Shown: positions 1 to 64,000, numbered from the stretch's first letter. The stretch is DNA of 64,000 nt from Alphaproteobacteria bacterium (GCA_963665325.3 OZ224045.1:1760001-1824000); one strand, 5' to 3'. Made by a program: numbers and translations. The notes: generated by a model not told the origin, from the letters alone.

Positions 1-1039
1 CCTGCATCCGGTCGAAATAGCTGCGCGGCTGCGCCGCCCCGCCGGGTGCGGGAATAGCGCGCACCACGCCGCCCTTCTCGATGCCGCGCTCGAAGATCGA
101 GAAGCCCGAGCCCCGAAATATCTCCGTCGCCTCGGCGATCTCGATGGGGTTGCGCAGGTCGGGCTTGTCGGAGCCGTATTTCAGCATGGCGTCGTCGAAG
201 CCGATGCGCGGGAAGGGCGGCGGCGTGACCTTGCGGCCCTCCGCAAATTCCTCGAACACACCGGCGAGCACCGGCTCGATGGCGGCGAACACGTCCTCCT
301 GCGTCACGAACGCCATCTCGAAGTCGAGCTGGTAGAACTCACCCGGCGAGCGGTCGGCGCGCGCGTCCTCGTCGCGGAAGCAGGGCGCGATCTGGAAGTA
401 GCGGTCGAAGCCCGCGATCATCAGCAGCTGCTTGAACTGCTGCGGCGCCTGCGGCAAGGCGTAGAAATTGCCCGGATGCAGCCGCGACGGCACCAGGAAG
501 TCGCGTGCACCCTCGGGGCTTTCCGCGGTCAGGATGGGCGTCTGGAACTCGCGGAAGTCCTGCTCGATCATGCGTCGGCGGATCGAGGAGATGATGTCCG
601 AGCGCAGCGCGATATTGCGCTGCATCTTGTCGCGGCGAAGGTCGAGGAAGCGGTAACGGAGCCGCACTTCCTCGCCATAGTCCTCGTCGCTGTTCACCTG
701 CAGCGGCAGCGGCTCGGCCGTGCCGAGCACGGCGATCTCGCGGATCGAAACCTCGACCTCGCCGGTCGGCAGCGACGGGTTCACCGTCTCGGCGTCGCGC
801 TCCACGCATTCACCGGTGATCGTCAGCACCGTTTCGTTGCGCGCCGCATCAAGTACCGAGAAGGTCTCCGCCCGGCTCGAGTCGATCACGCATTGCGTCA
901 GCCCGTAGCGGTCGCGCAGGTCCACGAACAGCAGGCTGCCATGGTCGCGCTTGCGGTGGACCCAGCCGGAGAGGCGGACGGTGCTTCCGACATCGGCGCT
1001 GCGCAGCGCGCCGCAATCGTGTGTGCGGTAGGGGTGCAT
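1..1039 (-). CDS. aspS: Aspartate--tRNA ligase (partial, runs off left edge)
   Basis: Minus strand from ATG 1039 reads [13 protein letters not shown]...[19 protein letters not shown]; also [23 protein letters not shown] and [12 protein letters not shown] motifs. Confidence 0.96.
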
Positions 1040-1132
1040 GGGTTCTCGGGCTCGTATCGCAAAGGTGGCGGGGGAATGGAGTGAGCGGGGCTGGCTTGTC
1101 AAGCCGCGGGACCGGGCTTATGAGCCGGGACC

Positions 1133-2308
1133 ATGCCCTCCTCGACATTGCCGACCCCCGACCCGCGCCTCATCGAGGCCCAGGCGGACCTCGACGCATT
1201 CTGCGCCCGGTTGCAGGAAGCGGACTATGTGACGGTCGATACCGAGTTCATGCGGGATGCGACCTATTGGTCGAAACTCTGCCTGCTCCAGCTTGCGGAC
1301 GCGGAGCAGGCGCGGGCGGTGGACACACTGGCGCCCGGCCTGGACCTCGCGCCCGTCTGGCAGTTGCTGACCTCTCCGGTGCCGAAGGTCATGCACGCCG
1401 CGCGCCAGGACATCGAAATCTTCTTCCATATGGGCGGCGTCATCCCGGAGCCGCTGCTCGACACCCAGGTCGGCGCCATGGTCTGCGGCTTTGGCGACCA
1501 GGCGGCCTATGACACGCTGGTGAAACATTTTGCCGGCCGGCGGATCGACAAGCGCGCCCGCTTCGCGGATTGGGGGCGCCGCCCCCTTCCCGACCGGCAG
1601 ATCGACTATGCGCTTGCCGATGTGATCTGGCTGCGCGCGGTCTATGAGGGCCTCATGGCGGAACTCCGCCGCAACGACCGCGCCGACTGGGTGGTGGAGG
1701 AAGAGGCCGTGCTGCTGGACCCGGAGACCTACCGCCTCGACCCCGACCGGGCGTGGACGCGGCTGAAAACCCGAAGTACGGACCCGGCATACCTTGCGGT
1801 GGTGCGGGCAGTTGCGGCATGGCGCGAGCGCGAGGCGCAGCGGCTCGACCTGCCGCGCAATCGTGTCCTGCGCGACGACGCCCTGCTCGATGTCGCGGCC
1901 CAGGCCCCGGCGGATGCGGACGCGCTGGCCCATTGCCGGGGGGTCACGCAAGGCATGGCGGCCGGGCGGCTCGGCCCCGGCCTGCTGGCTGCCGTGGCGG
2001 AGGGCAGAGCCGTCTCGCCCGAAGACCGCCCGCAGCCGGCGCCGCAGAGGGAGCGGCCCAGGGGTGTCGGCCCTGCAATGGAACTGCTGCGCGTGCTGCT
2101 GAAGGCTCGGGTGGAGCATGAGGGCGTCGCGCAGAAGCTCGTCGCCAGCAGCGAGGACCTCGAAGACCTGGCGGCCGGAGCGGAAGATGGGCCCCTGCTG
2201 CAGGGCTGGCGCAGGGAGCTGTTCGGCGCGGATGCCCAGCGCCTGCTGCGCGGCGAACTGGCGCTGACGGTGAAGCGCGGCCGGGTAATCGTGTCAGAGC
2301 TCCCGTAA
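1133..2308 (+). CDS. rnd: Ribonuclease D
   Basis: VDTEFMR..Y..LCLLQ, HAARQD, LDTQV and YALADV DEDDy exonuclease motifs plus an HRDC-like region. Confidence 0.93.
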   Translation: MPSSTLPTPDPRLIEAQADLDAFCARLQEADYVTVDTEFMRDATYWSKLCLLQLADAEQARAVDTLAPGLDLAPVWQLLTSPVPKVMHAARQDIEIFFHMGGVIPEPLLDTQVGAMVCGFGDQAAYDTLVKHFAGRRIDKRARFADWGRRPLPDRQIDYALADVIWLRAVYEGLMAELRRNDRADWVVEEEAVLLDPETYRLDPDRAWTRLKTRSTDPAYLAVVRAVAAWREREAQRLDLPRNRVLRDDALLDVAAQAPADADALAHCRGVTQGMAAGRLGPGLLAAVAEGRAVSPEDRPQPAPQRERPRGVGPAMELLRVLLKARVEHEGVAQKLVASSEDLEDLAAGAEDGPLLQGWRRELFGADAQRLLRGELALTVKRGRVIVSELP

Positions 2309-3754
2309 GTCCGGAGAAAGGTCGAGGGCCGCAGCGAGCGCGGCGAGCCGGCGTTCGACTTCCGGGCTCATGAAATCGGGATGGACGAAGAGCGCCAGGG
2401 ATTCCGCCTCGCGCCGCAGCCGGGCTTCCGCGATCCCCGGCGCCAGCGTCATGGCCAGGCGTAGCGCGAGACCGATCGACAAGGCCCGGTTGCGGGCGTC
2501 CTCTTCGGTCAGCGTCCACGCCGGTTTCGTCCAGCCCTGGTCGATGCGCCCGTCGTAGCGCGCCGCCAGCACGAGCCCGAGAAAGGCGCGCTCCGCATGT
2601 TCGATGGCCACGGCCTGGAGCCGGAACGCCCGCATGAAGGCGTGCTCGGCCCGGTAGGAGGGATGCTCCATGCCGGCGATGTCGACGAGCCGGCAGGCCG
2701 CCTTCGCGATACGTTCATCCGCCGGTGAAAGGCCGAGGCCGAGCGCCGAGACCCAGGCCATGAGGGAACCAGGTGTCATGCGCTGGCGGGCGCCGCTGCG
2801 GCCGATGCGGGTGCAGGCGGTGAGCAGGGGGTCCCGCTTGCCGGGCTTCGTGCGCCGGCTGTGCAGCATCAGCCCTTCGCGCAGTCCGGCGCTGGAAAAG
2901 ACGACCCGCTCCGGGACGATGCGGTCGACAAGCTGCAGCATGATCTCGGCGGCGGCCGGCAGGTGCGGCCGGCGCCGGCTGGACACCTGCGTAAGCTCGG
3001 CGAGGCTGCTGTCGCTCATCCGGGTCAGCATGGCGCAGAAGTCGCGCGCCTCGCGGGCCGGCACCGCAAATTGGTGGACGATATCCAGCGGATGGCGGCT
3101 GTGGCTGAGGTAGAGCCGCGCCCAGGCCCGCCAGGAGCCGCCGATGCAATAGAGGCTGCCCGGCGGGTCCGACGGTTGCAGCCAGTCCGTGCGGTCGAGG
3201 CTGGCGGCGACATGCCGGGCGAGGTCCTTGCGGCTTCCTATATCGGCGAGGCGCAGCACGCCCAGCGGAAAGCTGTCGCTGTCGGCGGCGCGCATGTTCG
3301 CGACGCGCACGAGTTCGAGGCTGCCGCCGCCGAGGTCGCCGACGACGCCGGTCGCATCAGGAATGGCCCCCAGAACGCCGCGCGCGCCCGCCATGGCCTC
3401 GTCGGCGCCGCTCAATATCTCGATTTTCCGCTCGCTGATCCGCTCGAGATGGCGCGCGAATTCGGCGCCGTCGCTGGCATCCCGGATCGCCGCCGTCGCA
3501 TAGGCCTCCAGCCTGTCGACATCGAGCAGGGTTGCGACATTGATGAACCGCTGGAACGCCTGCTCCGCGAGCCTGCGCCCTTCCGGGTTGAGCTTGCCGG
3601 TCCGGTTGAGATCGGCTGCGAGCCGGCAGGTCGCTTTATCGTTGAAGAGCGGGCGAAAGCTGTCCGGCCGGCTGCCATAGACCACCAGCCGTACCGAGTT
3701 GGAGCCGATATCGACAATGCCGACCCGTCTGGCGGCCCGCGTCTGCTGCAACAT
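2294..3754 (-). CDS. ppx: Ppx/GppA exopolyphosphatase
   Basis: IVDIGSNSVRLVV, ATAAIRDA, DLGGGSLEL and GLREG motifs; downstream of ppk1. Confidence 0.93.
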   Translation of the reverse strand: MLQQTRAARRVGIVDIGSNSVRLVVYGSRPDSFRPLFNDKATCRLAADLNRTGKLNPEGRRLAEQAFQRFINVATLLDVDRLEAYATAAIRDASDGAEFARHLERISERKIEILSGADEAMAGARGVLGAIPDATGVVGDLGGGSLELVRVANMRAADSDSFPLGVLRLADIGSRKDLARHVAASLDRTDWLQPSDPPGSLYCIGGSWRAWARLYLSHSRHPLDIVHQFAVPAREARDFCAMLTRMSDSSLAELTQVSSRRRPHLPAAAEIMLQLVDRIVPERVVFSSAGLREGLMLHSRRTKPGKRDPLLTACTRIGRSGARQRMTPGSLMAWVSALGLGLSPADERIAKAACRLVDIAGMEHPSYRAEHAFMRAFRLQAVAIEHAERAFLGLVLAARYDGRIDQGWTKPAWTLTEEDARNRALSIGLALRLAMTLAPGIAEARLRREAESLALFVHPDFMSPEVERRLAALAAALDLSPDLREL

Positions 3755-3771
3755 GCGGTGCGCTTGCCGGC

Positions 3772-5913
3772 CTAGATGGGAGCGGGCAGGGGTTCGGGCT
3801 TCTTGGCCGAACGCTCAATGGCGCTACCGCGACCGGAGAGGCTCGGGTTCGTCATGAAATACTGGTGCGCGGAGAAGGGAGCTGGGCCCGCCTCCACGCG
3901 GGTATAACTGCCGTCCGGGCCGAGCAGCCAGCTCTGCGCCGTATCGTTGAGATTGGCGACCATGATCTGGTCCAGTATCTGGCGGTGGACGGTGGGGTTC
4001 TCGACCGGCACGAATGCCTCGACGCGGCGGTAGAGGTTGCGCGGCATCCAGTCGGCGGACCCGATGAACACCCTGGCTCGCGGTGACGGCAGGCCGTGGC
4101 CGGCTCCGAAGCAGGCGATGCGCGCATGTTCGAGAAAGCGTCCGACGATGCTCTTGACCCGGATGTTCTCCGAGAGGTTGGGAACGCCCGGCCGGAGGCA
4201 GCAGATGCCGCGCACGACCAGGTCGATCTCGACGCCGGCGGCCGATGCGCGGTAGAGCGCGTCGACGACCTCGGGATCGACGAGCGAGTTCATCTTGGCC
4301 CAGATCTGCGCCGGACGGCCTGCCTTGGCGTGGCCGATTTCCTCTTCGATAAGCGCAAGCAGCCTGGGTGCGAGCGTCAGGGGCGAGACGGCGATCTTGT
4401 CGAAACGCTCCGGCTCCGCGTAGCCAGTGGTGTAGTTGAACAGCCGCGTGGCGTCGCTGCACAGGTCCCCGTCGGTGGTGAAGAAGGACAGGTCCGTGTA
4501 GATGCGCGCATTGACCGGGTGGTAGTTGCCGGTGCCGTAATGGGCGTAGCTGCGAAGCCCGTCGGCCTCGCGGCGGACCACCAGCGAGAGCTTGCAGTGC
4601 GTCTTGAGGTCGATGAAGCCGTAAACCACGAGCGCGCCGGCGCGCTCCAGGTTCCGCGCCCAGCGGATATTGGCCTCTTCGTCGAAGCGCGCCTTGAGCT
4701 CCACCAGCGCGGTGACCGACTTGCCCGCCTCCGCCGCCTCGATGAGCGCATCCACGATGGGCGACTCCTCCGAGGTCCGGTAGAGCGTCTGCTTGATCGC
4801 CACCACGTCCGGGTCGCGCGCCGCCTGGCGCAGGAAGCGCACCACGACATCGAAGCTCTCATAGGGATGGTGGACGACGATGTCCTTGGCGCGGATGGCG
4901 GCGAAACAATCGCCGCCGAAATCGCGGATACGCTCCGGGAAGCGCGCTTCGAAGGGCTGGAACAGGAGGTCGGGCCGCCGCCCGTCTATGAGTTGGTCCA
5001 GGTCGCCGAGGCCGACCGGGCCTTCGAGGGTGAACACATCGGCGATCTCGGCGTCGAGCCGCCGGGTCAGCGCCAGCGCCAGGGCCTGCGGCATGCTCGC
5101 GGCGATCGACAGCTGGACGACATTGCCGCGCCGCCGCCGCCGTAACGCCGATTCGAACAGCCGGACCAGGTCCTCGGCTTCCTCCTCGATCTCCATCTCG
5201 CTGTCGCGGATCACGCGGTAGCTTCCGGCTCCCCGCAGTTCGAACCCGGGGAAGAGGTGCCCCAGGAACAGCGCCACCATGTCCTCGATGGCCAGATAGC
5301 GCCGGGCCGGGCCGGGCAGGGCGACGAACCGGTCGAGCATGCCGGGAATCGGCACCAGGGCCTCGAATTCGCGCCCGTCCTCCCGGTAGTACAGGTCCAC
5401 GGCCAAGCCGAAGCCGGAATTGGGAATGAAGGGGAAGGGGTGCGCCGGATCGACCGTAAGCGGCGTCAGCACCGGGAACACGTCGCTCAAGAAATAGGCT
5501 TCGAGCCAGCTGCGGTCTTCATCGGAGAGGGTGCGGTCGTCCACCAGGTCGATGCCGGCCCTGCGCAGTTCGAGCATGAGGCGCCGCCAGCAGGCCTGTT
5601 GGCCGGCCACAAGCTCCCGTGCGCGGCTGTCGACCGCCTCGAGCTGCTGCGCCGGCGTCAGCCCGTCGGCGCTCGGCGTGCGCACGCCCGCGGTTTCCTG
5701 GCCCTTCAGGCCGGCCACGCGCACCATGTAGAATTCGTCGAGATTCTGGGCGGAGATCGACAGAAAGCGCAGGCGCTCCAGAAGCGGGTGGGCCGGGTTC
5801 GACGCCTCTTCCAGCACCCGCTCGTTGAAGGCCAGCCAGGAAACCTCGCGGTTGATGAACCGCGCCGGCGAGTCCAAGCCGGACCAGTCGAATGCGCCTC
5901 CGTCTATCGGCAT
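3772..5913 (-). CDS. ppk1: Polyphosphate kinase 1
   Basis: [32 protein letters not shown] and GRFLEHAR motifs; start approximate. Confidence 0.96.
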
Positions 5914-6119
5914 GGCGGCATGCGGCTCCTTTGCGACCCCGCGCGGCGGACAATCCGCGCTTCGCACGTCTCCGGCAGCGCGGAAACTTGCGGCGTTTAT
6001 ACACCAACTCGCGAGCGGAAGCGCCCGGCGACATGCGTGCCGCCCTGCGCCTCGGCATCGGTAGCGTTCGCGCGCGCCGTGGGCTAGCTTGTGCGCGTCG
6101 ATCCGATTGGAATAATGGT

Positions 6120-7136
6120 ATGGCGGGTGTCTCTAGGGCCAACGGCCACCGCTTCAAGGGTTTGCAGACGACCGAGAGCGGCGTGCCGGAGAAGCTGCGG
6201 CCGGACCCGGACAAATGGCCCTTCGACCTCGACGAGGCACTGGGAGCGGTGTTCGCTTATCACGCCGATATCCCGGAGGAAGCCTTTACCGCCTCGACGC
6301 TCGGGCAGGAGCGCGAGGGCAATGCCGTCCTGATCGACGACAAGGGCTATTTGCTGACTATCGGCTACCTGGCGACGGAAGCCGACGAGGTGACCCTGAC
6401 CGATGTCGAGGGAACGCAATTCCCCGCCCGTGTGGTCGGCTACGACCAGGTGACGGGCCTCGGCCTGCTCCGCGCCGACGGGCCGCTGGACCGCCGGCCG
6501 GTGACGCTCGGCAGCGTGGACGAATTGCGCGTGGGCGACGAGGCCATTGCGGCCGCGGGTGGCGGCCTCGACGTCGCCATGGTGGTGTCTGTGGTCTCGA
6601 AGCGGGAGTTCGCGGGCTACTGGGAATACCTGCTTGACGAGGCGGTGTTCACCTCTCCGCCGCATCCCCGCTGGAGCGGCGCGGCGCTGATGTCCCGGCA
6701 GGGCGTGCTGGTGGCGATCGGCTCGCTCTATGTGCAGGACAGCCTGCCGGGAGAGCAGACGCGGCCCGGCAACATGTTCGTGCCCGTCGAGCTGCTGCAC
6801 CCGATCTTCGAGGAGCTGGCCGCCTCGGGCCATGCTGCGCGCCCGCCGCGTCCCTGGCTCGGCATGTTCGGCGCCGAGGTCGAGGACCGGGTGGTCATAG
6901 CCGGCCTCACCGATGACGGGCCGGCCGACGATGCCGGGCTCAAGGTCGGCGACCTGGTGCTGGGTGTTGCCGGCGAGCCTGTCGGGGGGCTGTCGGACTT
7001 CTACCGCGCCGTATGGGCGCTCGGGCCGGCCGGAGTGGAAGTGCCGCTGGATGTCTATCGCGACGGGGAACTGGTCCATGTCGCAGTGCATTCGGCCGAC
7101 CGCCGCTCCTTCCTGAAAACTCCCAACCGACACTGA
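6120..7136 (+). CDS. S1C (HtrA-like) serine protease with PDZ domain
   Basis: Trypsin-like N-terminus ([27 protein letters not shown]) and C-terminal PDZ (WLGMF...[17 protein letters not shown]); start approximate. Confidence 0.85.
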
Positions 7137-7149
7137 CCGGGTTTCGGGG

Positions 7150-7557
7150 ATGAATGAATCGGAACGCATATACCTGCTGGAACGCCTTGAGCGCCTGGGC
7201 GCGGAGGACGATGCAGACGCGCTGCAGGCGGCGCGGGAACTCGCCGCGCGGGTTTCGGACGGCGGTCTCGACTGGGACGACCTGATCGCCCCGGAGGACC
7301 CGCCGGAAGACGATTTCGCCTCGGACGACTTCGACCTCGAAGAAGGCGGCGAAGACGAGGTGGAAGACGGTCCGCCGCTCGAGGGCGACGGCTCGGCCGA
7401 GATGCAGCTCCTGCAGAAGCTGCTGGAGCGCAAGGGCAATTCGCGCGCGTTGAAGGAGGAACTTCAGGAGATCCGCCGGGACGCGGCCAGCGAAGGGTTG
7501 TCGGATTTGGACCGCCGGTACCTCCAGGCGCTTGCGAAGCGGCTATCCGTCAGGTGA
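7150..7557 (+). CDS. Hypothetical acidic protein
   Basis: 135-aa ORF co-oriented directly after the protease, with protein-like composition. Confidence 0.7.
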   Translation: MNESERIYLLERLERLGAEDDADALQAARELAARVSDGGLDWDDLIAPEDPPEDDFASDDFDLEEGGEDEVEDGPPLEGDGSAEMQLLQKLLERKGNSRALKEELQEIRRDAASEGLSDLDRRYLQALAKRLSVR

Positions 7558-8265
7558 CGCCCCTGCGGGGGTAGCGGGCGCGACATCGGCGGCGGCGGGG
7601 CCGAGCTGCTTTACGAGCCCGTCGATACGGTTCCGCACCGACCCGAGCCAGGCGGCGTCGGCCCCGGAGGCGGCCTCCAGGCCGCGCCAGAGCGCCAGCG
7701 CACCCGTCTCGTCGCCCGATTGCAGGCGTTCGAGCGCCAGATAGTGCCAGGCCTTCGGGTGCCCGGCCTCCCTCCCGAGCGCCGCGCGGAAGGCGGCCTG
7801 CGCCTCCGGCGTGACGATGCCGGCCGACGCTGCGGCCCGCGCTTCGCCGTAATCCGCCAGAAGACCCGCCGGGGCGCCGTCGAGGCCGCCCTCCGCCTGC
7901 ACGGCCCGGGCGAGCGCGTTTGCGGTTTCCTCCGTCCGCCCGAGGCCGCGCCAGGCCGCAGCCAGCACCCGCCAGCCGCGCGCGTCGTCAGGCGCCGTTT
8001 CGAGACGCGCTTCGAGATCGCTGGTTAGACGGAGCAGCTCGGCATGCTGCCTGGTTTCCACATCCCGCGCGCTGAGGGGCATGCCCGGCAGGCCAGGCTG
8101 GCCGATCCAGACATAGAGCGCGAATGCAAGGACGGCCGGCGCAGCGGCAAGCGCCGCGGCCGGCAGGGCGCCCATGCCCGCCCGCGCCAGCGGCCGCAGC
8201 ACCAGCAGGGCCGCCCCTGCCGCCAGCGCGCCGACCGCTGCCCAAAGCCAGATTTCGCCGCTCAC
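7543..8265 (-). CDS. ccmI: Cytochrome c biogenesis TPR protein (CcmI/CycH-like)
   Basis: Two TM helices, LYxxIGxP motif and TPR-like repeats; last gene of the ccm operon. Confidence 0.8.
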   Translation of the reverse strand: MSGEIWLWAAVGALAAGAALLVLRPLARAGMGALPAAALAAAPAVLAFALYVWIGQPGLPGMPLSARDVETRQHAELLRLTSDLEARLETAPDDARGWRVLAAAWRGLGRTEETANALARAVQAEGGLDGAPAGLLADYGEARAAASAGIVTPEAQAAFRAALGREAGHPKAWHYLALERLQSGDETGALALWRGLEAASGADAAWLGSVRNRIDGLVKQLGPAAADVAPATPAGASPDG

Positions 8266-8657
8266 TCCCGCCGCCTGAAATAGCGCAGCGCCAGCAGCGC
8301 CGCGATGGCGGCAAAGCCGGCCGGCGCGAACCAGAGCACCCAGGTTGCCGGCTTCAGCGGCGGCTCCAGCAGCACATAGTCGCCGTATCGGTGCGTCAGA
8401 TAGGCGAGCGCCTCCTCGTCGCTGTCGCCGGCCAGCAGCCTTGCGCGCAGCGACCGGCGCAGGTCCCTGGCGAGGTCGGCGCCCGAATCGTCTATCGACT
8501 GGTTCTGGCAGACCACGCAGCGTAGTGTCTTGGCGAGCGTGCGGGCGCGCGCCTCCAGGGCCGGGTCCGCGAGCATTTCGCTGGCGTCGAGGGCCGCCAT
8601 GGCCGGTGCGGATGCCAGCGTCAGCAGGAACGCCAGCATTGCCGCTGCCCGCGTCAC
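8262..8657 (-). CDS. ccmH: Cytochrome c biogenesis protein CcmH/CycL
   Basis: LRCVVCQNQSIDDS and RYGDYVLLEP; GTG start overlaps the ccmG stop. Confidence 0.93.
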   Translation of the reverse strand: MTRAAAMLAFLLTLASAPAMAALDASEMLADPALEARARTLAKTLRCVVCQNQSIDDSGADLARDLRRSLRARLLAGDSDEEALAYLTHRYGDYVLLEPPLKPATWVLWFAPAGFAAIAALLALRYFRRRE

Positions 8658-9151
8658 CGCCCGAGCGCCGGGAGCAGGTCGAGGCGCACGGCGTCGGGTG
8701 TCAGCGGACCGGTATGCTTGAAGACGACCGCGCCCTCGGCGTCGAGCACGAAGGTCTCCGGCACGCCCGTCACGCCCCACTCGACGCCGGCCCGGCCGTC
8801 CTCGTCGAAACCGATCCGGCGGTAGGGATTGCCGAGTTCGGCGAGGAAGGCGTTCGCGGCCTCGGGCTTGTCCTTGTAGGCGACGCCATAGATGACGACG
8901 CCTTCCTCCTCCGCCAGCTGGGTCAGCAGCGGATGCTCCGCGCGGCAGGGCACGCACCAGGACGCGAAGATGTTGAGCAGCGCCGGGCCCTCGAGATCGG
9001 CGGTCGCGAGGCCATCGACGGCGAAAACCGGCGCCGGGCGCCCGACCAGAGGGGAGGGAACGCGGGAAGGGTCGCCGCCGAGGCCTACATACAGATAGGC
9101 GCCGAGCGCGGCGAACACCGCCAGTGGCAACAGGAACAGCAGGCGTCGCAT
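8654..9151 (-). CDS. ccmG: Thiol:disulfide interchange protein CcmG/DsbE
   Basis: NIFASWCVPCRAEHP and GVTGVPETF; C-terminal part of ORF 8654..11305. Confidence 0.93.
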   Translation of the reverse strand: MRRLLFLLPLAVFAALGAYLYVGLGGDPSRVPSPLVGRPAPVFAVDGLATADLEGPALLNIFASWCVPCRAEHPLLTQLAEEEGVVIYGVAYKDKPEAANAFLAELGNPYRRIGFDEDGRAGVEWGVTGVPETFVLDAEGAVVFKHTGPLTPDAVRLDLLPALGR

Positions 9152-11118
9152 CAGGCCGCTGCCGGTTGTCGCCGCCGGCGCGCCGCCGGCGCGGCCAGCC
9201 GCAGGCGGCGGTCGCTCAGCGAAATCAGGGCGCCGAAGGCCATGACGATCGCGCCGATCCAGATCCACGGCACCAGCGGGTTGTGGTAGAGGCGCACCGT
9301 GCGGCCCGCCTGCGCATCTTCCTCGCCGATCACCGCATAGAGGTCGGCAAAGAGGGTGGTGCGGATCGCGGCTTCGGTCGTGTGCTGGCGCTCGACGGGA
9401 TAGAAGCGCCGCTCGGGGGTGAGCACGGCCGCCGGTGCGCCGTCCCGCAGCACCGAGAGCATCGCCCGTTCGGCCCGATAGTTCGGCCCTTGGACCTCGG
9501 AGACGCCGTCGAAGCGGATTGCGTAGCCGGCGATCCGGGCCTTGTCGCCGGGCTTCATGGCGAGGATGAGTTCGGACTGGAAGCACTGCGACGCGGTAAT
9601 GCCGGCGACGACGATGGCGACGCCCAGATGCGCAAGGCCGCCGCCCCAGGCGGCGCGCGGCATGGAACGCGCGCGCCGCCAAGCCTCCCCTGCGGGCGCA
9701 CGGCCGAGGCGCAGGCGTTCCGACCACTCGACGAGCGCGCCCAGGCCGATCCAGGCAGCGGCGCCCAGCCCGAGCGCGGCGAGCGTCTCTCCGTAGGCGA
9801 GCGTTGCGCCTGCGGCGAGGGCGGCCCCCAGGGCCGCCAGCCAGAGCCGCCCCAGCGCGCCGGCAAGGTCGCCGCGCTTCCAGGCGAGCATCGGTCCGAT
9901 CGCCATTGCGACCAGCGCCGGGGCGATCAGCGGCACGAAGGTTGCGGCGAAATAGGGAGGCCCGACCGAGACCTTGCCCGCATCGAAGGCGTCTAGAAAC
10001 AGGGGGTAGAGCGTTCCGAGCAGCACCGTTGCGCAGGCGGTGACCAGCACGAGATTGTTCAGCAGCAGCGCGCCTTCCCGCGAGATAGGACGGAACGGAA
10101 CGCCCGTGCCGAGCGCCGGCGCCCGCCAGGCGTAGAGGGCGAGCGCACCACCCGTGGCGATGCCCAGCAGCAGGAGGATGAAGACGCCGCGCTCGGGATC
10201 GGTCGCGAAAGCATGCACCGATGTCAGCACGCCCGAGCGGACCAGGAAGGTGCCGAGCAGGCTCAGCGAAAAGGCGACGATGGCAAGCAGCACGGTCCAG
10301 GATCTGAGCGCCTGGCGCCGCTCGGCCGCGATTGCCGAATGCAGAAGCGCCGTCGCTGCCAGCCAGGGCATGAAGGAGGCGTTTTCCACCGGGTCCCAGA
10401 ACCAGAACCCGCCCCAGCCGAGCTCGTAATAGGCCCACCAGCTTCCAAGCGCGATGCCTGCGGTCAGGCCCGCCCAGGCCGCCAGCGTCCAGGGGCGCAC
10501 CCAGCGCGCCCAGGCCCGGTCCACCCGGCCTTCCAGCAGGGCCGCGACGGCGAAGGAGAACGCCACCGACAGCCCGACATAGCCGAAATAGAGAAGCGGC
10601 GGATGGAAAGCGAGGCCGGGGTCCTGCAGGAGCGGGTTCAGGCCCGCGCCGTCCAGCGGCGGCGGCCAGACGCGCGCGAATGGGTTGGAGGTGAGCAGCG
10701 TGAAAGCCAGGAAGCCCGAACCGATCATCGCCTGGACGGCCAGCACGCGGGCCTGGAGGGTCTTGCGCAGGCCGCTGCCGAACACGGCGACCATTGCGCC
10801 GAACAGCGTCAGGATCAGAATCCAGAGCAGCAGAGATCCTTCGTGGTTTCCCCACACCCCGGTCAGGCGATAGAGCAGCGGCTTGAGCGAATGGGAGTTC
10901 TGCGCCACCGCCGAGACCGAGAAGTCCGAGAAGACATACGCCCTGGTGAGCGCGCCGAACGCGATAGCGGCGAGGAGGAATTGCCCGAGCGCCGTATGCC
11001 TGGCGAGCTCCATCAGCGCCGGCCTGCCCCTGGCGGCCCCGTAAAGCGGCAGTACCGCCTGCAACAGGGCCAGGCCCAGCGCAAGCGCGAGCGCGAAATT
11101 GCCAAGTTCCGCGGTCAC
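9151..11118 (-). CDS. ccmF: Heme lyase CcmF
   Basis: WGNHEGS, HPPLLY, WAYYELGWGGFWFWDPVEN and SVHAF motifs. Confidence 0.97.
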   Translation of the reverse strand: MTAELGNFALALALGLALLQAVLPLYGAARGRPALMELARHTALGQFLLAAIAFGALTRAYVFSDFSVSAVAQNSHSLKPLLYRLTGVWGNHEGSLLLWILILTLFGAMVAVFGSGLRKTLQARVLAVQAMIGSGFLAFTLLTSNPFARVWPPPLDGAGLNPLLQDPGLAFHPPLLYFGYVGLSVAFSFAVAALLEGRVDRAWARWVRPWTLAAWAGLTAGIALGSWWAYYELGWGGFWFWDPVENASFMPWLAATALLHSAIAAERRQALRSWTVLLAIVAFSLSLLGTFLVRSGVLTSVHAFATDPERGVFILLLLGIATGGALALYAWRAPALGTGVPFRPISREGALLLNNLVLVTACATVLLGTLYPLFLDAFDAGKVSVGPPYFAATFVPLIAPALVAMAIGPMLAWKRGDLAGALGRLWLAALGAALAAGATLAYGETLAALGLGAAAWIGLGALVEWSERLRLGRAPAGEAWRRARSMPRAAWGGGLAHLGVAIVVAGITASQCFQSELILAMKPGDKARIAGYAIRFDGVSEVQGPNYRAERAMLSVLRDGAPAAVLTPERRFYPVERQHTTEAAIRTTLFADLYAVIGEEDAQAGRTVRLYHNPLVPWIWIGAIVMAFGALISLSDRRLRLAAPAARRRRQPAAA

Positions 11119-11546
11119 GACCCGTCCGCCTTCCCTGCGCGGCGCAGCGCCTCCGCAGCTTCTGGCGGCATGTAGTTCTCGTCGTGCTTGGCGAGGATTT
11201 GCGTTGCCCGGAAGGCTCGGCCACCGTCCAGGGCACCCATCGCCACGATGCCCTGTCCCTCCCGAAACAGGTCCGGCAGCAGCCCGGTATAGTGGACGGT
11301 GACACCGTGCGCGCCGTCCACGACCCGGAAGCTGACGGATGTGCCGGACCGTTTTAGCGACCCCTCTTCCACCAGCCCTCCGAGGCGGAACTCGCGGCCG
11401 GACGCGACCGCCCCGGCCGCAATCTCACTCGGTGAGTGGAAGAAACGCATCGTGTCGTCGAGCGCTGTCAGGGCCAGCGCCGCGGCCCCTCCCAGAAGTG
11501 CGAGTGCTGCGGCCAGCAGGGCAAGGCGCCGACGCTTAGGACGCAT
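11115..11546 (-). CDS. ccmE: Heme chaperone CcmE
   Basis: RLGGLV, YTGLLPDLFREGQG and LAKHDENYMPPE motifs. Confidence 0.95.
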   Translation of the reverse strand: MRPKRRRLALLAAALALLGGAAALALTALDDTMRFFHSPSEIAAGAVASGREFRLGGLVEEGSLKRSGTSVSFRVVDGAHGVTVHYTGLLPDLFREGQGIVAMGALDGGRAFRATQILAKHDENYMPPEAAEALRRAGKADGS

Positions 11547-11718
11547 CGCCCGGGCCTTCATCGGAAGCTTCCAGCGCCGCCAGCCGCCGCTCGACCCGGC
11601 GCAGCCTGGAAAGACTCTCGGCGAGCAGGCCCCCAAGCACGGCGGCGGCCGCGCCGTAGGCCGGCCAGACATAGGCGGCATAGCCACCCATGTTGAGAAA
11701 ATCGCTGAGCCCGCCCAT
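11536..11718 (-). CDS. ccmD: Heme exporter protein CcmD
   Basis: MGGYAAYVWPAYG signature; 60 aa; upstream of ccmE. Confidence 0.88.
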   Translation of the reverse strand: MGGLSDFLNMGGYAAYVWPAYGAAAAVLGGLLAESLSRLRRVERRLAALEASDEGPGDAS

Positions 11719-11795
11719 CGCCGCCGCTGGATAGCACGGCCGGGCGGGCCGTCAAGGCGGGAGGGCGGAAAGCCGGGCGTCCCGACGCGGAATCG

Positions 11796-13472
11796 TCACG
11801 AGGCCAGCAGCCGCGCGGCCAGGCTCCGGGCTTCGTCGAGCTCGCCCACGATCCGGTCTTCCGCAACGTGCCGCAACACATCGAAGGCGTTAAGGATGGA
11901 CTTCAGGTCGTCCGACATGCCGAGCACGATGATTTCCGTCTTCTCCTTGATGGCCCGGTCGAGCAGCAGTGCAATCACATGCGCGGCAGTGTCGTCGATA
12001 TAAGTCATGTGCGAGAAGTCGAAGATCACGATTTCATGCTCGCGAATATCGGCGCCGACCATCCGGACCAGCTTGCGGGAAGAGGCCACCGTGAATGCAC
12101 CCCGGAAGGCCAGCAGCCCGACGCGGGCGTCGTAGCGGCCGGCATCGCCTTCATCGGTGTCCGCGGCGAGGAAGGTCCGGTCGAGGAGCGGTACCGAAAT
12201 CACGCTGTCCAACTCCAGCTTCTCGAGCCGCACGGCGTGGGCGATGCCTGCGGCCACGAGCCCGAACGCTACCGCCGTCAGGGGAGCGACGAACGCTGTC
12301 AGCGCGAGCGTCAGCAGCATCACGGCCGCATATCCTCGCTGCATCTGCCTCAGGTGTCGGAGAAACCGCCAGTCGATCAGGCTCAAGCCCACTTTGATGA
12401 GTATGGCGGCCAGCGCGGCGAGCGGAATCGGTTCGGCGTAGCTGCCGAGACCCATGAGCAGCGCAAACAGGCATACGGCGCGGACAATACCGGCGACGAC
12501 CGTGCGGCCGCCGAACTGCAGGTTGATGAGTGTGCCCGGATTGGCGGCGCCGGGCATGGCGCCGAATATGCCTGCCGCCATGGTGCCGATGCCCTGGCCG
12601 ACCAGCTCCCGGTTGGGATTGTGCTGCCCGCCTGTGATGGAATCGGCCATCAGCGACATCATCAAGCTGTAGATCGAACCGATCAGGGCGATCAGGAGGG
12701 CCGGTTCGACCGCGGTGAGCAGGAAATCGAGCGAGGGCAGCACCAGGTTCGGGACCGGCAATCCGGTCGGCAACGGGCCGATCACCGCGACCCCGTCCAG
12801 CCAGAAGGCGCCAAGGGCCGTCCCGGCAATCAGCGCCGCGATCGGCGCCGGCAGCCATTTCTCCAGGGATCGCGGCCAGAAGATCAGGATCGCCATGGCG
12901 ACTGTTGCAACGACGGCGCTGTCGGTATCCGCCTGGAGAATGGCGGCGGGCAGCGCCCCGATCGTTGCGACCGCGCCGCGCGCGGCTATGTCCGTGCCGA
13001 GCACCGTCTGGACCTGGGACAGGATCAGGATGACGCCGATTCCCGAAATGAAGCCGGACAGCACCACATAAGGAATATACGCAACGAAGCGCCCGACCCT
13101 GAACAGGCCGAATAAAATCTGAAACGCCCCGGCCATCGCGGCGATGATGCCGATTTCGGGCAGGGTTGCGCCGCCTGAGGCGAGAATAACCGAAACGATG
13201 ACGGCAATTGCAGCACTCGGGCCGCTTGACTGGGCCCTCGTGCCGCCGAACAAGGCCGCGAAGAAGCCGACAATGACGACGCAGTAGAGTCCCGCGAGCG
13301 GCCCCATGCCTGACGCGATTCCGAGCGCCATGCCGCCGGTCAGCCCGGTGGCAAGCATCATCACGCCGCTCCGGGCGTCGGCCCCGAATATTTTCCAGCT
13401 GTAAGGTTCGCTGCTCGGGTCCGTCCAATGCCAGGCTCGCAGCAGCGGACCCGCCAGCGATCTCCCTATCAT
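11796..13472 (-). CDS. SulP/SLC26 anion transporter with STAS domain
   Basis: GLYCVVIVGFFAALFGG..QSSGPS, NRELVGQG and C-terminal STAS (IFDFSHMTYIDDT); start approximate. Confidence 0.9.
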   Translation of the reverse strand: MIGRSLAGPLLRAWHWTDPSSEPYSWKIFGADARSGVMMLATGLTGGMALGIASGMGPLAGLYCVVIVGFFAALFGGTRAQSSGPSAAIAVIVSVILASGGATLPEIGIIAAMAGAFQILFGLFRVGRFVAYIPYVVLSGFISGIGVILILSQVQTVLGTDIAARGAVATIGALPAAILQADTDSAVVATVAMAILIFWPRSLEKWLPAPIAALIAGTALGAFWLDGVAVIGPLPTGLPVPNLVLPSLDFLLTAVEPALLIALIGSIYSLMMSLMADSITGGQHNPNRELVGQGIGTMAAGIFGAMPGAANPGTLINLQFGGRTVVAGIVRAVCLFALLMGLGSYAEPIPLAALAAILIKVGLSLIDWRFLRHLRQMQRGYAAVMLLTLALTAFVAPLTAVAFGLVAAGIAHAVRLEKLELDSVISVPLLDRTFLAADTDEGDAGRYDARVGLLAFRGAFTVASSRKLVRMVGADIREHEIVIFDFSHMTYIDDTAAHVIALLLDRAIKEKTEIIVLGMSDDLKSILNAFDVLRHVAEDRIVGELDEARSLAARLLAS

Positions 13473-13667
13473 CGCGACTTCCGATACCGGGTTCCGGAAA
13501 TCATTATCGCCGGAGCCGGCCGGATCGCAAAATAACCGGGGGCCGGGAGGGTTGCATTCGGATTGCCGTGGGCTGCTTCCCTCCAGCGACTGCCCCCGGT
13601 CGCAGCGCAGCCGCACGAATCCCGCCGACAGCGCCGCCCTTCGGGTCGCGCTCAGGCGTCCGCCCTC

Positions 13668-13808
13668 GGCGGCGCTAACGCCGCCATCTGTATGATTTGC
13701 CGCGTTGCGCGCGGCGGCGTAAACGCCGCCATCTGTATGATTTGCCGCGTTGCGCGCGGCGGCGTAAACGCCGCCATCCAAACAAACTGCCGCGTTGCGC
13801 GCGGCGTC
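13668..13808. repeat. ~3 tandem 45-bp units made of GC-rich palindromes (REP-like)
   Basis: ACGCCGCCATCTGTATGATTTGCCGCGTTGCGCGCGGCGGCGTAA twice plus a variant third copy; junction hairpin GGCGGCGT-AA-ACGCCGCC. Confidence 0.85.
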
Positions 13809-13892
13809 GCGGGCCTCAACCGTAGGCTGTGCTACGCTTTTCGGCCTAACTCCTTGCGGAGCGAGCGCCTGGACAGCGATGCAGGCCGTGAC

Positions 13893-13914
13893 CCTGGTGA
13901 GAAATGCGGGTTAG
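13893..13914. repeat. Solo IS/MITE-like terminal repeat at the HU stop codon
   Basis: CCTGGTGAGAAATGCGGGTTAG matches the right arm of the 44312-44353 palindrome at 18/22 positions. Confidence 0.55.
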
Positions 13915-14183
13915 TTCACGGCGTCCTTGAGACGGTTGCCGGCCTTGAAGAGAGGTGTCTTCGAGAGGCCCACGGGAACGGGCTCGCCCGTACTCGGATT
14001 GCGTCCTATATGCGCCGGCCGCGTCCTTACGGAAAACCGACCGAAGCCCGATATGCGCACGACTTCACCGCGGGACAGCGCGTCTCCGATGGTCGCCAGC
14101 ATAGCATTGACCGCATTTTCTGCCGCGGCCTTGTTCAGTCCCGTCCTGTCGGCGACCCGGTTGACCAGATCTGATTTCTTCAT
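13911..14183 (-). CDS. hup: Histone-like DNA-binding protein HU
   Basis: MKKSDLV...GFGRFSV...GRNPSTGE..FKAG; 90 aa. Confidence 0.93.
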   Translation of the reverse strand: MKKSDLVNRVADRTGLNKAAAENAVNAMLATIGDALSRGEVVRISGFGRFSVRTRPAHIGRNPSTGEPVPVGLSKTPLFKAGNRLKDAVN

Positions 14184-14455
14184 GCGTTAAAACCCCGCCG
14201 TAATCGTGACGACCAACGAACCGGTACCGACGGTGTCGATACTCCGGCATCGCCGGGCCTGCGGTTGCCCGTCTCACCGCAAGCAATTTTCCCTAACGGC
14301 GTCAGGCCAAAAAATGAAATGCCGATTCCGACAACTTAGATGCAGATCGTGCATACCGCGGGCAATCCTTGCGAGCGACGATGCCCTCGGTCATGTCGAT
14401 GAACCTGTCGCGCACGACGTAATTCTGCGAAGGGCAAGGGGGACGCCCTCGATCC

Positions 14456-16867
14456 TCAGATGCCGCGCATCCTGCGGCTTCCCGGATCGTAGAGGGGCCT
14501 GAGCGACGCCTCGGCGGGGACGATGGCGCCGGCGACGTTTATGGCGAATGCGCCGGCCTCGAAGGCGTCCGCCGGGACATAGCCGAGGCCCACCGCCCCG
14601 CCCAGCGCGTGCCCGTAATTGGCGGAGGTCAGCGTTTCGACCGTGCGGCCGTCGGCCAGGATAGGCTCGTGGCCGTAGAGCAGCGGCTCGGGGTCCAGCA
14701 GGCGGAACTGCATCAGCCCGCGCGAGGGGCCGGCGTCCCGGGCGCGGAGAAAGGCGTCGCGCCCGAGGAAATCCTTGGCGTCGGGCTTCACGGCGAAGGC
14801 GAGGCCGGCATCGACCGGGTTGTCCGAGGGGGCGATGTCGTGGCCCCAGTGCCGGTAGGCCTTCTCGATGCGCAGGCTGTCGAGCGCGTGCATCCCGATG
14901 GGTGCGGCGCCCGCCTCTCGCAGTGCCGCGAACATACGCGCCGCCTCGGCCCAGGGCACATAGAGCTCCCAGCCGAGCTCGCCGACATAGCTGATGCGCG
15001 ACGCCCGGACCGGGGCGCCTGCGACCTCGATCTCCTGCGAGGTCCCGAACGGGAAGGCGTTGTCCGAAAGGTCGGCCGATGTCAGCGGCGCGAGCAGGCG
15101 GCGTGAGGCGGGGCCCATGACCGCGAACACGGCAAGGTCGTCGGTGATGTCGGCGAGCTCCACGCGCCTGTCGCGGGCCTCCATGCGGAGCCGGGCCAGG
15201 TCGCGCGCCGCCGCAGCCGCGGCCGTCACCACCATGTAGCGCGACTCGTCCAGCCGAGTGACGGTCAGGTCGGCTTCAATGCCTGCCGCCGCATTCAGCC
15301 ATTGTGTGTAGATGACGCTTCCCGGCGGGCGGCCCATGTCGTTGGCCGAGACCCATTGCAGCAGCGCCTCGGCGTCCGGCCCTTCGACCAGGATCTTGCC
15401 GAAGGAGGTGAGGTCGAAGACGCCGACAGCCTCCCGGACACGCATGTGCTCGGCGGCGCTCGCCCCGAACCAGTTCTGCCGCCCGTAGCTGTATTCGTAG
15501 GCAGGCGTCTCGCCGGGCGGAGCGAACCAGTTGGCGCGTTCCCAGCCGGCCACCTCGCCGAAGCACGCGCCGGCCTCCGCCAGCGCATCGTGCGCGGGGG
15601 AGCGCCGCTCGCCGCGCGCGGTCTCGAATTGGCGGTAGGGCCAGTGCATCGCGTAGAGCAGGCCGAGCGCCTCGCTGACACGGGCTTCCAGATAGGTCTT
15701 GCCGTTCTGGAAGGGCTGCATCCGGCGCGGATCGAAGGCCGAGAGGTCGCAGGGCGGCACGCCCGCCTCGATCCAGGCCGCCAGCCGCTGGCCGATGCCG
15801 CCGGCCGCCTGGATGCCGATGGAGTTGAAACCGGCCGCGATCCAGAAGCCCTCGACATTGCCGGCGGGACCCAGATGGAACGCCTGGTCCGGGGTGAAGC
15901 TCTCGGGCCCGTTGAAGAACAGCCGGATGCCGGTCTCGCGCAATGCCGGCACCCGGTGCAGCGCACCCTCCAGTATCGGCTCGAAATGCTCCCAGTCGTC
16001 GGGAAGCTGGTCGAAGCAGAAATCCTCCGGGATGCCGTCCATGCCCCAGGGCTTCGCCTCCGGTTCGAAGGCGCCGATCAGCAGCTTGCCGGCATCCTCC
16101 TTGTAATAGGCCGAGCTGTCCTGGTCGCGCATGACCGGAAGACCGGCTTCCACGCCCTCCATCGGCTCCGTCACGATGTAGAAATGCTCCGCCGCGTGCA
16201 ACGGCACGGGGGTCCCGGCCATCAGGCCGACCTCGCGCGCCCACATGCCGGCGCAATTCGCAACGCAGTCGGTCGCGACCGGTCCGGCTTCGGTCTCGAC
16301 GCCGGTGACGCGGCCGCCTACCGCGCGGATGCCCGTGACCTTCACATTCTCCAGCAATACGGCTCCGGCCTGCCGGGCGCCCCTGGCGAGCGCGGCGGCG
16401 GTGTCCGCCGGATTGGTCTGGCCGTCGCCGGCATAGAAGCTGCCGCCGATCAGGTCATCGACATGCATCAGCGGCCAGAGGCGCTTCAGGTCCTCGGGCG
16501 TGCAGAACTCGATCTCGGCGCCATAGGCGCGCGCGCTGGCGGCCGAGCGCTTCAGTTCCTCCCACCGCTCGGCATTGCCGGCGGTGTAGATCGAGCCCGT
16601 TTGCCGGTATCCGGTGGTCTGTCCCGTCTCGGCCTCCAGCTCTGCATAGAGCCGCGACGAATCGGTGAGGATGGCGGCGAGCGTCGGATGAGGAGCGGCA
16701 GAGCGCACCAGGCCGGCGGCATGCCAGGTGGTGCCGCAGGTGAACTGCTTGCGTTCCAGCAGCAGCACGCCGTCGCGGCCGGCCTTCGCGAGATGGTAGG
16801 CGAGGCTCAGGCCGACAATGCCGCCGCCGACGATGACGATGGATGCGTGGGAGGGGAGGGTAGCCAT
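14456..16867 (-). CDS. GcvT-family FAD oxidoreductase (sarcosine/dimethylglycine dehydrogenase-like)
   Basis: GGGIVG Rossmann motif, GTTWHAAG, NGPESFTPD and C-terminal aminomethyltransferase (SYVGELGWEL, SLRIEKAY). Confidence 0.92.
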   Translation of the reverse strand: MATLPSHASIVIVGGGIVGLSLAYHLAKAGRDGVLLLERKQFTCGTTWHAAGLVRSAAPHPTLAAILTDSSRLYAELEAETGQTTGYRQTGSIYTAGNAERWEELKRSAASARAYGAEIEFCTPEDLKRLWPLMHVDDLIGGSFYAGDGQTNPADTAAALARGARQAGAVLLENVKVTGIRAVGGRVTGVETEAGPVATDCVANCAGMWAREVGLMAGTPVPLHAAEHFYIVTEPMEGVEAGLPVMRDQDSSAYYKEDAGKLLIGAFEPEAKPWGMDGIPEDFCFDQLPDDWEHFEPILEGALHRVPALRETGIRLFFNGPESFTPDQAFHLGPAGNVEGFWIAAGFNSIGIQAAGGIGQRLAAWIEAGVPPCDLSAFDPRRMQPFQNGKTYLEARVSEALGLLYAMHWPYRQFETARGERRSPAHDALAEAGACFGEVAGWERANWFAPPGETPAYEYSYGRQNWFGASAAEHMRVREAVGVFDLTSFGKILVEGPDAEALLQWVSANDMGRPPGSVIYTQWLNAAAGIEADLTVTRLDESRYMVVTAAAAAARDLARLRMEARDRRVELADITDDLAVFAVMGPASRRLLAPLTSADLSDNAFPFGTSQEIEVAGAPVRASRISYVGELGWELYVPWAEAARMFAALREAGAAPIGMHALDSLRIEKAYRHWGHDIAPSDNPVDAGLAFAVKPDAKDFLGRDAFLRARDAGPSRGLMQFRLLDPEPLLYGHEPILADGRTVETLTSANYGHALGGAVGLGYVPADAFEAGAFAINVAGAIVPAEASLRPLYDPGSRRMRGI

Positions 16868-16954
16868 GACGGGGCGAGTCTAGGCGGGAACGCTTCCCGC
16901 CGGAAGCGGAACCGTGCCAATCTGGCGCCTTTCGTATTGGAAGGGTCCCGCCCC

Positions 16955-17854
16955 ATGGACTTGCCTGCCCTCAGCCTCACCGCCGTCCCCGGCCGCCGCC
17001 TCGCAACGCTCGAACTCGCCCGCGAGATCGAGCGGCGCGGTTTTGCCGGTATGTGGGTGCCGAGTCCGTTCAGCGGCCTCGGGCTTTGCCACGCGCTCGC
17101 CCATACGACCGAGCGGGTGACCTTCGCTACCTCCATTGCGCCGATCTATTTCCAGCAGGCGGAGGAGTTCGCGCAGGCGGCGGCCTTCATCCACGAGGTC
17201 TCGGGCGGGCGGTTCCGCTTCGGCATCGGCGTGTCGCACCAGCCGACGCATGAGCGCATGGGGATCAGGCCCGGCAAGCCGCTTGGCGATATCCGCGCCT
17301 TTGTGGAGGAAATCCGGGGCGTGCCGCGCACGGGCGGGCTGCCGCCGGTGGTGCTGGCGGCGATGCGGCCGCGGATGATCGCGCTCGCCGGCGAGATCGC
17401 CGAGGGCATCGTGTTCGCCAATGCCGCGCGCAGCCACATACCGGCCTCGCTGGAGGCGCTGCCGGCCGGGAAGCGCGGCGATGCGGGCTTCGAGGTTGCC
17501 TGCATGACGCCGACCTGCGTTTCCGACGACCTGGAAGCGGGCAAAGCGGTCAACCGCCGCACGCTCACCCGCTATGCCCAGCTGCCCTACTACCGGAACT
17601 ACTGGAAGGACGCGGGCTACCGGGAGGAGATGGAAGCGGTCGAGCGCGCCATGCCCGAAGGCGATGCGGCGGTCTCCGCCTGCCTGTCGGATCGCTGGCT
17701 CGCCGATGTCACGCTGTTCGGCCCGCCGGCCAGGATTCGCGAGGGCGTCGAGGAGTTGCGCGCCGCCGGTGTCACCACTCCGATTCTGGTCCCGTCGTCG
17801 GCCGCCGGCAACCAGATGAAGGCGTTCGAGGAGGTGATGGCGGCGTTCGGGTGA
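16955..17854 (+). CDS. LLM-class flavin-dependent oxidoreductase
   Basis: C-terminal part of ORF 15302..17854; SGGRFRFGIGVSH and LAGEIAEG luciferase-like motifs. Confidence 0.85.
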   Translation: MDLPALSLTAVPGRRLATLELAREIERRGFAGMWVPSPFSGLGLCHALAHTTERVTFATSIAPIYFQQAEEFAQAAAFIHEVSGGRFRFGIGVSHQPTHERMGIRPGKPLGDIRAFVEEIRGVPRTGGLPPVVLAAMRPRMIALAGEIAEGIVFANAARSHIPASLEALPAGKRGDAGFEVACMTPTCVSDDLEAGKAVNRRTLTRYAQLPYYRNYWKDAGYREEMEAVERAMPEGDAAVSACLSDRWLADVTLFGPPARIREGVEELRAAGVTTPILVPSSAAGNQMKAFEEVMAAFG

Positions 17855-17867
17855 AGCTTCGCTTTCG

Positions 17868-18953
17868 TCAAAGCGCGTCGTAGTCGAGCACCACTTCGCG
17901 CGTCAGCGGGCGAGACTGGCAGGTGAGGACGAAGCCGGCTTCCAGCTCCCAGGGTTCCAGCGAGTAGTTTTGCACCATATCGACGCGGCCGGAGACGAGC
18001 CGCGCCCGGCAGGTGCAGCACATGCCGCCCTTGCAGGAGAAGGGCAGGTCGAGGCCGTGGCGGCGCCCGGCGTCGATGATGCGTTCGCCGTCGAAGCCCA
18101 TGGCGAAGCGCCGGCGCGCACCGTCCAGCACCACAGTGACCTCGGCGGCCCCTGCGTCTCGTTCCTCGGCAGCGACCGCCTGGGGAACGACGATCTGTCC
18201 GGGATTGCCGGTGAACCGCTCGGTGCGGAGGCGGGACGCCGCCATGCCCGCCGCCATGAGCGCGCCCGGCACGACCTCTGCCATATCGCCCGGCCCGCAG
18301 ACCAGCGCTTCGTCGAATGCCTCGGCCGGGCCGAATGCTTCCATCAGCGCATGTGTCTTCGCGGTGTCGATGCGGCCCTGGCAGAGCGGTACGTCCTGGT
18401 CCTCGCCGGAGAGGACATGGAGGACCGAGAAGCGGCCGAGATGCCGGCTCTTCAGGTCGTCCAGTTCGTCCCGGAAGATCACGTCGCCTGCGACCCGGTT
18501 GCCGTAGAACAGCAGCACCTCGCTCTCCCGCTCCGAGGCGAGGACCGTGCGCGCGACGGAGATCACCGGCGTGATGCCGCTGCCGGCGGCGAACAGTGCG
18601 TAGCGCCCCCGGCTGCCTGGCGTGAGCGGGCGGTGGAAACGGCCGTCCGGCGTCATGACGGAGAGCGCGTCGCCGGGCTTGAGTTCATGATTGACCCAGC
18701 CGGAAAAGCGTCCGCCGGGCACTTCCTTCACGGCGATGCGCAACTCATCCTCGTCGCGGCCCGAGCAGATCGAGTAGGACCGCCTGACCTCCTCGCCGTC
18801 GAAGTCGCGGCGGAGCGTCAGAAACTGTCCCTGCACGAACCGGTAGGCGTCTGCCAGCGCCTCCGGAACCTCGAACGCTACCGACACACAGTCAGCGGTT
18901 TCCCGGCGGACTTGCGCAACGGTGAGATCGTGGAAACGCGGCCTTACAGGCAC
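17868..18953 (-). CDS. paaE: Phenylacetyl-CoA epoxidase reductase subunit
   Basis: RRSYSICS, AAGSGITP and C-terminal 2Fe-2S motif CKGGMCCTC. Confidence 0.92.
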   Translation of the reverse strand: MPVRPRFHDLTVAQVRRETADCVSVAFEVPEALADAYRFVQGQFLTLRRDFDGEEVRRSYSICSGRDEDELRIAVKEVPGGRFSGWVNHELKPGDALSVMTPDGRFHRPLTPGSRGRYALFAAGSGITPVISVARTVLASERESEVLLFYGNRVAGDVIFRDELDDLKSRHLGRFSVLHVLSGEDQDVPLCQGRIDTAKTHALMEAFGPAEAFDEALVCGPGDMAEVVPGALMAAGMAASRLRTERFTGNPGQIVVPQAVAAEERDAGAAEVTVVLDGARRRFAMGFDGERIIDAGRRHGLDLPFSCKGGMCCTCRARLVSGRVDMVQNYSLEPWELEAGFVLTCQSRPLTREVVLDYDAL

Positions 18954-19396
18954 TTGAAGCGCTCGAACGGTTCGCGGCAGCCAAGGCAGCGCCAGAGCGC
19001 CTTGCAGGGCGTGGAGCCGAACCGGCTGAGTTCCTCCACCTCCGCGCCGCCGCAATGCGGGCAGGCGACGGGTCCGCGGGTGGGCGGCGCGATGCCGTAG
19101 GCGGCGAGTTTGGCCTTGCCGGCCTCGGACATCCAGTCCGTGGTCCAGGCGGGCGCAAGGCAGGTCTCGACGATGGCATCCGCAAAGCCGCCACCGGCGA
19201 GCGCCGCCTCGACATCGCGGCGGATCGCATCGCTTGCAGGGCAGCCGCTATAGGTCGGCGTCAGCTGCACGACCAGCCTGCCGCCTTCGTCCGCCACGTC
19301 GCGGACAAGGCCCAGATCGCCGGCAGTCAGCACCGGGATTTCCGGGTCCGGCACCGCCTCCGCCAGCCGGCGCGCTTCCTCCGCACGGCTCACCAT
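18944..19396 (-). CDS. paaD: Phenylacetyl-CoA epoxidase subunit D
   Basis: DPEIPVL, TPTYSGCPA, CPHCG and FGSTPCKAL motifs. Confidence 0.93.
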   Translation of the reverse strand: MVSRAEEARRLAEAVPDPEIPVLTAGDLGLVRDVADEGGRLVVQLTPTYSGCPASDAIRRDVEAALAGGGFADAIVETCLAPAWTTDWMSEAGKAKLAAYGIAPPTRGPVACPHCGGAEVEELSRFGSTPCKALWRCLGCREPFERFKCL

Positions 19397-20145
19397 TCCG
19401 CTCCCGGATAGGCGCGCTGCATGAACTGGAACTCCGCCAGCAGATGGCCCAGATGCTCGCTGTGCCGGCCCTGCCGTCCGCCGAGGCGGATGCCTGCGCC
19501 TTCCGGCGGCGTCAGCCCGGCCTCCTCCAGCACTGGCCCGACCCGCGCCTGCCAGGGCGCTCGGAGTTCAGACGGCGCAACGGCAATGCCCTTCTCCACC
19601 AGCGCCGCCGCCACCTCGTCGGCCTCGAAGATTTCGCCGGCATAGGGCCAGAGCGTATCGAGGCCTGCCTGGGCCCGCTGGTGGCTTTCCTCCGTGCCGT
19701 CGCCCATGCGGACCACCCAGGCGGCACTCTGCTCCACATGGTAGGCGGCTTCCTTGGCGGCCTTGCCGGCGATGCCTGCCAGCACGTCGTCACGGGAAGC
19801 CGACAGGCGCGGCCAGAGCTCGACCGTATAGGCATCGAACAGGAACTGGCGCACCATCGTTTGCGCGAAATCGCCGTTCGGCTGCTCGACCAGCAGCAGG
19901 TTGGAGAAATCGAGCACATCGCGCCCGTAGGCGAGCGCATCCTCGTCCCGGCCCGCGCTTTCCCGGTCGCCGGCATGGGAAAGCAGCAGGCGCGCCTGTC
20001 CGAGCAGGTCGAGGGCGGTATTGGCGAGCGCGATATCCTCCTCAAGTTCCGGCCCGTGCCCGACCCATTGCGAGAGGCGGTGGCTGAGGATGAGCGCATC
20101 GTCGCCGAGGCGCAGCGCATACGCGGCGGTCAGCGCGTCCGCCAT
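19390..20145 (-). CDS. paaC: Phenylacetyl-CoA epoxidase subunit C
   Basis: LGDDALILSHRL, GPELEEDIAL and KEAAYH motifs. Confidence 0.94.
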   Translation of the reverse strand: MADALTAAYALRLGDDALILSHRLSQWVGHGPELEEDIALANTALDLLGQARLLLSHAGDRESAGRDEDALAYGRDVLDFSNLLLVEQPNGDFAQTMVRQFLFDAYTVELWPRLSASRDDVLAGIAGKAAKEAAYHVEQSAAWVVRMGDGTEESHQRAQAGLDTLWPYAGEIFEADEVAAALVEKGIAVAPSELRAPWQARVGPVLEEAGLTPPEGAGIRLGGRQGRHSEHLGHLLAEFQFMQRAYPGAEW

Positions 20146-20457
20146 CTACATGTTCTCGACGTCTTCGGGGAGGTCGTAAAAGCTCGGATGGCGGTAGATC
20201 TTCGACATCGCCGGCTCGAACAGCATGTCCTTGTCTGCCGGGTCGGAGGCGAAGATGTGTTCGGAGGCGACGACCCAGATGCTCGTGCCCTCGCCGCGCC
20301 TTGTATAGACATCGCGGGCGCGGGCCAGCGCCATTTCCGGGTCGGCGGCGTGCAGCGAGCCGCAATGGCGGTGGTGCAGTCCTGTGCGGGCCCGGATAAA
20401 CACCTCGAACAGCGGCCAGTCCCGCTCGTTCCCTGCTCTCTCGTCGCTATCGGACAT
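20146..20457 (-). CDS. paaB: Phenylacetyl-CoA epoxidase subunit B
   Basis: WPLFEVF...HCGSLHAAD...ARDVYTRRGEG motif. Confidence 0.93.
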   Translation of the reverse strand: MSDSDERAGNERDWPLFEVFIRARTGLHHRHCGSLHAADPEMALARARDVYTRRGEGTSIWVVASEHIFASDPADKDMLFEPAMSKIYRHPSFYDLPEDVENM

Positions 20458-20476
20458 GCCTTTCGCCCGCCGGACG

Positions 20477-21472
20477 CTATTCGGCCGCTGCCGCCACAAT
20501 CGTGCGCCCGCGCTTCTTGCGTGCATGGGCAGTCGCGGCCTCCCGCACCCAGGCGCCGTCCGCATGGGCCTTGCGGCGCGCGGCGAGGCGCTCGCGGTTG
20601 CAAGGCCCGTTGCCGGCCAGCACCTCGTTGAACTCGCTCCAGTCTATCTCGCCGAAGCGCCAGTGGCCGGTCTCTTCGTCGTAGCGGAGTTCCGGGTCGG
20701 GCGGTTCCAGGCCGATCAGGCGGGCCTGCGGCACGGCGGCGTCCACGAATTTCTGCCGGAGCTCGTCATTGGTGAAGCGCTTGATCTTCCAGCGCATCGA
20801 ACGCGAGGTGTGCGCGGATTCGGCATCGGAGGGGCCGAACATCATCAGCGACGGCCACCACCAGCGGTCGAGCGCATCCTGCGCCATCCGCTTCTGCGCC
20901 GCCGTCCCCTGGGCGAGGCGGGAGATGGCTTCGTAACCCTGGCGCTGGTGGAAGCTCTCTTCCTTGCAGATGCGGATCATGGCCCGCGCATAGGGACCGT
21001 AGGAACATCGGCAGAGCGGGATCTGGTTCATGATCGCCGCCCCGTCCACCAGCCAGCCAACCGCGCCGATATCCGCCCAGGTTATCGTCGGGTAGTTGAA
21101 GATCGAGGAGTAGCGCGCCCGGCCTTCCAGCAGGCGGTCCACCATCTCCGCGCGCGAGACACCCAGCGTCTCCGCTGCAGCGTACAAGTAGAGCCCGTGC
21201 CCGCCCTCGTCCTGGATCTTGGCGAGCAGGATCGCCTTGCGGCGAAGGCTCGGCGCGCGGGTGAGCCAATTGCCCTCCGGTAACATTCCGACGATCTCGG
21301 AATGGGCGTGCTGGCTGATCTGGCGGATCAGCGTCTGCCGGTAGGCCTCCGGCATCCAGTCGTTGGGCTCGATCTTCTCCTCGCGGTCGATTTTCGCCTG
21401 GAAGCGGGCCAGCAACTCCGCATTCTCGGGTCCACCGTCCTCGACGGCCTGATTGAGGCCCTGCGTGTACAT
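20477..21472 (-). CDS. paaA: Phenylacetyl-CoA epoxidase subunit A
   Basis: [25 protein letters not shown] and [12 protein letters not shown] motifs. Confidence 0.96.
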
Positions 21473-21539
21473 GCCCTGCAATGTGGGACCCGGCGCGGCC
21501 CATGTCGAGAGGAAAACGCGGCGTGCCCCGACCGCAGAT

Positions 21540-21947
21540 TCAGCCTGAAGCTGTCTCCAGCGCAATCACACCCTGAAGCGCCGCCAGCCGGCGGTCGAAC
21601 GTATAAAGCGCATCGGCGCCCGACCGCCGCGCGGCGGCCGCGATCATCCGGTCCGCGAAACCGGCGCCGCCCCCGCGATATCCATAGGCCGCGCGGATAA
21701 CGTCATCTCCTGCCTCAAAATGAAGCGCGTCGCCCGAAACCAGCTGTTCCAGCGCGGTCGCAATCCTGTCGCGGGAAAAGCCGTAACTCCGCTCGAGCAC
21801 CCAAACCACCTCCAAGGTGACTTCCCTGCAAACAAAGCCCGGCCGCTCCGGCGTAAGTTGCTCGAGCAGAGAGCGGGCGGCCTCCACCTGCTCCCGGTCG
21901 TCATCGATCAGAAAGCGCAGCAGAATGTTCGTATCGAGCGCAATCAA
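21540..21947 (-). CDS. vapC: VapC-like PIN-domain toxin
   Basis: [12 protein letters not shown]...E...FADRMI...YTFD PIN motif. Confidence 0.88.
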
Positions 21948-22180
21948 CCTTCGCTTGCCCCTTCGGCGATGGCGCGGTCCATATCCTCAAGCGTCACCGG
22001 CGGACCGTCATATGCGAGCATGCCGAAAAGTTCCGAAAGCCGTCTGACAGGCAACAGGCGCACTTCGCCACTATCCATGATGACATAACGCACACGGTCC
22101 CCGGACGAGACCCCGAGCGCCTTCCGGACGGCCTTCGGCAAGGTTGTTTGCCCCTTGGAAGTTATAGCGGAGTCGATCAT
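21944..22180 (-). CDS. AbrB/MazE-family antitoxin
   Basis: ITSKGQTTLPKAVRKALG; overlaps the toxin start. Confidence 0.88.
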   Translation of the reverse strand: MIDSAITSKGQTTLPKAVRKALGVSSGDRVRYVIMDSGEVRLLPVRRLSELFGMLAYDGPPVTLEDMDRAIAEGASEG

Positions 22181-22320
22181 TGCAGTTTCCTATTCCCTTG
22201 TTTGTTGATATAAGTCCTTACTTATCGCAAATTTGCAAGGAGATTATCAATAGCCCCGCTGTCGAGCTGTTCCCGAGTCTCGACGGACGGGGAAGTCCGC
22301 GGACGGCCCTGGGTGTTCCA

Positions 22321-23097
22321 TCACGCGCCGCCGGCGAAGGAGGAGCGGAAGGCCCAGCGGGTGGTGCGCATCTCGATGAAGGCGAACAGCGCATACATGG
22401 CGATGCCTTCGATGGCGAGCGCGATCAGCCCGGCGAAGACGAGCGGCATCTGGAAGTTCGTGCCCGCGACACTCATCAGGTAGCCGATGCCGGAATTGGC
22501 TGCGATCGTCTCGGAGACGACCGAGCCCACGAAGGCAAGCGTGATCGCGACCTTCAGCGAACCGTAGAAGTAGGGCTGTGCGCGGGGGATGCCGACCTTG
22601 AGGATGATGTCCAGCTTGCGCGCTCCCAGCGCCCTCAGCACGTCTTCCAGTTCGGGCTCCGTGGTGGCGAGGCCGGTCGCGACGTTCACAACGATGGGGA
22701 AGAAGGAGATCAGGAAGGCGGTCAGGATCGCCGGGATCTCGCCGATGCCGAACCAGATGACAAGGATCGGCACGACTGCGACCTTGGGAATGGAGTTGAA
22801 GCCGACCATGACCGGGTAAAGCCCCCGGTAGATCGCCCGCGACCAGCCGACGACCATGCCGAGCACGACGCCGAAAGCGACCGCGATCGCGAAACCGGCG
22901 AGCGTCGTCCACATGGTCGCCGCCGAATGCCGGAGCAGCGGTTTCCAATGCGTTACCGTGGCCTCGATTATGGCGGAAGGCGTGGGCAGGATGATCGGAT
23001 TGACGCTGAAGATCTGGCAGACCGCCTCCCAGAAGACGAACAGGCCGAGCGTGAACGCGAACGGGGCCGTCCGTTCGAGGAACGACACCGGCGTCAC
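22321..23097 (-). CDS. NitT/TauT-type ABC transporter permease
   Basis: TM-rich; IPKVAVVP and LRALGA (EAA-like) motifs; GTG start overlaps the ATPase stop. Confidence 0.9.
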   Translation of the reverse strand: MTPVSFLERTAPFAFTLGLFVFWEAVCQIFSVNPIILPTPSAIIEATVTHWKPLLRHSAATMWTTLAGFAIAVAFGVVLGMVVGWSRAIYRGLYPVMVGFNSIPKVAVVPILVIWFGIGEIPAILTAFLISFFPIVVNVATGLATTEPELEDVLRALGARKLDIILKVGIPRAQPYFYGSLKVAITLAFVGSVVSETIAANSGIGYLMSVAGTNFQMPLVFAGLIALAIEGIAMYALFAFIEMRTTRWAFRSSFAGGA

Positions 23098-23858
23098 TGC
23101 CGGACTTCCGAGATACGGCTGCGCAGCTCGTGGACGATATCCACGAATTGCGGCTCGAAGCAGACGTCGAGTTCGCGCGGGCGCGGCAGGTCGATGACGC
23201 GCGAAGCTACGATCCGGCCCGGCCGCGCGCTCATCACATGGACCGTGTCGGCGAGGAAGGCGGCTTCGCGCAAGTCGTGCGTGACGAGAACGACGGTGAA
23301 GCCGATACGCGCCCAGAGGTCCCGCAACACGCACCACAACTCCTCGCGCGTGAAGGCGTCGAGGGCCGCGAACGGTTCGTCCAGCATCAACAGGGCGGGT
23401 TCGTGGATGAGCGCGCGGCAGAGCGAGGTCCGCTGCTGCATGCCGCCGGAAAGCTCCCAGGGAAAGCGCTCGGCGAAACCCTCGAGGCCGACCAGGGCCA
23501 GAAGCTTGTCCGCCCGTTCGGCATATTCCGCCTTGTTCCTGCGGAAACGCCGGCGGTGCGGCTCGACGATTTCCAGCGGCAGCAGGACATTGTCCCGGAT
23601 GGTCCGCCAGGGCAGCAGGTTTGCGTTCTGGAAGGCCATGCCGGCGATCTTGACCGGACCCTCGACGGGAGCGCTGTCCACGGCAATGCGGCCCGCGGTC
23701 GGCCGCACGAGGCCGGTGGCGAGCTTCATCAGCGTGGATTTCCCGCAGCCCGACGGGCCGACCACGGCGGCGAATGCGCCCCGCTCGACATTCAGGTCCA
23801 AGGCCTGAACAGCGGTGACCCCGCCCCCGGCGGAGGCGCCCGCATAGGTGAGGGTCAC
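23094..23858 (-). CDS. NitT/TauT-type ABC transporter ATPase
   Basis: GPSGCGKST, LSGGMQQR, LDEPF and VTHD motifs; start uncertain. Confidence 0.93.
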   Translation of the reverse strand: MTLTYAGASAGGGVTAVQALDLNVERGAFAAVVGPSGCGKSTLMKLATGLVRPTAGRIAVDSAPVEGPVKIAGMAFQNANLLPWRTIRDNVLLPLEIVEPHRRRFRRNKAEYAERADKLLALVGLEGFAERFPWELSGGMQQRTSLCRALIHEPALLMLDEPFAALDAFTREELWCVLRDLWARIGFTVVLVTHDLREAAFLADTVHVMSARPGRIVASRVIDLPRPRELDVCFEPQFVDIVHELRSRISEVRQ

Positions 23859-23916
23859 GTCCTCGATAACGACGATGGCGTGTCCTCCCCCTTAGCGGGT
23901 GCCGCGCGCGGGCGCT

Positions 23917-24957
23917 CTAGAGCTGGCGGTCCGCCGCCGGCGGCAGATAGGACGAATCGAAGACCGCGGAGGGATCCGGGCGGTTGGTGAACTCGTAGGT
24001 GACGCCGATCTGGTCGAGCGAACTCGCCAACCTGTCCGCGTCCACACCACCGAAGCCGTTCTTCTTCACCTCGTCCGTCACGATATTGTCGCGGAGCGCC
24101 ATCTTGAGCCGCGCAAGCTCCAGCGCTTCGTCCCCGATCTCGTTGCGCTTCATCACCGACTTGATCGCCGTATCCGGATCGGCGGCAGCCGCCTGGACGC
24201 CCTTGATCGTGGCCGCGACGAAGCCCTTGACGACCTCCGGATTGGCCTTTGCATAGTCGGTGTTGACCATGATGGCGTTGCCGTACAGGTCGAGCCCGTA
24301 GTCGGCCATCATCATGACCTTCACGTCTTCCGGCGCGATGCCGTTGCGGATCAGGTTGAAGTAGGACGAGAAGGAATAGCCCGTGATCGCATCGACCTCG
24401 CCGCGGGCCAGCATCGGCTCGCGCACTGGGAAGCCGACATTCTCGATCTGCACCTTCGAGGCGTCGATGCCATTTTCCTTCACGAAGGCTTTCCACTGGG
24501 CGTAGGCCCCGTCGGGAGCCGGTGCGCCGAGGATGCGGCCTTCGAGGTCCTTCGGCTTGAGAACGCCGCGTTCGGCCGTCGAGACGATGGCGAAGGGCGG
24601 GCGGTTATAGACCACCAGTATCGCGGTCACCGGCGCGCCCGGGTTCTGGTCGAGGAACTTCGCGAGCGAGTTGATGTCCATGAAGCCAAGCGGGTAGGTG
24701 CCCGCGGCGATGCGGGTGATACCCTTCACCGAGCCCGGGCCGGAGTCGATGGTGACGTCCAGGCCTTCGTCGGCGTAGTAGCCATTGTCTATCGCGACGA
24801 AATAGGGCGCCGACGGCCCTTCGAACTTCCAGTCGAGCGCGAACTTGACCGCGGTTTCCGCGGTTGCGGCATGGGCCGAAAGCGCGAGCGCGGCCGCCGA
24901 GAAGAGCATGGCGGCCTGCCGGCGCAGTCGAGGAAGGCGAATGCAGCGTGACATCAT
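23917..24957 (-). CDS. NMT1/THI5-like ABC substrate-binding protein
   Basis: Signal peptide, FALDWKFEG and GYYADEGLDVTI. Confidence 0.9.
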   Translation of the reverse strand: MMSRCIRLPRLRRQAAMLFSAAALALSAHAATAETAVKFALDWKFEGPSAPYFVAIDNGYYADEGLDVTIDSGPGSVKGITRIAAGTYPLGFMDINSLAKFLDQNPGAPVTAILVVYNRPPFAIVSTAERGVLKPKDLEGRILGAPAPDGAYAQWKAFVKENGIDASKVQIENVGFPVREPMLARGEVDAITGYSFSSYFNLIRNGIAPEDVKVMMMADYGLDLYGNAIMVNTDYAKANPEVVKGFVAATIKGVQAAAADPDTAIKSVMKRNEIGDEALELARLKMALRDNIVTDEVKKNGFGGVDADRLASSLDQIGVTYEFTNRPDPSAVFDSSYLPPAADRQL

Positions 24958-25167
24958 CGGTTTCGTTCTCCCGTTCTGTGGACCTGCGCGCAATGCCTCG
25001 GCGTTGCGCATCGCAAGCGAACCGAACAACACCCGCGCCAGGGTCCGCCGATCCGCTGCGACTCTCTGTCCTGCCGGACGCATCATCCCCCGTTCCGGGC
25101 CGCGGCGGAAGACGAAATTCGCGTCCGGGCGAAAAATCCGGCCTCGCGGCTATGGCCGGTCCTGCCT

Positions 25168-26703
25168 TCAATCCAGGCGGACGATCCGCCCTTCGACCGC
25201 CGGGGAGACCGGGCCTGCGGTTTCGACGAACTCCATCACCTGGGCAGCCATGAAGGAGCCGTCCTCGGCGCGAATGCGCCTTTCTGCCTTCTCGAACATG
25301 GCGTACCGGTCGCCGCCCCTGGCAAGGAAGTCGTTGGTGGCAAGCGTATAGGTCTTCGCGTCCTCCAGCGGCGCGCCGCCGACGGCGATTTCGACGATAC
25401 GTTTGCCCTTCGGCCTGCTCGCATCGAAGGAGAAGGACAGGCCCGACACATGGGGAAACGCGCCGCTCCCGTTTTCGACCTCGCCAATTCCGTGCTCCAG
25501 GGCTTCCCTGATCCGGGCGCCGGAAAGCGCGAGCTTCACGGTCTTGTTCCCGAACGGCAGTTCGGTCAGCACGAGCTTGCCGGTTACTTCAGAGCCCGCC
25601 GGATAGATTGTATCTCCGCGTATCCCGCCGCCATTGGTGAGACCGATGTCGGCGCCGACGGCGGCCCGCATGGCGTCGGCCACCAGATTGCCGAAAGCGT
25701 TTTCGCCCGCGCGCACCGAAGCGCGGCGCGTGTCCAGTTCGGTCGTCGTCGTGCCGACGGCGATGTCCAGGCTGCGGTCGAGGTCCTTGCGGCGCTTCTC
25801 GACCCTTGCAGCGATCGCGCGGGCGCCCTCGATGTCCGCAGTGGAACGGACTTCGTAGTCCGGCGTCCAGACGACTCGGGTGCCGCCTTTTCCGTCCTCG
25901 ACGCGGTCGAGCACCAGCCGCAGCACGCCGACATAAGCTCCCTGCGAACCCGCTTTCAGGACCGTCTGCCGCCCGTCATACCAGGCGAGGGCAAGATGGT
26001 CGTGTCCGCCCAGCACGGCGTCGATCTTCGCCGATGAGCGCAGAAGCTCCAGGTCATGGGCAAGATCGTTGTGGGTGAGCGCAATCACGAGGTCGGCGCC
26101 GGCATCCCTCAATCCGGCGGCAAGGGCAGCGCCCGTCTCGACGAAGGGGAGGAAAGCGACGTCCTTGCCAGGTGAGGAAATCCTGGCCGTCTGGGGTGTG
26201 ACCAGGCCGAGAATGCCGATCCGGTATCCGCCATGCTCGACAATCGTGGTTGCCGCGGTTCCGGGAAAGTCGGCTCCGTTCCGGTAGCGGACATTGCCCG
26301 CAAGCCACACCGCGTTCGACTGCGCGAGCCGCTCCTTTAGGACATCGGGGCCGAAGTCGAATTCGTGATTGCCCGGCACAGCGACATCGAACCCGATGGC
26401 GTTGGCGAGTTCGATCATGTGCTCGCCCTTGTCGAGCCCGGATAGCAGCGATGGCGAAATCATGTCGCCGCCGAAGGTGGCTATGGCGAGCGCGCCTTCC
26501 GCCTCGGCGCGTTCGCGCTCTGCGGAAACGACTGCTGCGATCTTTGCGGCCCCGCCCCGGCCGTCCACACCCTCCATGCGGTCCCAGTCGTTCACATGGA
26601 TGAGCGTGACGGCGACCGGTTCCGCGGCTGCGGGCGCGCCCAACACCGGGAGTGCGGCCAGCACGGCGGCGGCAAGAGCGAGCGGGCGATAGCGTCCGGA
26701 CAT
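25168..26703 (-). CDS. Periplasmic 5'-nucleotidase / UDP-sugar hydrolase
   Basis: Signal peptide; HVND, GGD, GNHEFD, GGHDH and NGGGIRG motifs. Confidence 0.92.
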   Translation of the reverse strand: MSGRYRPLALAAAVLAALPVLGAPAAAEPVAVTLIHVNDWDRMEGVDGRGGAAKIAAVVSAERERAEAEGALAIATFGGDMISPSLLSGLDKGEHMIELANAIGFDVAVPGNHEFDFGPDVLKERLAQSNAVWLAGNVRYRNGADFPGTAATTIVEHGGYRIGILGLVTPQTARISSPGKDVAFLPFVETGAALAAGLRDAGADLVIALTHNDLAHDLELLRSSAKIDAVLGGHDHLALAWYDGRQTVLKAGSQGAYVGVLRLVLDRVEDGKGGTRVVWTPDYEVRSTADIEGARAIAARVEKRRKDLDRSLDIAVGTTTTELDTRRASVRAGENAFGNLVADAMRAAVGADIGLTNGGGIRGDTIYPAGSEVTGKLVLTELPFGNKTVKLALSGARIREALEHGIGEVENGSGAFPHVSGLSFSFDASRPKGKRIVEIAVGGAPLEDAKTYTLATNDFLARGGDRYAMFEKAERRIRAEDGSFMAAQVMEFVETAGPVSPAVEGRIVRLD

Positions 26704-27090
26704 GACGTGCTGTCCCTTTCCAGTCCACCCGATATATAGGCCCGATCGTCCGGCGGGGCAGGTGTCCTTCGGAACCGGACATGGCGGTCGGGCGCGACCG
26801 GGCTCTCAGGCTGCGTCCAAATGTTCCAACGTTGGACAGGAAAACATTGCCGTCAGCGGATAAATTGCCGATTCGCCGGATCTCGCGGCGAATGGAGTGT
26901 TTTCATTGAGAAAATTGCGAAGCGCGCCGGCCTTCGAATCATGGATTCCCGATACATGAGACACCGGGCAGCGCACCTGCGGTGCTAAGGCCTTGATGTA
27001 GCGTTTGTTTTTCCTCGTGCAATCGCAGGTTCGGGGCGGAGATGCAAGTGCATTTTCCCCCGCCTGCAACAGAGTGCAGGAGGAATATCC

Positions 27091-28212
27091 ATGGCGAATG
27101 TCCGCCTCAACGAGAGCCGGATCGAGGCTCTCAGGCCCCGCAGGTCGCCCTACGATGTCCGCGATGCAGAGCTGAGAGGCTTCGGCGTCCGCGTCCTGCC
27201 CACGGGCGCCAGGCGGTTCTTCATCCACAGCCAGCATGAGGGCCGGCGTATCTGGAAGACCGTCGGCGACGCTGCCGGCATGGACCTGGAGGAGGCCCGC
27301 CGGCGCGCCACCGAACTGCTGGCCGCCATCCGCCGCGACGAGACGCCGGCGCTTGCCGAAGACAGGCTCTTCGAGACTGTGGCCGACGAGGTCTTCGCCC
27401 GCTACGGGCGGCACTGGAAGCCCGGCACCATGAAGGTCAACCGCAACTATCTCCGCAACACGATCCTTCCCCGGTTCCGGGGACGGAACATCGCCGATAT
27501 CCATCGGCAGGACGTGCAGCGCTGGTTCGCCTCCCTGCACGCCACGCCCGTGGCGGCCGACCGGTCCGCGCCTATCCTTTCCGTCATCATGCGACAGGCC
27601 GAGCTCTACGGTTACCGACCGGAAGGCAGCAATCCCTGCACCGGCATCCGCCGCTACCGGCGCAAGGGACGCGAACGCTTCCTGTCGGAGCCTGAGCTTC
27701 ACCGTCTCGCGCGGGTTCTCGACAGCCATGAGGAGCGCCGTCCATGCAAGGCGGCGTTCATCCGTCTGCTGCTGCTCACCGGCTGCCGCAAGAGCGAGAT
27801 AGCGACCCTCCAGTGGTCCGACTACCGGGAGGGCCGCCTGTTCCTGCGCGACGGCAAGGCGGGGCCCCGGACCGTGTGGCTGTCCTCGCCCGCACGCCAT
27901 GTCCTGGAAGGATTGCCGAGGCAGGGCAAATGGGTCTTCCCCTCGCCGCAGCGCCGGGGGCCGCTCTCCACGGCGATCTTCGAGGCCTTCTGGCACCGGG
28001 TCCGGGAGGAAGCGGAGATTGCCGATGTTCGCCTCCACGATTGCCGTCATACATACGCCAGCATCGCGATCATGCAGGGCGAGAGCGTCACGACGACCGG
28101 GCGGCTGCTCGGCCACAACGATGCGCGAACCACGCTGAAATACACGCACCTGTCCGACCGTTCGGTGCGCGAGGCAACCGATGCCCTCGCCGCCATTCTC
28201 GGGGAGGGCTGA
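27091..28212 (+). CDS. Tyrosine integrase with Arm DNA-binding domain (Int1)
   Basis: LRGFGVRV Arm motif; intact TGCRKSE, GKAG, HDCRH, LGH and KY catalytic residues. Confidence 0.93.
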   Translation: MANVRLNESRIEALRPRRSPYDVRDAELRGFGVRVLPTGARRFFIHSQHEGRRIWKTVGDAAGMDLEEARRRATELLAAIRRDETPALAEDRLFETVADEVFARYGRHWKPGTMKVNRNYLRNTILPRFRGRNIADIHRQDVQRWFASLHATPVAADRSAPILSVIMRQAELYGYRPEGSNPCTGIRRYRRKGRERFLSEPELHRLARVLDSHEERRPCKAAFIRLLLLTGCRKSEIATLQWSDYREGRLFLRDGKAGPRTVWLSSPARHVLEGLPRQGKWVFPSPQRRGPLSTAIFEAFWHRVREEAEIADVRLHDCRHTYASIAIMQGESVTTTGRLLGHNDARTTLKYTHLSDRSVREATDALAAILGEG

Positions 28213-28215
28213 GCG

Positions 28216-29412
28216 GTGCCGAGACGCAGGAGGCTGACCGACGCCGGTATTGCAAGGCTCCGCCCGGAGGCGCGCGAATACACGGTCCGGGATACGGTCG
28301 TCGCCGGTCTCGGCGTGAGGGTTCGCCCCTCCGGCAGCCGGATCTTCATCTACCATCGCAAGACGGATTGCGGCGTGAAGAAGATGTCCTTCGGTCCGGC
28401 GCGGCTGCGCAAGGTGGAGGAGGTGCGCCGCGCCTGTCTTGCGGTGGCGACGGTCGAGGCGGATGAGGGTGAGCGCAAGGCCGCACCGCTGTTCCGGGAT
28501 TTCATCGCCGGGCCCTGGAAAACGGCCCGTCTGGACCGCTGCAAGCCCTCCACGCAACAGAACTACCGCAATCTTCTGAAATACCACCTGCTGCCGGCGT
28601 TCGGCTCCCGGCGCCTCGACCGGATTACCCGCAGCATGGCGCTCGGCTGGTTCGAGAGATGCAGCAGCACCACGCCCGCATACGCCAACCGGGCCTTGGC
28701 CCTGCTCGGACAGATCCTCAACCATGCCATCGCTTGCAGCCATATCGGGACCAATCCGGTGCGCGGCACAAGACGCAATCCCGAGGCCCGGCACACCCGC
28801 TTCCTCGCCCGCGAGGAGATCGCCCGCCTTCACCGCGTCCTCGACCGGTATGCCGAAGGCTTCCGGTCGCAAGCCCGGCAGGCCGATATCGTCCGCCTGC
28901 TGCTGCTCACCGGCTGCCGGAAGAACGAGATCGTTCGTCTCCACAAGGACGAGGCGAAGGGCGACCGGCTGGAACTCAGGGACAGCAAGACGGGGCCGAG
29001 AACCGTCCTGCTGAATGCCCGGGCGCGGGAGGTTGTCGAGCGCCGCATGGCGGAAAGCAACAGCCCCTGGGTATTTCCCTCTGTCCGGGATCCGTCCCGT
29101 CCCCAGGACGACACGTTGCCGCTCTGGTATCGCATCCGGTGCGAGGCCGGCATCGAGGATGTCCGCCTGCACGACCTTCGCCATACGGTAGCCAGCCAGG
29201 CCGTGCTGAACGGCGTTCCCCTGCCGGTTGTCGCCCGACTGCTCGGTCACAGCGACGTGCAGATGACCATGCGCTACGCGCATGTCGGAGACCGCGAGGT
29301 CGAGGCCGCCGCCGAGCGGGTCGGGCAAGTCATCGACACAATCATGAACCGGGGACGCAACTGCTGCCTCAATGGCGGCGATCCCGAGAACCTGTCCGAC
29401 TGCTCTCAGTGA
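28216..29412 (+). CDS. Tyrosine integrase with Arm DNA-binding domain (Int2)
   Basis: GLGVRVRPSG; intact TGCRKNE, SKTG, HDLRH, LGH and RY catalytic residues. Confidence 0.93.
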   Translation: MPRRRRLTDAGIARLRPEAREYTVRDTVVAGLGVRVRPSGSRIFIYHRKTDCGVKKMSFGPARLRKVEEVRRACLAVATVEADEGERKAAPLFRDFIAGPWKTARLDRCKPSTQQNYRNLLKYHLLPAFGSRRLDRITRSMALGWFERCSSTTPAYANRALALLGQILNHAIACSHIGTNPVRGTRRNPEARHTRFLAREEIARLHRVLDRYAEGFRSQARQADIVRLLLLTGCRKNEIVRLHKDEAKGDRLELRDSKTGPRTVLLNARAREVVERRMAESNSPWVFPSVRDPSRPQDDTLPLWYRIRCEAGIEDVRLHDLRHTVASQAVLNGVPLPVVARLLGHSDVQMTMRYAHVGDREVEAAAERVGQVIDTIMNRGRNCCLNGGDPENLSDCSQ

Positions 29413-29475
29413 TCGGAACACCATCGGTGCGTCAGGTGTGAGAACCACGCGCCGAATGGCAGGCTAGGCACTCCG

Positions 29476-30030
29476 TCAAAAGGTCTTCGAAATTCCAAGT
29501 ATGGCACCATGGTTGCGCCAGGCATTGACGGGGATACCGGACCGGTTCCATTCGTAGAAATATCCGATATACGGGGCGAATCCTTGGAGTTGCAGCGCGG
29601 GGGGAGCAGGTTCACCGAGACGCGCGTCTGCCGGTCCGAGCGCGTCTTTCCGAAGAGGGGGTCGCTGCCGTCGTAGCGCCGCCAATGCATGGCCATTCGA
29701 GGCGAGATGGAGAGGCCGTCTGCGAAGGCATGGGAGACCCCGAAAGCGGAGCCGCCAAGCCGGCTGCCGTGACGGTCCTCGCGGGCATCGACATGTTCGA
29801 GGTCGAGTTCGACTGGGAACGTCATCCGGGAGTCGAGTGCGTAGTCAAGGCCGGGCCGCAGGGTAACGGTCCAGCCGTTCAGCCCGGGATGGTCCGGATC
29901 GCGGCGCTCCGCGCTGAGCGCGGCGTCGAGCCGCAAGGCCGGCAACAGGCGCACGCGGCCGCGCACCCAGGGGCCGATCCCGTCGCTGTAGCACTTGCCG
30001 CCTAGCCATCGTCGGCAACGGCTGGCGCAA
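29476..30030 (-). pseudogene. Fragment of a Slam/DUF560-like outer-membrane beta-barrel
   Basis: Beta-strand pattern and RYDGSDPLFGKTRSD; frameshift near 29600; ends NRSGIPVNAW...ISKTF; 5' part missing. Confidence 0.65.
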
Positions 30031-30450
30031 CCCCGTGAAGAAATATTGGTTCGACCACAAGATCGTGGACGGTGTGACGGTCGCTGCGAAGAGCGCCAAC
30101 GAGCGCGAGATCGACCCGGGCAAGCAGGTCGATGCCGCCCGCCAGAAGATCGCCTATTGCCACGCCGACGCCATGCCGCCGCGCCGGCCCGTTACGCCCC
30201 GACACCACCCGCAGGCGGCGAAGACGGGGACGGGGAAGGTGGCGGGCCCGCCGCCAGCCCCTACGGGAAGGGCGGGTGACGTAACCGATCATCGACCGGA
30301 CTCTCGCCGGCCTTGCAACCGGAAAGACCCCGTCAGGCTGGCCCCGGGGTTCAGGTTCGCTGCGCGGAGGTCACGAGATTCGAGGTAACTCGTTCATCGA
30401 TTGCAGGATAGCCTATAGATAGGGCAGGATTGCCTCGGGGGGAAGCGCAA

Positions 30451-31206
30451 ATGGTGGAACATTTTGCCGGCGTGGTCGGCGGGCTCGGGCTGTTTGTCAT
30501 CGGAATGTGGTTCCTCACGGAGAATCTGAAGAAACTGGCGAGCCGGCGGCTGCGTCGAACCGCGCAGCGCCTGACAGGGCATCCCCTGAGCGCCTTCTTC
30601 TGGGGCGGGCTCGCCGGCGGCGCCACCCAGAGCATGACCGGACTGGCCTTTATCGTGGTCAGCATCCTGCGCTCGGGGATGATTACAACGAAGAGCGCAT
30701 TCGCACTCATTCTCGGCGGCGGCGGCGGCGTGACGCTTCTCGTGCTGGTCGTCACCTTCGACGTCAGGATTGTTGCACTGTTCGTGCTCGGCCTTTCCGG
30801 CTTTTGCCTGACCAGCAAGTCCCTGTCGAAATACCGCCGGGCCGCGGCGGCGTTCCTCGGCGGCGCCATGATTGTTTTCGGGCTGACCCTGCTGAAGGAG
30901 TCAGCGGCGCCGCTGGCCGACCAGCCCTGGTTCCGGGATATGATGGCGGGGGCCGGGACTTCGCCGCTGCTTGCGTTCCTGGTCGCGACCGGGCTGACAG
31001 CCGCCGTGCAGTCTTCAAGCACGGTATCCATATTCGGCATCAGCCTTTCCGCTGCCGGGGTCCTCACCATAGACCAGACCATAATGGTCATTTACGGCAC
31101 CTTCATCGGGTCGAGCGCCGTCATGTACATCCTCTCGGCGAACCTGACCGGCCGGTCCCGCCAGGTCTCCATGTATCTGGTGTGCCTGACCTATCAATTT
31201 TCATGA
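30451..31206 (+). pseudogene. Na/Pi cotransporter family, 3'-truncated
   Basis: GGLGLFVIGM, ATQS and AVQSSS motifs; reading frame enters the inverted-repeat end at 31179 and stops at 31206. Confidence 0.85.
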
Positions 31207-31716
31207 CTATAGGAACACCTTTTGGTTGAAGCGCTGCTTTCCTCGAAGGGTAAGGAACAGTAGGGGATTGCGGGGGTCAATGCAAGTCTCTTGTGTCAAG
31301 ATAATGCTGTAGGTTAATTGGATGTCTTGGGCATTGCACTTGCAAATTGGGGATTTTGTAGGTCTGGACAGGAGCACCGCACACGGTGCCGAAAGCACCG
31401 GGTGCGGTGTCTTCGAGTGCTGACCATGGGACCATGGCGCCCGGCATGGTGTCCATCGTGGCGCCCATGGGCGCTGACCGTGGGACCATGATGCAAACAC
31501 GCGGTTTCATGGTAGCGCCCGGGCTTCATGTCGAGGAAGCGCATCGGGTTCCCCTCCGGGTGTCGTGTTGTGGGTGCTGGCCTTGTGGGGTCGCGGATGA
31601 TAATAGACGACACCATGGGGCGCCATGGTGACATGGATACTTCATTGATGCGGTGCTCCTGTGTTTCACCAGGAAACAGCCATGTCGATCCTGTGTTTCA
31701 TGGTAGGAGAAAGCTC

Positions 31717-32037
31717 GTGACGGCGAGTGATGGCAGGAAGAGGCCGCGCTCGGTGATGGCGACCGACAGCGACTGGCGCCTGATCCGCAGACGCGCGGAC
31801 AAGGCCGGAATTTCGACATCCGAGTTCCTTGTTGGCCGCGGGCTCGCGCCTGCGGCGGCGGCGGCGGAGAGTGCGGACGACCTGCCCCTTGCCGTGAAGC
31901 GCCGGGCGGCGGTGGACCTGCGCCTCCTGGTGCTGGCCGAGCGACTGCGGTTCGAAGCCGGGGGGCGAGGTGGCGTCTGGCAGCGGCTTGTGGAGGAAGC
32001 GGAAGCCTCGGCGGCGGCCGACGAGGGGGAGGGCTGA
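31717..32037 (+). CDS. MobC/RHH-like protein A
   Basis: AGGAGA RBS + GTG; RSVMATDSDWRLIRRRADKAGISTSEFLV has a ribbon-helix-helix pattern. Confidence 0.65.
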   Translation: MTASDGRKRPRSVMATDSDWRLIRRRADKAGISTSEFLVGRGLAPAAAAAESADDLPLAVKRRAAVDLRLLVLAERLRFEAGGRGGVWQRLVEEAEASAAADEGEG

Positions 32038-32038
32038 T

Positions 32039-32404
32039 ATGGGCGCGACCCGTCAATACTGCATCACCTGCCCGCGTTCGGACTGGCGGGCGGTCCAGGA
32101 CCTTGCGCAGGCGGCGGGGATGAAGACCTCGCCCTTCATCCTGAGGGAGGTGCTGGGCGAGGACAGCCGGATGGCGCTGACGGGCGGGGAGCAGCGCGCA
32201 CTGCATGACCGGGTGCTGCGCATGGCGTCGCTGGGCGAAGCGCTTGTGGAGCCCTTGGCCGGCAGCGGCGTGACGCTCGGCGAGGCGCTGGCGTTCCTCG
32301 CCAGCGAACTCCGGTCCCGGCAGCAAAGGGAGGCGAAAAGGACACGGGTCCGCCCGTTGCGCACCGCCGGGGCGCCGGACCTGTTCGGGGAGGGGCTGCC
32401 GTGA
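32039..32404 (+). CDS. MobC/RHH-like protein B
   Basis: YCITCPRSDWRAVQDLAQAAGMKTSPFIL; paralog of A; ORF intact in both arms. Confidence 0.65.
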   Translation: MGATRQYCITCPRSDWRAVQDLAQAAGMKTSPFILREVLGEDSRMALTGGEQRALHDRVLRMASLGEALVEPLAGSGVTLGEALAFLASELRSRQQREAKRTRVRPLRTAGAPDLFGEGLP

Positions 32405-32832
32405 AGCCACGCAAGGCGCCTGAAGAGCGCTCTGTCTCGCATTCGATCTCCTGCACGCCGCTGCAATGGGCGCGGATGCGTGAGCTTGCGGAAGGGGCCG
32501 GCATGCGGACCTCGCCCTGGATCGTGGGCCGTGTGCTGAAGCGCGAGGGGTTCGGCGGCGCCGGCCATGCGCTGGAGCTGGACGGGGAGCAGCAGCGGGC
32601 CATGCGCGATGCGGCGGCGGACGCGGAGGCGGCGCTGTCGCTCCTGTCAGCGAATTCCAGCGAGGCGTCTGCCGGTCTTCGCGAGACGGTGGCGCTGCTG
32701 TTCGAGGCGCGTCTGGCCGAAATGGCGCGCGAAGGACGCCGGGAGGCGATGGAAACCCTGCTGGCGGCGGTCGTCGGCCCGGAGCGCGCGGCTGCTATCG
32801 CCGGCCGCGTTCGGGCGCGGCAGTACGGATGA
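32401..32832 (+). CDS. MobC/RHH-like protein C
   Basis: HSISCTPLQWARMRELAEGAGMRTSPWIV; GTGA overlap with B. Confidence 0.65.
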   Translation: MKPRKAPEERSVSHSISCTPLQWARMRELAEGAGMRTSPWIVGRVLKREGFGGAGHALELDGEQQRAMRDAAADAEAALSLLSANSSEASAGLRETVALLFEARLAEMAREGRREAMETLLAAVVGPERAAAIAGRVRARQYG

Positions 32833-32875
32833 CAGATGGCGTGCGGGACGAGTTATCCTGTAGGAACTTGAAAGG

Positions 32876-32919
32876 TCACACTATAGGAATGCCATGTAAT
32901 TCATGGCATTCAAGTGTGA
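32876..32919. other. AT-rich hairpin (oriT- or terminator-like)
   Basis: TCACACT-ATAG-GAATGCCATG-TAATT-CATGGCATTC-A-AGTGTGA. Confidence 0.6.
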
Positions 32920-33436
32920 TAGACAGGTCTTTTACGGTCATATGGATAATGTAGAACCTACAGTAAGAAATCTGTGTGAAATGAGTTGCCGTCCGGTCGC
33001 AGCCTTTCCGGCATGCGGATTCTCGCGGATCTGCATTCCGGTATCGTCAACCGTGCGGCGCCTGTTCGCGACGGTCAGGAAGCGCACTCGGTTGCTGAAG
33101 TTCGGCGGCGCCGCTGGCAGGCGAGGCGCGCGGCCCCGAGACGGCCGGAGCGGCGGTCGATACGGCATGGTGCGAGATGAGGCTTGACGGCGGTCCGGCG
33201 AAATGGCGCGGCCGCGCCCCGGTCCCACGGTCAGCGCCCATGGGCGCCATGTCCGGCGGCCCGGTCCCACAAGCGGGGCCCATGGCGCCGCAACATTCAG
33301 CGCCCGTGGGAGCCACGCCCGGCTCCCGGTCGCGTGGTCCGCGCCCGTGGCGCCCCGGTCCCGGGACTGGCGCCCACGGATATGGCGGCCGATGAGGGCT
33401 CGTGGCAGGATCGGGAGACCGTGGCGGGAGGCGAAT

Positions 33437-34231
33437 GTGGCGGAGCGGTTCATGTTCGATGCGGCCGGCATCGAGGCGCTGGCGCCCGGCGACCGGGAGC
33501 GGCGCGTCTGGGACGAGGCGCTGAAGGGGTTCGGGGTTCGTGTCCGGCCGTCGGGGACGAAGTCGTGGATCGTCAATGCCAGCACGACAGGGGCGGACGG
33601 GAGGGTGCGCAGCCGGCGGATCACGCTCGGCCAGTGCGGGGAGATGAGCCTGGAGGAGGCGCGGGCTGAGGCGCGGAAGCTCTTGGGCGCTGGCGTCGGG
33701 GCGGCCGCCGTCGAAGGCCAGCCGGCTGCGGGCATGGATGACCGGGGCTTGCGGGATCGCGGCGAGGGCATCGAGGATGGTGCGCCGAAATCGGCCGCCG
33801 CTGTCGGGAGAGCGGCGGTGGAGACGGGCGGGGATGCGGACCGGCCCGGCGGGGACCCGGCGGGTGGTCTGGCGAAGACGCTGGACGGCATTCGCGGCGG
33901 CGTGGACAGGATCGAGGCGTGGAACGCCAGGACGGACGCGCAAATGGAGCTGCTGTCGAGCGCGGTGGCGGTGAGCGCCATGGACCGCCGGCGGGGGCGC
34001 CGGCGTCTGGCGGTCTGGCTTCTGGCGATCGTGGTTGCGGCGGCGGTCGGGCTCGCCGGCGGCGCGTTTGTCCAGAGCCGCTATCCGGTCCTGCCCCGGG
34101 ATGATCCGACCCTGGGCTGGAAGGACCATGTCTGGAATCATTACGGTCAGGCGTTCAAGGATTGCTTCGAACGGGCCCGGAACGAGCAGTCGGGTCGTGC
34201 GAAGTGCGAGATCACCGTGCGCGCCAGGTGA
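33437..34231 (+). CDS. Integrase Arm-domain protein fused to a TM anchor (no catalytic domain)
   Basis: GGAGG + GTG; WDEALKGFGVRVRPSGTKSW...ITLG...SLEEARAEA, then a linker, RRRGRRR + TM helix and a Cys-pair tail. Confidence 0.75.
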   Translation: MAERFMFDAAGIEALAPGDRERRVWDEALKGFGVRVRPSGTKSWIVNASTTGADGRVRSRRITLGQCGEMSLEEARAEARKLLGAGVGAAAVEGQPAAGMDDRGLRDRGEGIEDGAPKSAAAVGRAAVETGGDADRPGGDPAGGLAKTLDGIRGGVDRIEAWNARTDAQMELLSSAVAVSAMDRRRGRRRLAVWLLAIVVAAAVGLAGGAFVQSRYPVLPRDDPTLGWKDHVWNHYGQAFKDCFERARNEQSGRAKCEITVRAR

Positions 34232-34261
34232 AGGCCGGCCGTGCTCCCGGCGCCCGGCCTC

Positions 34262-34540
34262 CTATCCGGAGATCAATGCCGCCGCGTTCAAACGCATCGT
34301 CACGATATGAAATATCATCCCCACAATGGACAACCAGCAGATCAGGAGTCCGGTTTGCGGATGAATGAACCACGGCCCGACCACCGGGACCGGGCGGTGG
34401 TGCGAGCAGTCCGGGCAGTCGCACCGGTCCCCGGCTGGCAACCGGTCGCGTTCGAGCCGGTCGATCCTGCCGCGCAGGTCGGCGGCCTCGGCGCGCAGCC
34501 GTTCGAGTTCGCCGTCTTCGCTTTCGGGTCTGTCGTTCAT
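34262..34540 (-). CDS. Coiled-coil/TM micro-protein, array copy 3
   Basis: ELERLRAEAADLR, CDCPDC and a hydrophobic helix. Confidence 0.6.
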   Translation of the reverse strand: MNDRPESEDGELERLRAEAADLRGRIDRLERDRLPAGDRCDCPDCSHHRPVPVVGPWFIHPQTGLLICWLSIVGMIFHIVTMRLNAAALISG

Positions 34541-34658
34541 GCAAGCGGCCTCTCCGGGTTGTACATGGTGGCGGTCATTCCGTGCTTCTGCGCCGCCCGA
34601 TATCGCGTCGGGGCGGACACGGCGCGTCCTCTCCCGGGCATGTCCGGCGAGGGGCCTC

Positions 34659-34907
34659 TCATTTGAGCGCAGCTGCGACGCACATCGTCATGGCCGCTGC
34701 CAGCTGCAGGACCGCCATGATGAACAGGAATGCGGTCAGCGGGTTGAGGAGCGGCGGCTCCGGGACGGGCGAGCAGTCCGGGCAGCCGCACGATTCTTCC
34801 GCTGGCGCCCGGTCGCATTCGAGCCCGCGGAGCTTGCCGCGAAGGGCCGCCACCTCGGTGCGCAGCCGTTCTAGGTCGCCGTCTTCGTTTTCGGGCCTGT
34901 CGGTCAT
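34659..34907 (-). CDS. Coiled-coil/TM micro-protein, array copy 2
   Basis: DLERLRTEVAALR, CGCPDC and a hydrophobic helix. Confidence 0.6.
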   Translation of the reverse strand: MTDRPENEDGDLERLRTEVAALRGKLRGLECDRAPAEESCGCPDCSPVPEPPLLNPLTAFLFIMAVLQLAAAMTMCVAAALK

Positions 34908-35215
34908 GCAGGGCTCTGCGGGCCGTTCATGCTGCCGGTCGTCCCGTGCTTCCGCCGCGCCCGGTAGTGCGCCGGGGCGGACACGGCGCATCCTCTGCCG
35001 GAAATGACCGGCGACCGGCTTTTCCATTCGCAGGTCTGCAATGCCGCCAGTATGCAGAGCACGGCGACACCCACCACGGTCGGCGCGTTCAGCACCGGCA
35101 TGCTGCGGGCCTCCCGCAGTTCGTCCCGCAGCCCGGCGTTCTCCTCGCGCAGGTCGGCGACCTCGGCGCGGAGCCGTTCGATTTCGCGGCTCCGGTAGTC
35201 CTCTCCGGCGTTCAT
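34904..35215 (-). CDS. Coiled-coil/TM micro-protein, array copy 1
   Basis: EIERLRAEVADLR and a hydrophobic helix; reads through into the spacer. Confidence 0.55.
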   Translation of the reverse strand: MNAGEDYRSREIERLRAEVADLREENAGLRDELREARSMPVLNAPTVVGVAVLCILAALQTCEWKSRSPVISGRGCAVSAPAHYRARRKHGTTGSMNGPQSPA

Positions 35216-35252
35216 GCGGGGGTCTCCGGGACGGATGCTGAGTTGCCCGGGC

Positions 35253-36254
35253 TCATGCAGCGGGCTCCCGTGCTCCGGCGGCGGCAGACGGCGGCGGCTC
35301 TCCGCTCTCCGGCGCGGGGTAGGAGATACGGAAGGCGGGGTCGATACGGTCGCTGGCGGGAAGGCGGTAGTAAAGCAGGGTCGCGGCGAGGTTGGTGTGC
35401 CCGAGCCAGTCGCGGACCGCCTCGGGCCGCGCGCCCTCGCGAAGCGCGGTCGCCGCAGCCGTCGCTCTCAGCGAATGCGCGCAGAGCCCCTCGACCTCGC
35501 GCGTGAGCCCCGCACGGTCTGCATGATGGCGCACGACATTGCTGTAGACCGAGCCCGGATCGAGCGCGCGGGCGAGCCGGCCGCCGCCGCGATTGTTGGC
35601 CACCGGACGGAACAGCGGCCCGGAGCGGTCCCGTCCATGGCCCGCCCGGTGGAGATAGGCCCCGATCCGTTGCTCCGTCTCGGGATGCAGCGCGGCAATG
35701 CGCATCCGGCCCCGGTTGCCCGCGACCTTCAGGCAGGGCCGGCCGTCGATACTGACGAGATCGCCCACGCCGAGTCCGCAGAGTTCCTCCCGCGTCAGCC
35801 CCTGGCAGAGCATGACGGCGAGGATGGCGCGGTCGCGCAGGCCCTTGACCGTGCCTTCGGGCGGCGCGTCGAGGAGCCGGCGCGCCTGCTCCCCGGTCAG
35901 CACCGGGGCCGCGTTCGGGCCCTCTTCGTCAACGGGCCGCTCGACGCCCCGGACCGGGTTGGCCACCACTGCCCCTTTGGCCAGCAGTTCGTCGAACAGC
36001 GATGACAGGGCCGAGAGCTTGCGGCGCACACTCGCCGGCCTGAGTGGGCGCGCAAGCAGCGCCTCGCGCCAGGCTTCCACCCGGTCCGGCGCGGCCTCCC
36101 GCAGCCCCCCGGGTTCCGAAAGGCCCGCAAAGCTCATGAACTCCGCAACGTCGCGCAGATAGCCCCTGCGATTGTGGCCGCTCTCGATCCCGGCGAACCA
36201 CACCTCCCTCGGCGGCATCGCGGCGAGGCGCTGCGGGGGTCTGTCCTCGGGCAT
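35253..36254 (-). CDS. XerC/TnpI-like tyrosine recombinase with degenerate active site
   Basis: SVRRKLSALSSLF, NPV, RDRAIL, HSLR, LGH and Y present; GLTREEL (R->T) and GNRGR (K->N) are degenerate. Confidence 0.85.
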   Translation of the reverse strand: MPEDRPPQRLAAMPPREVWFAGIESGHNRRGYLRDVAEFMSFAGLSEPGGLREAAPDRVEAWREALLARPLRPASVRRKLSALSSLFDELLAKGAVVANPVRGVERPVDEEGPNAAPVLTGEQARRLLDAPPEGTVKGLRDRAILAVMLCQGLTREELCGLGVGDLVSIDGRPCLKVAGNRGRMRIAALHPETEQRIGAYLHRAGHGRDRSGPLFRPVANNRGGGRLARALDPGSVYSNVVRHHADRAGLTREVEGLCAHSLRATAAATALREGARPEAVRDWLGHTNLAATLLYYRLPASDRIDPAFRISYPAPESGEPPPSAAAGAREPAA

Positions 36255-36289
36255 GGCGGTTCCTGCGGTGGAGGGGTTGTCCTTATAAC

Positions 36290-36304
36290 GATAAGAACGT
36301 TATC
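36290..36304. other. Possible recombinase core site upstream of the recombinase gene
   Basis: Inverted repeat GATAA-GAACG-TTATC in an AT-rich patch. Confidence 0.35.
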
Positions 36305-36461
36305 ATATTCTATGGCATCGGGCAAGTGACGTTGCCCGCACAGAATGCTGGAGGGAGGCCGGGGCCTTGAGACTGCTCTGCACGCATTTCGACTACGGGT
36401 TCCGCCTCCACGGCCGCGAGGGCGGCCTCAACGGAACGCGCTGGATCTTCGAGCCGCTTCC

Positions 36462-36583
36462 TGCGGAATATCACCAATGTAGCCGGCGAATATCGTTCAA
36501 CGTAGCCGGCCGATTTCACCCAAAGTAGCCACTCAGTTTCAGCAAAGTAGCCACCCGGAGCGAAGCGACGCGATCACGATGTT
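36462..36583 (+). mobile_element. Solo IS21-family-like terminal remnant
   Basis: Begins TGCG; four GTAGCC-containing repeats at 36479/36502/36525/36547 (23, 23, 22 bp spacing); no transposase follows. Confidence 0.6.
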
Positions 36584-36948
36584 GCCAGCAGGGTTTCCAT
36601 CTCCTCCCGGCGTCCCTCGCGCGCCATTTCGGCCAGACGCGCCTCGAACAGCAGCGCCACCGTCTCGCGAAGACCGGCAGACGCCTCGTCGGAATTCGCT
36701 GACAGGAGCGACAGCGCCGCCTCCGCGTCCGCCGCCGCATTGCGCATGGCCCGCTGCTGCCCCCCGTCCAGCTCCAGCGCATGGCCGGCGGCTCCGAACC
36801 CCTCGCGCTTCAGCACCCGGCCCACGATCCAGGGCGAGGTCCGCATGCCGGCCCCTTCCGCAAGCTCCCGCATCCGCGCCCATTGCAGCGGCGTACACGA
36901 GATCGAATGCGAGACCGAGCGCTCTTCCGGCGCCTTGCGCGGCTTCAT
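36574..36948 (-). CDS. RHH-like protein C', 3'-truncated
   Basis: Near-identical to 32401..32832 but ends ETLLATS. Confidence 0.6.
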   Translation of the reverse strand: MKPRKAPEERSVSHSISCTPLQWARMRELAEGAGMRTSPWIVGRVLKREGFGAAGHALELDGGQQRAMRNAAADAEAALSLLSANSDEASAGLRETVALLFEARLAEMAREGRREEMETLLATS

Positions 36949-37310
36949 CGCGGCCCCTCCCCGAACAGGTCCGGCACCCCGGCGGTGCGCGACGGGCGGG
37001 CCCGTGTCCTTTTCGCCTCCCTCCGCTGCCGGGACCGGAGCTCGCTGCCGAGGAACGCCAGCGCCTCGCCGGGCGTCACGCCGCTGCCGGCCAAGGGCTC
37101 CACAAGCGCTTCGCCCAGCGACGCCATGCGCAGCACCCGGTCGTGCAGTGCGCGCTGCTCCCCGCCCGTCAGCGCCATCCGGCTGTCCTCGCCCAGCACC
37201 TCCCTCAGGATGAAGGGCGAGGTCTTCATCCCCGCCGCCTGCGCAAGGTCCTGGACCGCCCGCCAGTCCGAACGCGGGCATGTAATGCAGTATTGACGGG
37301 TCGCGCCCAT
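36945..37310 (-). CDS. RHH-like protein B'
   Basis: Near-identical to 32039..32404. Confidence 0.65.
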   Translation of the reverse strand: MGATRQYCITCPRSDWRAVQDLAQAAGMKTSPFILREVLGEDSRMALTGGEQRALHDRVLRMASLGEALVEPLAGSGVTPGEALAFLGSELRSRQRREAKRTRARPSRTAGVPDLFGEGPR

Positions 37311-37311
37311 A

Positions 37312-37632
37312 TCAGCCCTCTCCCTCGTCGGCCGCCACCGAGGCTTCCGCTTCCTCCACCAGACGCCGCCAGACGCCGCCCCGCCCCCCGGCTTCGAACC
37401 GCAGCCGCTCGGCCAGCACCAGGAGGCGCAGGTCCGCCGTCGCCCGGCGCTTCACGGCAAGGGGCAGGTCATCCGCACTCTCCGCCGCCGCCTCCGCAGG
37501 CGCGAGACCGCGGCCGACAAGGAACTCGGATGTCGAAATTCCGGCCTTGTCCGCGCGCCTGCGGATCAGGCGCCAGTCGCTGTCGGTCGCCATCACCGAG
37601 CGCGGCCTCTTCCTGCCGTCATCAGCCGTCAC
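37312..37632 (-). CDS. RHH-like protein A'
   Basis: Near-identical to 31717..32037. Confidence 0.65.
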   Translation of the reverse strand: MTADDGRKRPRSVMATDSDWRLIRRRADKAGISTSEFLVGRGLAPAEAAAESADDLPLAVKRRATADLRLLVLAERLRFEAGGRGGVWRRLVEEAEASVAADEGEG

Positions 37633-38378
37633 GAGCTTTCTCCTACCATGAAACACAGGATCAACATGGCTGTTCCCCGGCGAAACACAGAAGCGCCGCA
37701 TCAATGAAGTATCCATGTCGCCATCGCGCCCCATGGTGTCGTCCATTATCATCCGCGACCCCACAAGGCCAGCACCCGGAAAACGACGCCGGAGGGGAAC
37801 CCGATGCGCATCCAGGACAGGAGGTCCGGGCGCTACCATGAAACCGCGTGTTTGCACCACGGTCCCACAGTCAGCGCCCACGGGCGCCATGATGGACACC
37901 ATGCCGGGCGCCACGGTCTCACGATCAGCACCCGAAGACACCGCATCCGGTGCTTTCGGCACCGCGTGCGGTGCTCCTGTCCAGCCCCACAAAATCCCCA
38001 ATTTGCAAATGCAATGCCCACGATATTCAATTATCCTACAACATAATCTTGACACAAGGGGCTTGCTTTGACCCCCGTAATCCCCTACTGTTACTCTTCC
38101 TACGAGGAAAACAGCGTTTCAACCAAAAGGTGTTCCTATAGTCATGAAAATTGATAGGTCAGGCACACCGGGCAGCAGTTTGAAGTTGCGGCCCGCTGCC
38201 GTGGGATCGTGCGAGTAGCCGAATTGTTGAGCTGTCGGGCAGCGCCGCGCGCGTTGCGGGCAACGCACTCCCGGGAGCGCATCGGCAGAGACCCGCACAG
38301 TCTGCCGGGCCTGAGGCGCAGGCACCGGGCGGGGCTAAGCCTCGCCAATACGCGGTTTGAATTCGGAGAGTTCATATT

Positions 38379-39713
38379 TTGCCGTTTCATATTTCGCCGG
38401 GGACCCTCGCGCTCGCAGGGGCCGCCACGCTTGTTGCAATGTCCATCGCCAGCCTCTCCGCTGCACAGGCCGGTCCGGCCGAGCGGCTCTGGGAGGACCT
38501 GCAGCTTCAGGCGGTCGGCTGCGGAACGGCGGGCGACGGGTCCATGTCGACGGGTGCGCGTTGCCTGTTCGGCAATGGCCTGAATTTCCTTCTCGAAGAA
38601 AGCATGCGCCTGGCGGGCGAATATGGAGGAAAGGCCTTCGGACAACGGTTCCGGGTGGTTGGGAAGCCGGCATTCGCGCCGGCTTCGGGCGGGACCGGGT
38701 CGACGGCCGATCTTGACGTTGTGGTTCCTTTTGCCGGGGCGGAGCCGTCGGTGGCGGAAAAGCCCTCGGGATCGGCGCTGTTCCTCCAGCAGGGCGTTAC
38801 CCACTGGCAGGACGGGCTCGGGACACCGCGCAACGACCTGCGTTACGGCCTCGTTTACCGTTTCCGGGTTTCGGACAGGCCGGATGCGGACATCCTCGGG
38901 CTCTCCGTGCTCCAACTGCACAACGCCGAGCGGCAGCACCGGGTCCTCGTCTCCGGGATCGACTATTCCGGGAGATGGGGGAGCGGGTCGCTCCGTCATT
39001 TCATGCCGACCACAGGCTGGCGTTCGAACCGCCGGGGCCGGGAGGAGCGGGCGCTTGGCGGCACGGAGTTCTCGACGCGCCTGGACCTCACATCGACCCT
39101 GGACATGAATGCGACCGGCTATCGCCGGGAGTCCGGGGACGGTTCCGGGCACCGGAACGAAGGTGTGCGCATGGGGTTCGCCTGGCGCCCGCATCCCTGG
39201 CTGCAGCTGGGCGCCGGCTACGACCGTTACAGCGGGGGCGACGGCGCGGTGGCGTTCCGCATCGGGTTCAGGATGCCGCTCGGGAGCCCGTCGAAACCGC
39301 CTCGGTGGGAAGGGCTGGGCGTGGCGGCCGGCGGCGCCGCACCGGGCGATTCTGAGCTTTGGCGGCCGGTCGAGGGAGACAGCCGGATCCTGACCGCCAC
39401 ACGCGAGAGTGTCTCCGACCTCGTCGACGAGGCGGAGGTCCGGTTCCTGCAGGACACCGTCGAGAGCGGCGACTCGATCCTGCTCGAAGTCGTGCTTCCG
39501 TCCGCTGCGCCGGAGGACATCCGGGTCGAGGTCCGTCTCGTGCCCGGCAGCGGGGCCAATCCCGCCGTGCCCGGCGAGGATTTCGTCGATGAGCCCGTGG
39601 CGCTCACGATCCCCGCGGGTGCGGTGAGTGGCACAGTTGCCATTCAACTCCTGCGGAACGGCGACCAGCAGGAAAACCGGAGCCTGGGCGCTACGGTTGC
39701 ACTGGTCTCGTGA
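38379..39713 (+). CDS. Inverse autotransporter (intimin/invasin-type barrel) with one Calx-beta-like domain
   Basis: Signal peptide; barrel motifs FLQQG..RND..GLVYR, QHR..GIDY, PTTGW..EERALGG and WRPVE; C-terminal AVPGEDF..LTIPAG...TVAIQLL. Confidence 0.65.
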   Translation: MPFHISPGTLALAGAATLVAMSIASLSAAQAGPAERLWEDLQLQAVGCGTAGDGSMSTGARCLFGNGLNFLLEESMRLAGEYGGKAFGQRFRVVGKPAFAPASGGTGSTADLDVVVPFAGAEPSVAEKPSGSALFLQQGVTHWQDGLGTPRNDLRYGLVYRFRVSDRPDADILGLSVLQLHNAERQHRVLVSGIDYSGRWGSGSLRHFMPTTGWRSNRRGREERALGGTEFSTRLDLTSTLDMNATGYRRESGDGSGHRNEGVRMGFAWRPHPWLQLGAGYDRYSGGDGAVAFRIGFRMPLGSPSKPPRWEGLGVAAGGAAPGDSELWRPVEGDSRILTATRESVSDLVDEAEVRFLQDTVESGDSILLEVVLPSAAPEDIRVEVRLVPGSGANPAVPGEDFVDEPVALTIPAGAVSGTVAIQLLRNGDQQENRSLGATVALVS

Positions 39714-39784
39714 CCGTGCCCCGGCCGGCCGGAGCGGCGGCGCCGGAAACAGGGCGGGCGCATTCGCGCAGATGGGATAAGGCC

Positions 39785-40600
39785 ATGTCCAGCAGCAGAT
39801 TCGTGCCGACCGTTTACCTGATTGTGGCAGTCGCAGCGGCATCAGCGGTCGGGCTGTCCTCCTGTGGCGGCGGAGGCGCGTCCCGAACCGGCATAGTAGC
39901 GCCCTCGTCGGGGAGCCGCGCGGCCCAAACGGTGATTACGCCGCCGGGAAACCGCGCGCCGCAGTCGGTGGGTACCATTCCCGTCCAAGCCCTGACTACG
40001 GGCGAGAACGCCGCCATAGTCGATGTAACGCCATACTTTCGGGATCCTGAAAACGACCGACTGACATATTTGGCGGCATCTAGTCGGCCGCAGGTGATTT
40101 TGGCCCGCATGTTGGGCAGTACGATGACTCTAAACCCGGTCTCGTCCGGCGTGGCGACGATCACGGTGACTGCCAGCGACGGCAATACCGATGCCACGCA
40201 AACCGTCGTCGCCACGGTGGCAGAGCCGGGGGGTGGGCAGACGGCGACGCAAGAGGAGATTACGCATGCCGAGACGCAAGGTAGCAACACCGGGCAAACG
40301 AAGACCGCGGAACCGGAGAACGCGCTAACCGGAATTGGAGTGTTGGCGCAAGACTCGCAAGGGCGCGAGACCTATATGCGCGTCAGGATGGAACCGGCGG
40401 GCGCTCAGTGGGCCCGCGTAAACTTCGAAATCGAGCCCTACGAAGCAGGCAATATGTGCTGCTATCAGTCATTCGCGGACGATGTCTATATCAAATTCAC
40501 TTGCGCGGGCGGCTACAGTGGCGGCGCGACCGTCAAAATTATCGTCGACGATCACTACGGCCACAGGTTCGAGAAACCCATTTCGTTCACTTGCCGATAA
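39785..40600 (+). CDS. Lipoprotein with cadherin/Ig-like domain
   Basis: Lipobox LSSC-GGGG; NRAP..G.IP...YFRDPENDRLTY...ATITVTASDG. Confidence 0.7.
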   Translation: MSSSRFVPTVYLIVAVAAASAVGLSSCGGGGASRTGIVAPSSGSRAAQTVITPPGNRAPQSVGTIPVQALTTGENAAIVDVTPYFRDPENDRLTYLAASSRPQVILARMLGSTMTLNPVSSGVATITVTASDGNTDATQTVVATVAEPGGGQTATQEEITHAETQGSNTGQTKTAEPENALTGIGVLAQDSQGRETYMRVRMEPAGAQWARVNFEIEPYEAGNMCCYQSFADDVYIKFTCAGGYSGGATVKIIVDDHYGHRFEKPISFTCR

Positions 40601-40687
40601 GATTGGGCGCGGTTTGCCCAAGGACACCGCATCGGCGGAAGAACGGGGACCGGGCAAGTGCGGTCGGTGCAAGAGGGCAGGATTGGG

Positions 40688-41386
40688 ATGTTGCGCCTAT
40701 TCGTCGATGCCGCGCTCCGTGAAAGAGCGTCCATTCCGCTGGATGGCGACCAAGCCGCTTGGCTCGGCCGCGTTATGCGCCGGCGCGTGGGCGAGCGACT
40801 CGCGGTCTTCAACGGAACGGATGGAGAGTGGGAGGCGGAGCTAGCGGCGCTGGAACGCGGCTCAGGGCAGGCGGCGGTGCTGCAGCGCCTGCGCCCCCAA
40901 ACGGCGTCCCCGGATATCTGGCTAGCCTTCGCGCCGGCCAAGCGCGGTACGGGAGACCTGGTCGTGCGCCAGGCGACGGAGCTCGGCGTATCGCGCATCC
41001 TGCCCGTCATCGCCGAGCACAGCGTGGTGGACCGGCTCAATCCCGTGCGGCTGCGGCGCATCGCCATCGAGGCGGCCGAGCAGTGCGAACGGCTGGATGT
41101 GCCTGAGATCGCGCCGCTCGCACCCTTGAAGGATCTGCTGGCGGGATGGCCCGCAACCCGGCCGCTCGCCGTCTGCCATCCGGGAGGCGCCGCGATGCAG
41201 GCCGGGCCCGCGCCGGGCGGGCTTTTGCTCGGACCGGAAGGCGGCTTTGCAGCGGGGGAACTTGACGCTCTCGCCGAAACCGGTTTCGTTCGGCTGGTCA
41301 GCCTCGGGCCGCGAATCCTGCGGGCGGAGACGGCGGTCGTGGCCGCGCTCTCCATGCGGCAGGCGATTTGGGGGAACGGGGCGTGA
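40688..41386 (+). CDS. rsmE: 16S rRNA m3U1498 methyltransferase
   Basis: ATELGV, EAAEQCER, GPEGGF and LGPRILRAETA motifs. Confidence 0.94.
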   Translation: MLRLFVDAALRERASIPLDGDQAAWLGRVMRRRVGERLAVFNGTDGEWEAELAALERGSGQAAVLQRLRPQTASPDIWLAFAPAKRGTGDLVVRQATELGVSRILPVIAEHSVVDRLNPVRLRRIAIEAAEQCERLDVPEIAPLAPLKDLLAGWPATRPLAVCHPGGAAMQAGPAPGGLLLGPEGGFAAGELDALAETGFVRLVSLGPRILRAETAVVAALSMRQAIWGNGA

Positions 41387-41402
41387 AACGAAGGAACGGC
41401 GG

Positions 41403-42767
41403 ATGACGGCAGCCGTGGCAGAATTGGCGACCCCGATAGGGGACCGCCGCGAACTCGTGGAATGGTTCGAGCAGGGCTGCAAGCCGCCGGAAGACTGGCG
41501 TTGCGGCACCGAGCACGAGAAGTTCGTCTTCAGGCGGTCCGACCTCACGCGCCCGGGCTACGACGACCCCGACGGGATCGGCGAGCTGCTGCATCGGCTG
41601 GAGGCGTTCGGCTGGAAGCCCAAGCGCGAGGCCGGGAAGACCATTGCGCTCGTCATGGACGGGGCGAGCATAACACTGGAGCCCGGCGGGCAATTCGAGC
41701 TGTCCGGCGCGCCGCTGGAGACCGTGCACCAGACCTGCGACGAGGTGCACGACCATCTCGACCAGTGCCGGCAGGTGGGCGATGCGATGGGCCTCGGTTT
41801 CGTCGGTCTCGGTTTCGACCCGAAATGGCGCCGGGAGGACATTCCCTGGATGCCCAAGGGTCGCTACGCCGTCATGCGCCGCTACATGCCCACGGTCGGC
41901 ACCCTCGGCCTCGACATGATGCTCCGCACCTGCACCGTGCAGGTCAACCTCGACTATGCCGACGAGGCCGACATGGTGGACAAGTTCCGCCTGTCGCTCG
42001 CCCTGCAGCCGCTGACGACGGTGCTGTTCGCCGACTCCCCCTTCAAGGAAGGCGCGCTGACCGACCATCTCAGCCTGCGCTCGCATGTGTGGACCGATAC
42101 CGACCCGGACCGCTGCGGCATGCTGGGCTTCGTCTTCGAGGACGGTTTCGGGTTCGACCGCTACACCGAATACTGCCTCGATGTGCCGATGTATTTCGTC
42201 TATCGCGACGGGCGCTATATCGATGTGGCGGGCCGGTCCTTCCGGGATTTCATGGAAGGGCGGTTGCCGGAACTGCCCGGCGAGCGGCCGAATATCGACG
42301 ATTGGTCCGACCATGTGACGACGGCCTTCCCGGAAGTGCGGATGAAGCGCTATCTGGAACTGCGCGGCGCGGACGGGGGGCCCTGGGGCCGCCTTTGCGG
42401 CCTGCCGGCGCTCTGGATCGGGCTGCTTTACGACGGCGCGGCATGTGCCGCGGGCTGGGACCTCTGCAAGCATTGGACCGATGAAGAGCGCGAGAGGCTG
42501 CGCGTCGAGGCCCCGCGCCTCGGCTTCGCTGCCGAAGTTTGCGGCCGCTCGCTCCGGGACATTGCGAAGGACATGGTCGCCATTGCCCGGCAGGGCCTGA
42601 AGGCGCGCGCGCGCCTCGACGGCGCCGGCAATGACGAGACCGGCTTCCTGACCGACCTCGAGGAGATCGCGGAGAGCGGCATCACGGCCGCCGAGCGCAA
42701 ACGAGCGTTGTTCGAGGGGCGCTGGGGCGGCAAGGTCGATCCGGTATTCGAGGAGTTCGCATATTGA
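41403..42767 (+). CDS. gshA: Glutamate--cysteine ligase (plant/alpha type)
   Basis: GTEHEKF, TLEPGGQFELSG, MPKGRY and FPEVRMKRYLELRGAD motifs. Confidence 0.95.
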   Translation: MTAAVAELATPIGDRRELVEWFEQGCKPPEDWRCGTEHEKFVFRRSDLTRPGYDDPDGIGELLHRLEAFGWKPKREAGKTIALVMDGASITLEPGGQFELSGAPLETVHQTCDEVHDHLDQCRQVGDAMGLGFVGLGFDPKWRREDIPWMPKGRYAVMRRYMPTVGTLGLDMMLRTCTVQVNLDYADEADMVDKFRLSLALQPLTTVLFADSPFKEGALTDHLSLRSHVWTDTDPDRCGMLGFVFEDGFGFDRYTEYCLDVPMYFVYRDGRYIDVAGRSFRDFMEGRLPELPGERPNIDDWSDHVTTAFPEVRMKRYLELRGADGGPWGRLCGLPALWIGLLYDGAACAAGWDLCKHWTDEERERLRVEAPRLGFAAEVCGRSLRDIAKDMVAIARQGLKARARLDGAGNDETGFLTDLEEIAESGITAAERKRALFEGRWGGKVDPVFEEFAY

Positions 42768-42937
42768 CCGAAGACCCCCGCGCCAGGGCTGCCGGCCTCG
42801 ACCACCTGACGGGCGAGGACCGGGCCGCCCTCGATGCCGGCACGAAGCTGGCGGATGAGTTGGCCGCCGCGCTGCCGCGCGATCACCATATGTACGAAGA
42901 GCCGGCGCTCACCTGGCGCGCGGAGCCCGGCCGGTGA
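42764..42937 (+). CDS. 57-aa amidase-associated small protein (AtzG/GatC-like candidate)
   Basis: Not in ORF track; GAGGAG RBS; TTG start overlaps the gshA stop and TGA overlaps the amidase GTG; ends EEPALTWRAEPGR. Confidence 0.7.
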   Translation: MTEDPRARAAGLDHLTGEDRAALDAGTKLADELAAALPRDHHMYEEPALTWRAEPGR

Positions 42938-44313
42938 CGGCGCTCCATTGGCTCACGCTCGCAGAGGCGGCGCGGGCGCTCCGCCGGCGCGAACTTTCGT
43001 CGCTGGAATACACCGAAGCGCTGCTGGCGCGGATTGAGGCGGTCAATCCGAAGCTGGATGCCTTCATCGCGCTACTGGCCGAGCGCGCCCGCGAGCGCGC
43101 CGCCGCGCTGGACAACGGCCCCGTTCGCGGCGTGCTGCACGGCGTGCCTTTCGGCCTCAAGGACATCATCGACGTGGCGGGCGTGCCGACGACGGCGCAT
43201 TCGGCGGTGCTGAAGGACAATGTCGCGGCCAGGGACGCCGCCGTGACCCGCCGGCTGGAAGGGGCGGCCGGCGTGCTGCTCGGCAAGCTCTCGACGCATG
43301 AGTTCGCCATCGGCGGTCCGAGCTTCGACTTGCCATGGCCGCCGGCGCGCAATCCCTGGAACACGGACTGCCATCCGGGCGGCTCGTCCTCAGGCTCCGG
43401 GGCCGGCGTGGCGGCGGGGTTGTTCCCGCTGGCGCTCGGCACGGACACGGGCGGCTCGGTGCGCAACCCGGCGTCGTGCTGCGGCATCGTCGGCATGAAG
43501 GCGACCTACGGGCGGGTGAGCCGGGCGGGCGTTGTGCCGCTCTCCTGGTCGATGGACCATATCGGGCCGATGACGCGCACGGTCGAGGACAATGCGCTGG
43601 CGCTGGAAGTGCTGGCCGGCCACGACCCCGACGACCCGGCGAGCGCGGATGAGCCGGTGCCGTCCTACACCGCCGGGCTGGAGCGCGGCGTGAAGGGCAT
43701 GAAGATCGGCATTGTGCGCCGCTGGCACGAGCGGGACATGCCTGCCGCGCCGGAGATGTGCGCCGCCATCGACGAAGCCGCCCGTGTGCTGGAAGGCGAG
43801 GGCGCCGAGATCGTGGAAATCGATCCCGGCGCGCTTCAGGACTATTCGCGCGTCAACCGCATCATCCTCTGGGCAGAGGCCTGGTCGATCCACGAGAGCT
43901 GGCTGAAGGAGAAGCCTGAGGCCTATGGCCGGCTCGGCCGCGAACGGCTGATCGCGGGCGCCTACCTCTCAGCGGGGGACTATCTGCGCGCCCTCCGGGA
44001 GCGGGGCCGCTGCACAAGTCGTATGTCGGACGCGCTTGCCGGCGTGGACGCGCTCATCTGCGCGTCCAGCATGGAGCCCGCCTGCGCTATCGAGGACGAG
44101 CCGGAGGTGCTGCGCACCTATTCCCGCCAGGCCCGCCAGCCTTTCAATGTCACCGGCCATCCCGCGCTTGCGGTGCCGGCCGGCTTCTCGTCCGCCGGCA
44201 TGCCGCTCTCGTTCCAGATTGCGGCCAGGAACTTCGACGAGGCCACGATCTACCGCGTCGCCCGCGCCTATGAGCGCGTGACCGGCTGGCCGGACCGCCA
44301 TCCGGACCTCTAG
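42934..44313 (+). CDS. Amidase-signature enzyme (GatA/AtzE-like)
   Basis: GVPFGLKD, GGSSSGS and GTDTGGSVRNP motifs. Confidence 0.93.
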   Translation: MTALHWLTLAEAARALRRRELSSLEYTEALLARIEAVNPKLDAFIALLAERARERAAALDNGPVRGVLHGVPFGLKDIIDVAGVPTTAHSAVLKDNVAARDAAVTRRLEGAAGVLLGKLSTHEFAIGGPSFDLPWPPARNPWNTDCHPGGSSSGSGAGVAAGLFPLALGTDTGGSVRNPASCCGIVGMKATYGRVSRAGVVPLSWSMDHIGPMTRTVEDNALALEVLAGHDPDDPASADEPVPSYTAGLERGVKGMKIGIVRRWHERDMPAAPEMCAAIDEAARVLEGEGAEIVEIDPGALQDYSRVNRIILWAEAWSIHESWLKEKPEAYGRLGRERLIAGAYLSAGDYLRALRERGRCTSRMSDALAGVDALICASSMEPACAIEDEPEVLRTYSRQARQPFNVTGHPALAVPAGFSSAGMPLSFQIAARNFDEATIYRVARAYERVTGWPDRHPDL

Positions 44314-44353
44314 CCCGGACTTCTCACCAGGATCCTGGTGAGAAGTCCGGGCT
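44312..44353. repeat. Perfect 42-bp palindrome
   Basis: AGCCCGGACTTCTCACCAGGA followed by TCCTGGTGAGAAGTCCGGGCT; overlaps the amidase TAG. Confidence 0.9.
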
Positions 44354-44391
44354 GGCGAGAGGGACGGCGCCGCACAAGGAGGGACGGACCC

Positions 44392-44997
44392 ATGGAGGCG
44401 CTGCTGGTGGTGGATGTGCAGAACGATTTCTGCACGGGCGGAGCGCTCGCCGTGCCGGGCGGCGAGGCCGTCGTGCCCGGCATCAACCGTCTGTGGGACC
44501 GCCATGCCTGCAAGGTGCTGACGCAGGACTGGCACCCGCCGGGCCACGCCTCCTTCGCCAGCAGCCATGAGGGCAAGCAGCCCTTCGACACCGGCCGGCT
44601 GGACTATGGCGAACAGGTGCTCTGGCCGGACCATTGCGTGCAGGGCACGTCCGGCGCGGCGTTCCACCCGGAGCTGCGCACCGACGGCGCCGATCTCGTG
44701 CTGCGCAAGGGCTTCCGGCCCGGCATCGACAGCTATTCGGCCTTCTTCGAGAACGACCGCACGACCCCGACGGGGCTTGCCGGCTATCTGCGCGAGCGCG
44801 GCGTCGAGCGCGTCGTGCTGACCGGGCTCGCGACCGATTTCTGCGTCGGCTTCTCGGCGCTCGACGCGCTTGCGTCCGGCTTCGAGACCGTGGTGCTGGA
44901 AGACCTCTGCCGGGGCCTCGACATGGAAGGCTCGCTCGCCCGGATGCTGCACGATATCCGCTCGAAGGGCGGGCGCATCGGGAGCGGCCTCGCCTGA
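44392..44997 (+). CDS. pncA: Nicotinamidase/pyrazinamidase
   Basis: VDVQNDF, DWH, WPDHC, DSYSAF and GLATDFC motifs. Confidence 0.93.
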   Translation: MEALLVVDVQNDFCTGGALAVPGGEAVVPGINRLWDRHACKVLTQDWHPPGHASFASSHEGKQPFDTGRLDYGEQVLWPDHCVQGTSGAAFHPELRTDGADLVLRKGFRPGIDSYSAFFENDRTTPTGLAGYLRERGVERVVLTGLATDFCVGFSALDALASGFETVVLEDLCRGLDMEGSLARMLHDIRSKGGRIGSGLA

Positions 44998-45058
44998 CGC
45001 ATTGCCAAAGCCCTGCCGCATCCCAATCTGAAGGGGGGCGGAAGAGGCGGGAGGACAC

Positions 45059-46045
45059 ATGCGCGCGTTGATCGACCGGGGCGCGGGCTGGGTAGCGGCC
45101 GCGCGCGACCGCCTGCAGTTGCCCGGCGGCAGCGGCCGGTGGCGCTGGCTCCGCTGGGCCGCGCTCGGCGTCCTGCTGTTCCTGCTGCTCTGGTACCCGC
45201 TCGGCATGGCGGTCTATACGCATATCGACGACGACACCGGCTTCGAGCCGAGGCCGACCGCCTACGATGCCGGCGGCTCCAAGGCGGTGGCGACGGCGGC
45301 GGCCCTGGTCGAGCGCGAGATCGAGCGCTGGGCGCCGAACAAGCCCTTCTGGCACCCGGCGGCGGCACTCGACAACATGCCGAACTACCAGCTGGGCCTC
45401 ATGTATGCCGTCTCCCGCTTCGCCATCGAGATGGGCGACCAGCTGGGCCGGACGCGCGGGTCGAGCGCCATCGACAGGGATCTCGACCGGGCCGCGGGCC
45501 TGCTGAAATACGATGGCCGCATCTGGTACTGGGGCTCGGGCGGCCTGCTGCCCGTCGCGCCGGCGCAGCGCCAGTATCTGACCGCCGCCAAGGCGCTCGC
45601 CCGCTACAATGACCGCCTGGCAACGGGGGAGGCGACCTACGACCGCCGCGCCGACAACCTGATCGCCCTGCTCAACCGGGTGGGTGCGGACTTGGGCGCA
45701 TCCAGCGCCGCGCTCGACAAGCGCGCGCTGGAGACCAATGCCGGCTGGTTCGACACCATCGCCGACGACTTGCTGTTCAACGTCAAGGGCCGCCTCTACG
45801 CCTATTTCCTGCTGCTTCGCGACATCGGCACGGATTTCGACAAGGCCATCGCCGAGAAACAGGCAAGCAAGATCTGGCAACAGATGCTGGCCAGCCTGCG
45901 CCAGGGCGCCGAGCTGTACCCGCCCATCGTCTCCAACGGCTACGAAGACGGCCTCTTCATGCCCTCGCACCTGACGGCGCTAGGCTTCTACCTACTCCGC
46001 GCGCGAACGCAGCTGAAGGAAGTGGCCGACGCGCTGTCGAAATAG
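45059..46045 (+). CDS. DUF2333-family protein
   Basis: N-terminal TM; LDNMPNYQLG, RTRGSS..D.DL and RADNL motifs. Confidence 0.8.
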   Translation: MRALIDRGAGWVAAARDRLQLPGGSGRWRWLRWAALGVLLFLLLWYPLGMAVYTHIDDDTGFEPRPTAYDAGGSKAVATAAALVEREIERWAPNKPFWHPAAALDNMPNYQLGLMYAVSRFAIEMGDQLGRTRGSSAIDRDLDRAAGLLKYDGRIWYWGSGGLLPVAPAQRQYLTAAKALARYNDRLATGEATYDRRADNLIALLNRVGADLGASSAALDKRALETNAGWFDTIADDLLFNVKGRLYAYFLLLRDIGTDFDKAIAEKQASKIWQQMLASLRQGAELYPPIVSNGYEDGLFMPSHLTALGFYLLRARTQLKEVADALSK

Positions 46046-46060
46046 GGTGGCGTGCGACTC

Positions 46061-46828
46061 CTACCGCGGCGCCAGCCTTATTGCGCCGTCGAGGCGGATG
46101 GTTTCGCCGTTCAGGTAGTCGTTGCGTACGATCTCCATGACGAGGGAGGCGAATTCGCGGTCGCGGCCGGTGCGCTTCGGGAAGGGCACCTGCTTGCCGA
46201 GCATGTCCAGCGTCGAGTCCGGCAGGCCGGCGAGCAGCGGCGTGTCCATGATGCCGGGCGCGACGGTGCACACCCGCACGCCCCAGGACGCGAGGTCGCG
46301 CGCCGCCGGCAGGGTCATGCCGACGATGCCGGCCTTGGCCGACGCATAGGCGATCTGGCCGATTTGTCCCTCATAGCCCGCGACCGAGGCGGTGTTGACG
46401 ACCACGCCGCGCAGGCCCTCGCCGTCCGCCGGCTCCAGCTTCGCCATGTCCTCGGCGGCCTGCGAGAGCATGTTGAAGGAGCCGAAGAGGCAGATATCGA
46501 CGATGCGCTTGTAGTTCTCGAAAGGAATCCGCCGGCCCTTGCGGTCCACGATGCGCTCCGACCCGCCGACGCCCGCGCAATTGATGCAGATGCGGGCGAT
46601 CCCGTGCGCCTCGCGGGCGGATGCGATGGCGGCCCCGACCTCCTCCTCGCTCGTCACGTCGCAGGCCACCGGCAGCGCGCCGATCTCGCGCGCGGTTTCC
46701 CCGGCCAACTCCGCATTGCGGTCCAGCAGCGCCACCCGCGCGCCCGCTTCCGCCAGCGCCGTTGCCGTTGCGCGCCCGAGCCCCGACGCCCCGCCGGTCA
46801 CCAACGCCGCCACACCTTTTACGTCCAT
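46061..46828 (-). CDS. SDR, 3-hydroxyacyl-CoA dehydrogenase type II-like
   Basis: TGGASGLG, NCAG, GQIGQIAYASAK and LNGETIRLDG motifs. Confidence 0.9.
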   Translation of the reverse strand: MDVKGVAALVTGGASGLGRATATALAEAGARVALLDRNAELAGETAREIGALPVACDVTSEEEVGAAIASAREAHGIARICINCAGVGGSERIVDRKGRRIPFENYKRIVDICLFGSFNMLSQAAEDMAKLEPADGEGLRGVVVNTASVAGYEGQIGQIAYASAKAGIVGMTLPAARDLASWGVRVCTVAPGIMDTPLLAGLPDSTLDMLGKQVPFPKRTGRDREFASLVMEIVRNDYLNGETIRLDGAIRLAPR

Positions 46829-46895
46829 GCGCATGCCCCTTCGCACCCCGATGCGGCGCGCACTCTGCCATAACCGGCCCGTCCTTTCGACGCGC

Positions 46896-46923
46896 TTGAT
46901 TTCCGCGCGTCCTGGTCCATTAT
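46896..46923 (+). promoter_or_regulatory. Sigma70-type promoter of the tRNA
   Basis: TTGATT-N16-CATTAT followed by a GC-rich discriminator. Confidence 0.5.
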
Positions 46924-46938
46924 GCGCCCCTTCCGCGC

Positions 46939-47014
46939 GGCCCCTTCGTCTAGCGGTCTAGGACGCCGGCCTCTCACGCCGGAAACACGGGTTCGAGTCC
47001 CGTAGGGGTCACCA
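46939..47014 (+). tRNA. tRNA-Glu (CTC)
   Basis: Acceptor stem GGCCCCT/AGGGGTC-A-CCA; anticodon arm CCGGC-CTCTCAC-GCCGG; GTTCGA T-loop. Confidence 0.97.
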
Positions 47015-47201
47015 CCGCGCCGGGTTATTCGCGATCGTTCGAAGAGTTGCGCTTCATCCTTGTCCGGCCTTCGGCGTCGGGGGGACATATTCCAGCGCGC
47101 CAGCTTGCCCGGACGAATGCAGCGTTGCTACAGTCGAACGGCGGGCGGGTTGCCGGCGGCGGCGCGTCGCCCCGGATGCCGCCAACCGCGGGACTCGCCA
47201 C

Positions 47202-49337
47202 GTGACCGACAGCTATCGCCTCGGCATCGACATCGGCGGAACCTTTTCCGACTTTGCGCTGGTCGACGACGCCGACGGCGCCATCCGGATCGAGAAGACC
47301 CTGACCTCGGCGCACGCGCCCGAGGAGTCGGTGATGCGCGGCATCGCCGACCTCTCCGCCGCGGTTCCCGGCCTGCTGGGCCGGACCTCCGAGGTGATCC
47401 ACGCGACCACCCTCGTCACGAACACCATCCTCGAACGCAAGGGGGCGAAGACCGGTCTGCTCACGACCGAGGGCTTCCGCGACATCCTCGAGCTGGCCCG
47501 CGAGGTCCGCTACGACATCTATGACATGTTCATCCGCCTCCCCGAGCCGATGGTCCCCCGCCGGCTGCGGCTCGGTGTCCCGGAACGGGTGCTTGCGGAC
47601 GGCACAGTGCTCGTTCCCCTGGACGAAGCGGCCGTCCGCCGGGCGGCGGCCGTCTTTCGCGAGGAGGGCGTCGGCGCGGTCGCGGTCTCGTTCCTCCATT
47701 CCTATCGCAACGGGGCCCATGAGCGCCGGGCGGCCGAGATCCTCCGCGAGGAGCTTCCGGGCGTCACCCTGTCGCTGTCGCACGAGGTGCATCCCGAGCC
47801 CAAGGAGTACGAACGCACATCGACCACCGTGCTCGACGCCTATGTCAAGGCGGTGGCGGAGGGCTATCTCGAAAGGCTGGCGGAAGGCCTGGCCGGGCGC
47901 GGCTACCGGGAGCGGCTCTTCATCATGCTGTCGAACGGCGGCACCGCGACGGTCGAGACGGCGAAGCGGGTGCCGGTCCAGATCGTCGAGTCGGGACCGG
48001 CAGCCGGGGTCGAGGCGGCAGCCTATTTCGGCCGTCTCGCAGGGATCGACAGCTTGCTGTCGTTCGACATGGGGGGAACGACCGCGAAGCTCTGCATCGT
48101 CGAGAACGGCCGGGCCGCCCGGACCCGCACCTACGAGGTGGACCGCCAGCACCGGTTCAAGTCGGGGAGCGGCCTCCCCGCCGCGGTGCCGGTCTATGAC
48201 CTGCTGGAGATCGGAGCGGGGGGTGGCAGCATCGCCCGGGTGGACGATCTCGGCCTGATCCAGGTCGGACCCGACAGCGCCGGTTCGGCGCCCGGACCGG
48301 CATGCTACGGCCTGGGCGGCGCCGCGCCGACGGTGACGGATGCGGACCTCGTGCTCGGCTACCTCAACCCTGACTATTTTCTCGGCGGACGCATGGCCCT
48401 CGACCGCGCGGCGGCGGAGCGGGCCGTCGAGCGCCATCTTGCGGAGGCGACCGGACTCACGGTCCTCGAAGCGGCGGCAGGCGTCCACGAGATCGTCAAC
48501 GAGAACATGGCCGCGGCGGCCCGGGTCTATGTCGCCGAGAAGGGCAAGGCGCCCTCCGAACTCTCGATGGTCGCTTTCGGCGGGGCCGGGCCTGTCCACG
48601 CGGCGGGGCTCGCCCGCAAGCTCGGCTGCCCGCGCCTTGTCGTCCCGCCCCATTCGGGCGTCATGTCGTCGCTCGGCCTGCTCGCCGCCCCGGTCGCATT
48701 CGAGCGGAGCCGCGCCGTGAGGCGGATCCTGGCGGCGGTCGATCTCGCTGCGGTCGAAGCCGGGTTCCGCGAGCTCGAGATCGAAGCCGGAGACCCGATG
48801 CCGGACGGCGCCGCCCCCATCGTGCGCCGCAGCGTCGATCTGCGCTATTCGGGCCAGGACTACCCGCTCGAGATCGAGGTCGCGGGACCGTGCGACGCGC
48901 CTTCGACGAAGCTCGATTGGGAGACGCGCTTCGAAGCGCTCTACCGTTCGTTCTACGGCAAGGTCGATGACGACAACCCCGTCGAACTCGCGAGCATCCG
49001 GGTGCATGCGAGCCAGCCCCCGCCGGCGCTCAGGATCGCCCCGCCGCCGGCGAAGGCCGACGCCCCGCCAAAGGCATGGCGCGACATCCACGTCCGGGCC
49101 GGGTCCGGCATGGAACGGGTGCCGGTCTATGAGCGGGCGGCGCTTTGCATCGGGCAGGAGATTGCCGGTCCCGCAGTGATCGAGGAGCGCGAATCGACGA
49201 CCGTCATCGGCCCCGGCGACAGGCTCGGTGTGGACCCGCTGGGGTGCCTGGTGGTGGACCTCGTCATCCACCGGCCCGCCGCGTCCGGCGGCGATGCCGG
49301 CGCGGCGCCGGTCCCGTCGGCATTCGGGCGGAGCTAG
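47202..49337 (+). CDS. Hydantoinase/oxoprolinase subunit A
   Basis: GIDIGGTFSD, TTEGFRD, ESGPAAG, DMGGTT and GAGGGS motifs. Confidence 0.92.
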   Translation: MTDSYRLGIDIGGTFSDFALVDDADGAIRIEKTLTSAHAPEESVMRGIADLSAAVPGLLGRTSEVIHATTLVTNTILERKGAKTGLLTTEGFRDILELAREVRYDIYDMFIRLPEPMVPRRLRLGVPERVLADGTVLVPLDEAAVRRAAAVFREEGVGAVAVSFLHSYRNGAHERRAAEILREELPGVTLSLSHEVHPEPKEYERTSTTVLDAYVKAVAEGYLERLAEGLAGRGYRERLFIMLSNGGTATVETAKRVPVQIVESGPAAGVEAAAYFGRLAGIDSLLSFDMGGTTAKLCIVENGRAARTRTYEVDRQHRFKSGSGLPAAVPVYDLLEIGAGGGSIARVDDLGLIQVGPDSAGSAPGPACYGLGGAAPTVTDADLVLGYLNPDYFLGGRMALDRAAAERAVERHLAEATGLTVLEAAAGVHEIVNENMAAAARVYVAEKGKAPSELSMVAFGGAGPVHAAGLARKLGCPRLVVPPHSGVMSSLGLLAAPVAFERSRAVRRILAAVDLAAVEAGFRELEIEAGDPMPDGAAPIVRRSVDLRYSGQDYPLEIEVAGPCDAPSTKLDWETRFEALYRSFYGKVDDDNPVELASIRVHASQPPPALRIAPPPAKADAPPKAWRDIHVRAGSGMERVPVYERAALCIGQEIAGPAVIEERESTTVIGPGDRLGVDPLGCLVVDLVIHRPAASGGDAGAAPVPSAFGRS

Positions 49338-49340
49338 CCG

Positions 49341-51083
49341 GTGCAACTCGACCCCGTGACCATCCGGATCCTCTGGAACCGCCTCATCACGATCGTCGAC
49401 GAGGCGGCGACGGGGCTCATGCGCACCGCCTATACCCCCTCGGTGAAGGAGTACCACGACTTCTGCTGCGCGCTGTTCGACGCCGACGCGCAGATGCTGT
49501 CCCACTCGACGGTCACGACCGCGGGATTCCTCGGCATCGTCCCGGAGGTGCTGCGCAACTTCATCGCGAAATACCCCCCGGAGACCCTCAGGCCGGGCGA
49601 CGCCATCATCACCAACGATCCCTGGATCGCGAGCGGCCACCTCATCGACATCTCGATCGCGGCCCCCATCTTTCATCGGGGCCGGATCGTCGGCTACACG
49701 CTCTGCATCGTCCACCACCTCGATATGGGCGGGCGGATGTCCACGCTCGAGTCGAAGGACATGTACGAGGAGGGGCTGAAGATCCCGATCCTCAAGCTCT
49801 TCGACGAAGGGCGGCTGAACGAGACCGTGTTCGACTTCATGCGGGCCAACATCCGGGTGCCGGACAAGGTGCTGGGCGATGTCCGGGCGCAGCTCGTCGC
49901 CAACAATGTCTGCTCGCGGGGGCTGAAGGGGCTGCTGGACGAATATCGGCTCGACGGGCTCGAGTCGCTGGGGGCCGAGGTCATCCGCCGCACCGAGTCG
50001 AGCCTCAGGCGCAAGATCGCGGCGCTCCCCGACGGGTCGTACCGCAATGTGGCGGTGCTCCCCAAGGTCCCGGGCTGCGACGACGAGATCGTTGTGAAAG
50101 TGGATGTCACGGTGGCGGGCGATAGCGTCACCGTCGACTATTCGGGCTCGTCGGGCGAGGTCGGGGCCGCGATCAACTGCTCCTACAACATGACGCGCTC
50201 CTACACCGCCTACCCCATCAAGCTCGCCCTGGACCCCCGTGTGCCGAACAATGAGGGCGGCCTGCGGCCCATCGAGGTGATTGCGCCGGAAGGCACCGTC
50301 GTCAATTCGCGCCCGCCCGCCGCCACCTGGGGCCGGACGATGATCTCGCACCTCTTTCCCGAGATCGTCTTCGCGACGATGGAGGGGATCATGCCGGAAT
50401 CGATCCTCGCCTCGAACGGCGGCTCTCCGGCCAACGAGGTCTATCTCCACGGCCGCCATTCCGACGGCCGGTCGTTCCTCGCGATCGCCCAGCACAGCGG
50501 CGGCTTCGGCGCGAGCGCCCGCCACGACGGCTATGCCTGCCTTTGCTTCCCCAACAACACGCGCAACATCCCCGTCGAGGTCACGGAGAACGAGGCGCGC
50601 ATGTACTATGTCCGCAAGGAGCTCCGCGCCGATTCGGGAGGGCCCGGCCGTAACCGCGGCGGGCTCGGCCAGGATATCGAGTTCGCGATTCTCGACGGCG
50701 GCAACGAGCGTGCCCGGGACGTCGAGAGCTCGGTGCGACTCAGCGGCCGCACCGAGGACGGCCCCTTTCCGGTGTTCGGCCGGCTCGGCGGCCGGAACGG
50801 GCGCGGCAGCGGCCTCTGGCACAATGGCGAGCCGGTTGATCACGGCATTTACCGGCGTCTCGCCCCCGGCGACCGCACGCGGTTCGTGCTGAGCGGCGGG
50901 GGCGGCTACGGCGACCCGTTCGAGCGCGAACCCGAGCGGGTGCTTGCCGACGTCGGTCAGGGCTATGTGACGGTCGAAAGCGCCGAGGAGGACTACGGCG
51001 TCGTCATCGACAGGGCGTCGATGACCGTCGACGAGGAGGCGACCCGGCGCCTCCGCGCCCGGGGGCGGTCGCCGGCGAAGTGA
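49341..51083 (+). CDS. Hydantoinase/oxoprolinase subunit B
   Basis: NDPW...HLID, HHLDMGG, DSGGPGRNRGG and GGGGYGDP motifs. Confidence 0.92.
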   Translation: MQLDPVTIRILWNRLITIVDEAATGLMRTAYTPSVKEYHDFCCALFDADAQMLSHSTVTTAGFLGIVPEVLRNFIAKYPPETLRPGDAIITNDPWIASGHLIDISIAAPIFHRGRIVGYTLCIVHHLDMGGRMSTLESKDMYEEGLKIPILKLFDEGRLNETVFDFMRANIRVPDKVLGDVRAQLVANNVCSRGLKGLLDEYRLDGLESLGAEVIRRTESSLRRKIAALPDGSYRNVAVLPKVPGCDDEIVVKVDVTVAGDSVTVDYSGSSGEVGAAINCSYNMTRSYTAYPIKLALDPRVPNNEGGLRPIEVIAPEGTVVNSRPPAATWGRTMISHLFPEIVFATMEGIMPESILASNGGSPANEVYLHGRHSDGRSFLAIAQHSGGFGASARHDGYACLCFPNNTRNIPVEVTENEARMYYVRKELRADSGGPGRNRGGLGQDIEFAILDGGNERARDVESSVRLSGRTEDGPFPVFGRLGGRNGRGSGLWHNGEPVDHGIYRRLAPGDRTRFVLSGGGGYGDPFEREPERVLADVGQGYVTVESAEEDYGVVIDRASMTVDEEATRRLRARGRSPAK

Positions 51084-51259
51084 AGACCGCGGACGGTCCG
51101 GCGGGACGGCGGGCGGCCGATTCGGTTGGACAAAGGGGAATTTTCGCTTCTACTGTCCATGCCCCTTTCGCGGGGGCGGGATGACTTGAACCGTTGGAAC
51201 CGCGGGAACCCCCCGGTCCTGCAGGGGACCGCCAGTCGAACGTGCCGGAAGCCTTGCTC

Positions 51260-52543
51260 ATGGACGGAGCCCTGAAGACAGACCCCTTCTGGTGGGAAGC
51301 CGCGCCGCGCCCCGACCCTGAGCCCGACGAACTGCCGGCGCGCGCCGATGCGGTGGTCGTCGGGGCCGGCTTCACGGGCCTCAGCGCCGCGCTGACGCTC
51401 GCGCGGGCGGGGCGCAAGGTCGTGGTGCTGGAAAAGGGCAGGCCGGGCGAGGGCGCGTCGAGTCGCAATGGCGGCATCGCCAGCGGCAATCTCCGGCGGA
51501 GCTTCGGCGGCATGATCCGTGCCTGGGGGCTGGAGCGCGCCAGGGCCGTGGAGGCCGAAGGGCAGGCCGCGCGCGCCGACCTCGCGCGCTTCATCGGGGA
51601 CGAGGGCATCGACTGCGACTGGAAGCAGACCGGGCGCTTCACCGGCGCGATGCGCCCGAAGCACTACGAGTCCATGGCTGCCGAATGCGAGCTGCTGAAC
51701 CGCCATCTGGACTACGGGGCCTGGATGGTGCCGAAAGCCGAGCAGCACGCGGAGATCGGCTCCGACCTCTATTGCGGCGGCATGGTGCGCGAGGACATCG
51801 GCGGGCTGCATCCCGGCAAGTTCCATCAGGGCATGCTCGACCGGGCGCTCGAAGCGGGCGTTGCCGTCCATGCGCGCACGGCGGTCGAGACCGTCGAGGA
51901 CGACAGCAGCACGAAACGGGTTCGAACCGCACGCGGCAGCATTGCGGCGCCGCATGTCATCGTGGCGACGAACGGCTATACCGGCCGCGAGGCGCCCTGG
52001 CTGCGCCGGCGCATCGTGCCGATCCCGAGCCAGATCGTCGCGACCGACCCGATCCCGAAGGAGGTGCTCGACCGGCTGATGCCGAAGCGCCGGATGCTGG
52101 GCGAGACGCGCAACCTCTACCACTATTTCCGCCCCGCGCCGGACGACAGCCGCATCGTGTTCGGCGGCAGGGCGGGGGCGCTCACCGACGACGAGTCGCG
52201 CAAGGCCCAGCGGCTCGGCGCCGGACTGGCGCAGATCTTCCCGGAACTTGCCGGCATCGGCGTCACCCACTGCTGGTTCGGCTATACCGGCTTCACCTTC
52301 GACTTCATGCCGAAGCTGGTGGTGCGCAACGGCGTGCACTACGCCGCCGGCTTCTGCGGCTCGGGCGTAGTCTGGGCGCGCTGGCTCGGCATGAAGGCGG
52401 CGCAGAGCATTGTCGGCAACCGGCCGCCGGAGACGGCCTTCGCCGCCGGCGATTTCGCCACCCGCCCGCTCTATTACGGCCGCCCCTGGTTCCTGCCCCT
52501 CATGGTCGGCTGGTACGAGTTCAAGGACCGGGTGGGGCTGTAG
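51260..52543 (+). CDS. DAO-family FAD-dependent oxidoreductase
   Basis: VVGAGFTG, GASSRNGG, LHPGK and ATNGYT motifs. Confidence 0.9.
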   Translation: MDGALKTDPFWWEAAPRPDPEPDELPARADAVVVGAGFTGLSAALTLARAGRKVVVLEKGRPGEGASSRNGGIASGNLRRSFGGMIRAWGLERARAVEAEGQAARADLARFIGDEGIDCDWKQTGRFTGAMRPKHYESMAAECELLNRHLDYGAWMVPKAEQHAEIGSDLYCGGMVREDIGGLHPGKFHQGMLDRALEAGVAVHARTAVETVEDDSSTKRVRTARGSIAAPHVIVATNGYTGREAPWLRRRIVPIPSQIVATDPIPKEVLDRLMPKRRMLGETRNLYHYFRPAPDDSRIVFGGRAGALTDDESRKAQRLGAGLAQIFPELAGIGVTHCWFGYTGFTFDFMPKLVVRNGVHYAAGFCGSGVVWARWLGMKAAQSIVGNRPPETAFAAGDFATRPLYYGRPWFLPLMVGWYEFKDRVGL

Positions 52544-52549
52544 CCCACA

Positions 52550-53071
52550 TCAGCGCCCTCCGGATATCGCCCTGAAAATGCGGAGCCCTGCGCCCCGCCT
52601 GTCGAAGACAAGGTGCTTGATGGCGCCGAGCAGGTGGAGGGCGACCAGCGGGATGAAGAGATGGCCCGCGACGTCGTGGACCCGTTCCACGATTTCATGC
52701 ACGGCCCGGTTCGCTCCCATCGGGGAGGGAATTCCGAGTCCGAACACGTCCAGCTCCTGCCCGAGCGACCAGGGGAGCAAATATCCGGAGACCACGACAA
52801 CCACGATCGCGACAAGCAGCGCCCGGTGAACGAGCCATGCCGCGAGATTGAAGACGGCCCACTGGTCCGGTGCGTCGGGCATGCCGCGCCTCATCCGGTG
52901 CCATACCCGCCACAGGAGAAACAGCCCGGCAATTGCGCCGCCGCTCACATGAAAGACATAGGCGGCGCTGCCTCGTTCTCCTTCGTGGGTGAAGAACAGC
53001 GAGACGACCAGGATTGCCGCCAGCCAGTGGACGAGGATGGAGGAGAGCGAGTAGCCGTCGCTGCGGGTCAT
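52550..53071 (-). CDS. Cytochrome b561-like protein
   Basis: Four TM helices with His ligands (VHW, FHV, VHD, LHL..AIKH). Confidence 0.85.
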   Translation of the reverse strand: MTRSDGYSLSSILVHWLAAILVVSLFFTHEGERGSAAYVFHVSGGAIAGLFLLWRVWHRMRRGMPDAPDQWAVFNLAAWLVHRALLVAIVVVVVSGYLLPWSLGQELDVFGLGIPSPMGANRAVHEIVERVHDVAGHLFIPLVALHLLGAIKHLVFDRRGAGLRIFRAISGGR

Positions 53072-53081
53072 GGGACTTCCC

Positions 53082-53570
53082 TCAGTCCGGTCGAGCCGGG
53101 CGCGGCGCCGGTTGGTGTTGACTGCGCCGGCCGGACCAGCGCCGGACCCTCGCGCAATAGGCGTCGTATTCCGCGCCGAACCGTCTTTGCATCACCTCCT
53201 CTTCGTAGGCGATGTACCAGTAGCGGACGATGAGGGCGAAGACCGCGGCGAGGATGAGCGCCGCCGCCGTCGCCGAGGCGAGCGCGGCGCCGAAGCCCGC
53301 CAGCACAAGACCCAGATACATCGGGTTGCGGCTGACGGTGTAAAGCCCGTCGGTGACCAGCATGTCCGGGTCCTCGAATGTATAGACATTCGTTCCCGCC
53401 CGCTGGAACCGCATCTTGCCGGCGACGGAGATGGCGATGCCCAGGACAGCGAGCGCCCCGCCGGCCCAGGGCAGCCAGGGCCGGTCGAACCGTTCGAGGG
53501 GCAGGAACAGGTATGCCGCCAGAATGGCGGCAATCAGGATCCAGAAGAGCGTCGGGGGATTGATGCGCAT
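53082..53570 (-). CDS. Isoprenylcysteine carboxylmethyltransferase/PEMT family protein
   Basis: LVTDGLY..SRNPMYLG and EE...FG..Y..Y...V.RW motifs. Confidence 0.87.
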   Translation of the reverse strand: MRINPPTLFWILIAAILAAYLFLPLERFDRPWLPWAGGALAVLGIAISVAGKMRFQRAGTNVYTFEDPDMLVTDGLYTVSRNPMYLGLVLAGFGAALASATAAALILAAVFALIVRYWYIAYEEEVMQRRFGAEYDAYCARVRRWSGRRSQHQPAPRPARPD

Positions 53571-53706
53571 GGCTTGCCCTCGCAGAAGCGAATGCCGCCT
53601 TCTGTAGGACCTGTATGTAACGCGCCTGTGTCCCGGCCCGCCCCAATCGGTAACGCCGTGTTTCCGGAGGGCGCTCCGTTACGCTCCGTAACCGAAGATC
53701 GCGCCC

Positions 53707-54330
53707 TCAGACCTCCTGCGCCTTGAGGCCGCGCTGCACTGCCGGGCGGGCGGTCATGATGTCGTACCAGCGCTTCACATTCGGAAAGCGGTCGAAGTCG
53801 AGGTCGATCCACTCATAGCGGCAGGCCCAGGGATAGACGGCGACATCGGCGATGGAATAGTCGTCGCAGAGGAAGTCCCGCCCCTCCAGCCGCCGGTCCA
53901 TGACGCCGTAGAGCCGGTAGCTCTCCTCGGTATAGCGCTCGATGCCGTAGTGCACCTCGACCTTGGCCGCGCGCCGGAAATGGTGCGCCTGGCCCTGCAT
54001 CGGCCCGACGCCGCCCATCTGCCACATCAGCCATTGCAGAACCTCGTAGCGCTTGCGCGGCTCCGTCGGCCAGAGCGGGCTCCCGGTTTTCTCGGCGAGG
54101 TAGATCAGGATGGCGCCGCTCTCGAACAGCGAAATCGGCCCGCCGTCGGGGCCTTCGGGGTCGATGATCGCCGGGATGCGGTTGTTCGGGCTGATCTTGA
54201 GGAAATCGGGGTGGAACTGCTCGTCCTTGCCGATATTGACCGGGTGCCACTGGTACTCGAGCCCCAGCTCCTCCAGCATGATCGAGATCTTGCGCCCGTT
54301 GGACGTGTTCCAGCTATGGAGATGAATCAT
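53707..54330 (-). CDS. Glutathione S-transferase (YfcG-like)
   Basis: ISPNNRIPAI, FESGAIL.YLA and YSIAD motifs. Confidence 0.92.
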   Translation of the reverse strand: MIHLHSWNTSNGRKISIMLEELGLEYQWHPVNIGKDEQFHPDFLKISPNNRIPAIIDPEGPDGGPISLFESGAILIYLAEKTGSPLWPTEPRKRYEVLQWLMWQMGGVGPMQGQAHHFRRAAKVEVHYGIERYTEESYRLYGVMDRRLEGRDFLCDDYSIADVAVYPWACRYEWIDLDFDRFPNVKRWYDIMTARPAVQRGLKAQEV

Positions 54331-54380
54331 TGAGGCCGTTTCCCCCGGCAATTCTCGTTTCGCGCAACCGCAGGCCGACC

Positions 54381-55487
54381 TTACCCGCCGGCCGCACCAT
54401 TGGCGAGCAGGGCATCGATGCGCGGGGGCGCCATGCCGGTGGCGCGGACGGACGCGGTGATTGCGTCCCAGGCCTCATCGGCGAGCGGCAGGCCGTAGGC
54501 GCGGCGCTCGGCGGCGGTGGCCCGCTCCGGGTCGCCGGGCACCAGCACCGGCTTGTCCGGGTCGGCAGGCCGGGCGGACAGCAGCCACTCGACATAGTCC
54601 TCCACCGCTGTGGCGAAGGCCTCGCCCGGGCCGAAGGCGTCCGGCACGGCGTAAAGCGAGAACATGCCGTTGGCGAACGGCCGCTGCTCCGGGCCGCAAA
54701 CGCCGTTCCCGGTGAGCGCGCCGCCCAGCAGCTCGCACATCAGCGCCAGGCCCGAGCCCTTGTGATCGCCCATGGCGCGGATGGCGCCCTCGCCATTGCG
54801 GAATTGCGGCGGCGCGTCGGGTCCCGCCGAGCCGTAAAGCGCCACCGGGTCGCTTGTAAGCCGGCCCTCTCCGTCGATCAGCGCATGATCCGGCACCGGC
54901 TTGCCGCCCTTGGCGGCGACCAGCACCTTGCCTTCCGCTACCACGGACGTGGCGAAGTCGAGCACCAGCGGGTCCCGGTCCCTGCGCGGCACGGCGACAC
55001 AGAAGGGTGCGGTCGAGAAGCGCCGCTCGCGCGCGCCGTAGGGCGCAACCAGGATGCTGCCGCGCGCATTCACGAAATGGACCGAGACCAGGCCTTCCTC
55101 AGCGGCCATCGCGGCCCACTCGCCGATGCGGCCGAGATGGCCGGTATTGCGCAGCGCCACCACGCCGACGCCGCCTGAGCGCGCCTTGTCGATGCCGCAG
55201 CGCACGGCCTGCGGGCCGATGGTCTGGCCGAAGCCGAGCCGCCCGTCGAGCACCGCCATCGCGCCGGTGTCCGATACGGTCTCCACCTCGCGGTCCGCCA
55301 CGACCCGCCCGTCGCGCAGCATGTCCAGGTAGCGCGGGACGCGCACGATGCCGTGGCTGTCATGGCCGGCAAGGTTGGCCGATACCAACGAGACGGCAAT
55401 GCGCGCGCCCTCGGCATCGGAACAGCCCGCCGCAGCGAAGGCTTCGCCGATCAGGGATTCGGCGGTTTCGACCGGTATGCGAGGCAC
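54381..55487 (-). CDS. Ldh_2-family (malate/L-lactate/ureidoglycolate) dehydrogenase
   Basis: GHDSHG, GHLGRIG, LDFATS and HKGSGL motifs. Confidence 0.9.
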   Translation of the reverse strand: MPRIPVETAESLIGEAFAAAGCSDAEGARIAVSLVSANLAGHDSHGIVRVPRYLDMLRDGRVVADREVETVSDTGAMAVLDGRLGFGQTIGPQAVRCGIDKARSGGVGVVALRNTGHLGRIGEWAAMAAEEGLVSVHFVNARGSILVAPYGARERRFSTAPFCVAVPRRDRDPLVLDFATSVVAEGKVLVAAKGGKPVPDHALIDGEGRLTSDPVALYGSAGPDAPPQFRNGEGAIRAMGDHKGSGLALMCELLGGALTGNGVCGPEQRPFANGMFSLYAVPDAFGPGEAFATAVEDYVEWLLSARPADPDKPVLVPGDPERATAAERRAYGLPLADEAWDAITASVRATGMAPPRIDALLANGAAGG

Positions 55488-55497
55488 CGGGTTCTCC

Positions 55498-56532
55498 TCA
55501 GAGTGTCGGGAACAGCACTCCGAAGACGATACCGGAGAGGACCGCGCCCGCAAATCCGAGTCCGACATAGGCCGCGAAGACAGGGCGTCGCACCAGCGCA
55601 TAGACGGCCGTCATAGCCGGGATGCAGCTCACCGCGCCCGCCACCATGAACGCCATGCCGGCGCCGTTGGTCATGCCCTGCTCGATCAGTCCGGCAACGA
55701 GCGCCGGGGCCGCATAGCCGTTCAGATAGGCGGGCGCGCCCACCAGCGCCGCGACGACGATCGGCAACAGTCCCTCGCCGCCGACCGCGCCCGCAATCGC
55801 CTCCGCCGGCAGCCAGGCCAGCATCAGGCTCTCCAGCAGGTAGGCGAGCGTCAGCCATTTGAGCAGGAAGAGCGCATTGTCCCGCGCCTCGGATGCGAAG
55901 AGCCGCCGACGGTCGGCATCTCCCCAGAAGCGCCATTCCGGCGCGCCGCCGAACGCGCTCGGGGCGCCGCAGCAACCGCCGGCCTCGCGCGGTCTCACGG
56001 GGTTTGCGAACAGGCCGGCGCCCATCGCCGCCTGCACCGCGAAACCGCCCATGAGGCCGACGCCGACGGCAGCCACGGTCTTGCCGACGGCAAACGGCCA
56101 GCCGAGCGCGCCGGCGGTGATGAGGAAGGCGGCGGGGTCCATCAGCGGCGAGGACAGCCAGAACGCCATCACCGCCGAAACCGGCGTGCCGAGCGCCAGC
56201 AGCGCCGCGACGAAGGGGATCACCTCGCAGGAGCAGAAGGGCGCGAGCCCGCCGACCAGAGCCGCCAGCACGATCATCCGGGTTTCCCGCCCGACAAAGG
56301 CCCGCGCCACCAGCGCGTCCGCGCCCGTTGCTTTCAACACCGCGACAGCCAGCACCGCAAAGGCGATGAAGGGCAGGGTCTGCGCGAGCGCCCCCAGCGT
56401 GGAGGACACGGACGGCCGGAACTGGGCCGGATCGGCAAGCGCGACCGCTGCCAGGATGATGAGCACGGCCGGCCAGACGCGGCCGATATTCGGCCATTCC
56501 AAGCGTCTCAGGGTAGCAACAAGGGCCGTCAT
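55498..56532 (-). CDS. ArsP/DUF318-type permease
   Basis: PFCSCEVIP and SSPLMDP motifs; multi-TM; downstream of ArsR. Confidence 0.87.
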   Translation of the reverse strand: MTALVATLRRLEWPNIGRVWPAVLIILAAVALADPAQFRPSVSSTLGALAQTLPFIAFAVLAVAVLKATGADALVARAFVGRETRMIVLAALVGGLAPFCSCEVIPFVAALLALGTPVSAVMAFWLSSPLMDPAAFLITAGALGWPFAVGKTVAAVGVGLMGGFAVQAAMGAGLFANPVRPREAGGCCGAPSAFGGAPEWRFWGDADRRRLFASEARDNALFLLKWLTLAYLLESLMLAWLPAEAIAGAVGGEGLLPIVVAALVGAPAYLNGYAAPALVAGLIEQGMTNGAGMAFMVAGAVSCIPAMTAVYALVRRPVFAAYVGLGFAGAVLSGIVFGVLFPTL

Positions 56533-56560
56533 CGGGCGGTCTCTATTTCGGTATTTCTAA

Positions 56561-56884
56561 CTAAATCGAAATATGCCGATGGCCGGAAGAGCTGTCAAGC
56601 TCGTCGGCGCAGCATTCCTTCAGCAGGAAACCGAGCGTCTCCGTCATCGCTTCGGCATTGGCGCGGCAGATGAGCGTGGTGCCGCGCCGCTCCCGGCTCA
56701 TCAGGCCGCAATCCACCAGCCGGCGCAGATGGTGCGAGAGCGTGGAGCGGGGAACGCCGGTGCGCTCATGAATATCGTTGACGGCAAGTCCCCGCTCGCC
56801 CGCCCGCACCACATGGCGGAACACGGCAAGCCGCGTCTCGTTGCCGAGCACTTCCAGGCGGACGGCGATTTCACCAAGCGTCAT
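56561..56884 (-). CDS. ArsR-family regulator
   Basis: LGNETRLAVFR, STLSHHL and C-terminal ECC. Confidence 0.9.
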   Translation of the reverse strand: MTLGEIAVRLEVLGNETRLAVFRHVVRAGERGLAVNDIHERTGVPRSTLSHHLRRLVDCGLMSRERRGTTLICRANAEAMTETLGFLLKECCADELDSSSGHRHISI

Positions 56885-56988
56885 GGGGCCGCAGTATAGA
56901 GTGGAATAACGGCCGCGCCGCATCGTCTGCGCGAGCGCCCCTGCCAGTACGCTTCGGCGCCCGCAAATCTACGATGAAATTCCAAAAA

Positions 56989-57003
56989 GTTCTCTTATTG
57001 TTC
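56989..57003 (+). promoter_or_regulatory. Alphaproteobacterial LexA (SOS) box
   Basis: GTTC-TCTTATT-GTTC (GTTC-N7-GTTC), next to TTGACT...TAGACT. Confidence 0.6.
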
Positions 57004-57255
57004 GTTTCACTGCTTGACTTATGAGAAAATGTGCTAGACTGTCCATGAAGGAAGGGGCATCCGGGGCCGCTTCTCCGGCGCCGCGCGGCGCCATTTTCAA
57101 AAGACCCATCCAGAATACACGGGAGACGTGCGCCCAGCGTCTCGCGCGCGCAATCAGGCGCACGAACCGCGCCGGCGCCAACGGGCGCCCCCGCCCGCGC
57201 GCAAACCGCGCGCGGTAAAGGGACCCGCCGCTCCCGGACCGGCAAGGAGACATGG

Positions 57256-57553
57256 ATGACCGCAGCCGACCCCCGTCCCGCCCTGGCGCCGGCCGCCGAA
57301 GCCCTCGCCGCAGCCTATGTCCAGAACATGGGCGCCGGGCCGCCGCCGCCCGACGACCGCGCCCGAGCCGAATGCCACCGGGCCGGGCGCGCCGCGCTCG
57401 CCCATCTGCGCCAGCTTCTGGCCGTAATGGACTGGGCCGCCGCACATTTGCCCGAGCCGGCCGCAGCGCCCCTCGAAGTCTGGCTACGATGGGAGCGAGG
57501 ACGAGTACTGCCATGGCGAAAGGAAATATGTCGGAAAGCTGAGGACACCCGCA
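57256..57553 (+). CDS. Small hypothetical protein; 3' end runs into a palindromic element
   Basis: AAGGAGA RBS; helical HRAGRAALAHLRQLL..MDW segment; true stop unclear. Confidence 0.45.
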
Positions 57554-57759
57554 CTAGAGCGGAAGCCATTCGGATTGAATCGCAATTGGGACTGAACCCA
57601 AAACCGTCACCCCGGCCTACGAGCCGGGGTCCAGAACGGCTTTCAAAACTTGGTGAAGTCCCGGTAGGCTGGACCCCGGATCTCCGCTGCGCTCCGTCCG
57701 GGGTGACAATTGAGACTGCACGTTCGACTTCGTTTCAACTCGAATGGCCCGTGCCCTGG
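57554..57759. repeat. Nested palindromic MITE-like element
   Basis: Outer imperfect 29-bp inverted repeat (20/29) starting CTAG; inner GTCACCCCGG...CCGGGGTCCA / TGGACCCCGG...CCGGGGTGAC at 57606-57707. Confidence 0.7.
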
Positions 57760-57926
57760 CGCACCGGCAGGCCCCGGATTTCTCCCAGCGCAAGGTCTTC
57801 GAACGGCGTCAGGCGCATCTCATCGAGGCCTCGCATCGTCCGCGTCGCCATAACGCCTGCTCCCGCCAGGCCGAGCGCGGACTCATGCACGGCCGCCAGC
57901 GCGTCTCCTCTGGATTACTTGGCCAT
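57760..57926 (-). pseudogene. HigA/XRE-like antitoxin remnant
   Basis: MAK*SRGDALAAVHESALGLAGAGVM..TMRGLDEMRLTP; internal stop; cut before the HTH by the palindromic element. Confidence 0.55.
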
Positions 57927-57978
57927 CGCAGATCGCCTCGAAAACAGCTCTGTTGGACATGCTTCCCTGAGACAGGCC

Positions 57979-58755
57979 TCACACGATCTCCAGCTCCACC
58001 GTGCCCAGCGCCTCGTGGGTATAGACGGCGCGGTTGCCGGCCTCCAGGAACTGCGTCGGCACGATGGAGCCGGTCATCACGAGCTCGCCGGCGCGGAGCG
58101 GGCGGCCGCGGGCGATGGCGTTGTTGGCGAGCCAGGCCAGCGGCTCAAAGGGATGGCCCATGGCGTCGCCGCCCCGGCCCTCGCCCACGGGCTTGCCGTC
58201 GATCTCCAGGCTGCCGCGCGCGCCCACGAGGTCGAGCGCCTGCCAGTCGGCGATTTCCGGGCCGGCGACGACACCGCCGTTCCAGGCATTGTCGGCGATG
58301 AGCTCGAAGGCGTTCATGTTGTTGTAGTCGGCCTCGCGGTCGTCGATGAGCTCGAAAGCGGCCGCGACCGCGCCGACATGGCCCGCCACGCTCTCCCGCG
58401 TCCAGGGGCGGCCCGTGTCCGGCAGGTCGTCCGCGAGGCGCACCATCGCCTCGCATTCGAGCCCGATGCGCATCAGCGACGAGCGCGGCAGCCGGGCGGG
58501 AGAGCGGTGGACGCGCTCGGCGAAGATCGCGCCGGCGCAGGGCTGGTCGATGCCGGGCACGACGCGGCGCATGGCGGCGGAGGTCAGCGCCACCTTCCAG
58601 CCCGCAATCGGCAGGGCGAGGGCGTCCACGAACGCCCCCTGTACCCGGTAGGCGTCCTCCTCGGATTGCGGCGCAATGCCGGCAGGCAGGCGCTCGAAGC
58701 GCCGGCCCTCCCGGTGCGCGGCGAGCAGGAAGTCCGCCGCTGCCTCGACAGTCAC
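57979..58755 (-). CDS. 2-keto-4-pentenoate hydratase / FAH family
   Basis: GWKVALTS, LECE, IADNA, GHP and GELVMTGS motifs. Confidence 0.88.
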   Translation of the reverse strand: MTVEAAADFLLAAHREGRRFERLPAGIAPQSEEDAYRVQGAFVDALALPIAGWKVALTSAAMRRVVPGIDQPCAGAIFAERVHRSPARLPRSSLMRIGLECEAMVRLADDLPDTGRPWTRESVAGHVGAVAAAFELIDDREADYNNMNAFELIADNAWNGGVVAGPEIADWQALDLVGARGSLEIDGKPVGEGRGGDAMGHPFEPLAWLANNAIARGRPLRAGELVMTGSIVPTQFLEAGNRAVYTHEALGTVELEIV

Positions 58756-59153
58756 ACGCCCATCTCCTCGAACACCTTCGAGGCTTCCCTGAACGCCTCG
58801 ACGGCGGCCGGCACGCCGGCATAGATGCCGACCTGCAGGAACACCTCGGCGATCTCTTCCTTGGTGACGCCATTGTTGAGCGCCCCGCGCGTGTGCAGGC
58901 GAAGCTCGTGCGTGCGCCCCAGCGCCGCCAGCATGGTCAGGTTCATGATGCTGCGGGTCTTGTCCGGCAGGCCGTCGCGGCACCACACCGTGCCCCAGCA
59001 ATATTCGGTGACGAATTGCTGGAGCTGGTGGGCGAAATCGTCCTCCGCGCCCCTGGCGATGGAGGGCCCGACATATTCTTCGCCGAGCACGCGGCGGCGG
59101 GCGGCCAGCCCCTGTTCGAAGCCCGGGGTGCGGTCGTAGCTGCTGAGGTCCAT
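58752..59153 (-). CDS. Carboxymuconolactone decarboxylase family protein
   Basis: RRRVLG..YV, WGTVW.R.GL and YAGVPAA motifs. Confidence 0.9.
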   Translation of the reverse strand: MDLSSYDRTPGFEQGLAARRRVLGEEYVGPSIARGAEDDFAHQLQQFVTEYCWGTVWCRDGLPDKTRSIMNLTMLAALGRTHELRLHTRGALNNGVTKEEIAEVFLQVGIYAGVPAAVEAFREASKVFEEMGV

Positions 59154-59294
59154 GGTCTTGTTCGCTCCGTTTCGGTCCCCCGCAGCAAACCCTATTCGCG
59201 GTCCCCGCTCAAGCGGGGCCGGGGAGGAGGCTCATGACAAAACATGACATCCCATGACATCCCGCGGGGGTCCCGCTCCCGGCCCCGCAGCCTG

Positions 59295-60404
59295 TCAGGA
59301 CAGGACGGAGATCGTCTTGGCACGGATGAGGTCGAAGTCGATGACGGCTCCGAGGCCGGGCGCTTCCGGCACATGGACCCGCCCGTCGCCGTCCACAACG
59401 ATTTCCTCGGCGAGCCCGTAGCGGTGGGCGCCGTCCGGCATCAGCACCTCGAACATCTCGGTGTTCGGGATCGAGCAGATCAGGTGCAGGTTGGCGACAT
59501 TGTTGAGCGAATTGCCGCCATGGTGGACCTCGTAGGACATGTGGAAGGCCTCGGCGAGGTGCGCGGTCTTGAGGCAGGCGGTAAGTCCGCCCTTCACGGC
59601 CACGTCGCCGCGCAGATAGTCGGTCGCCTGCAAGAGCAGCCAGGGCGCATAGGCCTGGAAGCCGCCGGGACTGTATTCCGTCGCGAGTATGGGAATGTCG
59701 AGCTTCTGGCGCAGCTTGATGTAGTTGGTGATGTCGTCGTCGGCGAGCGGGTCCTCGTACCAGTGGAAACCGAGCCGCTCCGCCGCCCGGCCGACGCGCA
59801 GCGCCGCCGGGTAGTCGTAGGACCAGGTGCTGTCGAGCATGATGCGGTAGTCGTCGCCGACCGCCTTGCGCACCGCCTCGCAGACGCGGATATCCTCGTC
59901 CGGGTCGGTCGGCGGGTGGATCTTGTAGGCCTTCCAGTTCGCGTCGCGGAAAGAGACCGCCTCCGCGGCATAGGCCTCGGGCGAGCCGAGCACGGCGGAG
60001 CTGGCATAGGCGGGCGCGCTCGTCCGCGATGTGCCCATCAGACGGTGGATCGGCAGGCCGGCCGCCTTGCCGGCGATGTCCCAGAGCGCGATATCGACGG
60101 CGCCGATGGCCCGCCAGGTGGTGTTGCGGTTGCGCGCGTTCAGCCCGGCATAAAGCCTCTCCCGGTCGAGCGGGTTCTCGCCCATCACCTGCGGCTTGAG
60201 GAAGCGGATGAGCGACTCCGCGTCGCTTGCCGCACCCCGGCTGGCGGAGCCGAGGAAGGCATGGCCCTCCACGCCGTCATCGGTGCGCAGCGTCAGCAGG
60301 CCGAGCTCGCTACGGCCCGCAAAGCGCCCCGTATGCTTGCCGTAGGAGGTCGCAGGGATGTCGTCCCAGGCGAAAAGAGTGAGGGTTACATCGTCGATCT
60401 TCAT
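59295..60404 (-). CDS. Mandelate racemase/muconate lactonizing enzyme family
   Basis: [18 protein letters not shown] and WYEDP enolase-superfamily motifs. Confidence 0.9.
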
Positions 60405-60427
60405 GGGGCGGCGCGCCCTCCTGCCAT

Positions 60428-60456
60428 CTTGAACCGAAGCGCGAAGCGTCTCATAT
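60428..60456 (+). promoter_or_regulatory. RpoH-type heat-shock promoter
   Basis: CTTGAA-N16-CTCATAT upstream of htpG. Confidence 0.6.
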
Positions 60457-60493
60457 GCCGGGCCGGGACGGAACAGCCGTAAGGGGGAATGGA

Positions 60494-60928
60494 ATGAGCG
60501 AAGAGCGCCGGGCGTTTCAGGCGGAGGTCGGGCGCATCCTCGACCTCATGGTGCACTCGGTCTATTCGGACAAGGAAATCTTCCTGCGGGAGCTGATTTC
60601 CAATGCGGCGGATGCCTGCGACCGGCTGCGCTACCGCGCCATCGCCGAGCCGGACCTGCTGGACGGCGATGGCGAGTTCGGCATTCGCATTGAGGTGGAC
60701 AAGGAAGCCCGGACCATCGCTGTCGTCGACAATGGCGAGGGCATGGGGCGCGAGGAGCTGGTCGAAAACCTTGGCACCATCGCGCGCTCCGGCACGGCCG
60801 CGTTCGCCGAAAGGCTGACCGGCGATGCAAAGAACGATGTCGCGCTGATCGGGCAGTTCGGCGTCGGCTTCTACTCCGCCTTCATGGTGGCCGAACGGGT
60901 GCGCGTCGTCTCCCGCGCCGCCGGGTGA
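60494..60928 (+). pseudogene. htpG: Hsp90 chaperone HtpG, truncated after ~144 codons
   Basis: [30 protein letters not shown] and [12 protein letters not shown]; stop codon supplied by foreign sequence at 60926. Confidence 0.92.
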
Positions 60929-61171
60929 GTGTGCTCTCGGTATCTGATGGCGGGATGGTCACGTTGTTCGATGGTTTTCAGGCGTCGGGCCGGGCGTGAC
61001 GGCGGGGGTGTCGGACGGCCGTCGGCGCGTCAAGCCGCTTCGCGGCTCCTGCGCTGCGCTCCGGCCCTTCGGGTGACCCGCCGCCGTCCCTCCGACGGAG
61101 TGCATCCATGGCCGTAAGCAAGCTTCCGGCCACGGGCCGGCCGCTTTACGCAGTGTGACAATGGGAGCGGT

Positions 61172-61232
61172 GTTACCCGTTACCGTTACCCTCTCTCCCT
61201 AGGGGTTCGAGGCGGTAACGGTTTTCGGTAAC
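61172..61232. repeat. Converging GTTACC x3 / GGTAAC x2 repeats around CCCTAGGG
   Basis: GTTACC at 61172, 61179, 61185; GGTAAC at 61214, 61227. Confidence 0.8.
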
Positions 61233-62197
61233 GTGTCCCTGCGGTCGTTGCCGTTGAGGGCGGCGAGGCGGTATCCGCCTTCGGATGCGCGCTCGACGCG
61301 TCCTTCGCGGACGAGCCTGTGCAGCGCCTCGGCGACGGTTGCGGGCCGGGTTGCCGCGCGCTCGCGGATCCGGCGCTGGGAGAGCGGCGCGTCGGCGTCG
61401 GCGAGGGCCTGCAGGATGCGCCGTTCGGGGGTATCCGGCTCCGGCGCCTGGTCTTCCGGCGTCTCGCGCAACCGCAGGGCGGGGCGCTCGTCGTCGTCGG
61501 CGAGTTCGATCTCGAGGTCTTCGAGGCCAGGGGCGTCGCGATGCTCGACGGTCATGAGGATCTGGCGGTCTCGCCGGCGCAGGTACAGATTCGAATCGCC
61601 CCAGGCGTGAAGTTCGCTGCTGCCGCGCAGCGCCTGCCCGGGCCGGGAGCCGCCGCTCTTTCGTGCGTGATGGACGAGGAGGACGGCGGTTTCGAAGCGG
61701 CGCTGTATGTCGCGCAGGAAGCCCAGCATGGGGGCGACCTCGGCGACGGTATTTTCGTCGACGCCGTGCAGGCGCACGAGGGGGTCGAGGACGACGAGGC
61801 GGGGTGAGACGCGCTCCACCGTCTCGACCAGGCGCTGGCGATCGGCGCGATGGTCGAGACGCAGCGTGGGCACGTCGATGACGGCGATGTCGAGGGTCTC
61901 GAACGCGGTGCCTGCCGCCTTTGCGATGCCCTGGAGGCGTGCGCGCACGATATGGCCGGCGTCCTCGGCGGCGAACAGCAGCACGGGGCCGCTTGCGGCG
62001 GGACGGAAGTGGCGCAGGCAGGGGACGCCGGCGGCGACCGCGACGGCGATGTCGAGTGCGAGGAAGGATTTGCCGCACTTGGGCTCGCCGCCGACGATGC
62101 CGACGCCCTGCTCGGACCACAACGCCTCGACCATCCAGCGGCGCGCCTGGGGGCGCTCTTCGAGCTCCGCCGGCGCCCGTGTCGGGAAGCCCTTCAC
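61199..62197 (-). CDS. AAA_25 / RepA-like RecA-fold ATPase with C-terminal HTH
   Basis: GGEPKCGKS, FAAED, VVLDP, VHHARK and LRGSS motifs; GTG overlaps the upstream stop. Confidence 0.85.
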   Translation of the reverse strand: MKGFPTRAPAELEERPQARRWMVEALWSEQGVGIVGGEPKCGKSFLALDIAVAVAAGVPCLRHFRPAASGPVLLFAAEDAGHIVRARLQGIAKAAGTAFETLDIAVIDVPTLRLDHRADRQRLVETVERVSPRLVVLDPLVRLHGVDENTVAEVAPMLGFLRDIQRRFETAVLLVHHARKSGGSRPGQALRGSSELHAWGDSNLYLRRRDRQILMTVEHRDAPGLEDLEIELADDDERPALRLRETPEDQAPEPDTPERRILQALADADAPLSQRRIRERAATRPATVAEALHRLVREGRVERASEGGYRLAALNGNDRRDTLPKTVTASNP

Positions 62198-63027
62198 CGC
62201 CGCGCCCTCCTCGGCTTGGCGGGTTCGCCCAGGGTCTCGATGAAGAGCTTCTCGTCGAGGACCTCGCGCTCCTTCTCGGCGGCGGCGGCGAGCAGGGCGT
62301 CGGCCATGACGGTGAGCGCCCGCGGGTTGCCGTCGGCATGGGCGACCAGGGTGTCCTTGAGGCCCGCGGTCATGAGGCCGGGATTGCCGGCCTGCTCGAT
62401 CAGATGGTCGAGCAGGGCCGCGAGGTCGCCGGCCTCGGCCTTGGTCATGACCAGGCGCTGGCGGATGCGCGAGGCGATGGGCTGCAGATCGGGCTGGCGG
62501 AGCTTGTCGAGCAGGCGCGTGTCGCCGGCGAGGACGACCGAGAGGATGGCGCGCGAGTCGAAGTCGGTCGAAGCCAGCAGGCGGATCTCGGAGAACACCG
62601 AGGGCAGCAGCTCCTGGGCCTCGTCGACGAGCACGACGGGGCGCATGCGGGTATCGTCGACATGGGCGAGCCAGCGCTCGCGCAGGCTTTTGAAGCTGGC
62701 CCAGCGGTTGTTGTACATCAGGTCGACGCCGAACATCTCGCCGATCTCGCGGTAGAAGTCGGACAGCCGGGAGGAGGGATGGGTGATGGCGGCGATGCTG
62801 AGCCCCTCGCAGCGGCCGAGACGGTCGGCGAGCAGGCGCAACGCCACACTCTTTCCGGCGCCGGGCTCGCCGGCGATCAAGGCGAAGCCGCCCTGGCGCA
62901 CCAGGTGGCGCTCGATCCTGAGGCAGAAGCTGTCGACGGCAGGCGTCGCCATGAGACTGTCGACCGGCAGGTCGGTGGCGAAGGGGTTCCACTTGAGCCC
63001 GTAGAAGGTGAGCAGTTCCCGGTTCAT
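62194..63027 (-). CDS. ExeA/GspA-family AAA ATPase (transposition helper)
   Basis: YGLKWNPF, GEPGAGKS, LVDEAQ and GNPR motifs. Confidence 0.9.
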   Translation of the reverse strand: MNRELLTFYGLKWNPFATDLPVDSLMATPAVDSFCLRIERHLVRQGGFALIAGEPGAGKSVALRLLADRLGRCEGLSIAAITHPSSRLSDFYREIGEMFGVDLMYNNRWASFKSLRERWLAHVDDTRMRPVVLVDEAQELLPSVFSEIRLLASTDFDSRAILSVVLAGDTRLLDKLRQPDLQPIASRIRQRLVMTKAEAGDLAALLDHLIEQAGNPGLMTAGLKDTLVAHADGNPRALTVMADALLAAAAEKEREVLDEKLFIETLGEPAKPRRARR

Positions 63028-64000
63028 GGCGCATCTCCCCGATCTTCGTCCTCGCCCGGACCGGGCGTCTTGTCATGGGGCAGCCAGGCCGGCGGCAGGC
63101 CGGTTGCGGCCTGGGCGTCGAGCATGCCCTTGAGCAGCGGCGGAAGTTCCCCCGTCCCCGCGCCGCCATTGCCATCGTTGCCGCCGGGGCCGGCGGGACG
63201 GCGCACGCCATCGGCGTTGCCGCGCTTGTCGAGGGGGTACAGCGTGCACAGGCGCTCGCCGCCTCGACCGTCGATCAGATCGACGCTGGCGAGGTTCCAG
63301 CGCGCGTAACGGATCCAGGCCTCGCGCAGGTGGCGCCACGGCTGTGGCACCTGGTAGCGGATGCCCTCGACCGAGACGGTGCCGTCCGAGCGCCTGAGCG
63401 TGCGCTTCCTGGTGATGCGGAAGGCCGCCTTGAGCTCGGCCGAGCCGGGGCAGGATCTCGACGCGTCGACGCTCCCGGCCAGGCGTTGATGCGGCGTCAT
63501 GCCGAGCTCGCGGTGCTTGCGGCGGTGATAGTCCTGCTCCAGCCAGGCGATGGTGGCGTCGTTGAGCATCTTCAAGGTAAGCGCGTCGACGCCTTCGAGC
63601 TGAGCCATCAGGCGCGATTCGACCGTGCCCCAGAACGACTCGATCTTGCCGTTCTGATGGGGGCTGTAAGCGAGCGTCGTGACCCCCGCGATGCCGAGCC
63701 GGTGCAACCCCTCCTCGACCTCGCCCGCGGTCATCGCCGCGCCGTTGTCGGTCAGCAGGGACCTCGGCAGACCGCGCTTCATGAAGGCCTGGCAAAGGCC
63801 GTGGACGAACACCTCGGCGGTCTCGGCGAGGTACCACTGAAGGTGGCAGCCGAGGCGCGAGTGGTCGTCGAGGAAGCCGAGCAGGATCGGCGTCTTCCAC
63901 TCGCCCGAGGCGGTCAGCACGCGACGCTTGGCGCTGTGCATGTCGGCGTGCCACAGGGCGTGAGAGCGCGAGACCTCGTAGCTCAATACCTCGCGGGCTT
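63024..64000 (-). CDS. DDE integrase/transposase (rve + Mu-like C-terminus), 5' partial
   Basis: WHAD, TDNG and GKIE catalytic triad; frame stays open to the window edge. Confidence 0.92.
   Translation of the reverse strand, partial: AREVLSYEVSRSHALWHADMHSAKRRVLTASGEWKTPILLGFLDDHSRLGCHLQWYLAETAEVFVHGLCQAFMKRGLPRSLLTDNGAAMTAGEVEEGLHRLGIAGVTTLAYSPHQNGKIESFWGTVESRLMAQLEGVDALTLKMLNDATIAWLEQDYHRRKHRELGMTPHQRLAGSVDASRSCPGSAELKAAFRITRKRTLRRSDGTVSVEGIRYQVPQPWRHLREAWIRYARWNLASVDLIDGRGGERLCTLYPLDKRGNADGVRRPAGPGGNDGNGGAGTGELPPLLKGMLDAQAATGLPPAWLPHDKTPGPGEDEDRGDAP

Follow-up and report, generated by a model that had tools for sequence, protein, structure and literature searches.

A damaged fusion of two sister elements in an alphaproteobacterial genome, probably derived from integrative mobilizable elements with paired integrases

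Within the window analysed here, a stretch of 64,000 nucleotides from an alphaproteobacterium (GCA_963665325.3 OZ224045.1:1760001-1824000), the segment 26961..38176 had initially been annotated as a candidate integrative element with two integrases at one end and three RHH-like genes at the other. The locus thus raises the question of whether this segment was inserted as a unit and, if so, what kind of element it belongs to, how such an element chooses its site, and how it could be transferred.

The ends of the segment and its empty site

The segment 26961..38176 is a real inserted mobile island of about 11 kb, lying at an intergenic site, and its ends are made up as follows.

26961..26972 (+): attL core; ACACC at 26961-26965, variable 5-mer GGGCA at 26966-26970 and two chance bases
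26973..26985 (+): conserved hairpin GCACC-TGC-GGTGC, sharing its motif family with the hairpins of local MOBF oriT candidates
27009..27018 (+): putative arm-type box TTTTCCTCGT
38102..38111 (-): putative arm-type box, inverted relative to the 27009 box
38165..38176 (+): attR core ACACC plus GGGCA (plus GC), identified from the repeat match and the G011 empty site

The direct repeat ACACCGGGCAGC, with copies at 26961 and 38165, is weak by itself, as 13 of 100 shuffles gave at least two matches with at most one mismatch. The insertion is real because a genome of the same genus, G011, carries the empty site with a single copy of the 12-mer, letter for letter as had been predicted. Both copies of the proposed 12-bp repeat are indeed present, but its conserved part is 10 bp (ACACC plus five), the last two bases matching by chance. 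Together with the pairing of arm termini with integrase ends, likewise anticipated and seen across genomes, the G011 site bears out the reading of the two ends as attL and attR of a low-specificity integrative family. The inverted TTTTCCTCGT boxes lie inside both ends as described, and across the family the putative box type at the left end mostly co-varies with that of the partner right end. The TGCAAGTGCA motifs, placed by the initial annotation upstream of the first integrase gene and in both arms, are exact at 27043 and at 31335-31344, but the outer arm holds only the variant TGCAAATGCA, at 38004. Scans for sigma-70 promoters and terminators stayed at chance level. No circle or empty-site joint at the element ends was seen among the 15 joints listed of 40 from four contig sets; rare forms are lost in contigs, and the best-matching set may itself be the source sample, so that the absence weighs neither way.

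Composite structure and decay

The segment is a damaged fusion of two sister copies of one large family. A single RHH arm had been described, yet two are present, at 31179-32765 and 36584-38169, forming an inverted repeat with 93.7% identity over 1587 nt. The interior is arranged as follows.

29426..30016 (-): frameshifted 3' fragment of a Slam (SlipAM) gene, a cargo remnant that is 91% alike to a complete gene copy in G000:C3
30451..31183 (+): 5' part of a Na+/Pi cotransporter gene, cut at the start of arm I
31174..31183 (-): attR core (ACACC plus AGATA) belonging to a second, inverted sister element, from the right-end search
31179..32765 (+): arm I, the second element's right-end leader and RHH triplet (R1 31717-32037, R2 32039-32404, R3 32401-32832)
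33437..34231 (+): Arm-DNA-binding domain, linker and hydrophobic segment with no catalytic domain, a usual component of this subfamily's arm
34262..35215 (-): three small paralogous ORFs of 92, 82 and 103 aa, conserved in G011 sisters
35253..36254 (-): XerC/D-like simple tyrosine recombinase, 333 aa, below every curated Xer cut-off
36460..36583 (unstranded): IS21-type end, 86% to the end of an istA/istB-like element in G000:C3
36584..38169 (-): arm II, the outer element's right arm (truncated R3 36574-36948, R2 36945-37310, R1 37312-37632, leader 37633-38164)

The second R3, in arm II, is cut at the IS21-type end. Between 31179 and 36460 the window is colinear with a G011 sister (88.8% over 5,360 nt), and the colinearity stops at the left edge of the IS21-type end, with arm II beginning at its right edge; the G011 sister itself continues into a 1,419-aa MobF relaxase. 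The IS21-type end thus apparently marks a deletion that took out the relaxase. Where the Na+/Pi gene is cut, a paralog continues uninterrupted across the same word, and the junction between gene and arm I is spanned by a contig of run X12 with 0 differences. Attempts at ORF restoration were uninformative: for the paralog a single-copy join gave 533 aa but a shifted join 554 aa, and at nine reconstructed G000 empty sites shifted controls gave equally long frames in this GC-rich genome. None of the 15 left ends in G000 carries the 5-mer AGATA.

These observations are consistent with a history in which element A would have inserted at ACACC-GGGCA, the site seen empty in G011, sister B would then have inserted backwards at ACACC-AGATA inside A's Na+/Pi cargo gene, and an IS21-linked deletion would next have removed B's relaxase, cargo and integrases together with A's interior up to R3; we infer this order from parsimony only. 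The inverted repeat is real and encloses the Xer-like gene, so that 31179-38169 could instead be taken for an element in its own right, bounded by terminal inverted repeats of 1.6 kb and holding a Xer-like invertase or resolvase at its centre. In G011, however, the arm, the Arm/TM gene, the small ORFs and the Xer-like gene (92-93% identical in the sisters there) form one ordinary right arm with no second arm, and the two arms of the window terminate in different 5-mers; a separate element is scarcely credible and already largely refuted. The fused copy may still excise, although it is without a relaxase of its own.

The structured leader initially put at about 540 bp was recovered at 537 bp and folds better than most shuffles: over 519 nt (37651-38169), z was -3.35 as RNA, a value reached by 1 of 100 shuffles, and -4.45 as DNA, reached by 0 of 100. 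An Rfam search of the right leader gave no match. The three genes beside it are RHH-like as claimed, but within the window the signal is weak, with a NikA-like match below cut-off for R1 only; among orthologs, three of the seven RHH genes scanned were above cut-off, and the best PDB match of the family RHH profile was NikA (E 0.01).

A pair of adjacent integrases

27091..28212 (+): Int1, Arm-type tyrosine integrase, 373 aa (R233 K256 H316 R319 H342 Y351)
28216..29412 (+): Int2, paralog of Int1, 398 aa (R235 K258 H319 R322 H345 Y354)

Both integrases retain the R-K-H-R-H-Y residues and are intact, as first reported; they are 37% identical and their genes are separated by 3 bp. The arm domain PF13356, which we take to be DUF4102, was matched by Int1 above cut-off (36.7 versus 27 bits) and gave no match in Int2. 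In the accessible part of the source, the IntSXT subgroup of Arm-type recombinases is defined by an N-terminal DUF4102 arm domain (PMC8138268). Int2 follows Int1 in 69 of 72 full Int1 genes, many of these loci being genus matches and so not independent. Structure prediction gave an Int1-Int2 contact of 0.61, the best control reaching 0.00, where the mark used is attained by 51 of 78 solved pairs and 2 of 108 mismatched pairs; runs agreed in at least 86% of contacts, with partner pLDDT of at least 81. The pair may reach the mark through likeness to solved recombinase oligomers. No excisionase was identified.

A five-base word shared between ends and partly between sisters

A left-end pattern search returned 120 matches in 14 of 17 genomes of the genus, and one match with the reversed control; G000 alone holds 15 left and 13 right ends. 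With ACAC left out of the pattern, it still preceded 56 of 59 left-end motifs (many of these loci again being non-independent genus matches). Paired elements span 8-72 kb, many of them lying inside genes and other mobile elements, and 50 distinct integration sites are used. Outside G000, right ends were sought only near RHH or arm matches, and the linkage to RHH genes is therefore circular there; 11 of 43 anchored right ends had no facing left end within 120 kb. Beyond the genus, one of 400 other genomes class-wide carried the pattern (G303, 11 matches), which makes the clade patchy; one facing pair in G303 differs at position 1, and its copies add no test of inheritance because they share flanks. 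A relative resides, as an 11-kb insert, on the megaplasmid of the laboratory strain Shewanella oneidensis MR-1, Vibrio relatives showed a left end but no matching right end within the stretch examined, and viral contigs gave 0 matches to the left-end pattern.

The conserved core is ACACC followed by five variable bases, of which 53 variants occur among 75 left ends. Nearest facing left and right ends carry an identical 5-mer in 25 of 32 cases, against a null mean of 2.9 and maximum of 11 in 10,000 permutations, and left/right identity at positions 1 to 7 was 28, 27, 29, 29, 28, 9 and 15 of 29 pairs. Both the matching ends and the diversity of words would also fit a 5-mer duplicated from the target at insertion, with ACACC simply a preferred target and nothing carried by the element, as would the finding that near-identical sisters sometimes lie two positions apart. 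Against this, sisters at unrelated sites share the 5-mer beyond chance: across 17 pairs of nearest sisters at different sites (at least 92% identity), the words differ by 2.29 bases, against 3.61 at random, with 0 of 5,000 draws as low, the pairs not being independent. Moreover, the seven mismatched pairs of the 32 include one that differs at four positions and six with one or two mismatches, in three of which the right end retains a sister's word. One mismatched copy lies at G000:C1:1508065-1530685. Target duplication also conflicts with the chemistry of tyrosine recombinases, which exchange strands instead of filling gaps. We therefore regard it as unlikely, and the 5-mer appears, on these comparisons, to be partly inherited between sisters. 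Sisters with 99-100% identical left ends can differ at two of the five positions (two of four pairs at 97% identity or more), a change larger than strict homology would predict.

In the mechanism that we propose, Int1 and Int2 would act jointly, like XerC/XerD, on a circle junction of the form right arm-ACACC-N5-hairpin, and a target would need just ACACC and a 5-mer matching the element's own. Strand exchange probably spans 6-7 bp, which would include the last one or two bases of ACACC. Occasional insertions with one or two mismatches would leave unlike ends, and excision from such a copy could alter the carried word, so that specificity would drift.

Relaxase and family assignment

Consistent with the initial annotation, none of the 21 ORFs scanned has a Pfam match to a relaxase, T4SS, capsid or Rep family, and no TrwC match lies between the ends of this copy. 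As a trait of the family, the absence of a relaxase did not hold, since a MOBF relaxase is present in the sisters closest to this arm. MobF was found above cut-off in one G000 member and one G011 sister, and TrwC lies inside 18 of 31 paired elements, two of the 18 matches probably coming from nested elements; G000:C3 carries a full F-type tra set and a MobF relaxase, nested, and simple members have no tra genes in their gene calls.

The remaining 13 of 31 paired copies have no TrwC match, and two relaxase-less G005 sisters occupy different sites (13.6 kb, left ends 100% identical, flanks unlike), showing that such copies still move. One might thus suppose that the family is relaxase-free by design, moves in trans or only within the cell, and counts this copy as a normal member. 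Yet the two closest full sisters have the MOBF relaxase directly after the break in this copy, which itself bears two right arms together with a truncated R3 and the end of an IS, and we consider such a design very unlikely. The MOBF/TrwC relaxase of intact sisters places the family among integrative mobilizable elements (IMEs), and the family has its own integrases, att-flanked insertion, its own relaxase and relaxosome helpers, and no T4SS of its own; the present copy, which lacks the relaxase, is a decayed member. In intact members, two paralogous Arm-type tyrosine integrases form the left end and three NikA-like RHH genes belong to the right arm, and the element also carries variable cargo and a MOBF relaxase-helicase; examples lie at G000:C5:244039-263097 and C4:999723-1030539. 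We consider it probable that the segment is a defective fused derivative of this IME family, which is abundant in this alphaproteobacterial genus, with the history and paired-integrase mechanism set out above. Transfer would rely on F-type T4SS helpers of the same genome.

A possible origin of the word in conjugative nic sites

The two nearest integrase-pair clades, S and C, are located in F-type nic sites in the same register, their copies being flanked by the F nic word, and the trees of both integrases mirror each other as (C,(S,A)) with midpoint rooting. The family left end shares its hairpin with local MOBF oriT candidates, the spacer to the hairpin being 3-4 nt in the candidates and a variable 5-9 nt at the family left ends, and the left end was the only nic-like site common to seven segments scanned. 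In the F plasmid oriT (NC_002483; accessible part of PMC3074121), as at the family left end, the opposite strand reads nic, then ACACC, a short spacer and a hairpin; the spacer length differs, and nicking at the family end is putative. Upstream of the relaxases, 10 family regions and one ICE region showed no conserved oriT beyond close sisters. A nic-like pattern had two unrelated matches upstream of the family relaxases.

TrwC-type strand transfer is known for a relaxase, and the ACACC edge falls exactly at the F nic position, next to a left end similar to local oriT candidates; a MOBF relaxase could accordingly be imagined to integrate the element at nic-like sites, leaving the integrases only to excise or resolve. 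The nic-targeting S and C cassettes examined, however, show no annotated or detected relaxase between their ends, and a pair of G000 sisters with 100% identity carries different left anchors (ACACG versus ACAAG) but the same right anchor, which is what an integrase-type exchange would give if the target supplied the left anchor. Integration by the relaxase is highly improbable. With integration by the paired integrases retained, the core would descend from integrases that targeted MOBF nic sites, and the short target word looks borrowed from the conjugation nicking site. A further step is more tentative, and we hold it to be possible without favouring it: that the att core is also the origin of transfer, the integrase duo, a former parasite of MOBF nic sites, having retained the nic word and hairpin, acquired a MOBF relaxase that would nick at that point, and dropped specificity beyond ACACC and the carried 5-mer.

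Comparison with known systems

The comparisons in this section draw on the accessible parts of the papers cited. IMEs with tandem integrases (MTnPi), IMEs that target oriT and att sites that drift (GInt) are each known separately, and the early statement that this gene set resembles no described family was too strong, as IMEs with a tandem tyrosine-integrase duo and an N5 word exist in MTnPi1-3, with unrelated genes. These IMEs of Prevotella intermedia have two tandem tyrosine integrases, a relaxase and several copies per genome, with low specificity, an 11-bp att containing five free bases, and both integrases suspected to be necessary (PMC4755523; PMC5704250); the present family shares these features, the joint need for both integrases being proposed here too. 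In contrast, their integrases lack significant mutual homology, unlike the 37% identical Int1 and Int2, they have a primase-family gene and a Bacteroidetes host where our family has a MOBF relaxase and three RHH genes, and their word TT[A/G]C-N5-AA has consensus on both sides, that of ACACC-N5 being on one side only. The family thus falls outside the MTnPi1-3 group, a separation based on described features; Pfam scans of part of the clusters common to at least three elements found no primase.

Streptococcal IME_oriT, which carry a tyrosine integrase, target the nic stem-loop within the oriT of other elements, and some copies sit elsewhere (PMC7563843; PMC5704250). Their targeting resembles that of the S and C sister clades, but they are Firmicutes elements with a MobT/Rep_trans relaxase and an integrase plus excisionase, whereas the family relaxase is MOBF and the family's own clade uses many unrelated sites that are not oriTs; nic insertion occurs in the sister clades only, and the family does not belong to IME_oriT. 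GInt islands (ginABCD) have several tyrosine recombinases in an operon at one end and 10-11 bp repeats, and heteroduplex repair alters attI and shifts specificity (PMC5385486). Recombinases at one end and short repeats are shared, and shifting specificity is proposed here as well, but GInt has three recombinases plus GinD and high site specificity, where the family left end has two integrases only, a composition that places it outside GInt; the word 'relaxase' is absent from the available text of PMC5385486, according to which drift makes specificity tighter.

SE elements (intA-CDS2-intB-CDS4, with 19-bp terminal inverted repeats and a different 6-mer at each end; PMC9345347) and Tn554-like pairs (one recombinase of 611-828 aa, and TnpC; PMC3414803) likewise have two tyrosine recombinases at one end and carry a short donor sequence to the new site. 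The family differs in that both integrases are below 400 aa and adjacent and its ends usually match: Int1-Int2 adjacency and a direct core shared by the ends distinguish it from SE, and a pair of 373 and 398 aa from the recombinase trio of RIT or the 600+ aa recombinase with TnpC of Tn554-like elements. It is also not a PICI or phage satellite, as the 21 ORFs include no primase/replication or packaging genes by Pfam. In a 2017 IME review (PMC5704250), no listed relaxase-only IME had MobF and none came from Proteobacteria; later surveys may include some. The gene set was not found described in the full-text literature searched, which held few subscription papers.

Implications

The broken copy studied here matters chiefly as a record of nesting and decay. 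The family itself drives much genome change in this lineage, one genome holding up to about 20 left ends. If the proposed mechanism is true, an integrase pair directed to its target by a five-base word carried in the DNA would offer a simple example, found in nature, of DNA-programmed integration, comparable to the overlap reprogramming reported, in the part of that work available, for the phage mv4 integrase. The nic link suggests a route from oriT parasite to free-ranging IME. Were the att core also an oriT, excision would assemble a functional oriT whose leading region is the structured right arm, and every mismatched insertion would reprogram the landing sites of the element's descendants.

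Ends and empty site of the insertion

The 12-mer that the initial annotation placed at both ends of the segment is borne out at 26961 and 38165, although the repeat taken alone is not beyond chance (two matches at one mismatch in 13 of 100 shuffles). The predicted empty site, with one 12-mer, was found in the same-genus genome G011, whose sequence reads straight through a single copy; the left flank match stops, and the right flank match starts, on the identical 12 bases. The insertion (26961..38176) is real and bounded. Because the right flank was found in just 1 of 16 other genomes of the genus, G011 provides the sole empty site available, and the target region is itself accessory. This flank (window 38379-40600) carries an inverse-autotransporter-like gene and an Ig-domain gene. 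The left junction is bridged by a contig of sequencing run X9, which may be the source sample, and no circle joint at the element ends occurs among the joints listed from assembled contigs (15 of 40).

Architecture and decay of the copy under study

The inner motifs, the two intact tandem integrases (Int1 and Int2) and the structured leader, which is folded and 537 bp long, were also confirmed. The one RHH arm of the original gene list is present; a second, inverted arm was overlooked. Each arm has its own terminus and its own RHH triplet (R1-R3), and a repeat scan aligned the two at 93.7% over 1,587 nt:

31179-32765, arm I, inverted copy of arm II
36584-38169, arm II, inverted copy of arm I

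The interval separating the arms holds an Arm-domain/TM gene, three small paralogs, a gene for a Xer-like recombinase and a 124-bp IS21-type end. The start of arm I falls within a Na+/Pi gene, a paralog of which continues through the same ten bases; this junction is bridged by a contig of run X12 with 0 differences, and no left end in G000, the genome in which family ends were counted, carries AGATA, the 5-mer of arm I. R3 of arm II terminates at the IS21-type end, and colinearity of the window with one G011 element (88.8% over 5,360 nt) departs exactly there. The simplest history suggested by these sequences would comprise insertion of an element A, insertion of an inverted sister B into the cargo of A, and an IS21-linked deletion joining the arm of B to that of A. 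The copy under study is a decayed member of its IME family.

Window 33437-34231 encodes a fusion protein made up of an integrase arm domain, an acidic linker and a hydrophobic segment; its C-terminal part resembles small genes that adjoin relaxases in other members. Upstream of the Arm/TM gene, at 33189-33379, GC-rich repeats form a partial arm-leader copy (~60 nt, 75-76%). The Xer-like protein (35253-36254) has QGLTREE in the region of the first catalytic arginine, which in tyrosine recombinases usually lies one place earlier; its H-R, H and Y are present. A small AbrB-like ORF, possibly an antitoxin, at 21944-22180 adjoins a stretch that is of lower GC by eye.

Distribution and gene content of the family

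G000 (5.58 Mb, 5 contigs) holds 15 left and 13 right ends. The left-end pattern gave 120 matches in 14 of 17 genus genomes versus one control match; elsewhere in the class it occurs in 1 of 400 genomes. Of the 16 remaining genomes of the genus, 15 have Int1 homologs (E 1e-60, more distant clades included). At 79 GTDB loci, many of which overlap the genus set, Int2 directly follows 69 of the 72 full Int1 genes with room for it, and ACAC precedes 56 of 59 left-end motifs. Hosts are mainly alphaproteobacterial MAGs, plus three Chloroflexota MAGs that could be binning errors.

Gene clustering of 16 G000 segments yielded three common groups: the RHH genes, the integrases and the TrwC/MobF relaxase-helicase, a protein reaching 1,800 aa. 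Two G011 elements carry the window's arm type, both in the order R1-R3, Arm/TM, small ORFs, Xer-like gene, MOBF relaxase, cargo, Int2, Int1. Across four genomes, a TrwC match lies within 18 of 31 paired elements, two of these probably belonging to nested elements as judged by length and context, and is absent from 13. Helper-type F tra clusters are present in G000.

One family Int1 is interrupted near codon 255 by an F-type conjugative element of 52 kb that has a different integrase pair of its own (G000:C3:1011950-1064510, L036-L038). Int1 copies are also cut near codon 255 in G011, G016 and G303 (the last from elsewhere in the class), and further copies are interrupted near codons 198 and 325. 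A family element occupies the traB/traV region of an F-type cluster (G011:C1:545488-604856) and, from gene calls, contains numerous IS copies as well as a block of CRISPR-Cas-like genes.

A variable target word shared by both ends

The target word comprises an ACACC anchor and a variable 5-mer. Seven genomes supplied 75 left ends and, in five of them, 44 right ends. One right end lacking the GTGT anchor was left out, and at two left ends the anchor was assigned by position. A left end faces 32 of the 43 right ends within 120 kb, and 25 of these 32 pairs share the 5-mer exactly, against 2.9 (maximum 11) in 10,000 permutations. The remainder differ at one base (4 pairs), two (2) or four (1), the last, 119 kb apart, probably not being a true pair. 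End-to-end identity stops after the fifth base of the variable word, the left ends carry 53 different words, and no flank consensus outside ACAC(C) was seen in the collected ends.

Nearest sisters at different sites, which are not independent kin, differ by a mean of 1.0 mismatches at ≥97% identity (4 pairs), 2.29 at 92% (17 pairs) and 2.67 at 85% (27 pairs), all below the chance expectation of 3.6. Six pairs have 1-2 mismatches, eight in all, and seven of the eight lie at positions 1-3; a sister's word is kept by the right end in three of these pairs and by the left end in one cross-contig G011 case. This pattern fits strand exchange over a short, mostly match-requiring overlap, with the heteroduplex sorted by replication or repair, by analogy with GInt, for which such sorting has been shown (PMC5385486). 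With 7,911 ACACC sites in G000 and a median of 6 per observed 5-mer, the targets open to any one element number from a handful up to a few dozen. The inner boxes of partner ends mostly co-vary by subfamily (at least one exception), as expected of putative arm-type sites.

Pairs of a left and a right end with matching 5-mers also occur on different G000 contigs (C4:951560 with C5:332842; C4:1089403 with C2:83093), which points to rearrangement between elements or assembly breaks.

Relationship to nic sites

Plasmid searches recovered tandem relatives in Shewanella and Vibrio (38-39% to Int1, 34-37% to Int2). The pair heads an 11-kb insert in S. oneidensis MR-1 and a 9.3-kb insert in S. baltica pS22301, both flanked by ACACC-CCACG, and pS19501 and pS22303 carry a single copy of this word, with a hairpin, a small ORF and traI after it. 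Both the word and its surroundings agree with plasmid F, where oriT oligos put nic at the ACACC boundary (PMC3074121). The twin-integrase inserts in F-like nic sites (MR-1 megaplasmid L242:11834-22845; L244:11833-21143) carry bacteriocin-export or restriction-modification cargo and a right end in repeated, degenerate copies; empty plasmids exist.

The pattern ACAC-N4-10-GCAYC-N2-5-GRTGC matched G000 24 times versus once when reversed: 14 matches are family left ends, two are unexplained and eight lie within ~5 kb of relaxase matches, 4.6% of the genome being ≤6 kb from a TrwC match. The family left end, which may still serve as an oriT although its spacer is longer and variable, is the only nic-like site common to the seven segments scanned. 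A further clade, C (43-45% to Int1; G011 and G005), has left ends of the short-spacer form, and in G011 a 4.2-kb clade C cassette splits a short-spacer site upstream of an ICE relaxase. G005 (L250-L265) holds at least 10 clade C pairs, 97-98% alike, with a short-spacer nic-like left end and five matching right-end sites, one then followed by RHH genes.

A 45-protein tree (midpoint root, one search; four Shewanella/Vibrio rows with skewed composition) gave the same branching, (C,(S,A)), for both integrase genes, where S denotes the Shewanella/Vibrio relatives and A the clade of the present pair. Support was 98/93 and 100/99 for A+S, 98/95 for Int1-type and 88/79 for Int2-type monophyly. Given this tree and the S and C copies in nic sites, both neighbours of clade A include nic-targeters, and the simplest reading of the sequences would be that nic specificity was lost in clade A.

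Proposed mechanism and relation to known elements

Int1 and Int2 would act jointly. Their predicted contact scored 0.61 versus 0.00 for the control (agreement ≥86%, pLDDT ≥81), the contact mark being reached by 51 of 78 pairs with solved structures and by 2 of 108 mismatched ones; the score may stem from likeness to solved recombinases. The element would excise to a circle and transfer via a helper T4SS, the RHH proteins, by their likeness to NikA, serving as putative relaxosome helpers or regulators, while the 5-mer would drift.

The family would work like an MTnPi-type IME, its att logic is like that of GInt, and its nic-targeting relatives are like IME_oriT. Membership in MTnPi, IME_oriT, GInt, SE, RIT, Tn554 and PICI was rejected, the defining gene tests of each having failed. 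'Two integrases' was not found in the available part of a 2026 preprint on oriT-only islands of six clinical species (10.64898/2026.01.13.699239), nor MOBF in that of PMC10484663. A full-text search of mainly open-access literature found no account of the twin-integrase/RHH/MOBF gene set. This is apparently an undescribed IME family, and what gives the finding weight is the family with its target logic, not the copy under study.
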